DNA of 63,448 bases, filler included, from Chrysochromulina tobinii (taxonomy: Eukaryota): the NCBI GenBank assembly GCA_001275005.1. It is 9 parts of 9 records of this genome, joined end to end, with 100 filler letters (N's around TTAATTAATTAA, not from the genome) between each part and the next. Parts side by side here need not be neighbours in the genome. Positions count along the whole stretch, not along the records: positions 17,080 to 25,240 come from JWZX01000727.1; positions 25,341 to 30,726 come from JWZX01000730.1; 7 more parts are not named here. One strand, written 5' to 3'. Position 1 is the first letter of the stretch; every line of letters starts with the position of its first letter. The position numbers were made by a program, and so were the translations under genes. Below, one piece after another: positions 1 through 63,448 of this stretch. The notes beneath the pieces were generated by a model. That model was not told the DNA's origin. It was given only the letters and a program-made list of their open reading frames with translations, and made no database searches.

Positions 1-610
1 TTGCCAGTGCTCAGCGCCGGCGCGCGGGGCGGGACACGAGGTTGAAGGCGAGGGCGAGTGCAAAGAAAGCGAGGCAGCCAAGGGCGGATGGCGGCAGAGG
101 CGGCTCGTCTGCTGCGGCGACAAGAAAGACAAGGCCAAAGCTGGGCCTTTACCCTTGGAGCAACCTTCTCGCGCTGACCTCGCAAGCGGCTTTGTGGCTG
201 TGGCGCTCTTCCTCGTGGCGTGGCCCGGGCGCGTGGCAAGGCTGGGTGCAATTCAAAGGAAGGGCCGTTGTGAGGTACAATCATTGAGGTTTGTGCGGTA
301 TTCAGCCGTTTGCTCCTGCCGTGCGCGGACGTGATCGATTCACGATTGAGTGATTGCATACATTAGGGTTTGTGGGGTCCCATGATTTCGCAGGTGGGGG
401 TGTGAAATCACAGAGTACCATTGCAAAAAAGTGTTGCGTGAACAGTCTCGTGTGAATACTCGGCCGCTTACGGGCTTCACTCTTCGAAGTCCCCCTTGCT
501 GAGAAGCATTGACTTGACTCGACTTGACTGGACCAGGGACAGAACTTGACCACAGGAGACTGCAGGAGAGCGCAAGTAGAGAAGCGAAGTCGGCGTCCTT
601 CGTCGGTGCC

Positions 611-1282
611 ATGAAGCACGAGCATCATCTCGCTCGCACATGCTTGCAACTGCTATGTTTTGACGGCGCCATATCGATGGCCGCAAGTGGCTTCGCGGAG
701 ATTCAACCACTCAAGGCTGCGATGCTCACGAAGAGCTGGCGCGGGATGTTAGCCGAGGTGGACCAGAAGGTGGGAATTGTGCCAGAGCTCGGCGGTACAT
801 CGGTAGGGGTGAAGCGCTTTGGCCCCGAGCTGGAGCGGCGGACGCTGTGTGCAAGGCAGTTCGAACGATTTTACGAGTCCACGTTTGCCTTGGCTGCGGC
901 CGACAGATCGGAGGCACCTCTAGCCAAGCGAGAGCTTGTGCCATCACTAAGAATTGCCGACGCAAATCGTGGCGTCCTTGCCGCCGTGTATGCCTCGCTC
1001 GCGTCACCCTCGACGATGACTCTTGTTGAGCGAACCCCGAATGATGAGTGGAGCATTCTAGCGCTCACGATGAACCCAACAGAGCGGAAGATGGAGGTGA
1101 TCATCAACGCCGAGCTCGCAACGCTTGTCGAGCTTCGGGCATTTGCCTCGGCGAGCGGGTCGACGCTCCGCGTGCACGCTGACTGCAGAGCGACGCTTGC
1201 CGGCAGCGACGAGCAGTTAGGCCTCGTTCCCGTCGATTTAGGCGGGCTATGGTTCCGATGCAACCATGGAATATGCGATTGA
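611..1282 (+). CDS. Hypothetical protein
   Basis: Open frame (252 aa from 524; first ATG at 611) with globular composition and no recognised motif. Confidence 0.45.
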   Translation: MKHEHHLARTCLQLLCFDGAISMAASGFAEIQPLKAAMLTKSWRGMLAEVDQKVGIVPELGGTSVGVKRFGPELERRTLCARQFERFYESTFALAAADRSEAPLAKRELVPSLRIADANRGVLAAVYASLASPSTMTLVERTPNDEWSILALTMNPTERKMEVIINAELATLVELRAFASASGSTLRVHADCRATLAGSDEQLGLVPVDLGGLWFRCNHGICD

Positions 1283-1604
1283 GAATGTGTGTGTTGCGCC
1301 CGGGTTATATTTTAACGCCGTCCTCGTGCCCTCCTGTAGAAAAGTTTGTCTTTTGTCTCACCGGACCGTACCTAACGAGGCGAGCGACCATCGGGCGGCA
1401 AGCGAACGGCCCCTTGGGCTTGGCAGAGGGCGGTGCGCTTGATCTTGTGCCCAGGCCTGAACATGATTGTAGCAGTGTGGCTCTAAATCGAAACAGAAAG
1501 CTTCAGGGACGCACATTAAATTGGCGCAAAAACCGATGTTCATATTCACATCGCCCTCGCAGACGTGTTTGGGTGAGTTTCGTGGTGTGTTTTGCTGTGT
1601 CACG

Positions 1605-2354
1605 ATGCGCAACCATGCACCGCTCGGAGCGGCCCTGTATCCATTGCACGTGCCCACAAAGACCATGGGAAAGGCGTTGCTTGCAGCAGATGCCGCCTTC
1701 CGAGCGTTCACCAACCCTCGCGATGCGACCAGCGTTGGCGTGCTTGGTGAGGTGAGCGGCAGGCGAGCACTGCAGAGGATTCACTCGAGGATGGAGCGTC
1801 ATCCAGTGGGCCGAGCCGTGCTTCACGATCGGCCGCAAATCACGTCGCATACGCTCGACGGGATCTGCGGTCTGCCGCCACACACCTTTGGCGGTGCGTA
1901 TGCCGCATTCCTCAAGGAGCACGCCTTTGATCCAGACGAGCGTGCGCCTGTCCGCTTTGTCGACGACGCCGACCTTGCATACGTGATGCAGCGCTATCGT
2001 CAAGTGCACGACCTCTGGCACACGCTCTTCGGGCTGCCCCCGAGCTACTTTGGAGAGGTGGCGCTCAAATGGCTCGAGGCGGCCCAGACTGGCCTGCCCA
2101 TGTGCGTCGCGGGCGCCGCGGCCGGTGGCGTGCGGCTGCCCGTCGCGCAGCAATCCATCGTCACACGCCACGTGTTGCCATGGGCGGCACGGCATGCGGG
2201 CTCCACCGTAGACCTGATGAGCGTGTACTACGAGCGAGAGTGGGAGCGTCCACTGGAGGAGCTCCGCGAGGAGCTCCGGTTGGAGATGCCGCCGCCGGTC
2301 GTGCTCGAGCAGGCGCAGCACACTCGCCGCCGAGCGCGGCCAGATCCTCAATAA
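1605..2354 (+). CDS. COQ4: Ubiquinone biosynthesis protein COQ4
   Basis: Motifs LPPHTFGGAY, RAPVRFVDDADLAYVMQRYRQVHDLWHTL (HDxxH metal motif) and GEVALKWLEAAQTGLPMC. Confidence 0.93.
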   Translation: MRNHAPLGAALYPLHVPTKTMGKALLAADAAFRAFTNPRDATSVGVLGEVSGRRALQRIHSRMERHPVGRAVLHDRPQITSHTLDGICGLPPHTFGGAYAAFLKEHAFDPDERAPVRFVDDADLAYVMQRYRQVHDLWHTLFGLPPSYFGEVALKWLEAAQTGLPMCVAGAAAGGVRLPVAQQSIVTRHVLPWAARHAGSTVDLMSVYYEREWERPLEELREELRLEMPPPVVLEQAQHTRRRARPDPQ

Positions 2355-2489
2355 ATCGGCATGGAAAAATCAGCCTAAAATTTTATGTTGGGCTGCGTCA
2401 TATTTCGCGCTCCGATACACGTGGATACGAAATTCAACGAATCGATATACGTATTAACCGTTTAACCCTGGCAACCGCGTCGACACCTC

Positions 2490-3101
2490 TCACCTCTCGT
2501 ACAATCTGCGACGAGGCAATACACGCGCGCCGGCTCGCTCAATTGTCGCGAGGCATGTCGACACGCGTTCTCGCAGTGGTTCTGGCATCAAAGGACACAC
2601 GGTTCGCATCGTGCTTTCAACGCCCATTGAGGCGAAGCATAAGCAGATCAGCGGTTGCAATAGGCATGGTGCAGCTGGAGGCACGTCGTCTGTCAGCACA
2701 GCCAGCGCCGCATTGCTCTCCATCTCCAGCGCCAGCTGCAGCGCAGTGTGCTTTGGCAGAGCGTGGACTCCCCTGGTGGCGCTCACTGGCCGAGCCGGAG
2801 CCTTCACAGCTCCCATCGTACCAGGCAGCGGCACGTGGGCAGTCTCAAAGGGAGCTCCGTCGATGATTTCGTTCTCCAAGAAGTCCAACAAGTCGATCCG
2901 CTCGTCGAGCCGAACGTTGTTGTTGGATAGGATGCCATTAGTGCTATGCGGCGTAGCTTGTCGCTGCGCTTGTGGCTGTGGTGTTGCTTCGCAGCGCTCC
3001 TTCTCTGCCGCGGATGACTTCTCCGCTTCACGGCACGCCTGCTCACCAAGCGAGCAGCTCAGGGCCGCCCTGAGCGACAGCTCGGCCGATTCGTTGCGCA
3101 T
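2490..3101 (-). CDS. Hypothetical protein, partly coiled-coil
   Basis: Open frame with helical composition. Start is uncertain and no motif is recognised. Confidence 0.35.
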   Translation of the reverse strand: MRNESAELSLRAALSCSLGEQACREAEKSSAAEKERCEATPQPQAQRQATPHSTNGILSNNNVRLDERIDLLDFLENEIIDGAPFETAHVPLPGTMGAVKAPARPVSATRGVHALPKHTALQLALEMESNAALAVLTDDVPPAAPCLLQPLICLCFASMGVESTMRTVCPLMPEPLRERVSTCLATIERAGARVLPRRRLYER

Positions 3102-4222
3102 AGCGCTACTCTGTCTCGAGCAGGCGATCCAGGTCGGGTGCCCCGCCACCGCTCGTGTCGAAAGAAGCCCGAACGAAACCCGACTCGAGAGGGTTCATCG
3201 GAGATTCCAGCTCGCATCGGAGATTCTCATTTGAATGAGGTGAACTTTAGCAAATAAATATAACCTTGGGCACGTGGTTGGTATGATTGCGGTCACAAAC
3301 TAACAACACAAAGGCTGTCGTGCTAAGATCCCTAAAGTGCCCGTCACGCAAGACTGTTCCTGCTTCCAGTTCCCGCTTCCCGGACGCAGGGTGCTAAGAA
3401 GGTGCCAAGTAAGCAATTGCAAGTGAGGCTTTCTTGCGCGCGTGCCCCCGGCCCCGGCGGTCCTAACTCCTGTAACGGCCGGCGGCGCGAATGAGGAATG
3501 TATCGGGTTGTAGATCCTCGGATCGGGAACCGACAAACAGACCGAACAAGTCCGAGGTGCGATCTGCGAACACGGTCGAACGCGCGAAACCCAAACCGCG
3601 AACAAACTCCGAGAAACGGATTGGAAAGTCGAAAGAGCCCGGTTGCGGTTCAACTCTCACTGGCGGTGCTGTGTAAAAAATAGGGTATTCACTCTTCCCG
3701 CGGTGTCGGTGCGCTGGGCCGCGCAATTTGGGCCCTAATTGGGCCCGCGCGGCCACAATGCACAAAAGAAGCTGCGTGGCGAAAGCAACTAAAATGGTTC
3801 TTTCTCGGGTTCTCGCTTTCCCCGGTCGGTCTCGGTCGCACTACCACGAGTGCCCCCCTTGACGCGCGCATTTGCTTCGCGTATCGCGATCCCGCGGTTC
3901 GGCCGCTTCTCTCTTGCATGTGGTGTGCCGCGTCGTCAGGTCGTGCGTGGCCTGCTTGCGCTCTCACTCGTTGTCCCCCTCCCCTTGGTGCTCGGCTGCT
4001 CCGGTGCATCTCCACTACGTGCCGGCACACGCCAGAGCGCTCTCGGCTCGTGCGCCACCCCGCGCCTCCAGTGCTATGTGTGCACAAGCCACGGAGCGAT
4101 GTGGCTGATCTCTGCGCTCTCCACCCGTGCGCGCGCCGTCGAGCGGCCGCCCGGCGTGGCACTGTGTGGCGCGTAACCAATGCGTCTCACATGTCGTCCG
4201 TGTGACGGTCTAAAGTGAGGCT

Positions 4223-7200
4223 TTAACGGCCGCGGCCGCCGCCCTGGCGCCCAGAGCCGCCGCGACTGTTGCTCCGGCCGCGCCCGCCGCTGCGGTTGTT
4301 GCCGCGCCCGGCGCGCCCGCCACGGGAGGGTGCGCCAGGTGGCGGCCGTTGCGACATCCACTCCTGGATCAGACGGCGAAGTGCCATGTTGGGCGTGAGC
4401 GCCAGGTGCGCTAGAGGCTCTCCGGTCAGCGGCGACATGGCAGAGTGCAGCAGCCACTGCTCGATGGCCACGCGCTCGTACGACTGGCCGTCGGCCGTTA
4501 CTACCGGATCCACCATCACATCATGCGTGATCGGGCATAGGTAATCTGCAGGCTCGTCCTCCTCCCCGCGCTTCAGACCGCCCAGCGCAAGCGCCGTGGC
4601 GGTGTGCGACGACGCGTTGCTCGCGGTCTTGGCCATGGTCGCCCGCTGCAGCGCCTCGTCGGCCGCGCGGAGTGACGCGGCGGTCGCCTCGGCCGCCGCG
4701 CGGGCAGTCGCCTCCGCTCGATCCTTCGCCGCCGCCGCCGCCGCCGCGGCCGCCAAGTCCATGGCAGGGACTGATGCGGCAGAGGAAGGCTCGGCTGAGG
4801 CGGTGCTCAACCAAGCTTCGGCCTCCGCGTCCGCGTCCGCCGCCTCCGCGAGCCATGCCTCGGCAGCGGCCTGCTCCGCGGCCTCCTCCTCGGTCAGCTC
4901 GAGCGGGTCGATGCGCGCCGTGTCGGGCGAAGCTTCCGCAGCACTCGGCGCGAGCGCGGGGGGTATCGGGATGGCAACTGCCGCAACAGGCACTGCGGGC
5001 AGCTGAGCGGCAGGTAGGACCACCGTCGACGTCGACACCTCGCCATGCTCTGCCACGGCCTCGCCCCCCACCGTCGCCGGCCGTGAGGCTGTAGTCTCCG
5101 GTTCGGTTGGAGCCGCAGCCTTCACATCCGAGCCGAAGGGATCAGTCGAGCCTAATATGGCATCCGAGCGGGCCGCGGCTGCCACATTAGGGTGGACCGC
5201 GGCTGCCTTCGGGAGGAGTCCTTGCGACGCCGACGCCGACGCCGACGCCGCTGGCTTCGCCGCCGTCTTGGGCGCCGCCACCTCGGGCGGGCTGATAGTC
5301 GCCGTCGGGACACTGGCGGCGTCGGCCGTTGCCGCCACCTCCTTACCTCCCTTCTTCTTCTTACCGGCGGCAGCCGCACCAGCGGCCGCACCGGCGGCCG
5401 CTGCAGCCCCGGCGGTGGGAGGCGAAGGCGGCGAGGGGGCGGAGGGTGCGGCAGCAGCCGAAGACGGCTGGACGGCCGATGGCTTGTGCGCAGGCGTCGC
5501 TACGGACGCTTTGGTCTTCGACGAAGAGGTCGTCGCAGGAGGCTCTTCATCCTCCGAGGCTCTTCTTCCACCCACGCGGTCGCGGTCGCGGCGAGCGTGC
5601 TTGTCACGCCCGCCGCCGCCGCCCCGATCGGCGGCGCCACCAGCCATGCCCTTGCCGGCGAGGAGGCGTTCACTGAGTTGCACCATGCCCGCGGCGCGCG
5701 CGATGCGCGCGTACACCCCCAGCGCGGCCGGCATGCTCATCGGTGCTACCGCTGCGAGCAGCAGCGCACCGATCGGCAGGTGGGGACGATAGAAGAGCTC
5801 CCCCCACGCATTGCTTGGGGTCATCAGGTATGCGAGGGCCGTCCACTTGCGCGTGCGTGCGTGCGGCGTGTCGGAGCGAAGCCCGATGGCTACCAGCACG
5901 AGGGCAGCGAGGCTCAGCGCGGGTGGCAGCAACACCGCCCAGTGAGGCTGGCTCGGCAGCACAGCGCCGGTGCTCAGCCCCTCGGCATCGGTCTCCACCA
6001 GAGATGGGAGCAAGCCGATGAGAAGGAGGGCACGCAAGAGCACGGGAGCAAAGCAGAGAACGCGCCAGACCTGCAGCCGTGGCGAGCGCGCCCACATTTC
6101 CCAACCATCACGCCAGTCGGTGGCGCGCTCTCCCAGCCCAGCGGAGGAGGAGGAGGAGGCACCGCCTTCAGTGATCAACGAGATCGCCGCCGGCAATGCG
6201 GCGGCGAAGGCATCCGTCTCAGGCCGACGTGCAAAGTATGGGCGCGCCTCGAGCAGCGGCCACCAGTCAGGCGCAGCGCTGGAGCTTCCGAGGACACTCC
6301 CAGTGGCGGCGGAGGTGGCCGCGCGCGCCGCGAGGGTAGCTGCGTCGGCCGCCGCCCAGGGCGGCGCGGAGAACGGCCACAGACGCACGAGGCCACCTCC
6401 ATAGAGCCCTCCCTCGAGCAGTCGCGAGAGCAGCACAAAGACCCCACTGGCGACACTCAGCCAGGCAAGCTGAACATTGGGCTGCGACTGCAGCACGCCG
6501 TCGGCGGCCAAGAAGATGGCGCCGATAGAGCCGGTAGAGGCGGCGGCGGCGAGCAACGCGAAGAGCAGGGTATCCTCAGGCGCGACCATCAAGCCCATCG
6601 GAAACAAGGCCGCCGGGCCAAGCAGCGCGATCGAGTACACCGCCAGGCTGAAGGAGCGATCGTGCACCGGCGTGTTGGCATGTGTGCGCCACGTGAGCCG
6701 CGCGGCGGCGAACAGTATCCCGCCAAGGCAGAGCGCGCCGACAGTGGTGACCGCCTCGGCCTGGCTCATAAGTTGCCATACCATCCCGTGCAACGTGCTC
6801 ACTGGAGCAGCCGCGGCGCGAGGACAGCCTGGCAGTGGCTGCGCGCGAAGGAGCGCGAAGGGCGCGCCGAACAGGAAGGCGCCGCCCGCCATCGCCGACA
6901 CGTCAGCACCTCCGATGGCCACATCGTCACTTGACAAGCCCTCGAGGGCGTCACCGCCGCTCCCGCTGACGCTCCCAGCACTGCCGGTCCAGCTGCCAAC
7001 CTCACCGGTAGCTGGCGTGAGGAGTGGGAGAAGGAAGCGCAGCTGGACGGCGCAGCACAGGAGCACCGAGGCAGACGCGCCGAAAAGGGCACCTAGTAGC
7101 GCGCCCAGGACGCTCGATTTCTTCTCCTCGAGCGCCGCGGCCGCCGCGGCCTGGGCCGCAGCGCCGCCACCGCTGCCGCTGCTGCTGGCGCCGCCACCAC

Positions 7201-9549
7201 CACCCACACCGGCACTCCCTCCGGCGCCCATGGCAGCGACGCCGCCGCCCGCACTCGCCTCGCGGTGCTGACGATGGAGCTTCGACGCGGCGACGAGGGC
7301 GACGCGTACGTGCCGCACCGCATACATGGCAAACACGAGCGCCGCCGGCAAAGCGAGCAGTGCGGCAAGCGCGCCGAGAGCGAGCGTGTGCGGGTGGCAC
7401 GGACCAGGCAGCCAGAGCAGAGCGACGAATCGCAGCACCGACGGCATCAGCATGGAGAGCAGCAAGGCCGAGTGCGAGGGCGGCTCGGAGGCGCCGAACC
7501 GATGGAGCTCAACCGAGGCATAGCCGGTGCCGAGTGCCGCCGCCAAGTGTACCCCGTCGAGGTGTGACGCGCCCGCCGCCGCTGCCTCAAGCACCTCCGC
7601 CGCTGACAAGCGCACAGGCGGATGCGAGCTCGTCCAGGGCGTGCCCGCCCTGGGAGTGCTGATCTCCCTGATCTCCCTGGGCAAGAGTTTCGCCGCCACC
7701 ATCTCCTCGGCAGTCGAGGTCGACTCGCCAGCCACCACGGCCGCCGCCGCGGCCGCCGCCGCGGCCGCCGCCGCGACGGCAACTGCCTCGTGGGCGACGG
7801 TCGCGGAGAGGGCGCTGGTCGCCGCGGGAGAGGCAGAGGGCGCCGCAGTGAGAAAGGTGGCGGCCGTCGAGGCGGCGACAGGGGCGGTGACGGCCGCCCT
7901 CGCGGCACGCTCCGCGCTTGCCAGAGCCGCGGACACGGCCTGAGCGGGCGCATTGAAGGTAACGGCTTCGGTGGCGAGGAGGAGCAGCAGCGTGGTGCCT
8001 ACAGCACACAGCTGTGCTTCCCACGGAGGCCGTAAACCTGGGTACGCGGGCAGCGTGGGCAGCCGACGGAGCGCCGCGAAGGCGGCTAGCACGATGCTCA
8101 GGTGCAGCAGTCCCGAGCCCGCGGCCGGTTGGCCGCTGGTCGCATGCAAGAGGAGCCCGCCCGCCCCAATCCACGTGCAGAGGGAGGTGAGCATTGGCGC
8201 GCCGCCGCCGCGCACGCGCGCTGAGAGGTGCAGGAGTAGCGCGAGCACACACGCGGTGCCGATCGTCGCGGCGCGCCAAAGACCGCCCGAGGGCGGGAAC
8301 GAGAGCGTCGGCAGAACCCATGCCCGCAGGAGCGGCACGCTGACCACTAGCACCGTCGCGGCCAGCAAGCCGCACTCTGTGAGCTTCGTGGGGTTCTCCC
8401 CGAGCTCGCTGATGGCCGCGCCGCTGCCGGGCGCGACGCCACTGGCGGCCGCACCGGCCACGCTGCCGCCGCCGCCGCCGCCGCCGCCGCGGCTCGTGCC
8501 GCGCGTGCCGCGCGTGCAGGTGAGCGCGACTATGAGCGATCCAAATGCGACGCTTGCGGCCGCGGCGACCGACCAGGTGGCTAGAGGTGCATCGGCGGGT
8601 AGCAGCAGCTGCGAGAGGACGCGCGCGGCGAGGGCGAGATGCAGGAGCGTGCGGAAGCCGACGAGCAGCGCGCGGCAGAGCACCGACGGGCGCGCCGCGC
8701 CGCGCTCGCGCTCAATGGTGCCACATGCCCACCACGACGCGAGTAGCAGCTGCAGCTCGAGAGCGTAGAGGGCCTTGCTGCCCGTCCACGCCGTTGGGAG
8801 TACGGGTGGCGTGCTCAGCAGCACGCGCATCACGGCGCCCAGCCAGAGCACGCCCGCGAGCGCGGACAGGAGGCGGCAAGGCAGCCAGCGCGCGAAGGCC
8901 CGGAACGGCGCTCCTGTGAGAGGATCGACGACGACGAGGTTGGCCGGCTGCTCTGTGAGTGTGAACAGCTCCGATGCAGAGACGGCGCACCAGAAGGCCA
9001 TGCCGGAGGGCACGACGGCGCGCGGCGCGATCGCGAGGCACGCAAGGCCCAAAGCCGCGCCGCCGCCGCCGCCGGGGAGCCATACCCAGCCGGAGCGCGG
9101 CCTCCACTCCGTCAGTTGAAGAGCTCCGAACGTGAGCGCAATCACCGCGAGCGCCGCCGCCATCGTCGGCAGATCTTCGGGCAGCTCGCCCAACACGGCG
9201 CGCCAGAGCACCGGCCCGGTGATCGGCGCCTTGAGGGAGGGGCCACCGCACGCGAGCCACATGAGCGCGAGAGGCGTGGGCAGCTGTTGGTACGCTGTCA
9301 TCAGCACCTCTGCCGAATCAGGCATGTCCAAATTAGGGTCGGATGCGCCCGCCGCCGCGGCGGCCATCGCTCGCACTGCGGCGACAGGGTCGATCCGAGC
9401 CGCCGCGCTGGCCCAGGGGGCTGCGCCACCCTCGCTGCTGCACCACGCCGCCGTGGCCGCCGTCGCTGGCGACGAGCACACCTCTGCGCATCGGTCGTTC
9501 ACGCACTGGCCCGCAGCACCGACTGCCGCCGCCGCCGCTGCGGCAGGAT

Positions 9550-9580
<31 letters not shown>

Positions 9581-10576
9581 CCGGCGCAGCACGGCTGCGA
9601 GCGCCGTCGGCAGCTCGGCGCCGATGAGCAGCAGCCACCCACCAAAATGCCACCCGGATAGGGATGGGCGGTACCCGTTGTTGACACCGTTCCTTCCATT
9701 TCCGCGATAGTCGTCTTGCTCGTACGAGTCGTACGAGTCATACGACGCATCGTCGCGGTAGTCGTCGTAGTCATCGTCGTCCTCGGCGGCGGCGGCGCCG
9801 CCGCCACCCGCCGCGCACCGCGCCGCGTACGCCTCCGCCGCGTCCGCTTCCGCCTCGAAGTCGAGACCTGTCCAGCAGATGAGAAGCGCCGCCAGGGCGA
9901 GCAGCGGCGTGACGAGACCCACCGGTTCCTCGGTGGGCGGCGCGCTCGCGTCGGCGAAGAGCGCACCGAGGTGGCCCGACAGCCGCAGTAGTGGGCACAG
10001 CAGTAGCATCAGGAACAACCCGTACTGTCGGTGCGGCATCGACCACCACGCCCATCCAGGCATCCAGCGTGATGGGTTGCGCGCCACCGCCGCGCTCCGC
10101 TCGAGCGAGCGCCACCACACGACCACGGGCGCGATTCCCACGGTGGTTGTGAGGACCCAGTGGCCCCACCATTCGCCGACTCCGTATTCTCTCGCGAGCG
10201 GTGCGAGAAGCCCATGCGGGTAGCATCGCACCCGCAGCACACCGAGGGTGAGTGACAGGATGCCGATGAGCCCGAGGATCCACTTGCGCGCACCGTGGTC
10301 CGGGCGCGCGCCAGCTGGCAGCAGATGATGGCCCTCCCAAAGCAGCAGCCGCTGGTACATGCTGATGCTGAGATACGGCAGCGAGCACAGTGCGGCACGC
10401 CACACCGCACTCTCCCGGACCCACCGCTCGACGCCTGGGGCTAGGACCGTGAGGAGCGACCAGACGACCAGGAAGACCGGGAAGGTGAACATTCCCACGA
10501 GCGAACCCCAATCGCGCAGCGCCGGCATCCGCTGCACCACGTGCCCGCAGATGAGCATGGGTACGAGAGCTTCCAT
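4223..10576 (-). CDS. Large multi-pass membrane protein with C-terminal U-box E3 ligase domain and RGG tail
   Basis: 2117-aa uninterrupted ORF with many hydrophobic helices. The C-terminal PADYLCPITHDVMVDPVVTADGQSYERVAIEQWL...SPLTGEPL...PNMALRRLIQEW is a U-box. Confidence 0.85.
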
Positions 10577-10833
10577 AGTCCACCGAGCACGGACCTTTGC
10601 GTGTTCCTTCCGCTTTTGAGAGTCAGAATGCGGAGCTCACATCGGCTCCTTATCGGCGTCATTTTACGACGAAGTGTGCTTGACGAAAACTACCTGTACA
10701 GTTAGGAGCATTTATTTTTGGTGCGCTGTCACTATTGTGTCTCGTTGCAAGAAAAGCGATCACCCCAGCGACCCAAGCGTACTGCCGATCGGCAGTGCAG
10801 TGCGTACTCCCAGCAAACTGCCGATCGCTTCCA

Positions 10834-11474
10834 ATGCTGCTGCTACTGCTACTCGCCATCGGGCCATCGAGCGCATTGAGGCTCGGCTCCAACGGCTTGG
10901 AATACACCGCTGCTGCTCGGCCGGTCTTGCGGCGCGCCAGCAATGTGATCGCCCGTGAGATCCTGCCGCTGGCGTCTGAGGCCGAGTATGATCGCGCGAT
11001 TGACGAGGCCATGGCCGCCAACAATGTTGTCGTCATCAAGTTCTATGCGAGCTGGTGCCGTGCGTGCAAGGCAATGCATCCCAAGTTTGAGCAGCTCGCT
11101 GATAGCTTTCCGCAGATGCAGTTCCGTGAGATCTTGTTCGACGAGAACAAGAAGCTCGCTAAGCGACTGGGCATCAAGATCCTACCCTACATGCATGTGC
11201 CTCGAGCTCGAGCTCGCGCGACGGCCACCACTACCGCGCATGCGTGTGGCCTCCATGCGGCCCGCCCGCCCGCCCCACTGACTGACCGCACAAGTTCGAG
11301 ACTTGTCGTTGCAGGGAGATTATCGCCGGTAACAAGGGGAAGATTGAGGGCTTCACGTGCGGGCCGAGCAAAATCTCCTTGCTCATGAGCAAGCTCGAAA
11401 GCGTGAACGAGGAGTATTGCGATGCTGAGACGATGGAGTGCACCGATGTGTCGGTAATTCTAGAAGCGGAGTGA
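10834..11474 (+). CDS. Thioredoxin-like protein (WCRAC) with N-terminal signal/bipartite peptide; 2 exons
   Basis: VVIKFYASWCRACKAMHPKF. Splicing a GC-AG intron at 11193-11314 restores ILPYMEIIAGNKGKIEGFTCGPSKI through to TGA at 11472-11474. Confidence 0.85.
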
Positions 11475-11741
11475 CGAATGTGCCGTCCCGAGAGCGCTGC
11501 GCGCGCGCGCTCCGCGCCGGAGTGTCGCGCGCGGCGCGGCGACCCATCCACGGCCTTCAACCTTCAAGTCGGTCCAACCGTGTTCGTGCGGTGTGGCGCC
11601 GACATAACCGGAGCGGGGACACACACGGTACGATAAACTCTTTAACCTTTAAGATATAAACCGGTAGATCACACGACTCCGAACACAGCGGGCCGCTCAC
11701 ACGCGCGTGTGGCGTCACTCGACTGGCGTCGAGCCGTCAGG

Positions 11742-13064
11742 TCACGCCAGGGGGGCGAGGCCCCGAAGGAGCCGACGGAGCACAGCGTGCATAAGCAGGG
11801 CGAGCGGCGTGGCGATGGCGTAGCCGGCATTGCCCACGAGCAGCGCGGGCGCGACGAGCGACGGCCAGCCGTTGCCGGAGGCCAGTGCGCTCGCCGTCGC
11901 GGGACCTCCGATGTTAGCATTGGAGCCCACGAGAGCAAGTTGCAGGTGCGCGCAGCGTTGGATGAACGGCATGGCGGGGAGTGTCTTACGTGCAAGGGCG
12001 CTGATGCCTAGGATGATGGCGAGGTGTACTGCGTAGAGGATGGTCAGGAAACCAAGCAGAACCGGCCCAGCGCCCAGCAGCGCTGCACTGCCCAGTGAGC
12101 CACCTGTCCATCCCGCGCTTGCAAAGAAGATGAAGAGTCCAGTGCTCCCGAGCTCTGACGCACTTGGAGCGAGAGGGCCAAGCCACTGCGGCGCGAGAGT
12201 GGCGGCGGCCACTGTGAGGACGCTGGCGATCGGCAGCTCGAAGCCTTGGAGAGGGAGGGAGTGGGCCGCGAGCACGCGCGAGGCGGCCGTCGCCACTAGC
12301 CCCACTGCGAGCGCGGCACCCTGGCGCCCGTCGTCGGTGCGTGCCTCCATAGGAGCCAGGGGCGAGGGCTCGGCATCGCCATCGGCGGTGGCGTCGCTCA
12401 CCGCGGCGTCGGCCGCGGGCAGGTCGGGCAAGCCGCGGCCAAGCCATGCCACAAGCGGGAAATACACGAGCGCCATTACGTTGTCCACCGCCAGTGCGGT
12501 CGCAAATGCCAGAGGCGACATGCGGAGAGCCGCGGCGACCGCCACAAAATTCAGGCCTCCACCAATATTCTTGGCCATGAGCGCGCAGGCCGCGATCAAG
12601 GCGTCGGCGCCGAGCACGGCGGTCAATGGAGCCTGCAGCAGCGCAACTCCTGCCACAGTGCCCGCGCAGGTGCCAACTGTCCCGAGCAAGAAGGCTGGAA
12701 CCATCCTGGTCGCCCTTTTGCCGACGGCCCGCAGGTCGGCGTTGAGCAGCAGCAACGGCGTCGCCAGCTGCACGGCGAGCCCTTGCGCACCCGTGACTGC
12801 TTTCGTGGCCTCAGGAAGCACATGCGCGGCCGTCAGCACAAACGTGACCACCATGGCACAGACGGGTGCCGACAGGGCTCGGCCCACTGCTGTTGTTCCA
12901 AATCCTCGCCCCACGATGGCGGACGCGGCGAGAATGGCAAAGACTGACCACGAGTCATCTGCCACGGCGTCTGGAAACAGTGAAGCAATCGGAGCCACCG
13001 AGCGCGAGGCGACGATCGGCGGACGCAGCGCAGGCAGCAGCCTCACCATCATCAGCGTTTTCAT
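11742..13064 (-). CDS. DUF819-family multi-pass membrane protein, probably plastid-targeted
   Basis: LATPLLLLNADLR, NIGGGLNFVAVA, AVDNVMALVYF and SNANIGGPATA motifs, plus an N-terminal transit-like peptide. Confidence 0.8.
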   Translation of the reverse strand: MKTLMMVRLLPALRPPIVASRSVAPIASLFPDAVADDSWSVFAILAASAIVGRGFGTTAVGRALSAPVCAMVVTFVLTAAHVLPEATKAVTGAQGLAVQLATPLLLLNADLRAVGKRATRMVPAFLLGTVGTCAGTVAGVALLQAPLTAVLGADALIAACALMAKNIGGGLNFVAVAAALRMSPLAFATALAVDNVMALVYFPLVAWLGRGLPDLPAADAAVSDATADGDAEPSPLAPMEARTDDGRQGAALAVGLVATAASRVLAAHSLPLQGFELPIASVLTVAAATLAPQWLGPLAPSASELGSTGLFIFFASAGWTGGSLGSAALLGAGPVLLGFLTILYAVHLAIILGISALARKTLPAMPFIQRCAHLQLALVGSNANIGGPATASALASGNGWPSLVAPALLVGNAGYAIATPLALLMHAVLRRLLRGLAPLA

Positions 13065-13665
13065 GTGAAAATTGGATCAAAAACATGAAAAGTTTTGCGA
13101 GTTGCTCGCCAGGCTCGGCCCCGCGTCCGTCGTGGCACCTTTATCGAGGTTTTGTGATGAGGCTTTGTTTGTTTGGAGCGCCCTGTTTTAATCGGGAAAC
13201 GCGGGCTCGCGGCCTCGCCGCTCGGGCCTCGGCCCGTCGGCCGGCCGCTCATGGCACATGGCTTCATGGGTCATGCTCAACATGGTGCGACATACACTGT
13301 CGTGATTGTACAGGTGTGAGAATAAATTATCCAAAGATGAACGTACGGACACCGAATTACGAACACAGGAAGTGCTAACCCTAACACAAACTTATTCGCG
13401 CAATGTCCAAAGTGTCCGACAGGGCCGGTTTCAACCGACGGGTTCAACCGTCGCAGCCGGACCGGGCGGGGGGGCACGCCGCAACAACCGTCAACCCATC
13501 ATGCATCAATACAAGTTTGAGCGTACGGATCGTCCTCGGCAGTGAATGCTGCAGACGATGTGAATGCACTAAGATGGTTCGACCCGCCCGGGGGTGTGGC
13601 GAGCAGATCAACCCCCTCTTTTCCCCATGCCCATGGCCAGCAGGCACGTGCCGTCATCGCGTTGC

Positions 13666-14897
13666 CTACTGTTGCGATCCGGACACCGGCGGCGGCGCCG
13701 GCGGCGGCGGCGCAGGTGGCGCCGCCGACGGCTGCTGCGACGACGATCCCTGCTGCGCCTGCGTCTGGCCCGAGTTTTTGAGCGTCCAGTCGAAGTTGTG
13801 GTCGTATGCGAATCCCTCGCGGAAGAAGAGGTCCTTGAACATCTGGCGCAGGTACGAGTAGTCGGGCTTGTCGGCGAACTCGAGCGAGCGGCAGTAGTTG
13901 AGGTACGTTGCGAACTCGGACGGGTACGAGCGGCACAGCGCCTCGACGGGCGTCGACATCTTCTTCTCGGAGATCATGTCGTACTTCTGCTTCTTGGTCG
14001 CGGCCTTGAGGCCCTGCCACGGAAGCGAGCCTCGCAGGAAGTACATGAGCACGTAGCCGAGTGCCTCCAGGTCGTCTCTGCGGCTCTGCTCGATGCCCAG
14101 GTGTGTGTTGATCGACGCGTAGCGAGCTGTGCCCGTGAGGTTCTTGTTCTCGCGGTACGGGATGTGCTGGTGCGTCTTCGGGTCGCGGTACTTTTTGGCG
14201 AGGCCGAAGTCGATGAAGTGGATCAAGTTGGCCTTGCGGCCCAAGCCAATGAGGAAGTTGTCGGGCTTGATGTCGCGGTGAATAAACGACTTGTAGTGGA
14301 TGTATTCGATGCGCTGCAGCAGCTGGTCAGCCATCATCAGGATCGTCTTCAGGTTGAACCTCCTGCGGCCACACACGCACACGGCACAAAAAAGGATCAG
14401 CGCAGTGCATGGCAAGGGGGGGGGCGACACGCAGCCCCTTCAGAAGGCCGGCCATGCGAGTGAGTGGGGACAGCTCTCCCCCCGCCGATCCGGCGCCCAG
14501 GGGTGGCGGCGCGGATCAACGCGCGAGTCCGATGGCGCCCAGCTATGGAGCAGCGGTGCGCCAGCGCCTTTTGAAGTGGCGGAGAGGCAGCGTGCCTGTC
14601 ACAGAAGTTGAACAGATCCTCGAGGGACGGACCGAGCAGGTCCATCACCATCACGTTGTAGTCGCCCTCCACGGTGAACGAGCGGACGGTGGGGATGCCC
14701 ACGCCGCCGCCCAGGATCTTGTACAGCTTCGACTCGTACAGCAGCTGCGGGTGCTTGCTCTTGATCGACTCGAGCTTGATGGCCACCTCCTCTCCCGTTG
14801 AGATGTGAGTGCCAAGGTAAATGTCTCCGAACGAGCCGGATCCAATCTTCCGCCCGAGGCGGTACTTATTGGCCACCCGAATCTCCATGGTTGCCAT
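13666..14897 (-). CDS. CK1: Casein kinase I (delta/epsilon type); 2 exons
   Basis: [44 protein letters not shown] and [12 protein letters not shown] intron at 14595-14363 joins FNFCD-R-RFNLKT. Confidence 0.96.
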
Positions 14898-15231
14898 CGC
14901 GTGCGGGGCGCCTTGGTCCTTCCGCTGGCTCCCTCGAAAGACCCACAATGATGACTGATTGCGCCGCAATTTGTGCTGCTGCTGTTCAACACAACGCGCA
15001 CAACCTCCGGACCCCCGAGCACGAGGGCCTCTATCGCTATGGACGGAGGTGTGGCCGACACAACCTGCTATTACACAGGCCGTTAATCGGCGGCATGGGG
15101 GGAGGCGCAGCCTCCCCCTCTAGAGTAAACCGCAATTTGTGCTGATGCTGCTCAACACAACGCGCAACGACCCCCAGCACGAGGCAATTTGTACCGTACA
15201 TGAACTTGAAATCATGTGTCTTCATCAGACC

Positions 15232-16827
15232 CTAGTCTCCCGAACGAGATGTCGAGATCTCGCGAGCCTCGTTCGGACAACGGTCATTTTGCTCCCCTAG
15301 CTGCATTTCGAGCGCCTCCATAATGTTGACGCGGTCGCTCATAAAGGTCCATGTGGTCGCCAACTTGACTGCTTTCTTCTCTGACTCTGTCATTCCAGCG
15401 GCTCCTCGCAGCAGCACCAGTGCGAGGCCCGCCGCTCCAGCGAGGGCACGGGTCGCAGGCGGACAGAGGAGTGCGGCAGTGGAGGCGACCGCAGCGGCGG
15501 CTGTACCAGCTGGGCTCGCGTCCGTCGTTGCGATCGCCTCGACGAGCATGGGTGGAAGCGTCTTGCTCGAAGGGTCCACGAGGCAGGGCATGTCGTCGCG
15601 CAACCACTCGAAGCTGCAGCCGTAGCGCGCGCAGCTCCGGCGGAGTGCGCACATCGCCGCGTGATCCAGCTCACGCTGACGGCCTCGGCCACGGCCAGCG
15701 CCACAGAAAGTGCCCTCGGAGGCGCCTTCTCGTGGCGCGCCGTCTCGAGCGTTGCTGGCGTTCGGCGACCTCTCCCTCTCCACCTCGAGCAGCTGCTCGA
15801 CAAGTCGCATGGCCACGAGGGCGGCGTCGGCGAGGAGCTCCGCCGCCGGCAGCGCAGTCTGCCGACGGTCCCGCCGCGCCACGTCCTCGTGTGCCCTCCG
15901 AATCAATTCACAGCAACAAGCCTGCAGCTGCGCCGCTAGACGTACCGTTCGGTCGTCGCGATTGGGGGTCGACTTCCGCCCGCTGAGCCGTGCGCCAAAG
16001 TAGGCGGCGATGATGGGCGCCGTGATCTCCAGCATACCCAGCGGCGACTGTGCGAGGCTCGTGCGTGGCTCGAGACTACCTAGGAGCTGAGCGCCTTGCT
16101 CGAGGACCTCGTCGACCTCAGCGCTTGCACACGCGAGCTTGAACGCAGCGACCTCGAGGCCCATGGCGCTGAGAGCGTGGCCCGGTGGCCAGCGGAGCGC
16201 TTTCAGGGAGGCGCATGGTGCGGCGGCCTCGTCCGCGCAGCGTGCGCACGCGCACGTGAAGGGCAAATGCGCCGACCGAACATCTCGTGGCTGTACCAAC
16301 AGCCGAGGCGGCAGGTACGAGTGTCGAAGCTCTGTACCGGCCGGGATGGTGTCAGCTGCGAACATGACCATGTTACCGCCGACACGTATAGAGGTGCAGT
16401 TGGGTCGACAACTGTGGTTGAAGCGGCAGGCCGTCTCGTAAAACGCCGCACCGTACTCGACGCTGAGCAGTGCCGTCTCGAGACAAAAGGCGTTGCTGCG
16501 CACGACGGCGAACAAGAGAGCGATTTCTTCAACAGACTTGCCGTGGTATGAACACAGCCAGGCAGCAGCTTCCTCGTCGTCGCGATCGCCAGCTGCGGTG
16601 CGTGCGTCGGCGCAGAAGCCCGCCGCCCAGTCTCGGCCGTACTTTTGGACAAGAAGTGCGTGCACCAAGAACCACTCCGCTGAGGAAGATGGAATGTCGG
16701 GCGCCGGAGAACGGGTGGAGACGAGCGGCGCCTCCAGGAGAATGAGCTCGCCATACGAGATGCGGCGAGAGGCGACGACGTGCGTCCCGAGCGTAGGCGA
16801 GCGACGAATCTGGTACAAGGGTGCCAT
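15232..16827 (-). CDS. SET-domain (SMYD-like) lysine methyltransferase
   Basis: GTHVVASRRISYGELIL, RFNHSCRPNC, ELRHSYL and post-SET FTCACARC. Confidence 0.85.
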   Translation of the reverse strand: MAPLYQIRRSPTLGTHVVASRRISYGELILLEAPLVSTRSPAPDIPSSSAEWFLVHALLVQKYGRDWAAGFCADARTAAGDRDDEEAAAWLCSYHGKSVEEIALLFAVVRSNAFCLETALLSVEYGAAFYETACRFNHSCRPNCTSIRVGGNMVMFAADTIPAGTELRHSYLPPRLLVQPRDVRSAHLPFTCACARCADEAAAPCASLKALRWPPGHALSAMGLEVAAFKLACASAEVDEVLEQGAQLLGSLEPRTSLAQSPLGMLEITAPIIAAYFGARLSGRKSTPNRDDRTVRLAAQLQACCCELIRRAHEDVARRDRRQTALPAAELLADAALVAMRLVEQLLEVERERSPNASNARDGAPREGASEGTFCGAGRGRGRQRELDHAAMCALRRSCARYGCSFEWLRDDMPCLVDPSSKTLPPMLVEAIATTDASPAGTAAAAVASTAALLCPPATRALAGAAGLALVLLRGAAGMTESEKKAVKLATTWTFMSDRVNIMEALEMQLGEQNDRCPNEAREISTSRSGD

Positions 16828-16911
16828 ATGCTCTTCCCAACTCTCTTCCCAGTGTCTCCAGTCTCTTCACAACACGTAAACGATACGACGTTCCATAGAT
16901 CCCGAGTGAGA

Positions 16912-16979
16912 GGGTCCCGCCCTGGACCCTCTGGGGGTCCGGCTGGACCCCTGGACCCTCTGGACCCTCCTCTGGACCC
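16912..16979. repeat. Short CTGGACCC(T) repeats at the contig end, possibly TE subterminal repeats
   Basis: About 5 copies of CTGGACCC plus inverted GGGTCC immediately before the linker. Confidence 0.5.
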
Positions 16980-17079
16980 NNNNNNNNNNNNNNNNNNNNN
17001 NNNNNNNNNNNNNNNNNNNNNNNTTAATTAATTAANNNNNNNNNNNNNNNNNNNNNNNNNNNNNNNNNNNNNNNNNNNN
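16980..17079. other. Artificial contig linker (N + TTAATTAATTAA + N). Identical linkers at 25241-25340, 30727-30826, 51060-51159, 53766-53865, 56470-56569, 58767-58866 and 60887-60986
   Basis: Exactly 100 bp each, with a six-frame stop cassette in the centre. Confidence 0.99.
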
Positions 17080-18659
17080 CTCAGAAGGGCAACATCAAGA
17101 ACAACGGGCTGCAGGAGGTGCGTGTCTTGTCGACGCACTCACTCGCAGACTACTTGAGCTCAGTGATGGCCTCGCCACCGAGCTGCGATTCGAATGTGGG
17201 CGCCATCCCAAATGCGACTGGCGTCTCGGTGCTGCAGCGCTTCATTGTGCCACCCACCTCGCGCGCGTCGGTCAGCCGCGCGCTGTACCGGGCGGGGCGG
17301 CCGTTTCGCGCGTTCACGATGCAGTCGGCGCACCTCATCCCGCGCCCGTTCCCCTCTGGCAAGGCTCTCGATGCCCTCAACGGGCCGATCGTCATGGGCG
17401 AGGTGCTCACCGCGAGCACCGCGCAGCCGAATGCCGTGGCCGGGCTGCAGCCCATCAAGGGCGACGACTGGCGAGACATTTCTGATTCGATGGAGCGGTT
17501 GATGGGCGCCATCCTGCGCGCGACCGGCTGGTGCTTCGAGGAGCTGGTGCTCGAGCGGCCGCTGAACCTAATATGGGCCCCTCGCCTTGCATGCACGTGC
17601 TCAGCACGGCGCGCCCCTTCCCCTTCCCCACAGGTGCTTGAGCTCATCCGGATCCCTCGCGAGCCTTCAGCCCCGTGGTTCATGACCCAAGTCAAGGCGT
17701 TCAAGGCCGAGAAGGACGAGCGTGCCCAAGCGGAAGCGATGCTCGGCGTGCCGCCGACGGTGCGACCCAAATTTGGCAGCCTGCCGCCGCCGTTTTTCGC
17801 CAGGCGCTTCCCGGCGCCCGCGAAGAATGACTGGCGGCCTCTCGAGACCTACTGTGTGGGCGACCATTGCGTGCCCGACGGGCCCGCGATGGCTCGCGAG
17901 GGGTTCGTAGCCTCGCGAAAGCTTCCATACCGATGGATCGTCTTCGATCGGCTCGATGCCTCGATTCATCGGAAGGTCGAGTCGAGCATGGTACGCCTCT
18001 GATGGCCTCTGATGGCCTCTGATGGCCTCTGATGACCGCTGATGGCCTCTGATGGCCTCTGATGACCTCTGATGGCCTCTGATGATGATGATGACCTCTG
18101 ATGACCTCTGATTGCCCCCCTCATCAGGTGCTCGACTCGCTCGAGTTGGGAGACTCCTCTCAGCTCGAAGCGCTCGCACAGCTGGTCAAGGACGACCAGC
18201 CGGGCGCCTCCCTCGCAAAAGGGCACATCGCCCGAAACACGATCGCGTCCGACTCGCGCGTGTTCAAGCTTCGGCAGCTGTACACGCCCGGCTCGATCAG
18301 CGTGGGTCGCCCTCTCATTTGCTTCTCGGCGCCGCGGCTGTATGACGAGGTGCCCGTCTGCCACGCGTGCCACGCCTTGCATGCATGTGCTCACCACGGC
18401 GCCCTCGCCTCTTCCCCACAGGTGCCCGTCTGCCACGCGTGCTACGCCTTCTATCTCGCCAGGGGCGAGGGGTGGAAGAAGCATCCAAAGGTGCTCATCT
18501 CGGTCGCCTCCACGCCTTGCATGCATGTGCTCACCACGGCGCCCTCGCCCCTTCCCCACAGGTGCTCATCTCGGTCGCCTCCACGCCTGCACTTGGGCTG
18601 ATTGGGCAGCCACTTGACGAGCTGCCCTCCGAGTGCCTCTCGGAAGCGCAGCGCCGCCC

Positions 18660-18692
<33 letters not shown>

Positions 18693-19574
18693 GTCCGCGC
18701 GGCAGCAGCCGACGACGCCAGGGCAAGTGGCGCACTCGCCTCACGCGCTGGCGGCTGCACCCTCAGCGCACAGCGTCGTCCCGGGCACCTCCGCGAGCAG
18801 CGTGGCGCCGTCGTCGGGCGGCCTCGCCGGCCTCGTGACTGCCGCCGAGACGACGCTCGGAACGACGCCCACCAGGACCGCCTCGGCGCCCAAGACCACG
18901 CCCATGCGCATCGCCTCGGTGCCCAAGACGGCGCCCAAGACGGAGTCGAGGTCGGGCGCCGTACCGGGCACGTGCTCAAGCGCAGGCGCGCACACCCCTT
19001 CGAGCGCGAACAAGTTTGCGCACCTGACCGACCAAAAGGGCACGGTGGCTGCTGCCGGTGGTCCTCAAGGGGGTCTCGTCGGAAAGTCGCACTCGCTCGA
19101 GCTGCTGCATAAGTGCCATCAGAGCATCCAGAGCTTCGGCACCGACTCGCCGTTTGCGATGGCGTCGCGCTATCACATGCTGAAGCACTGCCTGCAGTGC
19201 AACATCCTATGCAAGGCATGCGTGGTGGAGCCCGAAGAGTTGGAGGCGCCTTGCATGCATGTGCTCACCACGGCGCCCTCGCCTCTTCCCCACAGGCATG
19301 CGTGGTGGAGCCCGAGGAGTTGGAGGCGCAACGTCGGAAGGAGAAGGCCGAGGCGGAGGCCAAGGCGGCCAAAAGTCGAAGGGGTGGCCCGGGCGATCGG
19401 AAGCCCAACAGGCCGCCTTCGCCCGACAAGGAGAGCAGAGAGTACCAGGCGCGTCAACGGAAGCTGATGCTCTCCATCGAGGCGGGGAATGAGATCGCCG
19501 GCGCTGCGGCCGCGCCGCCCTTGGCTGCCGCGGCCGTGGCTGGTGCAGTCGAACCCGACGAGACACTACGGTGA
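17080..19574 (+). CDS. 5'-truncated multi-exon gene of unknown function with CxxC motifs. Introns at 17547-17633, 17991-18127, 18350-18421, 18491-18561 and 19216-19295
   Basis: Removing the five phase-0 introns gives one continuous frame (…WCFEEL|VLELIR…ESSM|VLDSL…LYDE|VPVCHAC…HPK|VLISV…ILCK|ACVVEP…TLR*). Confidence 0.7.
17547..19295 (+). mobile_element. Introner-like repeated intron family, 4 copies (17547-17633, 18350-18421, 18491-18561, 19216-19295)
   Basis: Shared 3' core CGCCTTGCATGCATGTGCTCACCACGGCGCCCTCGCCYCTTCCCCACAG (more diverged in the first copy). The 5' part of each intron duplicates the start of the following exon. Confidence 0.85.
17991..18127 (+). repeat. GT-AG intron made almost entirely of a (CCTCTGATGG) decamer minisatellite
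   Basis: GTACG followed by ~10 copies of CCTCTGATG(G/A), ending CCCCCCTCATCAG. Confidence 0.85.
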
Positions 19575-19746
19575 CGGTGTCATGGACGGTGTCCAACAGT
19601 CCAAGCTTTTTGAAGTTCCCCCCCCGGTGAGTCTGAGTGCGGACTGTGTGGTGTGTGGGCGAAGCTTCGCAACCGAAACGTTCGAACCGCTTTATCTAAA
19701 ACTTACTTGACTTTACTTGACGTAAACTTGACGTGGCCCAGTCTAC

Positions 19747-21741
19747 CTATGCGGCTCGAAAGCGCCCCCGGGACCACCTCCTAAAACGAGTCGGCTGACC
19801 CCGCTGGGCAGCGCTCAGATCGAAAGACATCTTGAAGAACAGGTAGGCGACAAAGTCGCTGTCGCCCTTGTCCGTGAACTCAATCGCGGGGTCGTCCATC
19901 ATCTTCTGGTACTCGTCCACGTTTTGTGGCCAAGCCCGAGCGTGGAGGACGCGCTGCACGTCAGGATCGTCCAAGTTGGCGATGATTCCCGCCTTGAGCG
20001 CACACGAGAATTCGGCGGCGCACCAGCCGCGATTTTCGTAGGGCACGGCGTTGATCCAACCCCACAGGTCAGACTTCTCGCAGGCGCGATTCTTGACCTC
20101 GCTGAACTCGGGAACTGGCGCGCTTTGTGAACCCAACACTGCTGGGAAGTCCTGCCAGCGTTCGAGCTGAGGCAGGACGATGACTTTAACTCCACCGAAG
20201 GCGAACATGCGCGACATCTCGAAGAGCGCCGTGCGGAAGCATTTGCTCTCGCCTGGCGTCCGATCGCGCTGCGGCGGAAGGCCAAGGCGAGTTCCGAAGC
20301 GGGGATTCTGGAAGAGGCTGGCATAGTCGAGAAAGACCGCATCGTCGTCATCCGCGTGTGCTGTTTTGAGTGCTTGTGCGAGTCGGTGGATGCGCTTGCT
20401 GCTCGGCGTGGGGTGGTTTTCACAGGCCCAGCCATGGCTCACAGCAAAGCGGCGCCGATTCTCTGGCGGCATGCCCTCATAAAAGCTGCCGCGAGGCAGC
20501 TCCTGGCGCCGCGGGAAGAGAAGCACCTCATTCTGTGCCCGTCGCTGGTGCGCCGACACGAAGCGTCGGATGAAGCCAACCTTGATCCAACCGATACGTG
20601 ATTGGATGCAGAAGGCGCGGAAGCCGCTGTCGTCTTTTCGCACTGGCACCATGCGCGCCAATGAGCGTGTCAGCCCCGGAATGATGATCCCCTCGAGATC
20701 ACTCTCATTGGTGATGCGGAGCTTGCCGGAACGGTGACCCTCACGCAGTCGCTGCACTGGATTCATGAGCGCTGAAGCCGAGAAGTGCTCCTTCACTGCA
20801 GGGTCAGAGGCGTTGACAATCCGCTGACAAAACGCTGCCAGCATGAGCTCTGCGGTGACCCACACACTCTCGTGTATGGCTCTGCCGCTATGCTCTGCTG
20901 GCAACGACCGCTCTGGCTTCCTGTGCAGCACCACCGTACGCAGCCCCGAATACGTTACGCTCCAAAAGGTTCGACTGCTTCCTTCCTCAAAGGCCCTTGA
21001 GCGCCGCTCCTGCTCGACAGTCAGGTCGGTCCAGCACGGCCGTCCATCACTCTCGGTCGTCTGACGTAGACGCGAGTCTGTGCATGGACCATTGGAATTG
21101 AATTCAGTACGGCTCCCATCGCCAGCTGCTGTGTAGTGACGTTGTGGCCGCGCGCAAAACTCCATCAGGACCAGATCAGAGTCATGTGCTTTTTCGAGGT
21201 GCTCGACAAGGTCCGCCAGATGATCACCCCACGGGTCCGGGTGCTCTTCTGTCACCGAGAGGTAGATGACGTTGTAGATCTCCACGCCCGATGGTGGCGC
21301 GCCGGCGTGATAGGCGTGCCGTGGGATCCATTGCGCTGCCGGAAGAATCTTGCCCTCCTTACGAAGCGTGCGCAAGTACCCAAGAAGAATGAATTGGAGC
21401 TGCGCTTCATCTGCCCATTCGTTGAACCCTGCATCGTCCCAACGAGGGTCGGGCCCGTCAGCACCAAACGCATCGGCTGCCGAGGCAGTCGACGGCAGCG
21501 GCGGAGGGGGCGGCTGCTCCTTTTTGGTGGCCACCCTTGCCGCATCCACCATCCCCGCATCCGCCTCCCGACGTAGCCGCGCGTTGAGCTCCACCAAATA
21601 CGGTGGGTCATTGGGTTCGCAACTAGGGACGGTGTTGGTCTTCGCGGTCATCCACTTTATGAACATCTCCATCGCGAAGAGGCCTCCAAAAAGGTCAAGT
21701 TCTGAAACGGCGCCTGGACGGAAGTAAAAAACGTTAGCCAA
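19747..21741 (-). CDS. Tandem HET-like (TIR-related) domain protein, paralog 1; start uncertain
   Basis: The C-terminal domain has AVSHGW..HPTP, VFLDYASLFQ, RTPGE..FRTALFEMSRMF and PYENRGWCAAE. The N-terminal half is a degenerate copy (HPDPWG, VLMEFCARPQ, ESVWVTAE). Confidence 0.7.
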   Translation of the reverse strand: MANVFYFRPGAVSELDLFGGLFAMEMFIKWMTAKTNTVPSCEPNDPPYLVELNARLRREADAGMVDAARVATKKEQPPPPPLPSTASAADAFGADGPDPRWDDAGFNEWADEAQLQFILLGYLRTLRKEGKILPAAQWIPRHAYHAGAPPSGVEIYNVIYLSVTEEHPDPWGDHLADLVEHLEKAHDSDLVLMEFCARPQRHYTAAGDGSRTEFNSNGPCTDSRLRQTTESDGRPCWTDLTVEQERRSRAFEEGSSRTFWSVTYSGLRTVVLHRKPERSLPAEHSGRAIHESVWVTAELMLAAFCQRIVNASDPAVKEHFSASALMNPVQRLREGHRSGKLRITNESDLEGIIIPGLTRSLARMVPVRKDDSGFRAFCIQSRIGWIKVGFIRRFVSAHQRRAQNEVLLFPRRQELPRGSFYEGMPPENRRRFAVSHGWACENHPTPSSKRIHRLAQALKTAHADDDDAVFLDYASLFQNPRFGTRLGLPPQRDRTPGESKCFRTALFEMSRMFAFGGVKVIVLPQLERWQDFPAVLGSQSAPVPEFSEVKNRACEKSDLWGWINAVPYENRGWCAAEFSCALKAGIIANLDDPDVQRVLHARAWPQNVDEYQKMMDDPAIEFTDKGDSDFVAYLFFKMSFDLSAAQRGQPTRFRRWSRGRFRAA

Positions 21742-21822
21742 CAGCCTCTTCTGTCAAAAATGGAACAATAGTGGATCGGTTGCGGAAATCCCCGACTCGG
21801 TTGGAGCGAGCAGGCGGACCGT

Positions 21823-21903
21823 AAGCAAGCAAGCTAGTTAGTCGAAACAACACAAGTACCTAAACGAGCGCAATCGAGTACTTGCTTGCTTGCTTGCTTG
21901 CTT
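21823..21903. mobile_element. 81-bp micro-insertion with (AAGC)n/(GCTT)n inverted ends and a 9-bp target-site duplication
   Basis: GCGGACCGT flanks it directly at 21814-21822 and 21904-21912. A related sequence lies at 32021-32055. Confidence 0.65.
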
Positions 21904-22351
21904 GCGGACCGTCTCTATAACCAGACCGGAACCTGGTAGGAGAGAAGGAGAGAAGGAGAGACTTTAGGAGACCCTCCGGACCTCTCAGCTCAACACGAGA
22001 GATAGAGGTGTCTCAGTCTGATCTCAGTGCCTTTCTCGCTCACGCTAGAGCTGCTGCGTGCCGTGCGGTCTGTAGACTGTACGCCGCGTAAGGGCTAAAA
22101 AAGGGGCTAAGGGCTCGACACGTCATAACTCATATATCCCCCCCCGGCCCCGCATCAAGTATACACACGTCAAGCCAGAGGCATAGATTCATCCCCGTCG
22201 AGATGCCCCGTGCCCCCCACGCCCCACCAAGCATACACAAGGCAACCTCCTCTCTCAGTATGGCAACTAGAACTACAGGTTCTCCATTTACTGGATGGAT
22301 GTTTCTCGATCAGTTCTTTTTCAGGGGAACGGCAAAACTTGTTCTTGAAGA

Positions 22352-24304
22352 TTATGGGCCATGGGCGCCGCTTGGCTGACCATGCTGGGCGGCGCTCAGA
22401 TCGAAAGACATCTTGAAGAACAGGTAGGCGACATAGTCGCGGTCGCCCTTGGCCGTGAACTCAATCGCGGGGTCGTCCATCATCTTCTGGTACTCTTCCA
22501 CGTTTTCTGGCCAAGGCCGAGCGTTGAGGACGTCCTGCACGTCCTGATCGCCCAAGTTGGCGATGATTTTCGCCTTGAGCGCACACGAGAATTCGGCGGC
22601 GCACCAGCCGCGATTTTCGTAGGGCACGGCGTTGATCCACCCCCACGGGTAAAACCGCTCGCATTTGCGCTTCTTCACCTCGCTGAACTTGAGAACTGGC
22701 TCGCTTTGTGATCCCAACACTGCTGGGAAGTCCTGCCAGCGTTCGATCTGAGGCAGGACGATGACTTCAACTCCACCGAAGGCGAACATGCGCGACATCT
22801 CGAAGAGCGCCGTGCGGAAGCATTTGCTCTCGCCTGGCGTCCGATCGCGCTGCGGCGGAAGGCCAAGGCCGGTTCCGAAGCGGGCATCCTGGAAGAGGCT
22901 AGCGTAGTCGAGAAAGACCGCATCGTCGTCATCCGCGTGTGCTGTTTTGAGTGCTTGTGCGAGTCGGTGGATGCGCTTGCTGCTCGGCGTGGGGTGGTTT
23001 TCACAGGCCCAGCCATGGCTCACAGCAAAGCGGCGCCGATTCTCTGGCGGCATGCCCTCATAAAAGCTGCCACGGGGCAACTCCTGGCGTCGCGGGAAGA
23101 GAAGCACCTCGTCCTGTGCCCATCGCTGGTGCTCCGACACGAAGTGTCGGATGAAGCCAACCTTGATCCAACCGATACGTGATTGGATGCAGAAAGCGCT
23201 GAAGCCTTTGTCGTCTTCTCGCACTGGCTTCATGCGCTCCAATGAGCGTTTCAGCCCCGGAATGATGATCTCCTTGAGATCACTCTCAATTTTGCTGCTG
23301 AGCTTGCCGGAACGGTGACCCTCAAGCAGTCGCTGCACCGGATTCATGAGCGCTGAAGCCGAGAAGTGCTCCTTCACTTCAGGGTCAGAGGCGTTGACAA
23401 TCCGCTGGCAAAACGCTGCCAGCATGAGCTCTGCGGTGACCCACTCGCTCTCATGTATGGCTCTGTCGCGATGCCTGTGCAGCACCACCGTACGCAGCCC
23501 CGAATACGTTACGTTCCAAAAGGTTCGACTGCTTCCTTCCTCGAAGGCCCTTGAGCGCCGCTCCTGCTCGACAGTCAGGTCGGTCCAGTTCCGCGAACCA
23601 TCGCTCCTGGTATGGCTTCCATCGCCAGCTGCTGTGTAGTGACGTTGTGGCCGCGCGCAAAACTCCATCAGGACCAGATCAGAGTCATGTGCATCTTTGA
23701 GGTGCTCGACAAGGTCCGCCAGATGATCACCTTGCGGGTCCGGGTGCTCTTTTGTCCCCCAGATGTGGATGACGTTGTAGATCTCCACGCCCGATGGTGG
23801 CGCGCCGGCGTGATAGGCGTGCCGTGGGATCCATTGCGCTGCCGGAAGAATCTTCTCCTCCTTATGAAGCGTGCGCAAGTACCCAAGAAGAATGAATTGG
23901 AGCTTCGCTTCATCTGCCCACTTGTTGAACCCTGCATCGTCCCAACGAGGGTCGGGCCCGTCAGCACCAAGCGCATCGGCTGCCGAGGCAGTCGACGGCA
24001 GCGGCGGAGGGGGCGGCTGCTCCTTTTTGGTGGCCGCCCTTGCCGCATCCACCATCCCCGCATCCGCCTCCCGACGCAGCCGCGCGTTGAGAACCAAATA
24101 GTCATTGGGTTCGCAACTAGCGACGGTGTTGGTCTTCGCGGTCATCAACTTCAAGATCACATCCATTTCGCGTTTGTCGCCGCGCCGGGCCCAGCAAAAC
24201 AACTCCAAAAGCCCCTTCGTGAATTTGGAAGTTCGCAGTCGAACCAGGAATAAGTCAACTTCTGAAACTGTCGCGCTGTTATAAACGCCAGCCTTTCCTG
24301 TCAA
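22352..24304 (-). CDS. Tandem HET-like domain protein, paralog 2; start uncertain
   Basis: Highly similar to 19747-21741 at nucleotide level over most of its length, with the same motifs. Confidence 0.7.
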   Translation of the reverse strand: MTGKAGVYNSATVSEVDLFLVRLRTSKFTKGLLELFCWARRGDKREMDVILKLMTAKTNTVASCEPNDYLVLNARLRREADAGMVDAARAATKKEQPPPPPLPSTASAADALGADGPDPRWDDAGFNKWADEAKLQFILLGYLRTLHKEEKILPAAQWIPRHAYHAGAPPSGVEIYNVIHIWGTKEHPDPQGDHLADLVEHLKDAHDSDLVLMEFCARPQRHYTAAGDGSHTRSDGSRNWTDLTVEQERRSRAFEEGSSRTFWNVTYSGLRTVVLHRHRDRAIHESEWVTAELMLAAFCQRIVNASDPEVKEHFSASALMNPVQRLLEGHRSGKLSSKIESDLKEIIIPGLKRSLERMKPVREDDKGFSAFCIQSRIGWIKVGFIRHFVSEHQRWAQDEVLLFPRRQELPRGSFYEGMPPENRRRFAVSHGWACENHPTPSSKRIHRLAQALKTAHADDDDAVFLDYASLFQDARFGTGLGLPPQRDRTPGESKCFRTALFEMSRMFAFGGVEVIVLPQIERWQDFPAVLGSQSEPVLKFSEVKKRKCERFYPWGWINAVPYENRGWCAAEFSCALKAKIIANLGDQDVQDVLNARPWPENVEEYQKMMDDPAIEFTAKGDRDYVAYLFFKMSFDLSAAQHGQPSGAHGP

Positions 24305-24349
24305 CCGTGGTGTCTCAGTCTGATCTCAGTGCCTTTCTCACGCACTAGA

Positions 24350-24428
24350 CACTGAGTTCAAAACGCAGGAGGTGGGGATAGAGTGTGTGAATCCAGAAAG
24401 AATACCTCCCCCTACCCCTTTGGGTCAA
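24350..24428 (+). mobile_element. Monomer of the ~77-bp CACTGAG...GGGTCAA unit, inserted upstream of HET paralog 2
   Basis: The homologous site upstream of paralog 1 (22008-22094) is empty, reading CTAGAGCTGCTGCGT versus CTAGA-[unit]-A-AGAGCTGCTGCGT here. Confidence 0.85.
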
Positions 24429-24592
24429 AAGAGCTGCTGCGTCTTACTACGCCGTAAGGGAGCTCACAGCACAGCCTCAGTGTTCGAGTTCTTCGGGAGC
24501 TAGGAGTGGCGGCTACTGGCCATGCGAGATACAAATCTAGGCCAAGGAGTGGCGCCACTCCCTGCATGCAAGCGCCCAGTACGGCGCTAGCC

Positions 24593-25240
24593 CTAGGAGT
24601 GGCGGCTCGCCGTACGAGGCGCCTGCGGTGTGGCCGTCCGCGGCGCGCGAAGGCGCTGCGCGGGGAGGTGCTGCACGAGTCCATCCTCATCAAAGGCGAC
24701 CACGTACAGCTGGGCACCGTCCGCGGCGCGGCTGGTCGCCCTCACCTTGGCCGCATACCACTCGCCGTTGTCGTACTGGGCAAGCACGCGCCCCCCGGGC
24801 GTCGGCACGAAAGGGCGTGGCTTTGAGCTCCGCTTGACCAGGGCGAGCTTTGAGTGGTCGACGGGCGGCGTGCTCGCCCCGGCGGGATTCTCGCGAAGGG
24901 CGCCGTCAGGCACCGCAGCGACGGAGTGACCGCTGTCAAGGGCGCGCACGCCGGATCTGGCGGCGGCGGCGGTCGTGGCGGCAGGGCAGGTGGGGGCGGC
25001 GGGTAGACGATGGCTCGAAGGTGGTCGACAGCCAAAGGAGCCCCCGAGTATCTCGGCGAGTATCTCGGCCTCACCCGCCGCCGTCTTGGTCGGGCGCGGC
25101 CGCGCCTCCGTCTCACCCACCGCTGTGAAGGCCGCTGTGAAGGGGGGCTCTGCTACAGTCTCCGCGGGCGACTCTGGCGCAGTCGCCTCCGCCCCCGCCG
25201 CCTCCTCCTCCTCCACCTCCTCGGCAGCTGCCGAGTCCAG
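24593..25240 (-). CDS. 5'-truncated ORF ending in a Tudor/Agenet-like domain
   Basis: GGRVLAQYDNGEWYAAKVRA...YVVAFDEDG aromatic-cage pattern. The ORF runs into the linker. Confidence 0.6.
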   Translation of the reverse strand: MDSAAAEEVEEEEAAGAEATAPESPAETVAEPPFTAAFTAVGETEARPRPTKTAAGEAEILAEILGGSFGCRPPSSHRLPAAPTCPAATTAAAARSGVRALDSGHSVAAVPDGALRENPAGASTPPVDHSKLALVKRSSKPRPFVPTPGGRVLAQYDNGEWYAAKVRATSRAADGAQLYVVAFDEDGLVQHLPAQRLRAPRTATPQAPRTASRHS

Positions 25241-25429
25241 NNNNNNNNNNNNNNNNNNNNNNNNNNNNNNNNNNNNNNNNNNNNTTAATTAATTAANNNN
25301 NNNNNNNNNNNNNNNNNNNNNNNNNNNNNNNNNNNNNNNNGTAAGGGCCCATCCCTATACACCTGTTTCGTGTTTGGGAATGGAATGTGCGCAAAAATCA
25401 TATCTTCTCTACACTTGAACTTAACACTG

Positions 25430-25474
25430 CACTGAGTCCGAAATCAGGCGTCGGGGTTTCTAGAAAAAATTCCT
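25430..25474 (+). repeat. Degenerate copy of the 77-bp unit, inverted relative to the array at 27086-27419
   Basis: CACTGAGTCCGAAATCAGG matches CACTGAGTTCAAAATCAGG at 17/19, followed by GGGG and TCTAGAAAAAATTCCT (cf. TCCAGAAAGAATACCCT). Confidence 0.65.
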
Positions 25475-25510
25475 GACGTGGTTCCAGCGCATCCCCACCG
25501 CGTGGTGCAG

Positions 25511-25779
25511 GGCCGAGCGGCGTGCGCACGATTGCCCCGAACTGGGGGTACGTTGAGGTTGACTACCTTGTCAAGATCAAGGTAGACTCCGAGGGCAACG
25601 TGCACTACGAGAAGTGGAAGCATCCCAGTGGCGAGCTCACGGTGCTGACGAAGCCCAAGATCTTGACGGTGACCTTCAAATGGCTACGCGTGGACGAGGT
25701 CTCCAACGGACACCAGCGGTATGTGCTCAGCATGGCGGACTACCAGCGAATGACGGACGCTGTGAAGCCGGTCGAGTAG
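25511..25779 (+). CDS. Probable last exon of an unknown gene, convergent with Rep
   Basis: 85-aa beta-rich frame without ATG, preceded by a TGCAG acceptor (25506-25510) and a GTAAG donor at 25341. Confidence 0.45.
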
Positions 25780-25916
25780 TACTCGAATCAGACGTGATCG
25801 ATTTTGAGGAGCGCGCATGGTAACGGGCTGCGCGTCAGCTGTGTGGGAGAATGGATACGTTGTGTATTACAGATGATCATCATATCAAATTATCAAACAC
25901 TGTGGAATAGATTTAA

Positions 25917-26909
25917 TCAACGGTATGTACGCTCAAAAATCTGCAGCTGCACCACTCTACGACCTACAATCTGACCGTGCGGATCACACGGCCACACATC
26001 TCGCTCATTTGTCACGACGATCTTTCGAATCCCCTTTGGGATAGACACCTTCTTGTAAAGGCAGCGGATTGACGCCGACAGTGTGTAGTCGGTGAGTTTC
26101 TCGCATTCGTGCAGGGAGAAGCCAGCCGGCGGACGCTCGCGCGGGAGCATCTTGTCGATGACGATGCCATCGTGCCAGTCGGGCCGAAAATCGAGCAGAT
26201 CGTTGCGCTCCGTCACGTGGAGCGGATTCGCAAACTGTGCCAGCGCCCATTCGGTCTTGCCGAGGTTGACACCACCCCAAATCTGCAGGGTTCCGACAGC
26301 CCCGCTCGCGTAGACCTCCGGCACCCAGAGTGGTAGAAAGCTCTCGCGCTCAAAGTTGTGCTCAAAGGGCCGCAGCCGCTTTGCGTTTTGCAGCAGCAAC
26401 ACATCGTGCAAATTGCGAACGCCCAGGCCGGCCAGCTGAGCGCCCTCGATGAGGTCCGATGCCTCACTCACTTCCGTCAAGACGTAGTCGTTCCACTCGA
26501 AGCACGGCGGCAGTTGCTGCCAAGGCCCAGCAACCGGCGCCACAAAGGTTGACTTGCCGCCGAGCTTGTGCCCTGCGTGGTACCGCGTGAACACCAGCTG
26601 CATCCACTTGATCGACTTGCGGTGCTCCGCATGAGGATGGATCGTGGTGCCCTCGCACTCGACGTCCATGAGCCGCGCTCCGTGCAAATTCGGCGCGCGC
26701 TCCCACAGCCACGCCAAGTGCGTGTGCGCGTAGGGCGCCTCGGCGTCGCTCGCCTCGTGCACAACTGATGAGCCCAGGACCGTGTTCGATTTGGTGACCG
26801 AGGACAGCTGGCGCAGGAGCAGCTCTGCTGGGATGTGCCCGACATACGTGAGATGCCACAAGCGTGCACGCCAGCGAAACGTGTCAGCGGCCGGGTCGGC
26901 CTTCGACAT
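25917..26909 (-). CDS. rep: Geminivirus/genomovirus-like rolling-circle Rep (HUH endonuclease + SF3 helicase), 330 aa
   Basis: Motif I FRWRARLWHLTY, motif II HTHLAW, GRS-like LMDVECEGTTIHPH, motif III YHAGHK, Walker A GGVNLGKTEWA, Walker B IVIDK, motif C IVVTN and Arg-finger GRR. Confidence 0.88.
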   Translation of the reverse strand: MSKADPAADTFRWRARLWHLTYVGHIPAELLLRQLSSVTKSNTVLGSSVVHEASDAEAPYAHTHLAWLWERAPNLHGARLMDVECEGTTIHPHAEHRKSIKWMQLVFTRYHAGHKLGGKSTFVAPVAGPWQQLPPCFEWNDYVLTEVSEASDLIEGAQLAGLGVRNLHDVLLLQNAKRLRPFEHNFERESFLPLWVPEVYASGAVGTLQIWGGVNLGKTEWALAQFANPLHVTERNDLLDFRPDWHDGIVIDKMLPRERPPAGFSLHECEKLTDYTLSASIRCLYKKVSIPKGIRKIVVTNERDVWPCDPHGQIVGRRVVQLQIFERTYR

Positions 26910-27085
26910 GGATTCTTTTCTTTGCGGACTTCGGAGATTCGCTGTTCTATTTTCAGAAGTATACCGGTACGATCTCAAACCCGGGGTCAACGCAAAGAGA
27001 ATCTGGCTTTCAAGACCTTCCTACTCTTACACGAATCTGGCCTCAGAAAGTGGCCCCCTCCAAAAGAAGCCTCATGATCGAAATG

Positions 27086-27419
27086 CACCACCTGATTTTG
27101 AACTCAGTGGTTGACCCAAAGGGGTAGGGGAGGGTATGGATTCACACACTATCCCCACCACCTGATTTTGAACTCAGTGGTTGACCCAAAGGGGTAGGGG
27201 AGGGTATTCATTCACACACTATCCCCACCACCTGATTTTGAACTCAGTGGTTGACCCAAAGGGGTAGGGGAGGGTATTCTTTCTGGATTCACACACTATC
27301 CCCACCACCTGATTTTGAACTCAGTGCAAAGCGCAAATAGGGGAAGGGCAAAGGGGTACATGAAAGGGGAGGTATTCTTTCTGGATTCACACACTATCTC
27401 CACCACCTGATTTTGAACT
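27086..27419 (-). repeat. Tandem array of the ~70-77-bp unit directly upstream of rep (1 partial, 3 full, 1 degenerate)
   Basis: TTGACCCAAAGGGGTAGGGGAGGGTAT..ATTCACACACTATCCCCACCACCTGATTTTGAACTCAGTG at 27111-27179, 27181-27249 and 27251-27326. Confidence 0.95.
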
Positions 27420-27450
27420 GATTGTTCGACGTCGCATGTCTGGTTGCTGA

Positions 27451-28947
27451 TCATGTTGCACCATGGCTGAACTTCAACAGACTTCCCCTCGATGCATGCG
27501 CATGCACGCGCATCATGTGCACGCGCGTCGCGAGCCGGCGCGCGCGAGCTCTCGCCGAGAACGGCCTTGTACTTATGAAGCCCTCGTCATTTTCAGTGGA
27601 CGTGTCCTGGAGCCCAGGACTCGTGTACAGCCGGCGAATAAGGGCATGCGGCACCGTGGATGCCGGTGCCCCGACAGCTGCAGCCGCCAGATCCACCTGC
27701 TCATCCTTACCCTCCTGCACAGATTTGGCCACACCCACGCGACGGAGCGGCACGCGCATGCCTCGCGGCGACGGTGTCCCCCCATGCTGGGAGTACGGAG
27801 GCGCGAGCACCTCTTCCAAGGCGGGACTGCAGGCCGGGATCGGCATTGAGGCAACCACGTCATTGTTTGCAGGCCGTCGTAAGTCCGCACTGCGCAACCC
27901 CACGTGCGACATCGGCGGTACATGGTCATAAGTAAACGCACGCGACCCGATCGGCGGAGGCTGGCGCCCATTCCACTTCATCGGGGTGAGTATCCCCGCC
28001 CCGTTGCTCACGGCAGGCTGCCAGCGATGCCAGCGGCGCGGCGACAAGTAGGCAGTCGCCGCCGGCCAGTAGGTGGCAGAGCCCATCGGCGAGTTGATGA
28101 ACGACACGTCGAAACCCTTGCGCTGGTCACCTTCTGCTTGGGCTGTCGAGGTGCGAAGGCGAGGGCCGAGCCCCTCGTGCCGAAGATCTTCCTCCGAGTC
28201 GCGAACCCACTTCCAGCCCTTGCACTTGCTCGTGCCATCGCCTACGTAGTCTGTGATGAGCTCCGAGACGAAAGGCTGGATGGGCAGGCCGCGCACGTGC
28301 ACCTCCACTTGATGCAGTTCGCGCCGCGTGCAGAGCGTCGGGTATGACGTCGAAGAGTCCGCCCGAGCAGTCCTCCCGTCTCTGCTTCTCACGTCTCTTC
28401 GGGATCCCAGGTGTGGCTCTTCGATCTTCTCCAAACGCAGGCAGGTGCCCATGCGCAGCACGCTGCCCAGCTCTTGGGGCAGCACGTGGGGAAGCACGCT
28501 GCCCAGCTCCTTCTCGATGGCTCGGGTCGCCGCCTGCTGCGCGGTCTCGTCGGGCTTCTTCTTCACCGCCAGAAGCGCGTTGCATGGGCGCTTGCGCCCG
28601 TCGGCCAACTGCTGCTCGTAGCAAACAAGGTGGTACCTCGGGACCTCCGGATTACGCACCACGACTTTCACCAAACCCACGGTGCGGTACATCTTGCCAT
28701 CGATGAGCTGCAGTGAAATTTCTTTGTCCTGCATCTCCTCGAGCAGGTCCTCGACACGCTTGGCGCCTTTTGCCCCCCATGAGGCTGTGTCCACGCCATG
28801 AGCCAGGAGGTACTTGCGCGCCTCCTCTTTGTCAGCGAATTTATGTTGGGCCTCTCTGCTAACTGACGGACGGACATTTATGTTGGCGGTCGCGCTCTGC
28901 CTCGTGCTGGGCCTGGGGGCGGGGGAGTTGTATGTACTATGAAGCAT
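27451..28947 (-). CDS. Protein with NUDIX-like domain and low-complexity tail
   Basis: GVDTASWGAKGAKRVEDLLEE...EQQLADGRKR...KKKPDETAQQAATRAIEKELG resembles a degenerate Nudix box. Confidence 0.55.
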   Translation of the reverse strand: MLHSTYNSPAPRPSTRQSATANINVRPSVSREAQHKFADKEEARKYLLAHGVDTASWGAKGAKRVEDLLEEMQDKEISLQLIDGKMYRTVGLVKVVVRNPEVPRYHLVCYEQQLADGRKRPCNALLAVKKKPDETAQQAATRAIEKELGSVLPHVLPQELGSVLRMGTCLRLEKIEEPHLGSRRDVRSRDGRTARADSSTSYPTLCTRRELHQVEVHVRGLPIQPFVSELITDYVGDGTSKCKGWKWVRDSEEDLRHEGLGPRLRTSTAQAEGDQRKGFDVSFINSPMGSATYWPAATAYLSPRRWHRWQPAVSNGAGILTPMKWNGRQPPPIGSRAFTYDHVPPMSHVGLRSADLRRPANNDVVASMPIPACSPALEEVLAPPYSQHGGTPSPRGMRVPLRRVGVAKSVQEGKDEQVDLAAAAVGAPASTVPHALIRRLYTSPGLQDTSTENDEGFISTRPFSARARARRLATRVHMMRVHAHASRGSLLKFSHGAT

Positions 28948-29098
28948 GCTGGTGCTCTCGAAACAGAAAACAGTGCGGAACTTGTGTGAACTCACAAATG
29001 CATGCTGGTGTCCTCTCGAGGTACGGTGCACGAGAACCCAAGGAGGGGGGTGGTTCGTGAGTATGAGCCTCGCGGGGCGTGTTGAAAAGAATTCGTCA

Positions 29099-30726
29099 AT
29101 GGGAGGCGTCATCCCAGACGCTTCCCCACGCATGAAGCCCACCCTGGCACAAGCTCACGTCGAGAGCGTCCTCGCGACGACCTTCGAGGAGCTCCTCCAT
29201 CCACCCTCGGTCGATGAGAGCGTCCTCGCTACCGAGGAGCACCTCGATCCACCCTCAGCCGTCCAGCGCCTGCGCCTGCCGTCCGGCGCAGCGGCGCCTC
29301 CGCCTCTGCCCATTCATGCGAGTGCAGCCGAGCAGCGCCGCGGCCGAAGCCCAGAGCCGAAGCCCAAACCCATGCAGCCCGATGCGACCGATACACACGA
29401 GCTCGTGCGGGCAATGATTGACCTCGCCGCCGAGGGCGATACGACGCCCGCGCCCGTGCCCGGGCATCAAGCATCACGGGACTTTGGCAGCACAGAAGCA
29501 ACCTTGACGAACAAGCGCGGATCCAGAGAGTTTGAGGATGTCGACCTCCGCCGTCGCAGCCACATAGCATCGGCGCCATGGGCAGCTGCGCCTAGAGCGC
29601 GCATGCTCTCGCCCGACCGCGGATGGAGGTAACCCCGATGAAGTAGGCCGTCCCATCTATGGGGCCGCCTACGCCATCGGCGAGCAGCCGAACTTGAGCA
29701 GCTCACGGCTGGTGGACATTCAGATGCTGAAGGACGCGATGCGCCTCGATACCTTGCACGCCAAGGGCGACATGCTGGAGAAACAGCTTCGGGAAGCGAT
29801 GCGCCTCGAAGCACTGCACGCCAAGGGCGACAAGCTGGAGAAGGCGGTGCGCGCCAAGGCCGACATTCTGAGGGACGAGGTACGCGCCAAGGCCGAGCAG
29901 CTGCGTGATAAGGCTGACATTCTGCTCGACAAGGCGCGGGATCTTGGGCCGCAGCTGAGGGATAAGGCTGACATTCTGCTCGATGAAGCACGGGCCAAGG
30001 GCGACGCTGTGCTCGCCGCGTCTCGTGCCAGGGCAACCAAGGTGATCGCGCGCACTCGCTCTTTCGTGCCACAGCGCGAATCTCGTGCGGGCTTCATTGA
30101 CGAGAGCGCGGTGCCCGACCCCGATGTGGTGCTGTTCGCGGATCTGGTGCTTGCGAGGCGAGGCCTCCCGCCACGTCCCGGACATGACTCGAGCCGGCAT
30201 GAGCGCGCGTCCGTGGACAGCATGGACGACTGTGACGAGGATCCGCAGAGCGACGCGAGTGATGCTGCGCATGGCGCCGAAGGAGCCCGACACGGCGCCG
30301 ATGGTGCCGACTGGCTCCACCACGCCACCCACGGCTCCACTGAGGCCGGCGCCGAGGGCGCGGCGTCAGTAGGAGCGGCGATGGGCGGCCCGGGGGGTTC
30401 AGGACACGCCCACAGCTCGGCCTCGGGAAGCTTCTGTGTGGAGCCATCGCCCGATGGTGCGCTCGTGCAGCAGCTGCGCAGGCAATTCGCGACGCTCGCT
30501 GCGCAGCTCAGTGCCACCGAGGAGGAGCTGCGCTCAGCCCGAGAGATCTCAAGCGAGTGGAGCCAGTGCGTGCGCGCTATGTTCCAGGCGCTCTTGCTCA
30601 ACCCGCGCATGCTCCTCAAATATGAGCTCAAGATGGGCAAGATGATGGAGAAGGCCATTGGAAAGCTCGAGCAGATCCAGGCTGTGCGGTGCGTACAGAG
30701 ATGCTACGATGGCACGCGGATGGCCT
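29099..30726 (+). CDS. Hypothetical coiled-coil protein with short LEA-like repeats; spliced and 3'-truncated
   Basis: Exon 29099-29628 ends at a GTAACC donor. A second exon has repeats (AMRL-TLHAKGD, QLRDKADILLD) and runs into the linker. Confidence 0.5.
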
Positions 30727-30826
30727 NNNNNNNNNNNNNNNNNNNNNNNNNNNNNNNNNNNNNNNNNNNNTTAATTAATTAANNNNNNNNNNNNNNNNNN
30801 NNNNNNNNNNNNNNNNNNNNNNNNNN

Positions 30827-31807
30827 CGAAAGGGGTGGAGGTGGCATGGGTGGTCGAGGTGGAGGTGGCGAGGGTGGGGGTCGGGTGGGTGGAGGTGGCG
30901 AGGGTGACGGTGGAGGTGGCGAGGGTGACGGTGGAGGTGGCGAGGGTGGCGGTGGAGATGGCGAGGGTGGCGGTGGAGATGGTGGCGGCGGGAACGAGGG
31001 AGGCTGTGGCGAGGGTGGCGGTGGAGATGGTGACGGCGGGAACGAGGGAGGCGGTGGCGGCCGCTGAGGCGCTCCGGCAGGAATGGCAGGAGGAGGGCTG
31101 GGTGGTGGTGGTGAGGGCGGTGGTGGGGTTGGCAGAGGTGGCGACGGTGGCGGTGGTTGTGGCGGCGAAAAGGGTGGAGGTGGCATGGGTGGTCGAGGTG
31201 AAGGTGGTGGCAGTGAAGGTGGTGGCGGAGGCGGTGCAGGTGGTGGCGGTGAGGGTGGAGGTGGAGGCGGTGAAGGTGAAGGTGGTGGCGGTGAAGGTGA
31301 AGGCGGCGAAGGTGAAGGTGGTGGCGGTGAAGGTGAAGGTGGTGGCGGTGACGGTGAAGGTGGTGGCGGTGAGGGTGGAGGAGGCGCCGCCGCCGCAGCA
31401 ATCGTGATGAGGTGAGTGTACCAGTTGATGACCATATTTTCCCCACCCGCGTAACCGACCTCGATTCTGTGAGTTCCGGAGGCACCCGCAGGAGGCGTCC
31501 AAGTGAGGCCGGTGGTGGAGCCAGAGTACCTGAATGTCGCACAGCCCCCTGCTGCGATTCCGGTGCCTCCGAAACTCCCCGCGGCGGCGGTGACAAACCA
31601 GCCGCCACTGGGCATTGTGATGCTATACACACCGTTGTTCAATGATGACGTGGAGCCATCCGCCTGGTTTGCATAGCCACTGCCTGAGTTCAGCATGCCT
31701 TTGCCGAGAGTCTGGGTTGAAATGAGCGTATTGCAACCGTAATCGCTCCGCCAGTATTGGGGCCTTGCAATCACGCAGGCGACGTGAAGGAAAAGGTTGT
31801 TCCTCAT
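30827..31807 (-). CDS. Extracellular beta-rich domain followed by SPPPP extensin-like repeats; truncated
   Basis: Gly/Trp-rich domain (LTWTPPAGASG) followed by a long Ser-Pro3-5 run to the linker. Confidence 0.6.
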
Positions 31808-32020
31808 CTAATTGCGCCGGGTCGACCGCGACTCTGGGTCGACGTAGCCTGTCTTCTCTTCGTGCTCAGCCTAATGGCCACCTAAAAAGGGACACACTCG
31901 TTCTCGTTTGTATCCGATTTGGTGCATGTCAAAACGCATGCAACACAATTTCAACACGACACGCCATGTGGCAGAAATGGCGTCGAAAAGGGGCGCTGTG
32001 CGCTGAACTGTGTACTTGTA

Positions 32021-32055
32021 ACTTGTGTTGTTTCGACTACTTAGCTTGCTTGCTT
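32021..32055. mobile_element. 35-bp insertion with (GCTT)n end and a 9-bp duplication
   Basis: GTACTTGTA at 32012-32020 and 32056-32064. Its reverse complement matches 21823-21857. Confidence 0.6.
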
Positions 32056-32866
32056 GTACTTGTAGTACGTGTGCAGTCGAGTAGCTACTCTGTACTCTGG
32101 CGTGCTCGTAGCCTCGTACTGCGTGTATAATATCTGGGAGCGAATGGCATTCGATTTGGTTCATTTGGAAGTATCTCGTGTTCTCGTCTATAGTCTCGTA
32201 TGGGAGTAGTATGGGAGTTGCGGTGTCCGGTGAGGGTGACCGGTGTTCCGCGTTGGCCGTTGCAGACCTCGCGCTGCGGGTCTGCGCTCGTGGCGAGCTT
32301 GCAGCTTCAGAGGCTGCGACCCGAAAGCCTCCTAATCCCTAAGACCGGCTCCCACGTCTTTCCGTGTACTATCCGTCCGCGGTCACGTCAGGGTGTCAGA
32401 CGTGAGTCATTTCGTTTCGGGTTTCTGTCACAATTCCTCCTAAGAGCTAAGTGAATGTGGTCGAGCGGTTAAGCGGCCATATTCCGCCGGATAAAATTAT
32501 ACTTTGCCAAGCATTATTTAGCATAATTTTGCCGTCCGGATCTCCGGAAAAGAAACGCAAACCGAACCGCTGTACCGGTCTGACCGGTCGGTCGGCGGGG
32601 CTCGCGGCTCGGGCGTAAAAGATTAACGCATAACGGGGGTCTGCTGTTCAAAGGCGCCCCGCGCGCTGTGACCCGCGCAACCCGCATGTTTGAGGCACAT
32701 TCTTGTCAGACTTATACTCTATGCCTTTTTGCTAGCATGGGTCGGTTGGGACCGGACATGGGGGGGCTGTGAGCCGGGAGGTCGCCCGGCACTCGCGCGG
32801 AGGTTGGGAGAGGCGAAGCAACGCGGGCCACGCAAGATCACGGTATGGACGCGCACGCACGCGCGC

Positions 32867-34288
32867 TCACGCCGAGCTCGCCGAGAACACGTTCAGGCCA
32901 AACGCGACGAGAAGCAGCGCCGCCGCGACGAGGAAGTGCATGCCCGGGACCTGGAGGGACGCGGCGGGAGACGAGAAGTGCGCGAGCAGCCGGGCGTACA
33001 TGGTGGAGCCTATGGCCGAAGTGAGCTCCGTGAGGGAGCCGAGGGCGCCCAGGAGGGCACCTCGCTCGCCCACTGGCGCGAGTGAGGCGAGAAAGGCCTG
33101 GAGCGCGGGCAAGCTCACGCACCCAAACGCGACGATGGCGATCCCAACGACAAACCCGAAGGGCGTCGGCGCAAGAGCCGTCACGACGAGCCCCGATGCG
33201 AAGACGAGAAGCCCCGAGAGGAGAGACAGCCGAAGTCCGAGGAGCGGCACCATGAGGCGCGGCACGATCGCGAGCATCAGCCCGACCAGTACCATCACCG
33301 GCCCCGTCTGCTGCTGCGACCAGCCAAACCGCACCGAGGCGTAGTTGACAAACTGCGCGTCCAGCGAATTGCGTGCGAGCGTGACCAAGAAGTAACTCGC
33401 GGCGGCGGCTCGCAGCATGGCTCCATGGAGGAAGAGTCTGCGCAGCCCGCTGAGCGGGTTCGCGCCGCGCAGATCCATCTTGCCTGCGCGACGCGCGGCC
33501 GGATTCGACTCTGGGGTCGCGAGAGCGATGACGAGCGCATTCAGCAGCTGCAGGGCGCCCGCGATCAGCAGCGGCATCCGCGGTCCGAACTTTGTCCCTA
33601 GTAGGCCCCCAATAGGGAAGGCGATGATGAAGGCACCGCCGATCGAGAGGCCCTGGAACAGGCCCAGGTTGGTCGCCGTGCTCGCGGGCATCGAGCAATC
33701 GACCACGTATGCCTGGCACACTGGCGTCATGCACGAGCTGCAGCCATCAATGATGTCGGCCAGGTACAGCCCCACGCGGCTGCCACCGGAGGCCGCCTGG
33801 AGGAAGTTGGTCATGGCGAAGCCGAGCGCAGACCACAGCATGAGCGGTTTGCGCCCCAGCGCATCTGACAAGCCGCATAGGTAGCCGACGCCCAGAAAGG
33901 TGAGCAGCTTGTCAACGGCCTCCACGTTGCCACTGAGCGCAATCGAGGCCGCCGATGGCTTCAGATTGCCGTTGACGGCCAGGCGCACCATGAAAGACAT
34001 GTTGATGGCGTTCAAGCCTAGCGAGAGGAAATAGAGCCAATTAGAGAGCAGCGCCCAGAGGAATGAGGGCGACCTCATTCCTCGACCTTGAGACGCCGAC
34101 GCCGCCGGTCGGGCGATCGCAGCACTCAGCTCGGCACGCGGGCTGCCGGGCCTTCGTGCGACCAAGGGGCTCGGCGTGCGCAGCTGGACGTGCGCGTTGG
34201 ACGGAGAGGCGGGTGTGGCGGCGTGCGAGGCGCCGAAGAGCGCGAGGTGGAGAAGCGCGCCGACGGGAATGGCATGAATGTACTTCAT
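32867..34288 (-). CDS. MFS transporter (TetA/DHA1-like) with signal/transit peptide
   Basis: Motif A GLSDALGRKPLM, QAYVVD, AFPIGGLLG, PALQAFLA and ERGALLGAL, with ~12 TM helices. Confidence 0.88.
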   Translation of the reverse strand: MKYIHAIPVGALLHLALFGASHAATPASPSNAHVQLRTPSPLVARRPGSPRAELSAAIARPAASASQGRGMRSPSFLWALLSNWLYFLSLGLNAINMSFMVRLAVNGNLKPSAASIALSGNVEAVDKLLTFLGVGYLCGLSDALGRKPLMLWSALGFAMTNFLQAASGGSRVGLYLADIIDGCSSCMTPVCQAYVVDCSMPASTATNLGLFQGLSIGGAFIIAFPIGGLLGTKFGPRMPLLIAGALQLLNALVIALATPESNPAARRAGKMDLRGANPLSGLRRLFLHGAMLRAAAASYFLVTLARNSLDAQFVNYASVRFGWSQQQTGPVMVLVGLMLAIVPRLMVPLLGLRLSLLSGLLVFASGLVVTALAPTPFGFVVGIAIVAFGCVSLPALQAFLASLAPVGERGALLGALGSLTELTSAIGSTMYARLLAHFSSPAASLQVPGMHFLVAAALLLVAFGLNVFSASSA

Positions 34289-34379
34289 GCCCCTTGGATG
34301 GCACATCTTTCGCTCCGTGATTGAAGTTATTGCATTTCGTCCATCCTTGCAGCGCAGCTCTTCCGAAGAAAACGTCGTC

Positions 34380-35573
34380 ATGGGCGCCCGATATGAAATC
34401 CTTGGCCGCAGCAGCAGCAACAGACACAAGGAAGGACCGCAGCGCTCCTCGTCGTCGTGTGCCGCTCGCACACCGCCGGACGCCGCCATGGATCCGGTGA
34501 TCGACGAGGTCAAGGTGTTGCGGGATGTGTTCAGGGGAAAGGAGAGCTCGATCATTCAGACGGAGATTCAGGTCAAGACGACGCTCGGCCAGGGCCACTT
34601 TGGACGTGTGCGCGTGATTGAGGCGCCGCTTGCGCGCGACGAGCTCAAGAAAAAATACGAGATGTTCCACACTGGGCTCTTCGCGCTCAAGATCATGAAA
34701 AAATCCGAGATCATGCGCTTGAAGCAGTACACGCATGTTCATGACGAGCGGAAGCTGCTGAGCCGACTCAAGAACCCGTTCATCGTCACGCCGTACCACA
34801 CATACCAGGACGAGCGCAACCTGTACATGATCATGGAGTATATCCAGGGCGGTGAGATCGGCAGCAAGCTCCACCGCGACGAGACCTTCTCCAATGATCT
34901 CGCGCGCTTTTACATCGCGCAGCTCGTGATGGTCTTGCAGTACATGCACACGGAGCACGTCATCTACCGTTCTGTGGGCACGACGGACATCTTGGTCGAC
35001 TCGATGGGCTACATCAAGCTGGTAGACTTTGGGTTCGCCAAGTACCTGCCGCCCAAGGAGGACGAGGAGAACAAGACGTTCACGCTCTGTGGCACGCCCG
35101 AGTATCTTGCTCCCGAGATCATCAACAACAAGGGACACAGCAAAGGGGTCGACTGGTGGGCTACGGGCATCCTGATCTACGAGATGCTCGCCGGCTACCC
35201 GCCGTTTTACGCGCCCGATCCCTTTGACATCTACACCAAGATCCTCAAGGGGTTCGACGCAGTGCGCACGCCCGCGGCCTTCGATGAGCAGGCGACTAGT
35301 CTGATCAAGAAGATGCTACACCTTGATGTGACGAAGCGTCTGGGATGCTCGGCGGGCGGGGCGGAGGATATCAAGCGGCACAAGTGGTTCCGCGGGCTCG
35401 ACTGGGCTGCGCTGTACAACAAGCAGCTCGACGCGCCTTGGAAGCCCACGCTCGCCGATGACTCGGACACGAGCAACTTTTCGAGCTACGACGATTCGAT
35501 CGAGGAGTCTGGCCCGCAGCTACCGCCCGAGGTGCAGGACAGGTTTGCGTACTGGGAGGCGCAGATGGCCTGA
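34380..35573 (+). CDS. PKA catalytic-subunit-like AGC kinase with a degenerate catalytic loop (probable pseudokinase)
   Basis: GQGHFGRV, FALK, DFG, KTFTLCGTPEYLAPE, VDWWATG and AGC tail SDTSNF are present, but YRDLKPEN is replaced by YRSVGTTD. Confidence 0.9.
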   Translation: MGARYEILGRSSSNRHKEGPQRSSSSCAARTPPDAAMDPVIDEVKVLRDVFRGKESSIIQTEIQVKTTLGQGHFGRVRVIEAPLARDELKKKYEMFHTGLFALKIMKKSEIMRLKQYTHVHDERKLLSRLKNPFIVTPYHTYQDERNLYMIMEYIQGGEIGSKLHRDETFSNDLARFYIAQLVMVLQYMHTEHVIYRSVGTTDILVDSMGYIKLVDFGFAKYLPPKEDEENKTFTLCGTPEYLAPEIINNKGHSKGVDWWATGILIYEMLAGYPPFYAPDPFDIYTKILKGFDAVRTPAAFDEQATSLIKKMLHLDVTKRLGCSAGGAEDIKRHKWFRGLDWAALYNKQLDAPWKPTLADDSDTSNFSSYDDSIEESGPQLPPEVQDRFAYWEAQMA

Positions 35574-35947
35574 GATCAGTAGGCGCGACGCCTGACGTCG
35601 GCGGTCCCACAGCCGAAGGCCGCGAGCACCGCGAACGGTAATAGACGTGCGCGCCGCGGCGGCGCGTGGCGGCGGCGACGGCGGCGGCGGCGGCCGCGCG
35701 TGTCGAGAACTAAAGGACCGGATGAGAAAGGTCGTGTGGCCGCGGGCACGTGGCACGCCTGCATGCGCGCGTTTCAACCGAGAGCGATTCCGTTGTGTGC
35801 ATGTCCCTAACTCTAAGCGAGGTCCGTATCTGCACATGGTCTGAAAAATCATCACCAAACACATAATAGATCATTCGAGTTTCGACTGGTGGACTGCGCC
35901 GCGCTGCGTACCGCAGCGGTTCCGTGTGCCGTGCCATCCTGCCATCC

Positions 35948-36619
35948 TCAACTGTCAGCGCCGCGATCAACAGTCTCCTCGGGAGTGAGGCCAAAGTCCC
36001 CCGGGTAGAAGGCCTGCGCTACGAAGGCGAGACGTTCGGTGAGGAAGCCAGCAAAGATGGGCAAGAAGCCAATCGAGTCCGGATTCTTCGCCGCAAGGAG
36101 CACCATGAGCACTGGCACGATGAGAGCGGGCGGGCCGCTTTTCTTCTCCTCGAAGGTGGTAGCGCCAAACCCGTCTGCAGAGCGTTGCGCGAGCACCAGG
36201 TACAATGCGCCCAAAATGGCGCCCAACGCGTAGCTGCGCACCGCAAAGAGATCAAAAAAGTACCACACGATCACGCAGCCCAAGAACGAGAGAAATACGT
36301 GATCGGCGAGCAGCTGCTTCTTGAGCGCTTCGTAAACCAGGCGCGAGTACTCGCGCTCCTTGTTGGACTTGTCCTTTGCCACCTCGATGTTTTGTAGGTC
36401 CTCATACCTCGCCGCATATCGCTGGGGCCCGTACTTGGCCTCCGCCGCCCCGGCGGCCAAAAAGTCATCGAGTCTGCCGCCCTTGAATGGCTTGGCGAGC
36501 ATCGTCACGCTCGCACGCGTCGGCGACGACCTTACGCGCAATGTCAAGCTCTGCACTGCCACGGCCATGCTCAAGGTCGCCACGAGGGCCAGCCGGGAAT
36601 GTGCGATCATCATTTTCAT
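35948..36619 (-). CDS. CGL160: CGL160/AtpI(Atp1)-like plastid ATP synthase assembly protein
   Basis: Signal and transit peptide, YEALKKQLL, SYALGAILGALYLVL, PPALIVPV and FAGFLT, with 4 TM helices. Confidence 0.7.
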   Translation of the reverse strand: MKMMIAHSRLALVATLSMAVAVQSLTLRVRSSPTRASVTMLAKPFKGGRLDDFLAAGAAEAKYGPQRYAARYEDLQNIEVAKDKSNKEREYSRLVYEALKKQLLADHVFLSFLGCVIVWYFFDLFAVRSYALGAILGALYLVLAQRSADGFGATTFEEKKSGPPALIVPVLMVLLAAKNPDSIGFLPIFAGFLTERLAFVAQAFYPGDFGLTPEETVDRGADS

Positions 36620-36765
36620 CTCGTTCGTAAAAAACAATTCCGCAACTCCCTTGAGTGGAGCCCCGGCCGTCCGCGCGTCCAGGTTGAGGGGCGCCTGTAA
36701 ACACCCGAGGAGCTCTCGAGGTCAAACACCAGAGATATGAGAAGTGGTTTTTCATTCCGTGTGAT

Positions 36766-38586
36766 TCATGCAGCTCCGCTTTCTACCGGCGCGTCCACGT
36801 GCCACTGGTGTGCGCCATGCACGGAGAGCAAGATCTCGCGCGCGTCGATGCGCGCGCCCACGCGTGCCGCGAGCTGGAAGCAACCGTTGAGCCTCCGGTG
36901 GAGCGTGTAGATCTCCTCGCGCGGCGGCGTGAGCCGCTCCTTGATCATCGTGGCCACATCCTTGGCGATACGCTTCGAGATGTCCTGCTTGCCAAAGTCG
37001 AAAGGTTGCGCGTCGCGCGCAAACGGGCTACCGACGAGCACGGCAGCGTCGTACTGGGCATCGAGCATGGTGCGGCCTTCCTTCCCCGTGAGGAATCCGA
37101 GCTCATGCGAATGGTGCAGGATGGCCTCGCGAGCCCCGGGCGCGCCTGAAGCGCCCTCCGCGCACGCCATCACCAGACGGAGGTACGAGTCCACAAACTG
37201 GGGATCGTACGACTGGCACGCCCCAAAATCGATGAGGGACAGCTGGCGGGTGCGAGGAGCGTAGAGGAAGTTGGACCAGTTCGGATCGGTCTGCATGAAG
37301 CGGAACGTGAAGAGCTCGGTCAGCGAGAGCCAGAGGAGGCGCGATCCCACGCGATCTCGCTCGGCGCTCGTCATGGTGCCCTTGGCGGCACGGTCGATCG
37401 ACAAGCCCTCCATCCATTCGGTTGTGAGGACGCGCTGGCTCGAGAGGCTCTGCACGACGGCCGGTACTGCAAACTCTGGGTAAGGCGCCATCAGGCGCTT
37501 GAAACGGCGCGTGGCCGTCGCCTCGTTGACGTAGTCGCACTCCTGGAGCAACTCTCGTTGCGCCACCTCGAGGATTCGATCGAGGAAGAGGCCAGGGGGC
37601 ACGAGCCCGGTGTAGTAGATGAGCTGCTTCATCGACCACAAGTCGGAGCGGATCGAGTCGGCGACGCCGGGGTACTGCACTTTGATGGCGACCGTCCTCC
37701 CGTCTTCGAGCACAGCGCGGTGCACCTGTCCGATCGAAGCGGAGGCGATGGGTATAGGCTCGAAGGAGACGAGCTGTGAGCGCCAGCCGTCGCCCAGCTC
37801 GCTCCGGAGCGTCTCCTCGAGCTGCCGGGCCGGCATCCAGTCGGCGCCGTCGCGCACGCGCTCCATAGCCACACGCAGCGCAGGCGGCAGCACATCCGCG
37901 TCATTAAACGAGAGCATCTGGCCGACCTTGAGAGCCGCGCCTCGCAACCGACAGAGCGTGCTCGCGAGCCGTTCGACATTGGCATCGGTCGCGAGGAGCG
38001 ACCTGTCTAGGGGCTCGCCGCGTATCGCGCGACGCACCGCCGACGCCGCAGCACCGGCGGCCAGCCCCAAGCCGAGGCCACCAAAGTGCACCGCACGCGT
38101 CACCGCCATAGTGGGGACGGCCTTGGTGGGTCGCTGCTCGGCGCTGGCGGCTGCGCTGCCGGGTGGCGGCTCGACTGGCTCTGGCGCTGAGATGATCGAC
38201 TGCGCCGGCTGCCACGACGACGCATCCTCCGTGCTCGGGGGCGGCGACGACGGCAGCTCTGTGTGAATATCTGTCAGTGAGGGCGAGGACTGCGACGGTG
38301 GTGGCGACGCCTCCGACAGCTTCTCCGGCAAGGGAGACGTACTGCGGATCCGCTCAACTGTATTGTGCGTGGAGGAAGACGCACTGCCGTCCATTGACGA
38401 GGGCGCAAACGCTCCTCTGGTGGAAGGCAACCGCCACGTTGCTGCAGCTGCAGCTGCGGCCTCTGCCTGCTGGATGACGCCTTCCCATCGAATAGGAGCC
38501 ACGAGCTTGCCGCGAGCCGCCTCTTCCGAAAGGTGCAACGCCACCTGTTTGGCGACGAGACCCGCACCTTGAAGCACGCGGTGCAT
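36766..38586 (-). CDS. COQ8: Atypical kinase COQ8/ABC1 (ADCK3/4)
   Basis: RGAALKVGQMLS, ASASIGQVH, VAIKVQYPG, MQTDPNWSNF and IDFGA. Confidence 0.93.
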   Translation of the reverse strand: MHRVLQGAGLVAKQVALHLSEEAARGKLVAPIRWEGVIQQAEAAAAAAATWRLPSTRGAFAPSSMDGSASSSTHNTVERIRSTSPLPEKLSEASPPPSQSSPSLTDIHTELPSSPPPSTEDASSWQPAQSIISAPEPVEPPPGSAAASAEQRPTKAVPTMAVTRAVHFGGLGLGLAAGAAASAVRRAIRGEPLDRSLLATDANVERLASTLCRLRGAALKVGQMLSFNDADVLPPALRVAMERVRDGADWMPARQLEETLRSELGDGWRSQLVSFEPIPIASASIGQVHRAVLEDGRTVAIKVQYPGVADSIRSDLWSMKQLIYYTGLVPPGLFLDRILEVAQRELLQECDYVNEATATRRFKRLMAPYPEFAVPAVVQSLSSQRVLTTEWMEGLSIDRAAKGTMTSAERDRVGSRLLWLSLTELFTFRFMQTDPNWSNFLYAPRTRQLSLIDFGACQSYDPQFVDSYLRLVMACAEGASGAPGAREAILHHSHELGFLTGKEGRTMLDAQYDAAVLVGSPFARDAQPFDFGKQDISKRIAKDVATMIKERLTPPREEIYTLHRRLNGCFQLAARVGARIDAREILLSVHGAHQWHVDAPVESGAA

Positions 38587-38722
38587 TGTCGCGCTCTATT
38601 GACTGCGCGCTCGCGCGGCGGGCCAGGGCGGACGGCGACGTGAGAATTCCCCAAGGGGCTCTTCGAGAACTTTCCGTGCATGATCTCATTACGGCGGGCG
38701 GGCGGGCGGCGCGCGCGCGCGG

Positions 38723-39736
38723 TTAGGACGTCCGACCAACACAAGAACCTGCACAACCCTGGCGCCTCGCCTTGCGCTCCCATGTCTGCACGAACTCCAA
38801 GCACGATCCCGCTCCCCCACGCCCTAGCTTGCCCTTGAGCTTGCTCGTCTTGTGGATCACATGAGCCCTCACACACCAGCGCGTGTCCCGAAGCTGCTCA
38901 ACCTGGGATGGGTAGAGATTGTAGGACATAGGGAGCTCGAGCACTTGCTCCGTAGTGCGGCCGAGGAAGTGAATCCACACTTGCTGGTCGCTCCCATCCC
39001 CCGAGCAGGCCTGCCAAGGACGGCGCGACAGCGCACTACGAATGAGGCTCCACGCTGCCTCGAGGCGCCGTCGTGAGCCAATGTGGACGCTCATCAAGCC
39101 CGAGTTGACGAGCTCGTGGTCGGCTCGGAATGTGAAAGCCAGTGCGTGCGGTGGGAGCGAGCTCCCCAGGTGGTCGAGGTTGCGTAACACGAGCATGTCT
39201 GTGTCAAGGTAGATGAGCCGCATGCCGAGATGGTAGCTCGCGTTGATGATGGAGAGCTTGGCAAAGCTCGCCTGATGCATCACACTGGCCCAGGCGGGCA
39301 CAGTCGGCTCGTTCCAGCTCGCGTGCAGCCGCAGGTTGCGCTGAAGCCGCATGAGCGTGCTGTTGACAGCGCTCTGGTTTCTGCCCGACAGCAAGCAGTG
39401 GAGAGGCATCGAAGAACTGACGGCCCGTAGATTGGCAGCCAACTCGACCACCCGCCTTGCTTGAGCGCGCCACTGAACCGCGGGTAGCTTTGCCCACTGC
39501 GGCCGTACATGGCGATCGTCCACGTGGAGCACCGTGACAAACGCCGCCGTCGATCTGTTCCACGAGTTTGCCTTTGCAAGCTTGTGCTGGCTGCTCGTGT
39601 TTACCGACGTGCAGAGCACCGACGGCTGGCATAGCCGACGAACACCTATGCCATGCCTTGCGAGCGTACCCAGGCGCTCGCTGCAGGGACACGACTCCGG
39701 GTGGAGCACTGCTTTTTCTGGCACTGCGCACACCAT
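38723..39736 (-). CDS. Glycosyltransferase family 8-like protein
   Basis: IYLDTDMLVLRNLDHL, NSGLM, GSDQQ, LPMSYN and VIH. Confidence 0.75.
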   Translation of the reverse strand: MVCAVPEKAVLHPESCPCSERLGTLARHGIGVRRLCQPSVLCTSVNTSSQHKLAKANSWNRSTAAFVTVLHVDDRHVRPQWAKLPAVQWRAQARRVVELAANLRAVSSSMPLHCLLSGRNQSAVNSTLMRLQRNLRLHASWNEPTVPAWASVMHQASFAKLSIINASYHLGMRLIYLDTDMLVLRNLDHLGSSLPPHALAFTFRADHELVNSGLMSVHIGSRRRLEAAWSLIRSALSRRPWQACSGDGSDQQVWIHFLGRTTEQVLELPMSYNLYPSQVEQLRDTRWCVRAHVIHKTSKLKGKLGRGGAGSCLEFVQTWERKARRQGCAGSCVGRTS

Positions 39737-39880
39737 GTCGCACCTGGGTATGCTTGCGGACTTCTGCAGGGTTTTGCATGCAATCCTTCACATAAACGAA
39801 CTAAACACTAACCGCCAAACCCCATCGCAGGTACATCGCAGGTACAGATAACCACATACCAAGATCGATCACTAACTCAC

Positions 39881-42800
39881 TCACGCATTCAGGTTAGGCT
39901 CCTCATCTAGATCTGGAGATGGGGGCCGACGACCTCCTGAGCTCTTTCTTGCACCAGCCTTGTTCAGCAGCGCAAGTGCTCCGTCGACGACGAATTGGAG
40001 AGGAGAAGAGAAAACAGGAGTGACCTTAGCCGACTCTTGGTGCGGGCCATTCTCGTCGACTGTCGCGCGTTGCTGCTGCTGCTGTTGCTGCACCATCCGT
40101 CTCGAGTACTCCCTGCGTGACACGGCCTTTGGAGAGAACGAGCGAGATGCGGAAGCTGTGTTGGAAGGTGGTATCTCCGAAGCGGGCGGTAAAGCGGGCA
40201 GCGGCCTGCTGCGACTTGAAGAGGATCGAAACGAGCTCTGCGCACCGCATGCTAGCCGACTGACAGTGGACATCTTGGTCATCTTAAGGCGTGCCTTAGC
40301 CTTTCGGTTCTGATCGATCATCTTCTGGCCAGCGGCCGCCCACATGAGCGAATGCTTGCGCCGGCGCGTGCATTCTGAGCGCATGTTGCGCTCGTCAGCT
40401 GCATCGTTGAGAATCCCTGCCACGTCCTTGCCTTCCCAACTAGAGTGACGGTTCCGAGCTTCCTCGAGAACGCCCATGAAGTCGTCCGAGGTGAGGCGGA
40501 ACATATCGCAATACGAGCTGCATTGGCACGTTGCATTCGCCTTGCACTCGACCTCAGCATCTCCCGTTTTGGAGGTTATCGTCTTGAGCAGCGTCTGCTC
40601 GCCAAAGAAATCGCTGTCTGTGAGGGTGGTGAGCAGCAGTTGCCCACCAGGAGAGCCTAGATCACGGCGCCACACCTTGACCAGCCCGCGGTTGATGACG
40701 TAGAGCGAAGAATTCGTCTTGCCTTCGCTGATGACGATCTCGCCAGGCACGAAGACGACTGGCGTAAAGTGCTCTACGAGCGACAGTGCCGTAGGCGGGG
40801 GCACCAGGCGAAAGATGGGACAGTCGCAAAAGAGCTGCCTATGCGTATGCAATATGAGTTCCATGGCGAGCCGCGGGGGCAGGTCACTCAGCTCCTGCTG
40901 GCCCTCTCCAGAGCGGTACGGCGAGAGCTGGTACTCGTAGAAGCTGCTGATCTGACTGGCGAGCGCGAGTGGTACGCGCTTGTGCCGCATATATTGGTGG
41001 ATGTTTTGCATCTTGTGCACGACCTTCGAAGACTTGAACGAGATAGACTGGAGCGCTGATGTGGTGGTAGATATGATCGCCGTGTTGAAGATCACACCGA
41101 AGAAGAGAACGAGGACTGTCACCACGACCTCGGGTAGCGCTTGCGGCTCGACATCGGCAGTAATGTAGCCTGTCATCATGCTAGCGCCCCATAGAAAAGC
41201 ATGAGCGTACTGATTCGCAACTGGCTGCGTGCCACGTAGCCAGGGGCTCGGGCCCCATCGATCTTCGGACGTGGGGTCTGTACGGCTGGTCGAGTTGCTC
41301 GTGGAGCTCAGGAGGCCATCTTGCTCGAGCTCACCGATGCACCACCACAAACAGGCGAAGCAGTGGCAAGTGAAGAGAAAGGTCAGAAAGGCACGGAGCA
41401 CACGGGTCACACCCGGGTTCAGCCGCCCATGGGCTGTGCTTCCCTCGTTATGGTCTGCTGTGCTGAGATAGCGAATGAGGGGGATGATGATTCGCAGCAC
41501 ACGCAAGAAAGGAAGCAGCCGCTCTGGAGCAGTGCGCGGGTTCTGATCATTTTCAGGCTGCAACCGCACGCCAAGAAGCCAGGCGTACGGAAAGGCGGCT
41601 ATGACGTCCGTCACGAAGTCGCCTTGAAGGTAGTGAGCGGCGACGAAGATGGGGTCGCTGATGAACATGCCGTCGTGCATGAAGCCGCGGCGGAAGCAGA
41701 GTAGAGGATTGAGAAGGAAGAGGAGCTCACACGCCAGGTTTGTAGCATGCCAGGGGGGCGAGTGAAAGGCGAGGGGAAAGGCAGCCTGCAGGGGCGAGAA
41801 GACGGCAATGTACAAGAGAGCGGCGCGCAGCACGCCATCCCATAATGTGACGACGGTTGCCGACGGTGGCACGACAGGCAGCCAGAATAAGAGATGAGAC
41901 GCGCTCAGCATCGAGCACGTGGTCGAGTTTAGGCCGTGGCGATGGTCCTGCTCCTTGAAACGGCCAGCTTGACGCTGACGGAAGTGCCATGATGAGCGCA
42001 GTACGTTGCGTGCGTGAACCGCAGGCGACTTCGTCACGCCACGCAGGTAGTCGCCATCGTGGTCGATGAAAAGCCTGCGCAGTTCAGAGAGAGTCGGCAC
42101 ATGCAGGCGCGGGTCTGACTCTATCCTGGTGCGTGCCACGTTCGGATGACAAGACACGAAGCATGACGGTGCTGAAGCATGGTGGCCTTGCATGCGCAGG
42201 AGCTCAATCTTTCTTAGGGGATCGAATTTACCGAACAGCTTTGTTGACTGCCTTGTGGGTCCTCTTCACCTCGGCCCATCTGTTCCTCAGTAGTTGCGAA
42301 GCACTCAACGAGGACCGCGACTGGCGCTCGCTTGTTACTTGGTCTTCTTCTGCGATAGACGCCGGGACAACGGCCTTGCGCCAGATAGAATCAAAACCCA
42401 ATTCAGCTTGTGGCCGAGAAGCCTGCGGGCTTTTCATTCGAAGCTCCTGGAAGGCGAACGGGTGCACGAATGGCGGCGTGGGCGTGTGTCAGATTGGAGC
42501 ACGTCCAGCACACATGCATGTGTTGTGCACTGAGAGCCAGCAGAGCGCAGAGGTTTGCCCACCTTGAAGCTGTGATTGAGATCCTCCTGGAACTGAGGAT
42601 CCCACGCCCAGCTCGCCCTTCGAAACGCCTTTGTCCGCAGCGCTGGATGCGTCGCTGGCTTGAACACGCTGCTCGCCTCGTTGACGTCAAATGCGGTCGA
42701 GCGCTGACTATTGGGCGGCGTGTCGGTCGTGAATCCCGAAAATGGCGGTCTCGGGTCGGCCAATGACGAACCACCGTTCGTATTTGCAATATGCACGTGG

Positions 42801-42895
42801 CGCTGGTCGAGTGCACGTATGAGCTTTGTCTGCTCAGTCTGCGTTTTGACGACCTCATCGAGGCGGGCCACGAGCTGCTTGGATAGCGATTCCAT
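39881..42895 (-). CDS. Cyclic-nucleotide-binding-domain ion channel (KCNH/HCN-like), multi-exon
   Basis: S1-S6 (WDGVL, LRVLRII, HCFACLWWCIG), C-linker, and CNBD FVPGEIVISEG..LYVINRG..DFFGE. Upstream exons are inferred from 42895. Confidence 0.88.
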
Positions 42896-43268
42896 CCTGG
42901 GAGAGGTGAGATGACTGTAACCTTGGTCTCGCGGTGACGCACTGCCACGTGCAGCGCAATGATGATGTTGGTCCTCTGAGCTTGGAGCGAACAAGCTCAT
43001 CAGCATACGCGGGCCAAAGTGAAGTGCGTGCTGGTTGGCCGCGAGAGGCGCGCCGCGAGAGTTGTACCGAAAAGGCAAGTCGGGGTGACCCTTATAGCGC
43101 GCGCGCGCGTCGTGAGTGTTGTGGTGAACGCAAGGCGTTTCATGCGGGAATACCACCGGCCGCCGCTTGCGAGCAGGTTGAACGCCTCGTATAGCCGCAG
43201 TGCGACCCCACAACATGCAAGTTCCTCAACTTTTTGGTGGCTGCACATTTACTTCGGGTCGCTGCTGG

Positions 43269-44624
43269 ATGGCTGGAATGCCGTCGCGCGGAGCCAGCAC
43301 TTTCGCCAGGTTCCTCTTCCTCGGCGGCGCCTATGGTCAAAGTTGCGCCAGCAGCAATGACCTAACTTGCATCACGGACGTCAGTCCCTGTGCTTGCCCA
43401 TGCATCAGTGGCTTCACGTGCACGACGTTTATGAACTTATTGAACGTCACATGTTTCGCAGCGACGGCTATCTTTGTCAATCCCAACAGGTCAGGCTGCT
43501 GCCCGAGATGCAATCCACCTCCGCCACCGTATCCGCCATTCTCGCCGCCTCCGCCGCCCTCTTCGCCTCCGCTACCGCCCCCGCCCTCGCCACCGCCGCC
43601 ATCGCCACCGCCGCCATCGCCGCAGCCACTGCGGCCACCATCGCCACCGCCGCCCTCTCCTCCGCCGCCTTCTCCTCCGCCTTTGCCGCCTCCACCATCA
43701 CCTCCACCGCCTTCGCCTCCGCCGCCGTCAATGCCACCACCCTCGCCGCCGCCCTCGCCGCCGCCGCCCTCACCACCACCGCCATCGCCTCCGCCTCCGT
43801 CTCCTCCGCCGCCGTCGCCGCCGCCGCCTTCACCGCCGCCGCCGTCACCACCACCGCCCTCACCTCCGCCACCATCGCCCCCGCCGCCGTCGCCACCGCC
43901 GCCGTCACCACCACCATCTCCACCGCCCTCACCACCACCGCCATCGCCTCCGCCCTCGCCGCCGCCGCCCTCGCCCTCGCCGCAGCCGCCCTCGCCGCCC
44001 TACATCGTCGAGGTGACACTGGTGGCTTCGGGCGACGTGAGCGACTACACGGACTTGGTGCGCGCCTCGATCGTAGAAGCCTTCGCGGCGGCGGCCAACG
44101 TGCCAGCCTCGTCCGTTCGTCTCACAGTCACATCGGGCTCCGTACGCCTGTCGCTGAGCATCGCCGCCGCTACGCTCGCGGCTGCTCAGACGGTCGAGGC
44201 GGTCCTCGCGCCGGTTCTGAGCAGCGCCGCCAGTGCCTCGGCGCTTCTGCCACCGGGCCTCTCCGTAACCGCCACGCCCGTGGTGCAGCTCATCGACTCG
44301 TCGCAGTCGACGCCGCCGGTGGCGTTGGCGGCGGCGACACTGGCGGTGGGTGCAATCATCGCAATCGTCGTGGCCTCCGGCGTGGTGGTGCTTGGTACGG
44401 CGCTGCTGTTTGCCCTGCGAGCTGGCTGGTGCAAGCGCATACCAGCGACCGATGATGCAAACTCGCCCAAGGATGCGAAACCACCCAAGACGCAGATGAG
44501 GGGGGTCCACACGAATGACATACAGATGAACAGCCCAGAGATGAGCGCTCCACACGCGAGGTCGCCTCAGAGGTCGCCGCAAGCATCCCCGCCGAGGTCG
44601 CCGAAAGCTTCGATGGTCGTCTAG
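43269..44624 (+). CDS. Type I membrane protein: signal, Cys-rich domain, SPPPP repeats, TM
   Basis: Cys-rich N-terminus, ~160-aa Ser-Pro run, VEVTLVASGDVSDY module and hydrophobic TM near the C-terminus. Confidence 0.75.
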   Translation: MAGMPSRGASTFARFLFLGGAYGQSCASSNDLTCITDVSPCACPCISGFTCTTFMNLLNVTCFAATAIFVNPNRSGCCPRCNPPPPPYPPFSPPPPPSSPPLPPPPSPPPPSPPPPSPQPLRPPSPPPPSPPPPSPPPLPPPPSPPPPSPPPPSMPPPSPPPSPPPPSPPPPSPPPPSPPPPSPPPPSPPPPSPPPPSPPPPSPPPPSPPPPSPPPSPPPSPPPPSPPPSPPPPSPSPQPPSPPYIVEVTLVASGDVSDYTDLVRASIVEAFAAAANVPASSVRLTVTSGSVRLSLSIAAATLAAAQTVEAVLAPVLSSAASASALLPPGLSVTATPVVQLIDSSQSTPPVALAAATLAVGAIIAIVVASGVVVLGTALLFALRAGWCKRIPATDDANSPKDAKPPKTQMRGVHTNDIQMNSPEMSAPHARSPQRSPQASPPRSPKASMVV

Positions 44625-44996
44625 AGCTCCCTCGGCGAGCTCGAAAGCCATCAAGCGGCGTGATGACGCATTTGCTCTAGGAGGCAGCGAGAGTTCAGTT
44701 GCGAGATCGTGCGAGTGCCGAGTGGTGCCGTGATGCGTGAATGTGAAAAAGCTTCACGCCTTGAAGAACAATTGATATCACATACCGCCCAGGATCACAC
44801 ACCGCCCCAACTATCTCCTTGTGTTTCACGAGGAGTGGGTAACGTTCACACTCCCTATTCACACTCGCACGGCTCGAAGAAGTCTTTTTGGCTCACCGGT
44901 GTGCCGTCCCTGGCCACGGCCATCGAGGTTCTAGAACCGGGAACCACGTGGCCCTTCCCAAGACGTGGGGTTGTGCTTAGTAGACCGCCTGCGGGG

Positions 44997-46199
44997 ATGG
45001 AGAATGTCGAAATGGCCGATGGAGAAGACGACGGCGACGGCGGCGACGATGGCGGCGACGACGCAGTGCTGGTGATGATGCAGGCTCAGGAGTCCTCAAA
45101 GGCCCGGGGTTACGTTCGGATTCGTGACGGCGACTCCAATCGACCAGTCGAGTATAAGGTGAAGGGCATCCACTTATTCGCAATGTTGCACTCGACCAAG
45201 GAGGAAACTCTCCTCACATGGCCCGTGCTGTTGAGCGCACTCACCATCCTTGTGCAGTGTGTGATCCTGAATGGCTTCCTCTTCGCCTACTTCGTGAGCG
45301 TGTCCCAAAAAGCGCACAGGACGTGGACGTGGGATGCCATCGTTTTTGAAGACGCGGACGGAGGGCTCTCGGAGAAGCTAGCTGGCTTGGCGTGCACCTT
45401 GCTCGCGCCTCTCTTTCTGCTGGTGAAGCTGCAGTCCAACAAGGAGTTCCAGCAGATCGCCATGTTCCGAGCCATGCTGGACAAACTCTATCCGGCGGAG
45501 GGGCAGGCGGGGAGTGCCCGGCCTCGTGGCCACTTCCTCTACTGGGCGGCCGTCTACCAGTTCCGCGTGGTCTGGATCGTGCCGTACGTGATCTTCGTCA
45601 ACGCGGCCTTCGTCGCATCGACGACCAACATTCGACTCATCCTCGTCATGGTCCTGGTCGCCGCGTACCTGCTCGAAGTCGACGACTACATGTTCCAGGC
45701 CCTGGCTCTCCTCGGCCCAGGCGGGGAGCCTAGCAAGGAGTTCGACGAGCACACGAGCATCGAGGTGGAAAAGTCAACCGTCGCCGCGTGCGCCATGATG
45801 CACGTGCGCAGCGTTCGATTCATGACCCTCGTGCAGGGCGTCCTCATGATCATCATCAAGCTCCACCCATGGATGGTCGCCGCGTGGATGATCCCCGTCA
45901 TCGGGTACGTCTTCGGCGCGCTCACGGCGTCCGAGATCCCCCAGATCCAATCCTCCCGCGATCTCGATCTCCTCCTCGTCATCTCGCTCACCGTCGCATG
46001 GATCTTTGGCATGCGCTGTGTCCTCTTGCCCGTGTGCGGAGAGGACTCGTACTTCTTCCAGGTCGAGAGCTTCTTCAGCACGCGTCCTGGCATCTGGCTC
46101 ATGTCGCTCTGGACCGATTTCCCGCCGCCCCCGCCTCCCATGGATTTGCGACCTCCACCCCCATCGCCCCTGCCGCCGATGCGCTTGTCCACAATGTGA
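44997..46199 (+). CDS. Multi-pass membrane protein of unknown function
   Basis: About 7 hydrophobic helices and strong GC3 codon bias. Confidence 0.7.
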   Translation: MENVEMADGEDDGDGGDDGGDDAVLVMMQAQESSKARGYVRIRDGDSNRPVEYKVKGIHLFAMLHSTKEETLLTWPVLLSALTILVQCVILNGFLFAYFVSVSQKAHRTWTWDAIVFEDADGGLSEKLAGLACTLLAPLFLLVKLQSNKEFQQIAMFRAMLDKLYPAEGQAGSARPRGHFLYWAAVYQFRVVWIVPYVIFVNAAFVASTTNIRLILVMVLVAAYLLEVDDYMFQALALLGPGGEPSKEFDEHTSIEVEKSTVAACAMMHVRSVRFMTLVQGVLMIIIKLHPWMVAAWMIPVIGYVFGALTASEIPQIQSSRDLDLLLVISLTVAWIFGMRCVLLPVCGEDSYFFQVESFFSTRPGIWLMSLWTDFPPPPPPMDLRPPPPSPLPPMRLSTM

Positions 46200-46359
46200 T
46201 TGTGCGGTTGTGACATGCCGTGGAGCGGGTTCATGACGTTAGGAGCTCGTGAACTTTTGAGGATGAGGGTGAGGGCAAGGGTTCTAGGACCGGACGAGAG
46301 TCAGAAGTTGCATACTACACCACAGACCACACCCGACCCCCCCCGGGCCGACGCCCGGC

Positions 46360-46514
46360 CACTGAGTTCAAAATCATGTGGTGGGGATAGTGTGTGAATC
46401 CAGAAAGAATACCCTCCCCTACCCCTTTGGGTCAACCACTGAGTTCAAAATCAGGTGGTGGGGATAGTGTGTGAATCCAGAAAGAATACCCTCCCACCTA
46501 CCCCTTTGGGTCAA
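46360..46514 (+). mobile_element. Head-to-tail dimer of the 77-bp unit
   Basis: Units at 46360-46435 and 46437-46514 are near-identical to the reverse complement of 27251-27326. Flanks are GGC and G-GGC. Confidence 0.9.
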
Positions 46515-46977
46515 GGGCCCGCCCGCACGCGGCGAGCGCGGGCCCGGCGGACATGGGCTGTCGTGTGAGTCTGAGACTGAGCGCGTGCGTGTGCTCGTGT
46601 CGTGTGAGAGCCTCGAAACAAGCGCCAAGCGGAGAAAACCCCGATTATACATTATTGCGAAGGACGAAGGTGGAAGGTGACGGAAAGAGTGGTAGAGTCG
46701 CATCTTGAGTCGCATACACCGCGACCTACACCGCACCCCACCCCACTTTTCCCCGGGCATTGTCGATTGTGGCCGTGTGAAAGAGAGCCTCGAACCGAAG
46801 CGAACCGACCAGGACGATGGAAAACAATATTACGAGACACTGTGTTTGTCACCCAAACGACACGTATGCACGTACACAACGAACATGCCGCCATCATATG
46901 ACCACGATCATCGAGAAAGCCGATTCCCCCACGGCTCACAACTCAGCGACTCACGCAGGTGTCCGAGAGGTCAACTG

Positions 46978-47910
46978 TCATGCCTCATAGGTATCGTTGC
47001 CGTGATTGCCTTGGGAAACGTACGCTCTGTCGATCCCAAGACATGTATCGACCAGTCCCAAGATCGTGTTCATGGAATCGGGCACCGTGAGCACCGTGCC
47101 AGGGTGTGGGATGGAATTGATCTTGCCCAGGTGCTCCTGCACACGATATATCATCAGCAACGAGTCCGAGTCTGTATATTTGGCCCACTGATCTTTGTAG
47201 CCGGGCAACTTGTCCTCAAATCGGATGGGAAGCACAGGAATACCCTTCCTGATGGCCGCGTTGATCTCCTTCAAACACGGCTTGGACTCGAATAATGCCG
47301 CAGTCAGCACGACGATGAGCACCTTGGCTTGTGCAAATCGCGAGTTCAGGCGCAGCTTGAAGACTTCCCAATCTGTACCCGGTGGGACGTGCAGCCCGCT
47401 GAAGCATCGCACGCCGCGCTCATGGAGGAGCCCGAGAATCCCCGCCGCATAATACATGCCCGGCCCGGCGCCTTCGCAGTCCCTCCCGGAACGGCGACCC
47501 GACGCGTACGAGATCACCACCTCGGGATAGAAGTCGTCGAACTGCACGCCCTCTGGCATAAATTGCGAGAGCACTCGGCTCTTCACGGTCTGCGTCATCT
47601 GCTCGGTGATCACGCCTGGCACTGCGAAGTATTCCTCAGCATTCCAGCTCTCCGGCAGTTGCGAGCGTACTGCACGCCGCTCTGGCGGCGCCGACCCCGC
47701 GGCCAGCGCATTTACCGGCGCATCTGACCACAGTCCCCACTGATTGAGGATCGCGGCCGCAGCAATTGTGCTCGCCTGCGCAATGGCCTTCCCTGCCTGT
47801 GCTGCCGCCTGCTCCGTGAGCTTCTCAGCCTGCGCAGCCGCCTGCTCCTTGAGCTTCTCCTTGAGCTTCTCAGCCTGCGCAGCCGCCTGCACCTTGAGAT
47901 ATGCAAACAT
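46978..47910 (-). CDS. TIR-domain (TIR_2-like) protein with N-terminal coiled coil
   Basis: VVISYASG, GVRCFSG..PPGTDW, AKVLIVVLTAALFESKPCLKEINAA (conserved Glu) and IPVLPIRFE. Confidence 0.85.
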   Translation of the reverse strand: MFAYLKVQAAAQAEKLKEKLKEQAAAQAEKLTEQAAAQAGKAIAQASTIAAAAILNQWGLWSDAPVNALAAGSAPPERRAVRSQLPESWNAEEYFAVPGVITEQMTQTVKSRVLSQFMPEGVQFDDFYPEVVISYASGRRSGRDCEGAGPGMYYAAGILGLLHERGVRCFSGLHVPPGTDWEVFKLRLNSRFAQAKVLIVVLTAALFESKPCLKEINAAIRKGIPVLPIRFEDKLPGYKDQWAKYTDSDSLLMIYRVQEHLGKINSIPHPGTVLTVPDSMNTILGLVDTCLGIDRAYVSQGNHGNDTYEA

Positions 47911-48079
47911 TGGATGGCTTCCGACCAGAAGAGCGAAAACTCCAAAGAAATGAACGAAAAGAACCGACAAATCGCTCGAAAATCGTCTTGAAAACGGCTG
48001 ACCTTTTCGCATGGTGACTGTCTTCGTTCGACCTTCCCATTTTTGGAGAGTTTTTGTGCATGTGTGTATTGAGGTGCGC

Positions 48080-48844
48080 ATGCTGCGTCGCGGCTTCCTG
48101 GTCGGATGTGCCGCTGCAGCGCCTCCGTCGAGCTCCGCCGCCGGCGCTATTGCGACACACGCGCGTCGGCCACTGCTAGTCAATGTCGACTTCGTTTCAG
48201 ACACGATGTGACCCCACGGGTTTGTCGGCAAGCGGTGGCTCATGAACGCGGTGGAGGCGCGCGGCGGCAACGCAACCTTCGAGTTACACCTCCGCCGCCG
48301 GCCCTTTTTCCTGTATCCTGGCGGCCATCACGCCATTCGGCCATGGGGTGATCGGCTGGATGCCATCTATCCGGGCGGCCGCGAGAGCATCCGGCGCCTG
48401 GGAGATCGCGCAGGTTTCTCCTTCAATTTCAACGCACCGCTCTCCGACACGATGGATTCGCACCGCCTGTATGTTTGGGCCGAGCGCCAGGGGGTCGGCA
48501 AGGGCGAGGCCCTCGCTCAGGCCGTTGGGCACCAATACTTCGAAAAGGCTCAGGCGCTCTCGGACCGCGCGATGCTCTGCGGCTGTGCGGCCGTGGTCGG
48601 GCTGGACGCCGAAGCAGCTCGACAGTACCTCGAGAGCGACGCGGGCTACGACGTGGTCGAGCAGGAGGTGCAGGACAACCTGCGCCTGGGGATCCACTCG
48701 ATCCCTGTCTTCATCTTCCGGAGCGCAGGGCTCGAGGCAGTCGTTCACGGCTCAGCAGATGTGGAGCGTTTTGGCCAGGTGCTTGACGAAATGCTCGCCG
48801 CTGCAGCGGCCAAGGGGGAGGAGGCGCCAAAGCAGGAGTTATGA
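48080..48844 (+). CDS. DsbA/FrnE-family oxidoreductase; probable selenoprotein (in-frame TGA at 48209-48211)
   Basis: VDFVSDTM(U)PHGFVGKRWL aligns to the FrnE pattern SDxxCPWCyiGkrrL. RPFFLYP, DTMDSHRL and GIHSIPVFIF follow in the same frame. Confidence 0.8.
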
Positions 48845-49151
48845 CACGCCTCGCAGCCCGAGGCTGACGGACAGGAGAACCACGTGATATCGGAGCGTGC
48901 ATGTCTCCGAGAGAGGCTGATGATGATGGCGCACGCTGATGGGGGCGAATGGGTCACAGCTCGCCCCGGCGCGACGCTGGAGGAAAAGCGCTTGCTCTCG
49001 GCCGGCTTTACGAATGTTGTTCCGTTTTTCACGTTTGAACATGACGGGAAATTGCAAGCACTTTTTCCCACCAAAAACAGAACTTGGCGCTTCACTCGCG
49101 CCAACTCCGAACACACCGGACCTCGTGCCTTTGCGCGCGCCCGCCCGCACG

Positions 49152-50606
49152 ATGGCCACGATGCACTCGCGCATCAAGAGCGCAACGCTCAAGTGCGACG
49201 TGCTCGCCTTTAGCGACGTCAAGCTCGCGACCGACTGCACCACGGTTGTCATCGGCCGGAGCCGCATCGCCGACTACCGCATCGAGCACCCGCAGGTCTC
49301 GGGGCTGCAGTGCACGATCACGCTACGCCAGGGCATCCTGACACTGCGCGACACGTCGACCAATGGAACGTACGTCGACGGCGAAGAGGTCGGCCGCGAC
49401 AACACCGTCGAGCTGCACCAGGGCTCGCTGGTCACGCTCCTCGTGCCGTCTGTGGATGAACGCGACGAGGAGTTTGGCGCGAGCATCCCCGCCTTCTCCG
49501 TGCACATGAGCGAGGACGACAAGCCCGTCCATCCGTTCAACGTCCGCATCTTCAACGCGGCCCTGGCCGCGCCGCGCGCCGCATCGCCACCGCTCGCGCC
49601 CTCGGCCGCGGCCAGCGGCGGCGACGCCCCCAGGCCAGCGTTGCAGGCCGCGGCCGGCGGCGGCGCCAAGCGCGCCGCCGCCGCACTGGACCCAGCGGCA
49701 TCAGCGTTCGTGGCGGCCAAGGGGGTCGACGCCAAGCGCCCCAAGCTCGACCAGCAGAAGGCCATTTCGCTCCTTGCGTCGGGGGCGCGGCAGGGCGGCG
49801 TGACAGCCGCGGCGCCTATCGCCCTCGAAACCAACAACCTTCGGCGCCGCTCAGCACGCCGTACAACGGGTGATATGAGCGCCGAGGACGCGGCGTGCGG
49901 CGTGCGCGTGCCCGTCGCCGTCGGCGGTGTCGGGCCGGCGCTTCGCGCGCGCGCGAGGGCGCACATGGCGGAACGCGATCGGCAGCCCCAGCCAGCCGCA
50001 GTGCCTCACATCGAGGCGCATGTAGGCCGTCAGTTGCGCGGCCGCGCGTCGAAGCGACACGCGGGCACGTTGCAGCGGCCGAGTGGACCGTCCCTTGGCC
50101 TCGAGCAGATCGGCACGGGCGCGCTCCGCGCTTTGCTCGCAAGGCTCCCTCTCCAGGCAGTGCTCAACCTGCGGGCGACCTCGTCAAAGCTCCTCGGATG
50201 CACGGTGCTCGTGGAGGCTCTAGGGCTCGAACGGCTCGCGTTCCCGATCGCGATCCCGCACGCGGCGGCGGTGCTGCGTAGCTTCCCCGCCCTGAGCACC
50301 CTCACCTTCCGGCGCCACTCCCTTGTTCGCTCCACCGACTGCCGGCTCGCTTCCCCCCTGAAGGCCGCCACGGTGAGCTCGCCCACAGAGGTGGCCGAAG
50401 CTAGCAGCGGGTGTGGCGGCACGTCCACCCGCGAGTCGTACGCGCTGCCGCCCGTGCCCTCGCCCATGGTGCTCGAAGCGGACGCCGACGCCGACGCGCA
50501 CTCTGCCGGCGCCGCCCACGCGACAGTGTTGCCCGTGGCGCTCACGCGAGGCCGCCGCTCGAGCGCGTTGTATGACGTGAAGCCCATCGCGGCCGTGAGC
50601 GCCGCT

Positions 50607-50641
<35 letters not shown>

Positions 50642-51059
50642 TGCTGCTGCTGCTGCCACCGCCGCCGCTGCCACCGTCGCCGCCGCCGCCGCCGCTGCCC
50701 GTGATGGTGCGAGGACGACCGCCGCCGTCTCACCGGCAGGGCCGATGGCACCATCCTCGGCAGGTACGAGCGCCGTAACGAGCCCCAAGCCCTCGTCGGC
50801 GCTCGGTACGGCGCTCGTCGATCCGGACGGGCGCGGCGCGGCGGCGCTCGGAACGGCGCTCGAGGGCGCCGCAGCCGAGAGCATCGGGAGCCTTCTCGCG
50901 ACCGCGGACTGCTTCGGCTCGCTCCAACGGCTGGCGCTGCCCGGCAACGACATCTTCGCGAGCGGGGCGGAGGAGATCGCACGCGCGTTGGGTCGGCTGG
51001 CCGAGAGCGCCGCATCGAGCGCTTCGTCGGCCAGCAGCGCGGCCAGCAGCGCCGGCGTC
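49152..51059 (+). CDS. FHA-domain protein with LRR-like C-terminus; 3'-truncated
   Basis: IGRS..VSGLQC..DTSTNGTYVDG forms the FHA domain. LQRLALPGNDIFASGAEEIARAL is an RI-like LRR. Confidence 0.8.
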
Positions 51060-51159
51060 NNNNNNNNNNNNNNNNNNNNNNNNNNNNNNNNNNNNNNNNN
51101 NNNTTAATTAATTAANNNNNNNNNNNNNNNNNNNNNNNNNNNNNNNNNNNNNNNNNNNN

Positions 51160-53765
51160 GGCGGCGGGGGCGCGGACGGCGCCGGCTGCTGCGTCGGGCT
51201 TGCGTTGAGCGCCTCTGACGCCGGCTGCTGCGTGACTGGCGTTCCCTCGGGCGCTTGCGCGGGCTGAACGACTGTCGCAGGCTCGTCCAGGCGCTTCCAC
51301 TTCCAGATGTTGACTAGATCGTGCCGTGGGTACATGCCGCCGTCGACGTCGTAGACGATGTCGTGCCGCAGCTCCCCGTTGGCCGTCGTGTGGATCTTGG
51401 TGACCGTGCCCGCGTACCACTGATCTGCCGTGCCCTTGCCTCGCCAGAAGACCGTCAGGCGCGTGCCGACGGGCGCGTCCGCCCGTGTGACCGGCGGCGG
51501 CGCTTCCTTGGGCGCCTTGATCGCGCTCGGCAGGAGGACGAGGGGCGCCGCCGTGCTCAGCTCGCACTGGATGGCTACGTCGTGCCTCAGCGCGCCCGCC
51601 GCCGTGCCGTCCGTGGCCAGCTCGAACTCGTCGAGGGGCCAGATGTACGGCTCCAGGGTGATCCGGTTGGTCGTCGGATTGTACAGCATGTACGAGGTGT
51701 GGTCGATGCCCACGAAAATGCCGTCGGCGACGCGGTTGCCCGCGCCCTTCCAGCCGATGCGCTCATTCTCGTCCTTGAGCCTCACGCATTTCGTGCCGAA
51801 CACGAAGGGGATCATCCCATTTTTGTCCCCGAAGTCCGGGACCTTGCCCGTGTGGCGCTGCATCCTCGTCGGCTCGCCCATCTTGGCCGGGCGGCGCACC
51901 GCGAGCCACACCGCGTACTTGCGGGCGAGGGCGATGAAGCGCCGGACGTTGTCGCCGAGGTTGCGCTTCGCCCTCGAAATCATGGCCTCCGTCGCGCGGT
52001 TGCACGGGTCCATGTGCGCCTCCGCCTTGTGCATCGACTCGTGCTCGCCCGAGGGTCCGATGACCACCTTGACTCTGAGCTCGGCCTCGACTCGGCGCTT
52101 GAGCTCTCCGCAGTCTAACTCGGGGCCCCGGTCGAGCTTGAATTCGTCGACGGTATGTCCGAGGGCCTTCTCCTCGACGAGCACGACCATGGTCATGAAG
52201 ACGAGCCACTCTTCGACGGTGTGCTTAGACATGTTCATGCCGTAGCCGAAGTCCGAGGGGCTGTCGTCCCAAGCGTGCAGCATGCACGTGGGAGGCGCCG
52301 CGCCGCGGCGATCCGGGATCTGCTTGACGACGCCGTGGGCCGGGTAGGTCGCCGCGTCGAGCACGAACACCTTGCCCGGAACGAACGTGCGCTTCGTCAC
52401 GTCGCGCTTGGCGTTCGTCGGGACGCGCTTCGCTACGCTGCCTCGGCGGTGCTGGTCCATCTCGATGGCGCGCATCGCCCTCGGTGTCAGGCTGCTCATC
52501 TTCATGTTGAGCACCGCCTTCTGCGTCGCCTGCAGGCCGTCGACGCCGGTCACGAGACGCGCCGCCCACACGTGAGCGGGCACGTCGCCTCGCTTCATCG
52601 TCGCCTCGAGCTCCTCGGCCTCGGTCGCGCTGGCCTCGGCGTTCTCCTGGGCGTCGAGCTTGACGAAGCCGAAGAGCAACCCGTTGTACTTGAGCGCCAG
52701 CCAGGTGTGGCCGTTCGGGAACGTGATGTCCCACGTGGCGTCGTCGTACTTCGTGCGATGAAGCCCGATCGTCGCGCCGAGCGCCTCGAGCGCCTGCGGC
52801 GGCACCACGTTGCGCTTCGCCTTCGGCGCGCGGTAGCCCTCGAGCTCGACGGGGCTGTGCTCGTTGGCGCCGCCCTTGACGTACATCGTGACGTTGGCGG
52901 TGCCCTCGTGCGTCAGCTTGCCCGACTGTGAGGCGGTGCCGAGAGCGCCCTTGGAGCTGTCGAGCGGCTTCGAGGCCGCGATCATCGCGTCCGTCTTGAT
53001 CAGGACGCAGTTGGCGCCGCTGTCGAAGTGGATCGTCTCGTATCCGACGAGGCACGGCGTGTTCGCGTCGTCGATGAACATCTGGTCGCGCATCGCCAGG
53101 AGATCTTCGTGGCCTTCGACTATGTGAGCGACGTCGCGCTCGGTGGCGCTCTGCTCGAGCTCGAGCACGGATGCCTCGCCCTCCGTGGTCCAGCTCTTCT
53201 CGTCCGCCTCCGGGACCGTCTCGAGCTCGCTCACCTCGTAGGGGACGTCGAAGTACTTGGCGTACACGTGGCCGAGGTCCTCGTACATCTTGCGGTTGAG
53301 CGGCCCCTTGGCCTGGCGCACCTCAGAGTTCGGCGGGTACTTGGACAGCAGGAACACGCACTTGAGCTTGGTGACCGCTGCCGCGCCCGGTGCCCCCGGA
53401 CAGTCGCGCCGCAGGCAGTTGGTGCACGGCCCGCAGGGGCAGTCGCGGGTGCCCTTCTCGGTGTTGCCGCACACGAAGCAGCCCCACGGCGGCCGCGTGC
53501 CTTGTGCGCCCTTACCGGCGCCTTTGCCTGCGCCTTTGCTTGCGCCCTTGCCTTTGCCGCCTTTGCCGCTGTCCGCGCCCTTGCCGCCCTTGCCGCCCTT
53601 GCCGCCCTTGCCTCCGCCTTTGCCGGTCACGGCGCCGCGGTAGTCGAGCGAGCTGGCCTCGGGGGTGGCGCTCTTCTTGATCTCGCCCGTCGCGTTGCGC
53701 AGCCGCACCGCGATCTTGAGGAGGAAGTCGTCCCACTCCGGCATCAAGTCCGTACCATCGCGTTG
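51160..53765 (-). mobile_element. Ty1/copia-like retrotransposon polyprotein fragment (Gag knuckle - PR - IN - Tudor-like)
   Basis: CFVCG knuckle, FDSGAN protease, integrase VLD...LDRGPE...KAE and FGTKC..GIFVGID..YMLYNP. Integrase directly follows the protease, which is the copia order. Confidence 0.8.
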
Positions 53766-53865
53766 NNNNNNNNNNNNNNNNNNNNNNNNNNNNNNNNNNN
53801 NNNNNNNNNTTAATTAATTAANNNNNNNNNNNNNNNNNNNNNNNNNNNNNNNNNNNNNNNNNNNN

Positions 53866-56202
53866 CCTGACCGGATCCCAGCGGTACGTCGTCCAGCGAT
53901 GCACCACTCGAGCCTTTGCGCCGGGGCTTATCTGAAAGGCTCTCGAGACGCGAACGGGTGGCGGAAGGCGAAGGTGTGGGGACTGGTCGAGCTTTTGCGG
54001 GGAGAAAAGGCAAGAAAACAGTGGTCCATACGCACCCTTATCTTTGCATTGGTTCCGCACACACGCCACAGCATCGTACCCGTCACCATCAGGCCGAGGG
54101 CATGTAAGCGCCTTGCGCAGTGCCTTGCCCGTTGTAATTGTGTTGCTCGTACACGTGGCACAACGGCACTCAAGTTTCTTTCGGAGCTTGGCCAAGCCTG
54201 CAGCCAGCAGGTCGAATTCGAGATGGTAGCGGCACAAGCACACATCACGGGTAGGGTCTTTCACCCACCACGGTCGATGCTCTCTTATAAACGTCGACGA
54301 CATGTGAAAGTCCTCGCCGAATTTAGCCTTGCCATTACTAACGACCTTGGCATAGAAGCCGTCAGGTCCGCACAGCGGGAGCTCGAGCCATCGTAAGCGA
54401 TGGTGCTCGCGATCAGGCTTGCGCGAGCTGGGATCATAAATTTCGTCCTTCTTCTTCTCCGACTCACGTGTGAATTCATTTGAGAGCCAGCATTCATGGA
54501 TCAGCCACCGTACCTGCTCGTCCGAGATGCAATCCGAGCGTTTCTTGCAGCGATCGTCGTAGAGCGCTTCAATGTTTCCCTCATCGAGAAAGGCCTCCCC
54601 ACGCAGGAAGCCAATCTTAATCTTATCTGCGCCGTGGCTGCCCAAGTCAAGCTCGTCAGCCACAGCTGCTAGGCTCGCAGCTCCAAGCTCGGGAGCATGA
54701 CTCACAGCAGTCAGTACCACTTGCATGGCTTGGCCGAGCTTCTTGACTGGCCTTCCATCTCCCTGGAGCTGACGCGCCTTCTGAAAAAAGGCGCGCAGTG
54801 AGAGGATGATAGCGTTGCGAGTCTGCTGGATTTCATTGAGGACAGCACCATGACCGTCATCATCTTCCGTCTTTATGCCGAGTTTCGTAGCGCCGTACTC
54901 AAAGAGTTGTTGTGCCTTGAGTAAATCACCTCCAGTTATGTCCATCAAATTATTCCAGAAACGCTCCCAATGGCGATAAAACGTACGGGTTCGTTCAGAT
55001 GGCGAGTACCCGTCACCAAATATATTGGGCAGCGCTTGCGGTTTTGGCATCGGGTTATTTGTATCATCGTTAGACTCGACGGCCTCCTGCGTGAGCGCCC
55101 ACTGACGAAGCTTCTCAAAGTCGCGTTTCAGCAGGCGATTGGTCTCCTCCGAGCTCGTGAGTGCCGCGGCCATCTGGGCGAGCTCGAGTTGCAGTGCTAG
55201 GATGCGTTTGCGTGCGTGTGCAAGCATGGCTTCCTGCACCGAAGAGTACTGGCGCTCACCTTTGTAGTAGCGCGAGTTGCCAGACGGCAGCCCAGTCTGC
55301 CAGTGGACCTCGACAGGTGTGGCGCCGGCACCACCACGTGCGCCACCACGGCCGTGATGCGTGGGCGGGCTGTTGTCTTCATCATCGCTACCCTCAGATG
55401 CCTTCTCGGACTCCTCCGCTGCTGCCGAACCTGCTGAGCCCGCACCAGCTGAGCCGACACGCTGCCGCTTCTGGGGCTTGTGGTCCGCCATGAAAGGCTT
55501 TAACGTTGCCCAGATCAGGTTGTTGAGCTCAGCGGCGGCCTCCGCCAACCGCTCCTCGTACGTCTCCTTGCGTGAGGTGAACTTCCTATTGATGGTCACT
55601 ACATGATGTGACGCTGCCTTTGACCGCCCCTTGCCCGTCTTCGGCACAAGCACGGAAGCATACATGGTGAACCGATAAACGTCACCATAGCGTGTCTCTG
55701 AGATTGGCGAGACGGTGCGCCGCAGCCAGCCACTTCTTGCAGGTCTCGTTTCGTCCGGCTGCTGTCCCTCCCAAGGCTCTTGGCTCTGCCGCTGCAGAGG
55801 GGCCATCGCGGCGGCACGTGCCTTGCCAACCAGCTTCTGAGCCACCGCCACTAATGCAGCTGCGTCCGCCTCCGCCTCCGCTGCTGCCGCCTCGGCTTCC
55901 ATTGCCTCGGACTGTGCCACCTCTGGTTCCGCCGCCGCATCCTCCGTTGCCGCCACCTCGGCTTCCATTGCCTCAGACAACTGCGCCACCTCTGGTTCCC
56001 CGGCCGCGTCTTCCATCTCCTCTCCTGCCGCCGCTGTTGACGTACTAGCTCCTGCAGACTGTTGACGTACTCGTTCCTTGGCGGCGGCGCGACGATGACG
56101 CTTACTATCGGCCTCTGCCTTGCGAATTGCCAGGAGCTGCTCTTCCTGTTTAGCCTTTAATTTAGCATCAACCGCCTTCTTCTTCTCACTGCCCCCGGGC
56201 AC
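53866..56202 (-). mobile_element. Possible DNA-transposon transposase N-terminal part (CMC/Chapaev-like); truncated
   Basis: STFIREHRPWWVKDPTRDVCLCRYH and downstream Cys clusters, with lower GC than host genes. The catalytic part is not in the contig. Confidence 0.45.
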
Positions 56203-56269
56203 AAAGTCGAAGAGCGTCTTCCCGCCGCCACTGAAGCGTGGGCCATGGCAATGATTGCACGTGCACTTA

Positions 56270-56469
56270 GCGACGGCAGCGACGGGGGCGACGGAGGTGA
56301 CGGGGGTGGCGGCGGAGGCGACGGGGGCAGCGGCCGTGGTGGCGGCGACGGAGGAGGCGGCGATGGCGACGGAGGAGGCGGCAACAGGGGCGACGGCGGC
56401 AAAGGCGGCGGCGACGGGGGCGGCGGCGACGGGGGCGAGCTCGGTGGTGGCGGCAACAGGGGCGACGGC
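56270..56469 (-). repeat. SPPPP-coding low-complexity repeat at the contig end
   Basis: GGCGGCGAC-type repeats. Confidence 0.6.
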
Positions 56470-56606
56470 NNNNNNNNNNNNNNNNNNNNNNNNNNNNNNN
56501 NNNNNNNNNNNNNTTAATTAATTAANNNNNNNNNNNNNNNNNNNNNNNNNNNNNNNNNNNNNNNNNNNNATACTAAACCCGATACCGGCGAGCCTGCCGC
56601 TGCGAA

Positions 56607-57231
56607 GGATTTCGAAGGATTGCGATGGATTGTGATGGATTGGATGGATTGCGATGGATTGCAATGGATTGCGACGGATTGCGATCAGGAATGGCTTGCT
56701 GAGCTCACGCCGATTCAAACAACCCTTCACATTGATGCTCCCCATCCTAATCACACACGATGCGCGCGCTCCAACCGGCGCCGTACGCTCAAAACGGCGC
56801 CGCGCGTTCAAACGGTGCTGCTCGCTCAAAACGGCGCCGTGCGCTCAAAACGGCGCTGTGCATTCAAACGGTGCAGCGCGCTCGAAACGGCGCCGCGCGC
56901 TCACAATGGCGTCGCGCGCTCAAAATGGCGCTGCGCGTTCAAAACGGCGCGGCGCGCTCAAAACGGCGCGGCGCGTTCAAACGGTGTTGTGCGTTCAAAC
57001 GAGGGTCGGCAAGGGGTCGGCAAGGGGTCGGCAGATTAGTTAGAAGGGGTCGGCAGAGGGGTCGGCAGATTAGTTAGAAGGGGTCGGCAGGGGGGTCGGC
57101 AGATTAGTTAGAAGGGGTCGGCAGAGGGGTCGGCAGAGGGGGTCGGTAAGGGGTCGGCAGAGGGGTCGGTAGCTGACTAACCATTGAGGGGTCTGCAGAC
57201 CGTCTGCAGACCGTCTGCAGACCGGTCTGCA
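56607..57231. repeat. Four consecutive minisatellite blocks (GGATTGCGAT; GCGCGCTCAAAACGGC; GGGGTCGGCAGA; CTGCAGACCGT)
   Basis: Blocks at about 56607-56690, 56760-57001, 57003-57170 and 57192-57231. Confidence 0.85.
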
Positions 57232-57696
57232 GTTTGCTGTGCGGGCTGGGAGGGTCGGAATGGTGTGCGGGACCCTGCGCAGGAAGGTAGGTGTTCCCCA
57301 GGTGTCCATGTAGGACTTCCAGTTGGGTTTTTCGGACTCCCCCGGCTCGGCTGCTATACATTTCAACACTACTCCGACCCAGATGTACCACAGTAAACAC
57401 CCCGGACCTAACCCTGGTGACGCACACTCGAGAAGCTCAACCATGAACCAGCCGTGAACATTGCAACAGTCAGCCTCGTTCAACCTCGTTGTTGTACAGA
57501 ATGCACTGATACTTCGAGATGGTTTCAGACACCCTCCCGCCCCCTCCTCCGCTTTTGCCCCCGCGCACTCTGAGAGGTCTGTCGAGGTCAGACTGTCGAG
57601 GCCAGCCTCTCGTGCCCCCTTCTACGGGCCAGGTTCCCCGCTCTTCTTTGTCAGGCTCACGTCAGGCTCATGCCAGGCTCACTAGCACAGGTTCAC

Positions 57697-58766
57697 TTAC
57701 TGCCCTAGCACCTTGTCTTCATCGACCGTCGTGGATTCATATGTGACCGTCGTCAGTGCAAGGCCCAGCCGATTAAGTGCGTCGCACAGCTCCTGAGGCA
57801 ACCCTTGCGATTGTTGCAGGGCGTCACGGACAGCCCGGGCGGCTTCCGCCCGGCACGCGTCGGCAGAAGCTTGTTGTGTCATTACCCTTTCGAAGTCGTC
57901 TCGGTAAGAAGACGATAGCTCCACCTGCGATCCGAAATTTCGACCATCAAGTTAGCCAGTGGGCAAGGTTTTCCGGTCTGGCTCTGGGCGAAGAGAAAAG
58001 CGGTTTGGTATCGCACCACTTGGCGGGTTCTTGCCTCCAGGCTCCGGTTCACGCGCCTCTCATTTTCGAGGTCGATCGTCCGTTGGTTCAACTTAGCCTC
58101 GGCCCTATCCGCACGAGCTCTCTCCTGGTCAAGATTCTCACGGAAGCTCGATTCGAGCTGTCGCACAAATGGCATAATGAGCTGGTCTGGCGGGACCATC
58201 GGTGCTTGATCTGGAACCGTGGGCCTGTTCATGAGCTGTTCGAAAAGGATTGAATTCGCCTTGTAGGTTGTGTGATTTTCCCTGCAAACGAAGACAAGGG
58301 GCGATAATTGATGAGAGACAGGCGAGGAAGGTGGTGGGGGCGAGGGCTGAGGCGGCTGCCCGCGAATCGTACAGCTGCTCCCTGTAAGAATCGATGAGGC
58401 TCTGCTGGTTGCTAGATTGGATCTCGGCGGTGCGACGCTGGCGGACCTGTACAGTCGACACCGCCGCCAATATCCAAAGCCTCCGGGTCTCATCGGTGCT
58501 TCCGGTGCTCTGATGGATCTTGATGAAGAGCACGACGTCATGCCTCCAAGCGGGGGCAGAGTGCCGGCGCTTCCAATCTCGACGATCGGATTGTCAACCG
58601 AATCCAGGGCGTCTCTGAAGCGCACGTGCGTCGAGGCGGCGCTGCCTCTGCGTGACGAGCGTTGGTATCGGCGCCTGTTCAACGGCGCAGCCGAGATGGG
58701 TGGTCTGGCTCCTACCCGACTGGCGCAGGAGTCCCTTCTCGGCTCGGTCGTGGACTCCACGATCGA
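57697..58766 (-). CDS. Fragmented or spliced coiled-coil hypothetical gene
   Basis: Coiled-coil segments (ENLDQERARADRAEAKL; ELSSSYRDDFER) lie in different frames. Confidence 0.3.
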
Positions 58767-58866
58767 NNNNNNNNNNNNNNNNNNNNNNNNNNNNNNNNNN
58801 NNNNNNNNNNTTAATTAATTAANNNNNNNNNNNNNNNNNNNNNNNNNNNNNNNNNNNNNNNNNNNN

Positions 58867-59015
58867 GCTGCTGCTGGACTGTTGCGTCGAGGGGACTGCA
58901 GTGGTGGAACCTTGACTGCTGGTGGATCCTCGGCGGCCGACTCGATGCTGGTGAGCTGGACTGCTGGTGGATCTTCGGCGCTTGACTGGATGCTGGTGAC
59001 ATGGACGGTGTTCAT
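58867..59015 (-). CDS. 5' end of an inverted, head-to-head paralog of the CorA gene; truncated by the linker
   Basis: MNTVHVTSIQSSAEDPPAVQLTSIESAAEDPPAVKVPPLQSPRRNSPAA is near-identical to the N-terminus encoded at 59303-59406. Confidence 0.7.
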
Positions 59016-59302
59016 TTTGAAGACAGACAAACGCGGGCGGCTGCAACGTGATCGACGCTCGCGAAGGTGACGCAACCCTGCAACGCTCCCCCAAGAGAAT
59101 CCTTTTCCTTTTCATTAGCATGCATTGAAATCGACGGAATGCTCATGGACACGCCTTGCATGCACGACTTGATTTCGGGATGTCAGTTGGTTTTACCGTA
59201 GCGGCGCCGCGAGTTGGCCCCGCGTGCTTTCCTGGGGTCGCATCTGTCACCATTCGCGTCGCACCGACCCCGTGGCAGCCTCCGGCTCTGCACCCTACCT
59301 CA

Positions 59303-60736
59303 ATGAACACCGTCCAGGTCACCAGCATCGAGTCGGCCGCCGAGGATCCACCAGCAGTCAAGGTTCCACCACTGCAGTCCCCTCGACGCAACAGTCCAGC
59401 AGCAGCAATCCCGCAGCACGACCCGCGCGCAAACGACATCAAGCACCTCAAGGAGATTTGCCTCGACTTGAAGACAGGCACTGACTTTGCCTCGCTACTC
59501 GAGGTTTCCCACCTGCTCCACCAGTCCCGTCTGAAGACGCAGGAGACCGTGTCTGATGCCATGATCATGCTCAACTTCAAGCTCCCATCTGCTCACGAAG
59601 AGATGTCTGTGTCCGAACCTTTGACCGTTCGCAAGGGTGGCATCATCAACAAAACGTGCGCCAACGATGTCTTGGCGTTCTGCGCGTCCGCGGAGCAGCC
59701 GCCAGTTAATTGGTTTCACATCAACACATTCTATTACGACCCCGCCCTTAAGAGCGCGGAGTCCGTTGACCTTAAGGCTCTCATCGAGATCGGCGAGGCG
59801 CTCGGCATCACCAGCAGCGTGATCAAGAATACCATGAAGAACTACGGCAACGGGATGATCTGCACGGAGCAAGGCCCCGGTTGCATCGGCATCGCCTTCG
59901 TCGACCTCGTGCGTGTGGACACGAGTGGCCGCGAGGTGCTGCCCCCAAAGCACCTCACGCGAGCGGGCAGCCCGCGAGGAGGTGGCTCTGTCCTGAAGGA
60001 CATGTGGAGCCCCGACGACAAACCAAGCAGCAAGACGACGGCCAGCTCCATTAAGACCATCCAGCAGCAGCCTATCGCGCTCTTCTATTCCTCGAAGGCG
60101 AACACGTGCCTGTCGGTGCGCGTCGCGCCTAGCGGCCTCGAGACGACCATGTGCCACTGGGGTGGCATTGTGAAGCAACTGCAGGAGAAGACCTCACTCG
60201 TTTCGAAAAAGATGGACGCCGCGTACCTGATGTTCCTCCTGCTTGCGGATGTCATCAACTCCATCGAGCCGCTGCTCAACATGTACGGAGATGCGCTTGA
60301 AGGGCTCGATTTTCTCTTCGACGAGTACGAGCCCACCGTACGGCGCAACCTGATGTCTCGCAGGATGCAAAAGGATCTATGGGTGATCAGGCGTTGGGGC
60401 TGGTTGATGAGTACCACCGCGCAAGACCTCGCGGTGGATCCGTGGGATGTATTCACCGAAGAGCAGGAGAAGCCGATCCAGATGCTCTTACAGCAGTCCA
60501 ACACCCTCGCGACAACCGCAAAAGCGTACCTCGAAAAAGCGGACTCGCAGGAGGATTTCTTCAGCCAGTCCCAGGAACAGTGTACCAACAACCTGCTCTT
60601 CAACCTGACCATGTGCACGCTCATCATGGTGCCGCCCTCCTTCTTCACGGGCGTCTACGGCATGAACTTCGACGTTATTCCGGAGCTTCATAACGAAAAC
60701 TCCTACTTTGCCCTGTGGGGCTGGTGCGTGCTGTGA
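59303..60736 (+). CDS. corA: CorA/MIT-family Mg2+ transporter; 3' end probably spliced beyond the linker
   Basis: NNLLFNLT...PPSFFTGVYGMNF (GMN signature) and IPEL. A GTGCGT donor lies near 60724. Confidence 0.88.
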   Translation: MNTVQVTSIESAAEDPPAVKVPPLQSPRRNSPAAAIPQHDPRANDIKHLKEICLDLKTGTDFASLLEVSHLLHQSRLKTQETVSDAMIMLNFKLPSAHEEMSVSEPLTVRKGGIINKTCANDVLAFCASAEQPPVNWFHINTFYYDPALKSAESVDLKALIEIGEALGITSSVIKNTMKNYGNGMICTEQGPGCIGIAFVDLVRVDTSGREVLPPKHLTRAGSPRGGGSVLKDMWSPDDKPSSKTTASSIKTIQQQPIALFYSSKANTCLSVRVAPSGLETTMCHWGGIVKQLQEKTSLVSKKMDAAYLMFLLLADVINSIEPLLNMYGDALEGLDFLFDEYEPTVRRNLMSRRMQKDLWVIRRWGWLMSTTAQDLAVDPWDVFTEEQEKPIQMLLQQSNTLATTAKAYLEKADSQEDFFSQSQEQCTNNLLFNLTMCTLIMVPPSFFTGVYGMNFDVIPELHNENSYFALWGWCVL

Positions 60737-60986
60737 CTCCCCACGCCGCAATTCCCCCATGTTCCATGCACTCCCCCTTGCACCTGCCGAGCATCTTCCC
60801 TACCACTCGCCCGCATCTGATCCGCCTTCTTCATATTTGCATCCGACCTGCCGTCTTCAACCTTGCATCATTCTGACCCGCCTCTTNNNNNNNNNNNNNN
60901 NNNNNNNNNNNNNNNNNNNNNNNNNNNNNNTTAATTAATTAANNNNNNNNNNNNNNNNNNNNNNNNNNNNNNNNNNNNNNNNNNNN

Positions 60987-63448
60987 CGGCCGGGCCGATC
61001 CACGTCTCACAGCTGTTCCTCGACGACGTGTACGACGGCATCATCGCCCCGTGGATGCTGCACGCTGACGCCGCTTTCGCCGCGATCGCTGCTGGCGGAG
61101 CCGTCGATCGCCCTCCCACCGTCACCATCGGTCAAGGGCAAATGCAGCCGTGGGCCCGAGGCATAGTATGGGACTGCCTAGCTCCATCCGCCTGCGTCCC
61201 CGTCCAGCGGTCAACCCGCTCCACCATCTTCCCAGGAAGGCGGCAGCTCGACCGCGCCGCGCTCAGGCGCGTCGCTACCGAGCTGCACTGGCACGATGCC
61301 GACATCATCGCCCAGGCCGGCGAAGGCGGCGTCGAGAGCCGCAGCCACTGCCCGCTTGACACCGTTCTCGCCTTCCACCATCAGAGCCTCGTCGCCGAGC
61401 ACCCTTCCGCTGAGAAGGTCGTCCTCTCCGACCTTGCTGAAGAGTGGGTACCGACGGCGCATCGCACGCACCGTCGGGCACCAGGGTTCACGTCCACGCG
61501 CAGCTCGCCGTCCGCGGGCTGCGCGACGTCGGCCTCGACGCCCAGCCCGCCAAGGTCGTCGTAGGAGACCCAGTAACCTCCCTCGGCCTCCGCGTCTCCC
61601 GAGCCGACCGGCAGATCAACTGCCCGGCACTCAAGCGTGCCTCGCTGCTCGACAGCGCAGCACGCCAGCGAGCCGAGGCGAGCCTCGGCATTTCCGCCGA
61701 TCGCGCCGCCGCCGACACCCTCGTCGGACGAGCGGTCAACCTTTCCCAGGTCTTCCCCGAGCTCAACAGCGTGCTTCACGGCGGCTACGCCGTCACCCAC
61801 GCCTCGTGGCGCGCCGGCGGCCGCTCGCGCCGCCCTCGGCGCCTTGCATTCCGCGACGGTAGCTCCGCTCATGGGGCCTGGATCGGCTTCCTCGACGTCC
61901 TCTCGGAGCTAGTCCATACCAACTCCGGAGTTTCCATCGCGCCCGAGCGCAGCTTCCCGCCCCGCGACCACCCGGGCACCATCACCGTCACCTCCGATGC
62001 GTCGGGCATCGACGGCGTCGGCGGCTACGTCTTCCACGCGGCGCATCCCCTCGACGTATGGATAGTCTCAGAGCTCTGGCCCTCCGACATCCTACTCGCC
62101 CTACGCACTGCCGCCGCCGGCGATTCCGACGGTCCATCGCTATCCATGCCCGCCGCCGAGCTCTTTGGCAGCGTCGCCATCGCCTCAGCCGTCTCCACCG
62201 CCATCGGCTCACCACCGTCAGCGGTTCACGCCATCACCGATTGCGCGCCCGCCGCCAGCGCCATCAACGCCACCACCAGCGGCGTCCATCAGCTTCGCCG
62301 CATCCTCAGGATCGCGCGCGCGTGCGCCCCCCTCTGGCTTGGAGTCGCCATCCCACGCGAAGCCAACGTCGACGCCGACCGCCTCAGCCATCCGCATCTC
62401 TATGAGGACGTCGCCGCCGACGCCATCGCAGCAGGTCTCAGGGTCCATCGCATCCACCTCCCCCCCGACTCTGTCGTATGGGACGACCTACGCTCCGCCG
62501 CCCAGCTTGGCGTTGGTCACGCCAGCGATCAACTCTGACCCCTCCCCATCCCCACCGCGGTACCGTCTCACGTACAGCACACATCCTCATCTCTTCATCC
62601 TCTCCCTTCGCCTCTCATCTCATCATCTCATCATCCTCCCGTCTCTTCCCCTCCTCATCCCCATCGCTCTCCTCCCTCCCTCGCAGGCCTATTGCGCCAC
62701 GCCAGGCTCATCAACCCGCCTCGGGCCATCCCTCCGCCCGCTCCCTCCGAGCCCATCTGGGCGGCCCGAAAGCCACCCCATCGTCCATCCGCTCCCCCAT
62801 CCGCGCCCCCGAGGACGCTGTTTCTACCCGCGCCATCCACACTCGCCGCAGCCTTCCAGCTCGGCCGCGCAGCCCCTGCACCGAGCGCCAAGGCCATCGC
62901 CTTGCGCGCAAAGGTCCAGCTTCTCGCCACCCAGTGCCATCTCTCGAGCGCAGTTGGGGAGTCCATCGCCGACGAATGGGTCGACACAGAGCCCGCCCTC
63001 GCCGCCACCGATCTCATCTCCTCTCTCCGCATGAGCCTCAAGCGCAGAGCCTCGTCCACCATCGACCTCGACCGCGCTGCCACGTCCCTCGAGTGGTTCG
63101 CCGACTTCATCTCCGCGTCTTCACGGCGCCCCTTCCTCCCCCTCGCTCACGCTGGAGACATCCAGGCCGCGGTCTATAACTCCGAGACCCTCGAGCTCTT
63201 CGGCGAGTACATCCGCTCCCGCGGCTCTCGCCAAAAGGGCAGGGTCGGCACCGCCATCGCCAGCGACACCGTCGACACCTACGTCGGCACCGTCAAGATC
63301 CTCGCCAGCCTCGGCGCCCATCACCGCATCACCTTCGAGTCTGCCAACGTGGTCATGCCGAGGGCGTCCAAGGCGCATCGTCGCGCCCAAGCACCCCCAG
63401 GCGAGCGCAAGCTCAAGCGGGGCATCCGCGCGCACCATCTTCGAGCCC
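60987..63448 (+). mobile_element. DIRS-like tyrosine-recombinase retrotransposon, internally deleted
   Basis: RNase H: TSDASGIDGVGG, AAELFG, ITDC and REANVDADRLS (61444-62538). An open frame from 62539 to the window end resembles a YR N-terminal domain (…WFADF…TVDTYVGTVK…RKLKRGIRAHHL). Confidence 0.75.

What the first reader, a model, noticed from the sequence alone, without database searches (positions are those of the whole stretch)
18350..19295. Intron birth by variable exon duplication plus a constant acceptor cassette
In three introns the 5' part copies the start of the next exon: 29 nt with 1 mismatch (18350), 27 nt (18491) and 34 nt with 1 mismatch (19216). The copy then switches at a CGC(CT) microhomology into an invariant ~48-nt cassette with a CTCAC branch-like motif and CCCCACAG. 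The donor (GT, GT, GC) is supplied by the host's own AG|GY proto-splice site, all three are phase 0, and splicing restores the protein exactly. Long, variable duplications with microhomology differ from the short fixed TSDs of DNA-transposon introners, which suggests template switching or target-primed insertion (inference).
Basis: partly seen in the sequence, partly recalled or inferred. Interest (0 to 1): 0.75.

Follow-up and report, generated by a model that had tools for sequence, protein, structure and literature searches.

The report
Introns born by copying neighbouring introns
In a freshwater haptophyte alga, many young introns consist of a short copy of the neighbouring exon joined to the end of another intron, which likely arises when DNA copying or repair jumps between similar sequences, and this gives a rare, testable view of introns being born apparently without a transposon.

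Summary
Introns 18350-18421, 18491-18561 and 19216-19295 start with 29, 27 and 34 nt copied from the next exon, then a shared 47-nt branch/acceptor piece. RNA contigs skip two of them; 18491-18561 has only indirect support. The host is the Chrysochromulina tobinii/parva group. Across metagenome loci, 87 of 155 sites carrying the shared core have a flanking duplication above the 99th percentile of a swap null (68 clean cases, 12-48 nt). Three first-reader details do not generalise: phase 0 (24:14:17), AG before the donor (28 of 68) and an invariant cassette (137 different 3' ends in 155 sites). New here: a mirror type (borrowed donor, acceptor copied from the previous exon); the same footprint in two unrelated intron families; three empty alleles, one lacking a 72-nt duplication plus only 8 borrowed bases; and local copying within genes. 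There are no terminal inverted repeats and no fixed duplication length, and a published catalogue lists no introner family for C. tobinii. Best reading: homology-guided template switching onto existing introns plus selection (0.5); RNA-templated insertion is the main rival (0.27).

The parts
17082..19574 (+). Host gene of unknown function (5' part cut off at the contig edge, 17080), five phase-0 introns
   Evidence: One stop-free frame after removing five introns; no Pfam hit in 5 of the 6 exons scanned; 90%-identity cluster holds C. tobinii and C. parva proteins
17547..17633 (+). Intron 1: older, diverged family member; 10-nt copy of the next exon (1 mismatch), a longer carried 5' piece shared with L003 and L027, core, acceptor; donor follows TG, not AG
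   Evidence: 87 nt skipped in 3 of 3 RNA runs
17991..18127 (+). Intron 2: 10-mer tandem-repeat intron ending CCCTCATCAG, a second family that elsewhere shows the same duplication footprint; no duplication here
   Evidence: 137 nt skipped in 2 of 3 RNA runs
18350..18421 (+). Intron 3 (72 nt, GT-AG): 29-nt copy of next exon (18350-18378) plus cassette; its single mismatch matches intron 4's junction
   Evidence: skipped in X13 and X15
18375..18421 (+). Borrowed 47-nt intron end: shared core (18379-18401) with branch-like CTCAC (18390-18394), pyrimidine tract, CAG acceptor
   Evidence: branch role inferred from consensus and position, not mapped
18422..18450 (+). Exon copy of the intron-3 duplication
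18491..18561 (+). Intron 4 (71 nt, GT-AG): perfect 27-nt copy of next exon (18491-18517) plus cassette
   Evidence: splicing only indirectly supported, one RNA contig reads into it; retention would shift the frame
18562..18588 (+). Exon copy of the intron-4 duplication
19216..19295 (+). Intron 5 (80 nt, GC-AG): 34-nt copy of next exon (19216-19249) plus cassette
   Evidence: skipped in 3 of 3 RNA runs
19296..19329 (+). Exon copy of the intron-5 duplication

Best explanation
These are young spliceosomal introns made of a duplicated stretch of the host exon plus the end of an existing intron, likely created when a DNA end in an exon switches by short homology onto another intron, copies through its splice site and returns upstream of where it left. 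Inferred steps: (1) a nick, break or stalled strand in an exon anneals by 3-13 nt of homology to an intron, often in the same gene; (2) synthesis copies a variable piece holding the branch motif and one splice site; (3) the strand returns 12-72 nt back in its own locus, duplicating that stretch; (4) selection keeps the events in which the duplicate supplies the missing site, a GT/GC at its start (type A) or an AG at its end (type B), so that splicing restores the mRNA; (5) each new intron can serve as template for the next and hands on scraps of its own exon copy, like a chain letter. The template could be DNA or unspliced pre-mRNA; no dedicated transposase is required.
For: Shown: anatomy and splicing (a further type-A intron spliced in L020). 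87 of 155 core sites carry a duplication above the 99th percentile of 1000 swapped pairs. Empty alleles hold a single copy: L033 vs L025 (80 nt = 72 duplicated + 8 borrowed), L002/L105 vs L107 (95 nt), L015 vs L096 (65 nt, at an existing acceptor). The footprint occurs in three unrelated intron-end families; an 8-nt insert can hardly be a transposon. Junction overlap averages 5.9 nt vs 3.5 +/- 0.3 in a null, 39 sites. Same-locus pairs share 3' cassette more than cross-locus pairs (19 of 131 vs 4.9%), and the window's subtype is confined to this gene (3 of 155). Both mirror types and insertions whose ends are not splice sites exist (L001, L022, first L037 copy). Two unrelated genes (L023, L057) share 103 nt at 90% that include the flanking exon end. 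One nested event in L002 is one base off the donor register, as microhomology allows (by eye).
Against: Strand bias is near total (184 same-strand vs 5 opposite pairs; 43 vs 0 within 130 nt, though these include tandem arrays), and in the 4 cases where direction could be read the source lay downstream (2 by script; 2 by eye); plain DNA switching predicts neither. The 5' sharing test showed no local excess overall (mean 3.54 vs 3.40). The microhomology null does not model greedy boundary calling, so the excess is smaller than it looks. The rate needed for hundreds to thousands of such introns is high for an unaided repair error. Empty alleles could also arise by precise loss between the repeats. 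No enzyme was identified.
Confidence: 0.5

Rival explanations
1. RNA-templated insertion. A reverse transcriptase (borrowed LINE/Penelope machinery or a repair polymerase) copies an intron RNA, possibly an intron circle in which an acceptor AG is joined to a cryptic exonic GT of the same transcript. The cDNA integrates with one exact splice-site junction and one microhomology junction, leaving a long variable duplication. Type A would come from a downstream intron, type B from an upstream one.
For: One end sits at a splice site while the other is variably truncated at microhomology. Near-total sense orientation. Source downstream in 4 of 4 readable type-A cases (and by eye). Non-LTR elements make variable and sometimes very long TSDs (PMC9977147, passages); spliceosomes can join an intron's 3' end to a 5' splice site (PMC10996645, passages).
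Against: Inserts whose ends are not splice sites, and one off-register nested case. No poly(A) or 3' repeat tail seen by eye in the listed cassettes. Sense bias in exons is also forced by selection. n = 4 for direction. No circle junction was tested.
Confidence: 0.27
2. A tiny non-autonomous HUH-type (Replitron- or Helitron-like) element built on the palindromic core. It inserts in a fixed orientation with one fixed end, one fuzzy end taken from the parent's flank, and variable TSDs.
For: Replitron-1 shows orientation-specific insertion, fuzzy ends from the parental flank and variable TSDs, and one putative Replitron locus was reported in C. tobinii (PMC10288648, passages). The core holds short palindromes.
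Against: No short terminal direct repeat or fixed terminus is shared (137 different 3' ends in 155); either end can be the fixed one; two families without the core show the same footprint, one insert being 8 nt.
Confidence: 0.1
3. Two steps: an ordinary tandem duplication of exon sequence (Rogers model), later patched by gene conversion from another intron that installs the branch and acceptor.
For: Some events are simple tandem copies across an existing acceptor (L002, L096/L015); about 6 of 68 type-A duplications start right at an existing acceptor (by eye); n vs n+1 tandem alleles exist.
Against: Only 28 of 68 duplications follow AG, so most could not be spliced before the patch; many would shift the frame meanwhile. 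No allele with the duplication but without the cassette was seen among the allele pairs.
Confidence: 0.1
4. A classical DNA-transposon introner (MITE-like) with a co-opted splice site.
For: Splice-site co-option from the duplication is as in known introners (PMC9860276).
Against: Longest inverted match near the insert ends is 3 nt or less in 68 of 68; duplications 12-72 nt instead of a fixed 3-9 nt.
Confidence: 0.03

Closest known systems
Introners / introner-like elements with TSD-derived splice sites (Gozashti et al. 2022 PMC9860276, passages and supplement rows; Roy et al. bioRxiv 10.1101/2020.10.14.339549, parts 1-2 of 4; Amoebophrya IEs PMC7789003, passages)
   Same: Repeated intron families; one splice site carried and the other co-opted from a target duplication; phase follows the available motif; marine Chrysochromulina MAGs have introners (4-bp TSD).
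   Different: Known TSDs are short and fixed per family (3-9 nt), often with TIRs, and copies are similar end to end. Here duplications are 12-72 nt, there are no TIRs, only a partial intron end is shared, either end may be borrowed, and several families act as donors. The 2025 catalogue lists 0 families for C. tobinii (PMC12130899 supplement file 7).
Intron gain by staggered double-strand-break repair in Daphnia pulex (PMC4202315, passages; review PMC3443670, passages)
   Same: Direct repeat of adjacent exon sequence at the far end of a new, polymorphic intron; repeated internal events.
   Different: Daphnia repeats are 4-12 bp and the source of most inserts is unknown; here repeats are several times longer and the insert is traceable to other introns.
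Tandem genomic duplication (Rogers) model (as reviewed in PMC3443670, passages)
   Same: Exon duplication supplies splice sites and the protein is unchanged.
   Different: Needs a duplicated AGGT and no foreign DNA; here 40 of 68 lack AG before the donor and a foreign intron end is always added.
Replitron-1 of Chlamydomonas (PMC10288648, passages)
   Same: Oriented insertion, fuzzy end copied from the parent's flank, variable TSD.
   Different: Replitrons have short terminal direct repeats, a defined body and a transposase; none was seen here.
Intron transposition models: reverse splicing, spliceosomal retrohoming, RT template switching (named in PMC3443670; intron circles in PMC10996645, passages)
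   Same: New introns copy existing introns, in sense orientation, sometimes within one gene.
   Different: Those models move a whole intron without a long duplication; here half an intron plus a long exon copy.

Membership tests
Spliceosomal intron | Removed from RNA at GT/GC-AG boundaries | tested here: met
   Introns 3 and 5 (and 1, 2) skipped in RNA contigs; L020 2320-2404 skipped in X14. Intron 4 indirect only; type B not covered by RNA.
Introner (broad sense) | Many sequence-similar introns at unrelated positions | tested here: met
Introner (broad sense) | Similarity over the whole intron length with defined ends | tested here: not met
   5' part is locus-specific exon copy; 137 distinct 3' ends in 155 sites
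DNA-transposon (MITE-like) introner | Terminal inverted repeats of 6 nt or more | tested here: not met
   3 nt or less in 68 of 68
DNA-transposon (MITE-like) introner | Short TSD of fixed length (3-9 nt) | tested here: not met
   12-48 nt in 68 core sites (the threshold hides shorter ones), up to 72 nt in the second family
Tandem genomic duplication (Rogers) | Duplicate spans AG|GY and no foreign sequence is added | tested here: not met
   AG before donor in 28 of 68; foreign intron end present
Non-LTR / target-primed insertion | Variable TSD, one exact end, one truncated end with microhomology | tested here: met
   for type A; type B is the mirror image, which simple target priming does not give
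Non-LTR / target-primed insertion | Autonomous RT partner sharing the 3' end; RNA intermediate | not testable with these tools
   No whole genome held
Replitron / HUH element | Short terminal direct repeats and fixed termini | tested here: inconclusive
   No shared terminus across sites; no dedicated test for terminal direct repeats was run
Replitron / HUH element | Cognate HUH transposase in the genome | not testable with these tools
   One putative locus reported in C. tobinii; link to this core untested
Retrozyme / ribozyme-bearing repeat | Hammerhead or other Rfam motif | tested here: not met
   No match near a gathering score in 9 loci; 6 weak chance-level rows

The most novel reading that the evidence does not exclude
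A transposase-free, self-perpetuating route of mass intron gain: the spliceosome joins an intron's end to a cryptic splice site of the same transcript (an intron circle), the junction is written back into the gene, and every new intron carries a scrap of its parent's exon, so parent-to-daughter chains can be read directly from the genome.
Probability: 0.2. Interest if true: 0.92.

Novelty: new variant of a known kind. Interest (0 to 1): 0.74.

Why it matters
Where new introns come from is a long-standing question, and most mass gains are now ascribed to transposons. Here an alga with sequenced cultured strains shows recent, polymorphic gains with a footprint unlike catalogued introners: long exon duplications and traceable intron donors. 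The published screen scored C. tobinii as having none, so similar systems may be invisible to whole-intron similarity searches. Carried exon scraps give parent-daughter direction, and empty alleles give before-and-after pairs, which makes DNA-switching versus RNA-templated models directly testable. The long flanking repeats also offer a route to precise intron loss and tandem expansion.

Tried and rejected
Whole-genome census was impossible: no genome is held and the loci's records are not searchable. RNA check of type B failed: the L020 type-B introns had no RNA cover. Second RNA look at intron 4 was not made because both read-laying runs were used. The retention test used the wrong frame and is ignored; introns 1 and 2 were entered one base off there and corrected. 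Rfam found no ribozyme. Folding the introns gave no shared structure. The viral scan gave one locus (L124), a phage-like contig ending in algal sequence, probably chimeric, not an autonomous element. Homolog search with exon 2 found only 2 near-identical proteins, so no outgroup. Summed DNA depth over the cassette (17,686 vs about 48) is only a sign of high copy number. The family-agnostic scan is dominated by tandem repeats and reverse-strand echoes (59 of 149 'other') and was used only for named cases; 1 of its 3 direction rows (L057) is a repeat artefact. Searches were failed scripts. The null for type A had one outlier score of 44 that I did not inspect.

Full report
OBSERVATION. The window is a string of contigs joined by N-linkers; the finding lies on 17080-25240. 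The three duplications have the stated lengths and mismatches, follow AG, start GT, GT, GC, and switch into a 47-nt piece that differs at one base among the copies. Removing five introns (17547-17633, 17991-18127, 18350-18421, 18491-18561, 19216-19295) gives one stop-free frame with all introns in phase 0. RNA contigs skip introns 1 and 5 in 3 of 3 RNA runs and introns 2 and 3 in 2 of 3. Intron 4 is not bridged in the listed rows; two contigs break off by one letter where the spliced form differs, and one reads into the cassette. An annotated C. parva protein agrees with the spliced reading across introns 1-3 but departs after the intron-4 duplicate, so it gives no support there. A lake allele, 97.2% identical, carries all three introns. 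Cluster members name the host group as Chrysochromulina tobinii/parva.

A GENOME-WIDE FAMILY. A relaxed core scan gave 167 sites in 69 locus groups. I dropped one allele group (2 sites) and 10 sites with under 100 nt of context. Of the remaining 155, 74 scored above the 99th percentile of 1000 swapped pairs for a copy of the next exon's start (type A), 25 for a copy of the previous exon's end (type B; about half of these are type-A or tandem sites counted twice), 87 for either. After dropping 6 tandem or mis-anchored sites, 68 type-A introns remain: duplication 12-48 nt, median 24.5; donors GT 60, GC 8; AG before the donor 28, G 54; 66 of 68 introns are 62-102 nt. The two copies differ at 5.0% of sites in 59 ungapped pairs, 21 being perfect. 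Phases called with a codon model were 24:14:17 for 55 confident sites of 67 scored, close to GT frequencies in coding frames, 824:386:569. So phase 0 and AG|GY are properties of this gene, not of the family. The sample is ascertained on one core variant and is not a census.

MIRROR TYPE AND OTHER DONORS. Twelve candidates have a shared donor piece, the core, and then a 9-35 nt copy of the preceding exon's end that supplies the AG; 9 exceed the null threshold. A phase-0 spliced reading is stop-free over the flanks in 10 of 12 and retention adds an in-frame stop in 11 of 12; in L050 the joined exons read like one armadillo repeat (motif recalled). RNA did not cover the type-B introns tried, but spliced one more type-A intron. 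A second family ending CCCTCATCAG shows 12 of 50 acceptors above its null, 8 of them exon duplications by eye and 4 tandem arrays; a third ending TGCATGCAG has 4 such cases among 5 rows. Some inserts have long duplications but no splice site at either end.

BEFORE AND AFTER. Allele pairs give empty sites with one copy of the duplicated stretch: L033 lacks 80 nt present in L025, made of a 72-nt exon copy and 8 borrowed bases; L002 and L105 lack 95 nt present in L107; L015 lacks 65 nt present in L096 at an existing acceptor. Gain versus loss is not polarised. L033 matches the downstream copy at its 5' differences and the upstream copy at its 3' difference, the reverse of a simple deletion product (by eye), which mildly favours gain. 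Tandem n and n+1 alleles also occur.

SOURCE AND JUNCTIONS. For 39 of 68 sites another site explains the whole carried 5' piece, and the match runs on into the exon copy for 5.9 nt on average against 3.5 +/- 0.3 in 61 null rounds; greedy boundary calling inflates this somewhat. Same-locus pairs share 3' cassette more often than cross-locus pairs (19 of 131 above the 95th percentile vs 4.9%), with no such excess on the 5' side; pairs are not independent. The window's exact subtype is found only in this gene. Core density next to a known copy is 0.39 per kb (58 in 148 kb) against 4 in the 63-kb window. In L016 and L055 an intron carries the tail of its downstream neighbour's exon copy; L007 and window introns 3 and 4 look the same by eye, though for 3 and 4 the reverse order is possible. 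Subfamilies also span unrelated contigs, so copying is local and long-range.

MECHANISM. Shown: structure, splicing of type A, abundance, empty alleles, several donor families, local enrichment. Inferred: a strand end in an exon anneals to an intron, copies a piece with the branch motif and one splice site, and returns upstream, duplicating the stretch between; selection keeps splice-competent products. I put this at 0.5. An RNA-templated route (0.27) explains the strand bias and the 4 downstream sources better, but fits inserts without splice-site ends less well. A HUH element (0.1), duplication then conversion (0.1) and a classical DNA introner (0.03) fit worse; no inverted repeat above 3 nt was found in 68 of 68.

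COMPARISON. Known introners co-opt splice sites from short fixed TSDs (PMC9860276, passages; bioRxiv 10.1101/2020.10.14.339549, parts 1-2 of 4; PMC7789003, passages). C. tobinii and C. parva are listed among the assemblies in the 2022 supplement, whose held copy is cut; the introner rows I saw (the first 32 of 214 mentions) are marine MAGs. The 2025 dataset gives C. tobinii 0 families; 2 of its 14 files were not searched. Daphnia gains have 4-12 bp repeats (PMC4202315, passages). Replitron-1 has fuzzy ends and variable TSDs (PMC10288648, passages). The C. tobin genome paper mentions introns once (PMC4580454, passages). Also seen: PMC11282704 part 1 of 5, PMC10996645, PMC3443670, PMC12403724, PMC9977147, PMC13685798 (passages), bioRxiv 10.1101/051292 (abstract; its supplements and those of other preprints are closed). 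Ten full-text searches found no description of this pattern; subscription journals are mostly not covered. An earlier AI note on another piece of this genome reports the same footprint; it is not independent support, but the phenomenon is not new within this scan.

VERDICT. Real, spliced, recent and widespread. It works like an introner in co-opting a splice site from a target duplication, but fails the tests for transposon introners. New variant of a known kind; interest 0.74.

Noticed in passing
window 16980-17079 and seven similar places: Contigs are joined by 44 N, a 12-base TA-rich linker and 44 N, so neighbours across them are not real neighbours.
   Followed up: yes
window 27086-27326 and 46359-46514: Tandem units of 70 and 77 nt whose consensus sequences look like reverse complements of each other: a dispersed repeat family (by eye).
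   Followed up: no
window 56601-57232: Block of 10-, 19-, 12- and 11-mer tandem repeats at a contig start; the 10-mer resembles intron-filling repeats seen in the loci.
   Followed up: no
window 4223-10576 (-): Uninterrupted 2117-codon ORF.
   Followed up: no
window about 11186-11315 (+): Probable intron in a thioredoxin-like gene with a faint echo of the core (17 mismatches in 48).
   Followed up: no
L002 1150-2600 (- strand reading): One gene holds serial and nested duplication events from three intron families, several stacked on existing acceptors.
   Followed up: partly
L023 1467-1569 and L057 1467-1569: Two unrelated genes share a type-B intron and about 20 nt of flanking exon (103 nt, 90%), suggesting homology-chosen targets.
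   Followed up: partly
L124 2700-3060: Phage-like contig from the viral collection ends in algal-type sequence with the core; probably a chimeric assembly.
   Followed up: partly
L075, L047, L109, L089: Head-to-tail arrays of core-containing units (27-73 nt) inside single introns.
   Followed up: no
L025/L033: The polymorphic 80-nt intron lies in what reads like a phospholipase C X-domain gene (motif recalled, not scanned).
   Followed up: no

Follow-up and report, generated by a model that had tools for sequence, protein, structure and literature searches.

The 77-bp unit found in Chrysochromulina tobinii DNA carries at its right junction a footprint that is probably the excision scar of a 4-bp target duplication around transposon ends that were left behind. 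Judged from its sequence, the unit is best described as the end of a transposon, present in head-to-tail stacks. It is likely not mobile itself; a larger cut-and-paste transposon would shed it as a spare end on its exit. The window analysed here is a stretch of 63,448 nucleotides, filler included, in which nine parts of the genome (assembly GCA_001275005.1) are joined end to end. A preliminary description had presented the unit as a discrete insertion with a 3-bp duplication plus one extra base; its fixed ends, the earlier-empty site and the duplication of the target have stood, whereas the self-contained unit and the reading as 3 bp plus one base have not.

Results

Filled and empty sites in the window

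A pair of tandem paralogs provides one filled and one empty site in the window, and a further locus carries two units:

19747-21741, minus strand: open reading frame (ORF) of paralog 1, 664 aa
22046-22049, plus strand: empty target tetramer TAGA of paralog 1, from the alignment of the paralog upstream regions
22352-24304, minus strand: ORF of paralog 2, a stop-bounded frame of 650 aa without a Pfam family and with the unit upstream
24346-24349, plus strand: left TAGA of the putative 4-bp target duplication at paralog 2
24350-24428, plus strand: putative left-behind end, one unit of subfamily B of 79 bp (76 bp when clean), whose first 19 bp are the terminal inverted repeat (TIR)
24429-24432, plus strand: putative scar, a single A followed by AGA, in which the A would be the complement of both the target T and the spacer T inferred for subfamily B, merged
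46356-46518, plus strand: dimer remnant of subfamily A, reading CGGC, unit, spacer C, unit, G and GGC, in which the G would be the complement of both C's, merged

The two paralogs are 89% identical in DNA across 1880 bp. Their earlier label 'HET' is not borne out by Pfam (zero matches for paralog 1 at E<=0.001 and for paralog 2 at E<=10), and none of 20 homologs of this tandem family has a precomputed Pfam domain. One homolog, 86% identical over 28% of the query, carries the source label Chrysochromulina, which makes a haptophyte alga the likely host. The upstream regions align as had been claimed, paralog 1 having a single TAGA and no unit and paralog 2 reading TAGA, unit (CACTG...GGGTCAA), one A (24429) and AGA (24430-24432). 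Because paralog 1 holds a single TAGA, the unit was not lost from it by deletion. The dimer, described as GGC-unit-C-unit-G-GGC, was likewise seen, with its units at 46360-46514 preceded by CGGC (46356-46359). A clean unit measures 76 bp and is followed by a spacer of 1 bp, giving the period of 77 bp. The claim of asymmetric ends without a TIR has to be amended, as the first 19 bp of the unit are the TIR and the other end reads GGGTCAA; the short unit thus has a TIR at one end only, and not at both ends as a MITE has.

Since the paralogs differ by further indels in this region, the pair alone could not fix the footprint. Further empty paralogous sites were sought among the metagenome loci, and the pair in the window was the sole case found. 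Within contigs from three DNA runs, the unit reaches a depth of 8,122-8,207 against 36-47 in adjacent single-copy bins, a depth that is no copy number and is read only as many copies with fixed ends; loose contig ends occur at 24350 and at 24428-24430 in the three runs.

Footprint rule across copies

Scanning metagenome contigs for the left-end motif gave at least 120 loci. The unit family is present in 83 of the 120 listed, and the others are either ends related to it or matches due to chance. In all, 134 arrays were parsed by script; only arrays flanked by 10 nt or more on both sides were retained, and duplicates were removed by flank. This yielded 39 distinct complete arrays from the metagenome contigs and the window; arrays that ran off a contig, were truncated or had diverged beyond what the parser could recognise are not among them. 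Nineteen arrays have one unit end, 12 have two, four have three, none has four, three have five and one has six.

We denote the left flank as N4N3N2N1 and the one-base spacer that separates tandem units as X. The bases N3N2N1 are repeated 1-3 nt past the unit in 29/39 arrays (5000 flank shuffles gave a mean of 2.2 and a maximum of 8), and in none of the 39 does the repeat abut the unit end (offset 0). The base that precedes the repeat is the complement of N4 in 26 of these 29 (shuffles: mean 0.28, maximum 4 of 39); two of the other three restore N4 at some offset and one matches neither. Ten arrays fail the formal duplication test, although by eye one of them fits when an extra 7-bp duplication is granted and two fit with one mismatch; these near fits were kept out of the count of 29. 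When the script sorts arrays into complement classes, nine have a single extra base, 15 have two and two have three. The 'plus one' is therefore not general, and the earlier reading of 3 bp plus one base describes a special case within a stricter rule. Both complete copies in the window are of the merged type and therefore look like 3 bp plus one.

The first extra base is mostly the complement of the tandem spacer X. Subfamily A has the spacer C in 19/20 cases and the terminal base G in 11/14, and subfamily B has the spacer T in 14/15 and the terminal base A in 13/20; the stack-side base is replaced by its complement in 16 of 20 classed arrays. N4 equals X throughout the one-base class (7/7) and differs from X in 11/13 of the two-base class (Fisher P=0.0005), where X was observed in 10 of the 20 arrays and inferred from the subfamily in the other 10. 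The complement bases thus merge to one when they are identical (7/7 vs 2/13, P=0.0005), as expected of microhomology joining. The right end of the unit itself is constant at GTCAA. Because N4 returns as its complement and the first extra base follows that of the spacer, an excision scar of a 4-bp duplication is the best interpretation of the right junction.

Proposed excision of stacked ends

From the inverted N4 it follows that a transposon end would once have stood beside the right copy of N4N3N2N1, and from the inverted X that an end would once have stood directly after the last unit. Both inversions together imply that the site once held the units, the inner end, the element body and the far end inside a 4-bp duplication, and that the part from the inner to the far end has gone. 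Insertion by the outermost end would duplicate the target bases N4N3N2N1. Excision would then use the inner CACTG end and the far end, with a nick 1 nt into each flank and both flanks sealed as hairpins, in the manner of hAT and Transib enzymes. The flanking base would form the one-base loop of each hairpin, the opening of which would place its complement as an overhang on the other strand, and two ends opened in this way could be united either through fill-in, which leaves two bases, or through pairing, which leaves one. Such repair would give the observed order of unit, complement of X, complement of N4 and N3N2N1, the two complement bases collapsing to one where N4 = X. In master copies the stack would be kept or rebuilt, for which unequal exchange and gap repair off the sister chromatid are possible routes.

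Nicking in the flank followed by hairpin sealing is established chemistry for hAT enzymes, and the proposed mechanism is drawn from it. In the available portions of two reports, flank hairpins are described for Hermes and Transib, together with one-nucleotide overhangs and microhomology joining at Ds donor sites (PMC8151067, PMC1978519). The hallmark of such hairpin-type footprints, a complemented base beside each former end, was found in our arrays (target side 26/29). Unit copies, which can be judged against the known unit sequence, provide an internal control: five distinct strings in them are complement/complement scars of 7 bp and six are such scars of 8 bp, whereas unrelated base pairs in the same place number 0 and 1, respectively. 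Host DNA amounting to 395 kb (52 non-redundant sequences from the loci and the window) contains 227 scars of 7 bp against about 40 expected (5.7x), part of which may stem from repeats, and 68 complement/complement scars of 8 bp against 14 expected (4.9x). These counts suggest that hairpin-type excision may be very frequent in the host. Plain 4-bp scars of outer-end excision stand at 1.13x in the 395 kb, not above those of 3 or 5 bp, and at 0 inside units, a comparison of low power with few events expected. Neither the window nor the at least 120 loci listed yielded an intact element flanked by a perfect 4-bp duplication.

A TIR-bounded stretch with stacked units

One stretch of the window has TIRs on both sides and units stacked at one of them:

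25430-25448, plus strand: putative far-end TIR, pointing inward and 17/19 identical to the unit TIR
25504-25779, plus strand: last 91 codons of a putative Sola2-like DDD transposase, 91/91 identical to the C-terminus of protein P0264 (1497 aa)
25917-26909, minus strand: CRESS-like HUH Rep with SF3 helicase, 330 aa, open frame
27086-27109, minus strand: putative inner end, the TIR plus 5 bp of the unit, continuing into the Rep upstream region
27111-27326, minus strand: stack of three units beyond the inner end, with C as spacer; 7-bp deletions affect two of the three
27327-27425, minus strand: fourth unit, outermost and decayed

Inward-facing TIRs thus lie at both sides of 25430-27109 and four units are stacked beyond the 27109 end, a layout that suggests the predicted loaded state of the element. 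Ends found in other metagenome loci can be aligned with the unit across some 45 bp, a span that takes in a second AATCC-A/G-GAA motif, and the inner end tracks the unit for just 24 bp. The flanks of the window element do not match and form no duplication. Other copies of the repeat to the left of 25430 run into a stretch that shares 9 bases with the DNA to the right of the decayed unit; this likeness, noticed after the fact, weakly hints that the 25430 stretch and the stack are one insertion. The 17/19 TIR pair around a transposase fragment occurs at one locus only. We dropped the candidate of an autonomous Rep element at 25430-26991 with the two ends of the unit, as its flanks carry neither duplication nor scar and the GGGGTCAA match covers 7-8 bp only.

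A separate multi-copy repeat (25345-25428, depth ~430) lies immediately left of the 25430 end, which begins 90 bp past the gap at 25241. The window has eight 100-nt filler gaps (16980, 25241, 30727, 51060, 53766, 56470, 58767 and 60887), each of two N runs and a 12-base TTAA-type linker, and order across them is uncertain. Tandem repeats of 19 bp and 12/22 bp follow one gap (56754-57233), and a 95-bp inverted duplication lies beside another (58867-59406). Contigs from RNA runs cross from the TIR region into the transposase fragment (25460-25882, depth 17-27); a deleted derivative may be transcribed, with DNA carry-over as the alternative source of these contigs.

Two metagenome loci (L023 at 3932-4306 and L036 at 1560-1981) have remnants that face each other 370-420 bp apart, at least one of them with its own scar, and such pairs would form a new two-ended mini-element. 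The 19-bp CACTGAGTCCGAAATCAGG terminus is common to different elements of other metagenomes (L012, L021, L057, L070, L088, L102, L114 and others), and no transposase match was found in the DNA of these loci. The end pattern had 0 matches in viral_contigs.

The CRESS-like Rep gene

The Rep model (pLDDT 92) matches the folds of vientovirus, geminivirus and CRESS Reps (HUH plus SF3), and the protein has an HTH motif and a P-loop domain. Its 100 homologs reach 96% identity, lie mostly on contigs of 1-2 kb and in 98 cases have no Pfam domain; a weak Gemini_AL1 match was found in 8 of 61 aligned members and the Replitron family in 0/61. A sequence search of the PDB gave nothing significant, no Rep was confirmed in viral_contigs or genome_contigs, and none was found in phages. 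No long ORF besides Rep is present in 25340-27100. Depth over the gene is ~190 against 42-50 for single-copy DNA and reaches the inner end, which suggests several Rep copies extending to that end; RNA contigs cover the gene thinly and rank nothing. We treat the Rep as a passenger (cargo) with a possible helper role, and the scar rule needs no Rep. It could represent an unrecognised Rep family of an algal mobile element or an endogenous virus.

The candidate transposase

Whether the Sola2-like protein is the enzyme is, in our estimate, an evenly balanced question. The fragment lies ~75 bp inside the 25430 end and has 11 homologs, with 255 relatives at E<=0.001. The proteins to which it belongs are 1100-1500 aa long and have the motifs TDFAAK and WTDGC..QY, then K..HDAAG / FEPHCFKYIHDAAG, an order that by eye parallels DFAENY, FSDG...QYK and HFFATSHGKS.CDG of Sola2 in the available supplement S10 of PMC3627910. 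The assignment to Sola2 is thus a motif-level lead. A structural model of homolog P0114 (mean pLDDT 67) matched integrases and Mos1 best (Z 8.0, rmsd 3.3, 152 residues), with retroviral integrases, Mos1, IstA and TnsB on top of the VIA ranking at Z 8.0-6.8, where Z 8 is the level that the fold tool terms a common arrangement. The model is consistent with a DDD transposase that has an RNase H-like core. Hermes, RAG and Transib are absent among the best 50 VIA matches listed, which excludes nothing. Both hAT and RAG enzymes have an insertion domain. The second and third aspartates of the candidate are 56-58 residues apart, and there is therefore no room for an insertion domain of that type, which tells against the assignment. 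Sola elements have 4-bp duplications and variable termini, according to the available parts of two papers (PMC3627910, PMC10741241).

Foldseek of the transposase model against the PDB gave no match at E<=0.001 and a PDB sequence search nothing significant; in the ESM Atlas the fragment had no usable match, and the matches of homolog P0111 were below 0.9. No transposase was confirmed in viral_contigs or genome_contigs. Pfam gave no Sola-named or convincing match, and the one transposase-family match among those listed for 56 homologs is a weak ISL3 HTH (E 0.13). No match to either the transposase or Rep was found among the at least 120 loci listed, and the link between transposase and TIR comes from one locus of the window. 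One contig from runs X1 and X5 (depth ~97) contains the flank, the TIR, the fragment and the Rep 3' end unbroken, a weak sign that these runs hold no identical full-length copy. Our literature search found no paper that describes flank-hairpin excision chemistry for Sola.

Discussion

Head-to-tail arrays with a constant spacer would also suit a rolling-circle origin, in which the unit is a non-autonomous element moved by the adjacent CRESS-like Rep, the tandems are concatemers and the extra bases are fuzzy ends like those of Replitrons. The open Rep-helicase gene does adjoin the largest stack in the window at raised depth, and Replitron-1 has variable duplications and fuzzy right ends in the available text of PMC10288648. 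However, such fuzzy ends copy the flank of the parent, whereas here the last extra base is the complement of base -4 of the new site (26/29), and the duplication is of constant length. Moreover, folding of the unit shows no strong hairpin (z -0.4 to +1.0), the TIR with which the unit opens also faces inward at 25430, and no Rep is present among the at least 120 loci listed, so that we consider a rolling-circle origin unlikely. A one-step insertion of the units by a DDE enzyme, in which the stack-side hairpin is carried along and N4 is inverted as a one-ended intermediate is resolved, would account for the large excess of remnants over full elements (depth about 8,100-8,200 vs 36-47) and for the failure to observe a perfect full insertion. 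It appears quite improbable, because to invert N4 and keep N3N2N1 on both sides would require an end joined beside N4, gap fill and a 1-nt flank nick, which amounts to excision chemistry, and because a second, unlinked end would yield translocations.

The remaining alternative is that the units are ordinary solo-TIRs, left where full elements recombined or suffered random deletions, as in Galileo and casposons. Solo-TIRs are common decay products in the available parts of the reports on these elements (PMC3573991, PMC4779613), and several loci do hold truncated units with unrelated right flanks. Nevertheless, the right end is constant at GTCAA and is followed by rule-bound complement bases, and the loose contig ends gather at 24428-24430 in three DNA runs. 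Random deletion is disfavoured because it yields neither a fixed end nor the complement rule, and we regard this origin as very improbable.

An excision scar around left-behind ends, the reading that we prefer, has parallels in several known systems. Ac/Ds, Tam3, Hermes (hAT) and Transib share with it flank hairpins, cleavage at the flanking base and microhomology joining, as described in the available portions of PMC1978519 and PMC8151067, and hAT and Transib footprints have complemented bases on both sides of the joint, like those seen here. Unlike hAT, the duplication would be of 4 bp and not 8 bp, the scar retains one to six whole ends, and the candidate enzyme is not a hAT. Sola2 is similar in the order of the DDD motifs, an upstream Cys-rich region, short imperfect TIRs and a 4-bp duplication (here inferred from scars), and Sola2 elements carry a known passenger gene, Fanzor1, in the sources as far as they were available. 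However, the termini here are CACTG, the target is not AT-rich, the ends are stacked, the passenger is a CRESS-like Rep, and the ~240 residues between the first two aspartates exceed the length in the Sola2 alignment (compared by motifs). The CACTG terminus and short TIR resemble CACTA/EnSpm (CMC), although a 3-bp duplication abuts the ends in 0/39 arrays and no Pfam transposase family is among the matches listed for the homologs of the candidate enzyme, save for the weak ISL3 HTH.

For shed tandem ends, IS1272L and the solo-TIRs of casposons and Galileo are the nearest known cases in the sources available. Outside its normal left end, bacterial IS1272L carries a second, spare one of 25 bp that includes the IR (PMC5678879), but in the available part of that report this is one extra end, without target duplication and without reported shed ends. 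Galileo and casposon solo-TIRs are many single ends without an element, which the accessible text ascribes to decay or leaves unexplained (PMC3573991, PMC4779613), whereas the ends described here are precise, tandem and joined by an excision-type scar. Replitrons are likewise algal and have a CRESS-related Rep, asymmetric ends, and extra bases with duplications at one end (PMC10288648, in part). Their Rep, however, is of the HUQ type with no helicase (PF21859/PF21860), whereas that of the window has an HTH and an SF3 helicase, and their termini are short direct repeats with extras from the parent flank, neither of which applies here (no direct terminal repeat was seen). A Rep with HUH and SF3 helicase domains is also a feature of CRESS DNA viruses. 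The full texts searched, whose coverage excludes most subscription papers, Repbase Reports and the original Sola paper, gave no account of tandem ends shed via inner-end excision.

The shedding of spare ends would explain a high-copy repeat that has no transposition mechanism of its own, and its copies would mark past positions of the element rather than present ones. Annotators who meet an asymmetric 'TIR-less MITE' with a 3-bp duplication and added bases should look for the complement rule. Should the Sola2-like protein prove to be the enzyme, its excision chemistry would be legible in the scars, namely a nick 1 nt into the flank with the hairpin formed on host DNA. A bolder and unlikely extension is that an algal transposon lineage carries a magazine of spare ends, so that its hops drop working TIR ends and seed hundreds of cutting sites; a Sola2-like enzyme would hairpin the flanks without a hAT/RAG insertion domain, and the CRESS-like Rep-helicase would be a regular partner, copying the element or refilling the stack by rolling circle in a DDE and HUH hybrid. 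Because each remnant retains its TIR, it could pair with others and thereby move or rearrange host DNA, and such pairing of remnants would mirror, on a small scale, the signal ends that arose from solo TIRs.

Follow-up and report, generated by a model that had tools for sequence, protein, structure and literature searches.

Results

Genes and repeats at the locus

The window, i.e. the whole 63,448-nucleotide stretch of Chrysochromulina tobinii DNA that was analysed, contains a gene for a CRESS-type Rep and, upstream of it, a head-to-tail array of a short unit that recurs on other contigs (Table 1). The Rep gene described in the initial annotation was confirmed as an open reading frame (ORF) of 330 aa on the (-) strand. 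The array (27086-27326, (-)) is also present, beginning 177 bp from the Rep start; the end coordinate first given for it covers the degenerate fifth copy only partly. The monomer and the dimer reported at 24350-24428 and 46360-46514 were found as described, on contigs that are distinct from the Rep contig and separated from it by linkers in the window. A 14-mer of the unit has nine matches in the window with at most two mismatches, against 0.24 expected.

Table 1. Positions of the features in the window
Feature	Position	Strand	Basis or remark
Sister-element end, begins CATTC	25341..25387	(-)	aligned; resembles the second-subfamily end
Putative distal end, repeating the Rep-side end in inverted orientation as an imperfect TIR (starts CACTGAG)	25430..25499	(+)	17/19 nt identical to unit start
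Remnant (final ~91 codons) of a predicted DDD-type transposase gene	25502..25779	(+)	98.9% identity with the C-terminal part encoded by the L001 long ORF
CRESS-type Rep, HUH endonuclease and SF3 helicase	25917..26909	(-)	330 aa, uninterrupted ORF
Two CCAGATTC repeats, predicted Rep-binding iterons	26999..27040	(-)	recurrence upstream of Rep; putative function
Innermost, truncated Rep-side end (24-bp partial)	27086..27109	(-)	compared with L001 positions 1-100
Three head-to-tail units (77, 70, 70 bp)	27110..27326	(-)	sequence repeats; 57-bp transposon end and 20-bp tail
Degenerate outer (fifth) unit	27327..27424	(-)	sequence comparison
Solo unit, 80 bp including the variable last base	24350..24429	(+)	empty site in metagenome runs
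Dimer of the unit	46360..46515	(+)	read from sequence; apparent duplication GGC at 46357-46359 and 46516-46518

The Rep protein

The structure predicted for Rep (pLDDT 91.8) ranked CRESS Reps at the top in structure comparison, with 13-27% identity to the structural neighbours, and its fold also fits SF3 helicases. The HUH residues are H62, H64 and Y110, and the SF3 residues are K218, D252, N301 and R318. Across 98 homologues (98 clusters) the catalytic motifs are near-invariant, including Walker A, Walker B, motif C and the arginine finger of the SF3 part, which bears out the initial assignment as an HUH and SF3 helicase protein. Motif II reads HTH, not HUQ, in 85/85 non-gap rows, and the 330 aa accommodate one conserved Tyr together with the helicase. 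The dN/dS of the family is 0.09-0.25, thus Rep is under purifying selection.

The Pfam search returned no match for the window Rep; Gemini_AL1 was matched weakly in 6 of 45 homologues, and PF21859/PF21860, which characterise Replitrons, were absent among the matches of these 45 family members (E up to 1). PDB sequence searches were empty or gave chance matches only. A longer, fused form of Rep was not found in what was a weak test. Most of the Rep tree lacked resolution, and its row L009 is out of frame. Relatives of Rep were found neither in IMG/VR contigs nor among plasmids, and all 15 prokaryotic pattern matches were ascribed to chance.

The convergent gene encodes a predicted DDD transposase

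The metagenome contig L001 (6,279 bp, of which 5,244 bp were read) carries a Rep 99% identical to that of the window. L001 starts with the first 57 bp of the unit, which are followed by unique sequence, Rep and a convergent ORF of more than 1,277 aa. In the window most of the latter gene has been lost by an internal deletion at 25499/25502, where the metagenome ('wild') contigs run on into the gene.

The long ORF is predicted to encode a DDD transposase. VIA-align of the predicted model gave the integrase/transposase RNase H fold, with a best Z of 8.1 (rmsd 3.4, 143 aligned), although Z values around 8 may also arise from a widespread arrangement. The triad D312, D553 and D608, assigned from the model, is kept in 24/27, 26/27 and 29/30 non-gap rows of the alignment, respectively, and the spacing from D553 to D608 is 55. 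The protein may resemble the Sola (DDD) transposases. Foldseek found no match at E 0.001 and Pfam none at all, Atlas matches were under 0.9, and close relatives carry names from Emiliania huxleyi. Alignment A3 has no conserved instance of a C(2)C and H(3-4)H pair or of a terminal E. Since the facing ORF is a predicted RNase H-fold DDD protein and there is no room for another ORF between the ends, the initial statement that no capsid gene is recognisable stands.

Lake contigs of three studies link Rep to the transposase gene. The DDD transposase lies beside Rep in 1/27 loci, most of them on short contigs; in L002 and L003 the facing ORF is a different one. The pairing of Rep with this transposase is documented in a single family only.

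Boundaries of the element

The sequence at 25430 resembles the unit start, a match expected 0.0007 times in the window, and in 3/3 contig runs contigs start or switch flank at 25429/25430. From two deleted derivatives we infer that this is the far end, and the distal TIR, of the full-length element. Judged from sequence, the copy in the window spans 25430-27326, is bounded by inverted CACTGAG ends and has undergone an internal deletion. An autonomous element of 25430-26990, ending at GGGTCAA 26984-26990, was ruled out, as wild contigs pass through to 27087, where they part from the window sequence.

A second subfamily is bounded in L024 by a homologous inward-facing end with its own first bases; its Rep copy is frameshifted and truncated. 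L001 and L021 are 92% identical and hence not independent, and host flanks were seen in L021-L023. Large copies begin with CAC or CAT at both ends. Target duplications were absent from both large deleted copies (CTG versus CAA or TTC in the window, CTG versus TCA in L021/L024). In 3/3 contig runs, 257 letters separate the sister-element end at 25341 from a 27-42-bp match to the transposase 3' region in front of it, a gap too short to accommodate a Rep.

The unit and its insertions

The first 57 bp of the unit are identical to L001 1-57. As the element that bears Rep physically ends with them, the association of unit and Rep that had been proposed is not a matter of chance, and two other subfamilies are built alike. 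In the 5,244 bp read of L001, no copy of the unit's tail turned up on the opposite side of Rep. The two ends of the unit differ, only one being TIR-like.

All full copies run from CACTGAG to GGGTCAA, as first described; in each insertion, moreover, GGGTCAA is followed by a further base that varies, and there is a duplication of 3 bp. The solo unit is flanked by AGA (24347-24349 and 24430-24432). The mobility suspected for the unit was borne out by an empty site: in run X8, 24346 is joined to 24430, so that 83 bp are skipped and three letters fit either side. A second empty allele was seen in X1 and X8, and a filled allele in X2. The duplication had the same length in both unit insertions examined. 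The polymorphism of the monomer insertion and its 3-bp duplication point to integration of the DDE type.

Tandem unit junctions were present in 4/4 lake runs. Read depth over the unit was 136- to ~970-fold that of the flanks in all four, which is a hint of abundance and gives no copy number.

The hairpins named in the initial annotation can be drawn, yet in 8/8 folds their z relative to dinucleotide shuffles was +0.89 to -0.95, i.e. without excess. The unit was therefore rejected as a significant hairpin element.

A candidate nick site at the head-tail join

Two sequences recur upstream of Rep. CCAGATT was found within 260 bp in 9/13 loci (0.7-2.2% each by shuffling), and TAWCATTR, on the opposite strand, 178-229 bp upstream in 5/13 loci (chance 0.6-3.4% each); TAWCATTR was not in the 260 bp tested at the other 8/13. 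Geminivirus-like CRESS origins have the nick motif opposite the Rep strand, with iterons between. TAWCATT agrees with 6/7 positions before the nick (^) in the canonical TATTATT^AC (PMC13231165). The motif and the predicted iterons hold their spacing in distant Rep relatives. No consistent stem-loop was found around the motif.

The head-tail join of the unit falls exactly at TAWCATT^R in 3/3 unit types (57+20, 63+14 and 51+21 bp), two further Rep subfamilies bearing their own units at the corresponding place. Homology between subfamilies 1 and 2 begins 3 bp from the join position. Five different upstream sequences meet the Rep cassette at the motif, each time before a G. From these sequence comparisons TAWCATT^R is likely to be a geminivirus-like nick site of Rep. 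In the window TAWCATTR has no match: a 48-bp deletion in the innermost end took out the predicted nick motif of this copy. The unit lacks the likely nick motif as well, and therefore Rep could not re-nick the unit there.

More distant Reps were found in tandem or circular contigs (L012 and L015), in which TTAA-flanked TIR elements carry the TAWCATT motif. L015 closes on itself with a period of 1,726 bp and L012 repeats; in the 1,339-bp repeat of L012 the motif occurs only inside the inserted TIR element.

Discussion

A probable transposon with two enzymes

We favour, with a probability of about 0.55, the reading that the window holds a deleted copy of a DNA transposon, likely of a haptophyte, in which the genes for a predicted DDD transposase and a CRESS Rep face each other, and in which the unit, a Rep-side end with a tail added, is probably made and multiplied by Rep and probably inserted by the transposase. 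Its observed basis is the gene content and order, the identity of the unit with the element end, the join at a conserved motif and mobility with a 3-bp duplication. Rep would bind the predicted iterons and, in the manner of a geminivirus origin, nick the strand opposite the Rep coding strand at TAWCATT^R, 51-63 nt in from the terminus. The Rep helicase and a host polymerase would push the displaced strand out past the terminus, and the Rep-held 5' end would be joined to a 3' end 14-21 nt beyond it, giving the 72-77-nt unit. Head-to-tail multimers could arise from continued copying or from nick-induced recombination. The transposase would then make a 3-bp staggered cut and insert whole elements as well as units, solo or dimeric. 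Probably the cut-and-paste enzyme would gain by having more elements, or more element ends, to act on. Against this reading, the single TIR-like end of the unit leaves DDE joining of the tail end unexplained, large deleted copies have no target duplication and the transposase is beside Rep in only 1/27 loci.

The initial annotation had suggested a rolling-circle transposon or a REPIN-like system. In pure form neither is supported: the unit is, for the most part, accounted for as the end of a DDE transposon that encodes a predicted transposase itself. A rival reading, which we consider unlikely though the strongest competitor, makes Rep the true mobiliser: an HUH cassette of CRESS descent, with TAWCATT at its end, would insert or recombine into the ends of various DDE transposons and spread the unit as a REPIN-like non-autonomous partner. 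The joining of the cassette to five upstream sequences, always before G, fits this, as does the variation of Rep partners from locus to locus. On this view Replitron-1, for which variable duplications and fuzzy right ends are described (PMC10288648), would be the parallel for the 3-bp duplication and the variable last base, and the element described in Tuber the parallel for the large copies without duplication. However, the ends of the unit are not the nick motif, which the unit lacks altogether; its tail is absent from the far side of Rep in the part of L001 that was read; the duplications are equal in 2/2 insertions; and a sister element without Rep has the same type of end.

That sister element, together with the damaged second-subfamily Rep and the loss of the nick motif from the window copy, would rather suit an ordinary DDE family with a tiny non-autonomous derivative, in which Rep is inert captured cargo and tandems form by slippage or unequal crossover without it. 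We hold this to be improbable, because inert cargo would explain neither the near-invariant catalytic motifs and low dN/dS of the Rep family, nor the motif-iteron spacing kept in distant relatives, nor the join at the motif in every unit type. Still less credible is a Rep that comes from a satellite or circular replicon, free and without a capsid, and is found in a transposon end through occasional integration or misassembly. The self-closing L015, the repeating L012 and the viral Reps among the structural neighbours speak for it; the host flanks of L021-L023, the linkage to the transposase gene in three studies, the motif-free remainder of the L012 repeat and the failure to find relatives in IMG/VR contigs or plasmids speak against it.

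Relation to known systems

The Rep system is not a Replitron, a Helitron or a capsid-bearing virus. Helitrons have a Y2 Rep fused to an SF1B helicase and make no target duplication, whereas the present Rep has a single Tyr and SF3, and the monomer has a 3-bp duplication. With CRESS-DNA viruses the element shares the Rep fold and motifs and an origin-like layout of candidate nick motif and predicted iterons; it differs in having no capsid, no significant origin hairpin and a Rep embedded in a transposon end. The genome of these viruses is a ssDNA circle with the nonanucleotide in a stem-loop; of the present relatives, L012 and L015 assemble as repeats or circles. In REP/REPIN-RAYT systems a Y1 transposase lacking a helicase is accompanied by palindromic repeats that form hairpins; here the unit folds like its shuffles and Rep has a helicase. 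Replitrons, as described in PMC10288648, likewise use a Y1 HUH endonuclease related to CRESS Reps and occur in algae including haptophytes. The description gives them HUQ, GYxxK, short direct terminal repeats, no helicase and no second gene, in contrast to the HUH, YHxGxK, SF3 helicase, inverted ends on deleted copies and DDD partner of the present system.

Ends starting with CA and 2-5-bp duplications are reported for DDE elements (PMC12730594). Within these, the CMCT clade (EnSpm/CACTA, Chapaev, Transib), as characterised there, shares ends of the type CA(C/T)T and a 3-bp duplication with our element. The C(2)C and H(3-4)H described for CMCT/EnSpm for the interval running from the second D to the final E have no counterpart in the present transposase, and CA..TG termini occur on the large copies here, the unit having one such end only.

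The account of KolobokP (PMC9587614) describes a DDD/E transposase with a second nuclease proposed to make multimers, and mobile solo terminal units; L012 and L015 resemble its terminal-repeat/internal-part multimers. The second enzyme of KolobokP is given as a His-Me finger nuclease, here it is HUH-SF3; its terminal repeats are given as 450-660 bp with their own TIRs, whereas our unit is 72-77 bp with one TIR-like end. KolobokH is listed in the same source with RecQ, not an HUH nuclease.

The one precedent in print is degenerate and fungal: the geminivirus-like transposon of Tuber melanosporum, described as a gemini-like Rep ORF and transposase ORF(s) between TIRs (Liu et al. 2011, PMC3198968). 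Recent amplification and the absence of an obvious duplication on large copies are common to both. In that report the ORFs are interrupted or truncated and come from one fungal genome, whereas here both genes are intact. Compared with that description, the present system has of its own a 98-cluster Rep family under selection, a nick-like motif and iterons inside the end, a terminal micro-unit, multimers and 3-bp duplications.

More broadly, and at somewhat below even odds, these elements may represent an undescribed group of hybrid transposons, spread among haptophytes of sea and fresh water, whose DDE ends, of at least two types (CA-ended, and TTAA-flanked piggyBac-like), house a domesticated CRESS Rep-helicase and its origin. 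Rep would roll out copies of the end or the element and the transposase would paste them, the ~80-bp one-ended unit being among the smallest mobile DNAs.

HUH and DDE transposition are usually handled as separate classes. If the two-enzyme reading is true, intact HUH and DDE enzymes, with an HUH origin inside a DDE end, would mean a copy-out step taken from a viral replicase, and a testable instance of a virus gene absorbed into the life cycle of a transposon. The Tuber report and the untried multimer model of KolobokP would become open to experiment with two short enzymes, a defined oligonucleotide and polymorphic lake insertions. For these algae, an abundant, recently active insertion of ~80 bp would be a source of variation and of markers.

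Authenticity of the Rep/unit system and conservation of Rep

The Rep gene, the tandem array of the 77-bp unit, the monomer and the dimer reported in the initial annotation were all found at their positions in the window. The window strings contigs together by N-linkers; its DNA is GC-rich and eukaryote-like, and near-identical sequence was present in 14 freshwater DNA runs (0.83-0.86 of sampled words). A 14-mer of the unit occurred 9 times (0.24 expected). The Rep/unit system is genuine, not an artefact, and richer than it first appeared. The hairpins proposed for the unit did not hold up, being no better than chance in 8 of 8 folds.

Features of the window and of metagenome loci with Rep homologues (L numbers)
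Feature	Position	Strand	Remarks
Rep gene	25917-26909	-	330 aa
Unit array	27086-27326
Unit monomer	24350-24429
Unit dimer	46360-46515
Long-protein remnant	25502-25779		last 91 codons
End of Rep-less sister transposon	25341-25428		lake contigs go on at 25428 without the 25430 element
Long ORFs	22352-24304; L024:2747-3967	-	common motifs SH.W...P, D..D.. V..D..S..Q
Short tandem arrays, clustered	56601-57232		contig start; periods 10, 19, 34 bp
Repeat array	L011:3438-3860		~13-33 bp; upstream of truncated Rep fragment
TTAA-flanked elements	L012:1424-1839; L015:1635-1740 + 1-150		16-19-bp inverted ends, inverted pairs of nick-like motif, beside Rep
Alternative ORF facing Rep	L002:1313-2140; L003:1497-2381	-	His, Trp, Gln-x-Asp-Gly-x-Ser-Cys motifs

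Among 100 Rep homologues, 98 were 43-96% identical, most of them on 1-2-kb metagenome contigs; the remaining two were weak Viral_Rep matches. In a structure search the predicted Rep model (pLDDT 91.8) resembled Vientovirus Rep, geminivirus Rep domains and SF3 helicases, with identity to viral Reps of at most 27%, and Atlas agreed. H62 and H64 were conserved in 85/85 non-gap rows, Y110 in 92/92, K218 in 93/96, D252 and N301 in 87/89 and R318 in 81/85. dN/dS was 0.09-0.25 in 11 of 12 pairs, values that are rough because dS mostly exceeded 1; the twelfth pair was saturated. The truncated Reps of L019, L011 and L020-L024 all end at codon 269, followed by common non-Rep sequence and then differing flanks, which suggests a further mobile derivative.

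Element ends and the facing gene

Around Rep homologues 27 metagenome loci were surveyed. L001, whose Rep is 99% identical to that of the window, starts at the first base of the unit, matches it for 57 bp and continues through unique sequence into Rep and a facing ORF of more than 1,277 aa (the long protein; relatives in its cluster reach 1,460 aa). Close relatives of the long protein are named from Emiliania huxleyi, which makes a haptophyte the likely host. The window remnant of this gene is joined at 25499/25502 to a piece beginning at 25430, which opens with an inverted copy of the unit start (17/19). Since the flank switches at 25430 in lake contigs, where 25502-27087 is a separate piece, 25430 marks a genuine terminus, and the copy in the window was deleted or recombined. 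In a sister element an end of this type follows a short match to the 3′-region of the transposase at a distance of 257 letters, which leaves no space for Rep.

The long protein had no Pfam match and its model no Foldseek match. VIA-align ranked integrases/transposases first (Z 8.1, rmsd 3.4, 143 aligned), with further matches to IstA (7.6), TnsB (7.5) and Mos1 (7.3), and RNase H-fold proteins made up the majority of the 50 rows. In the model D312 (24/27 rows), D553 (26/27) and D608 (29/30) are conserved, and the long protein is predicted to be a DDD transposase. Its remote relatives P0247, P0310 and P0300 carry PHD fingers, and one relative is fused to the N-terminal part of HSP90. Judged by anatomy alone, the element is a DDD transposon that carries Rep and has a mobile micro-unit derived from its end (probability about 0.85).

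Mobility and composition of the unit

At the monomer site a contig of run X8 omits 83 bp, of which 3 letters fit either side, indicating an 80-bp insert with an AGA duplication. A second empty allele was present in X1 and X8, and the filled allele in X2. Tandem unit junctions were found in four of four runs, and many run contigs split away at unit ends. The dimer, as read from the window sequence only, is flanked by GGC on both sides; the base following GGGTCAA is variable. The monomer lies ~45 bp upstream of the long window ORF, which had no Pfam match.

A second subfamily (L020-L023, a single locus; Rep 92% identical, broken) has a 77-bp unit consisting of a 63-bp end and a 14-bp tail, and L024 contains its homologous far end, facing inward. 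The unit of the marine subfamily L003 (Rep 71%) is 72 bp (51 + 21). In all three unit types TAWCATT^R, on the strand that does not encode Rep, is the exact point where the body gives way to the tail. The 260 bp preceding Rep were scanned in 13 loci, after exclusion of 11 whose upstream sequence was shorter than 200 bp and of three L021 duplicates. TAWCATT^R was present there in 5/13 loci (chance 0.6-3.4% each, base shuffling) and CCAGATT in 9/13, L001 and L021 being non-independent. TAWCATT^R had no match in the window, whose copy lost the motif by a 48-bp deletion. In L010, L012, L013 and L015 the iteron-like repeat is arranged 150-230 bp upstream of Rep as an inverted pair of 18-28 bp with a gap of 3-21 nt. 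In geminiviruses iterons lie between the origin and the Rep start. The canonical Rep substrate is TATTATT*AC (PMC13231165).

Proposed mechanism and known systems

Rep would nick 51-63 nt inside the element end; the nicked strand would be displaced outward by Rep and joined to sequence just past the end, giving the unit and its multimers, which the transposase would insert after making a staggered cut. We favour this division of labour by a narrow margin. Against it count the single TIR-like end of the unit, both large copies (2/2) being without a duplication, the absence of the motif from the unit, and the transposase adjoining Rep in only 1/27 loci, L002 and L003 having another facing ORF. 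The motifs of the latter are reminiscent of a Ulp1-type cysteine protease; it had no Pfam match.

A Replitron (PMC10288648), a Helitron and a capsid-bearing virus each failed a defining test, as did the REPIN-like system first suggested. The Tuber geminivirus-like transposon (PMC3198968) is the nearest precedent and KolobokP (PMC9587614) the nearest working analogy. The family was undescribed in the literature covered, which also took in PMC13565253, PMC12730594, PMC1131882, PMC4455052 and bioRxiv 2021.09.26.461848 and lay mostly outside subscription journals; the Tuber or Replitron supplements or Repbase may hold related elements.

Distant Rep relatives

The distant relatives L012 and L015 have Reps of 52-55% identity, and the tree of Reps did not separate the branching order of the distant relatives. 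The assembly of each locus is repetitive or circular and comprises Rep together with a piggyBac-like element that has TTAA flanks, inverted ends and 2-4 motif copies. L012 contains a 1,339-bp repeat with one TTAA site filled and one empty; L015 self-closes with a 1,726-bp period. In L013 and L014 the motif also occurs downstream of Rep. This Rep clade thus accompanies more than one type of transposon-like end.
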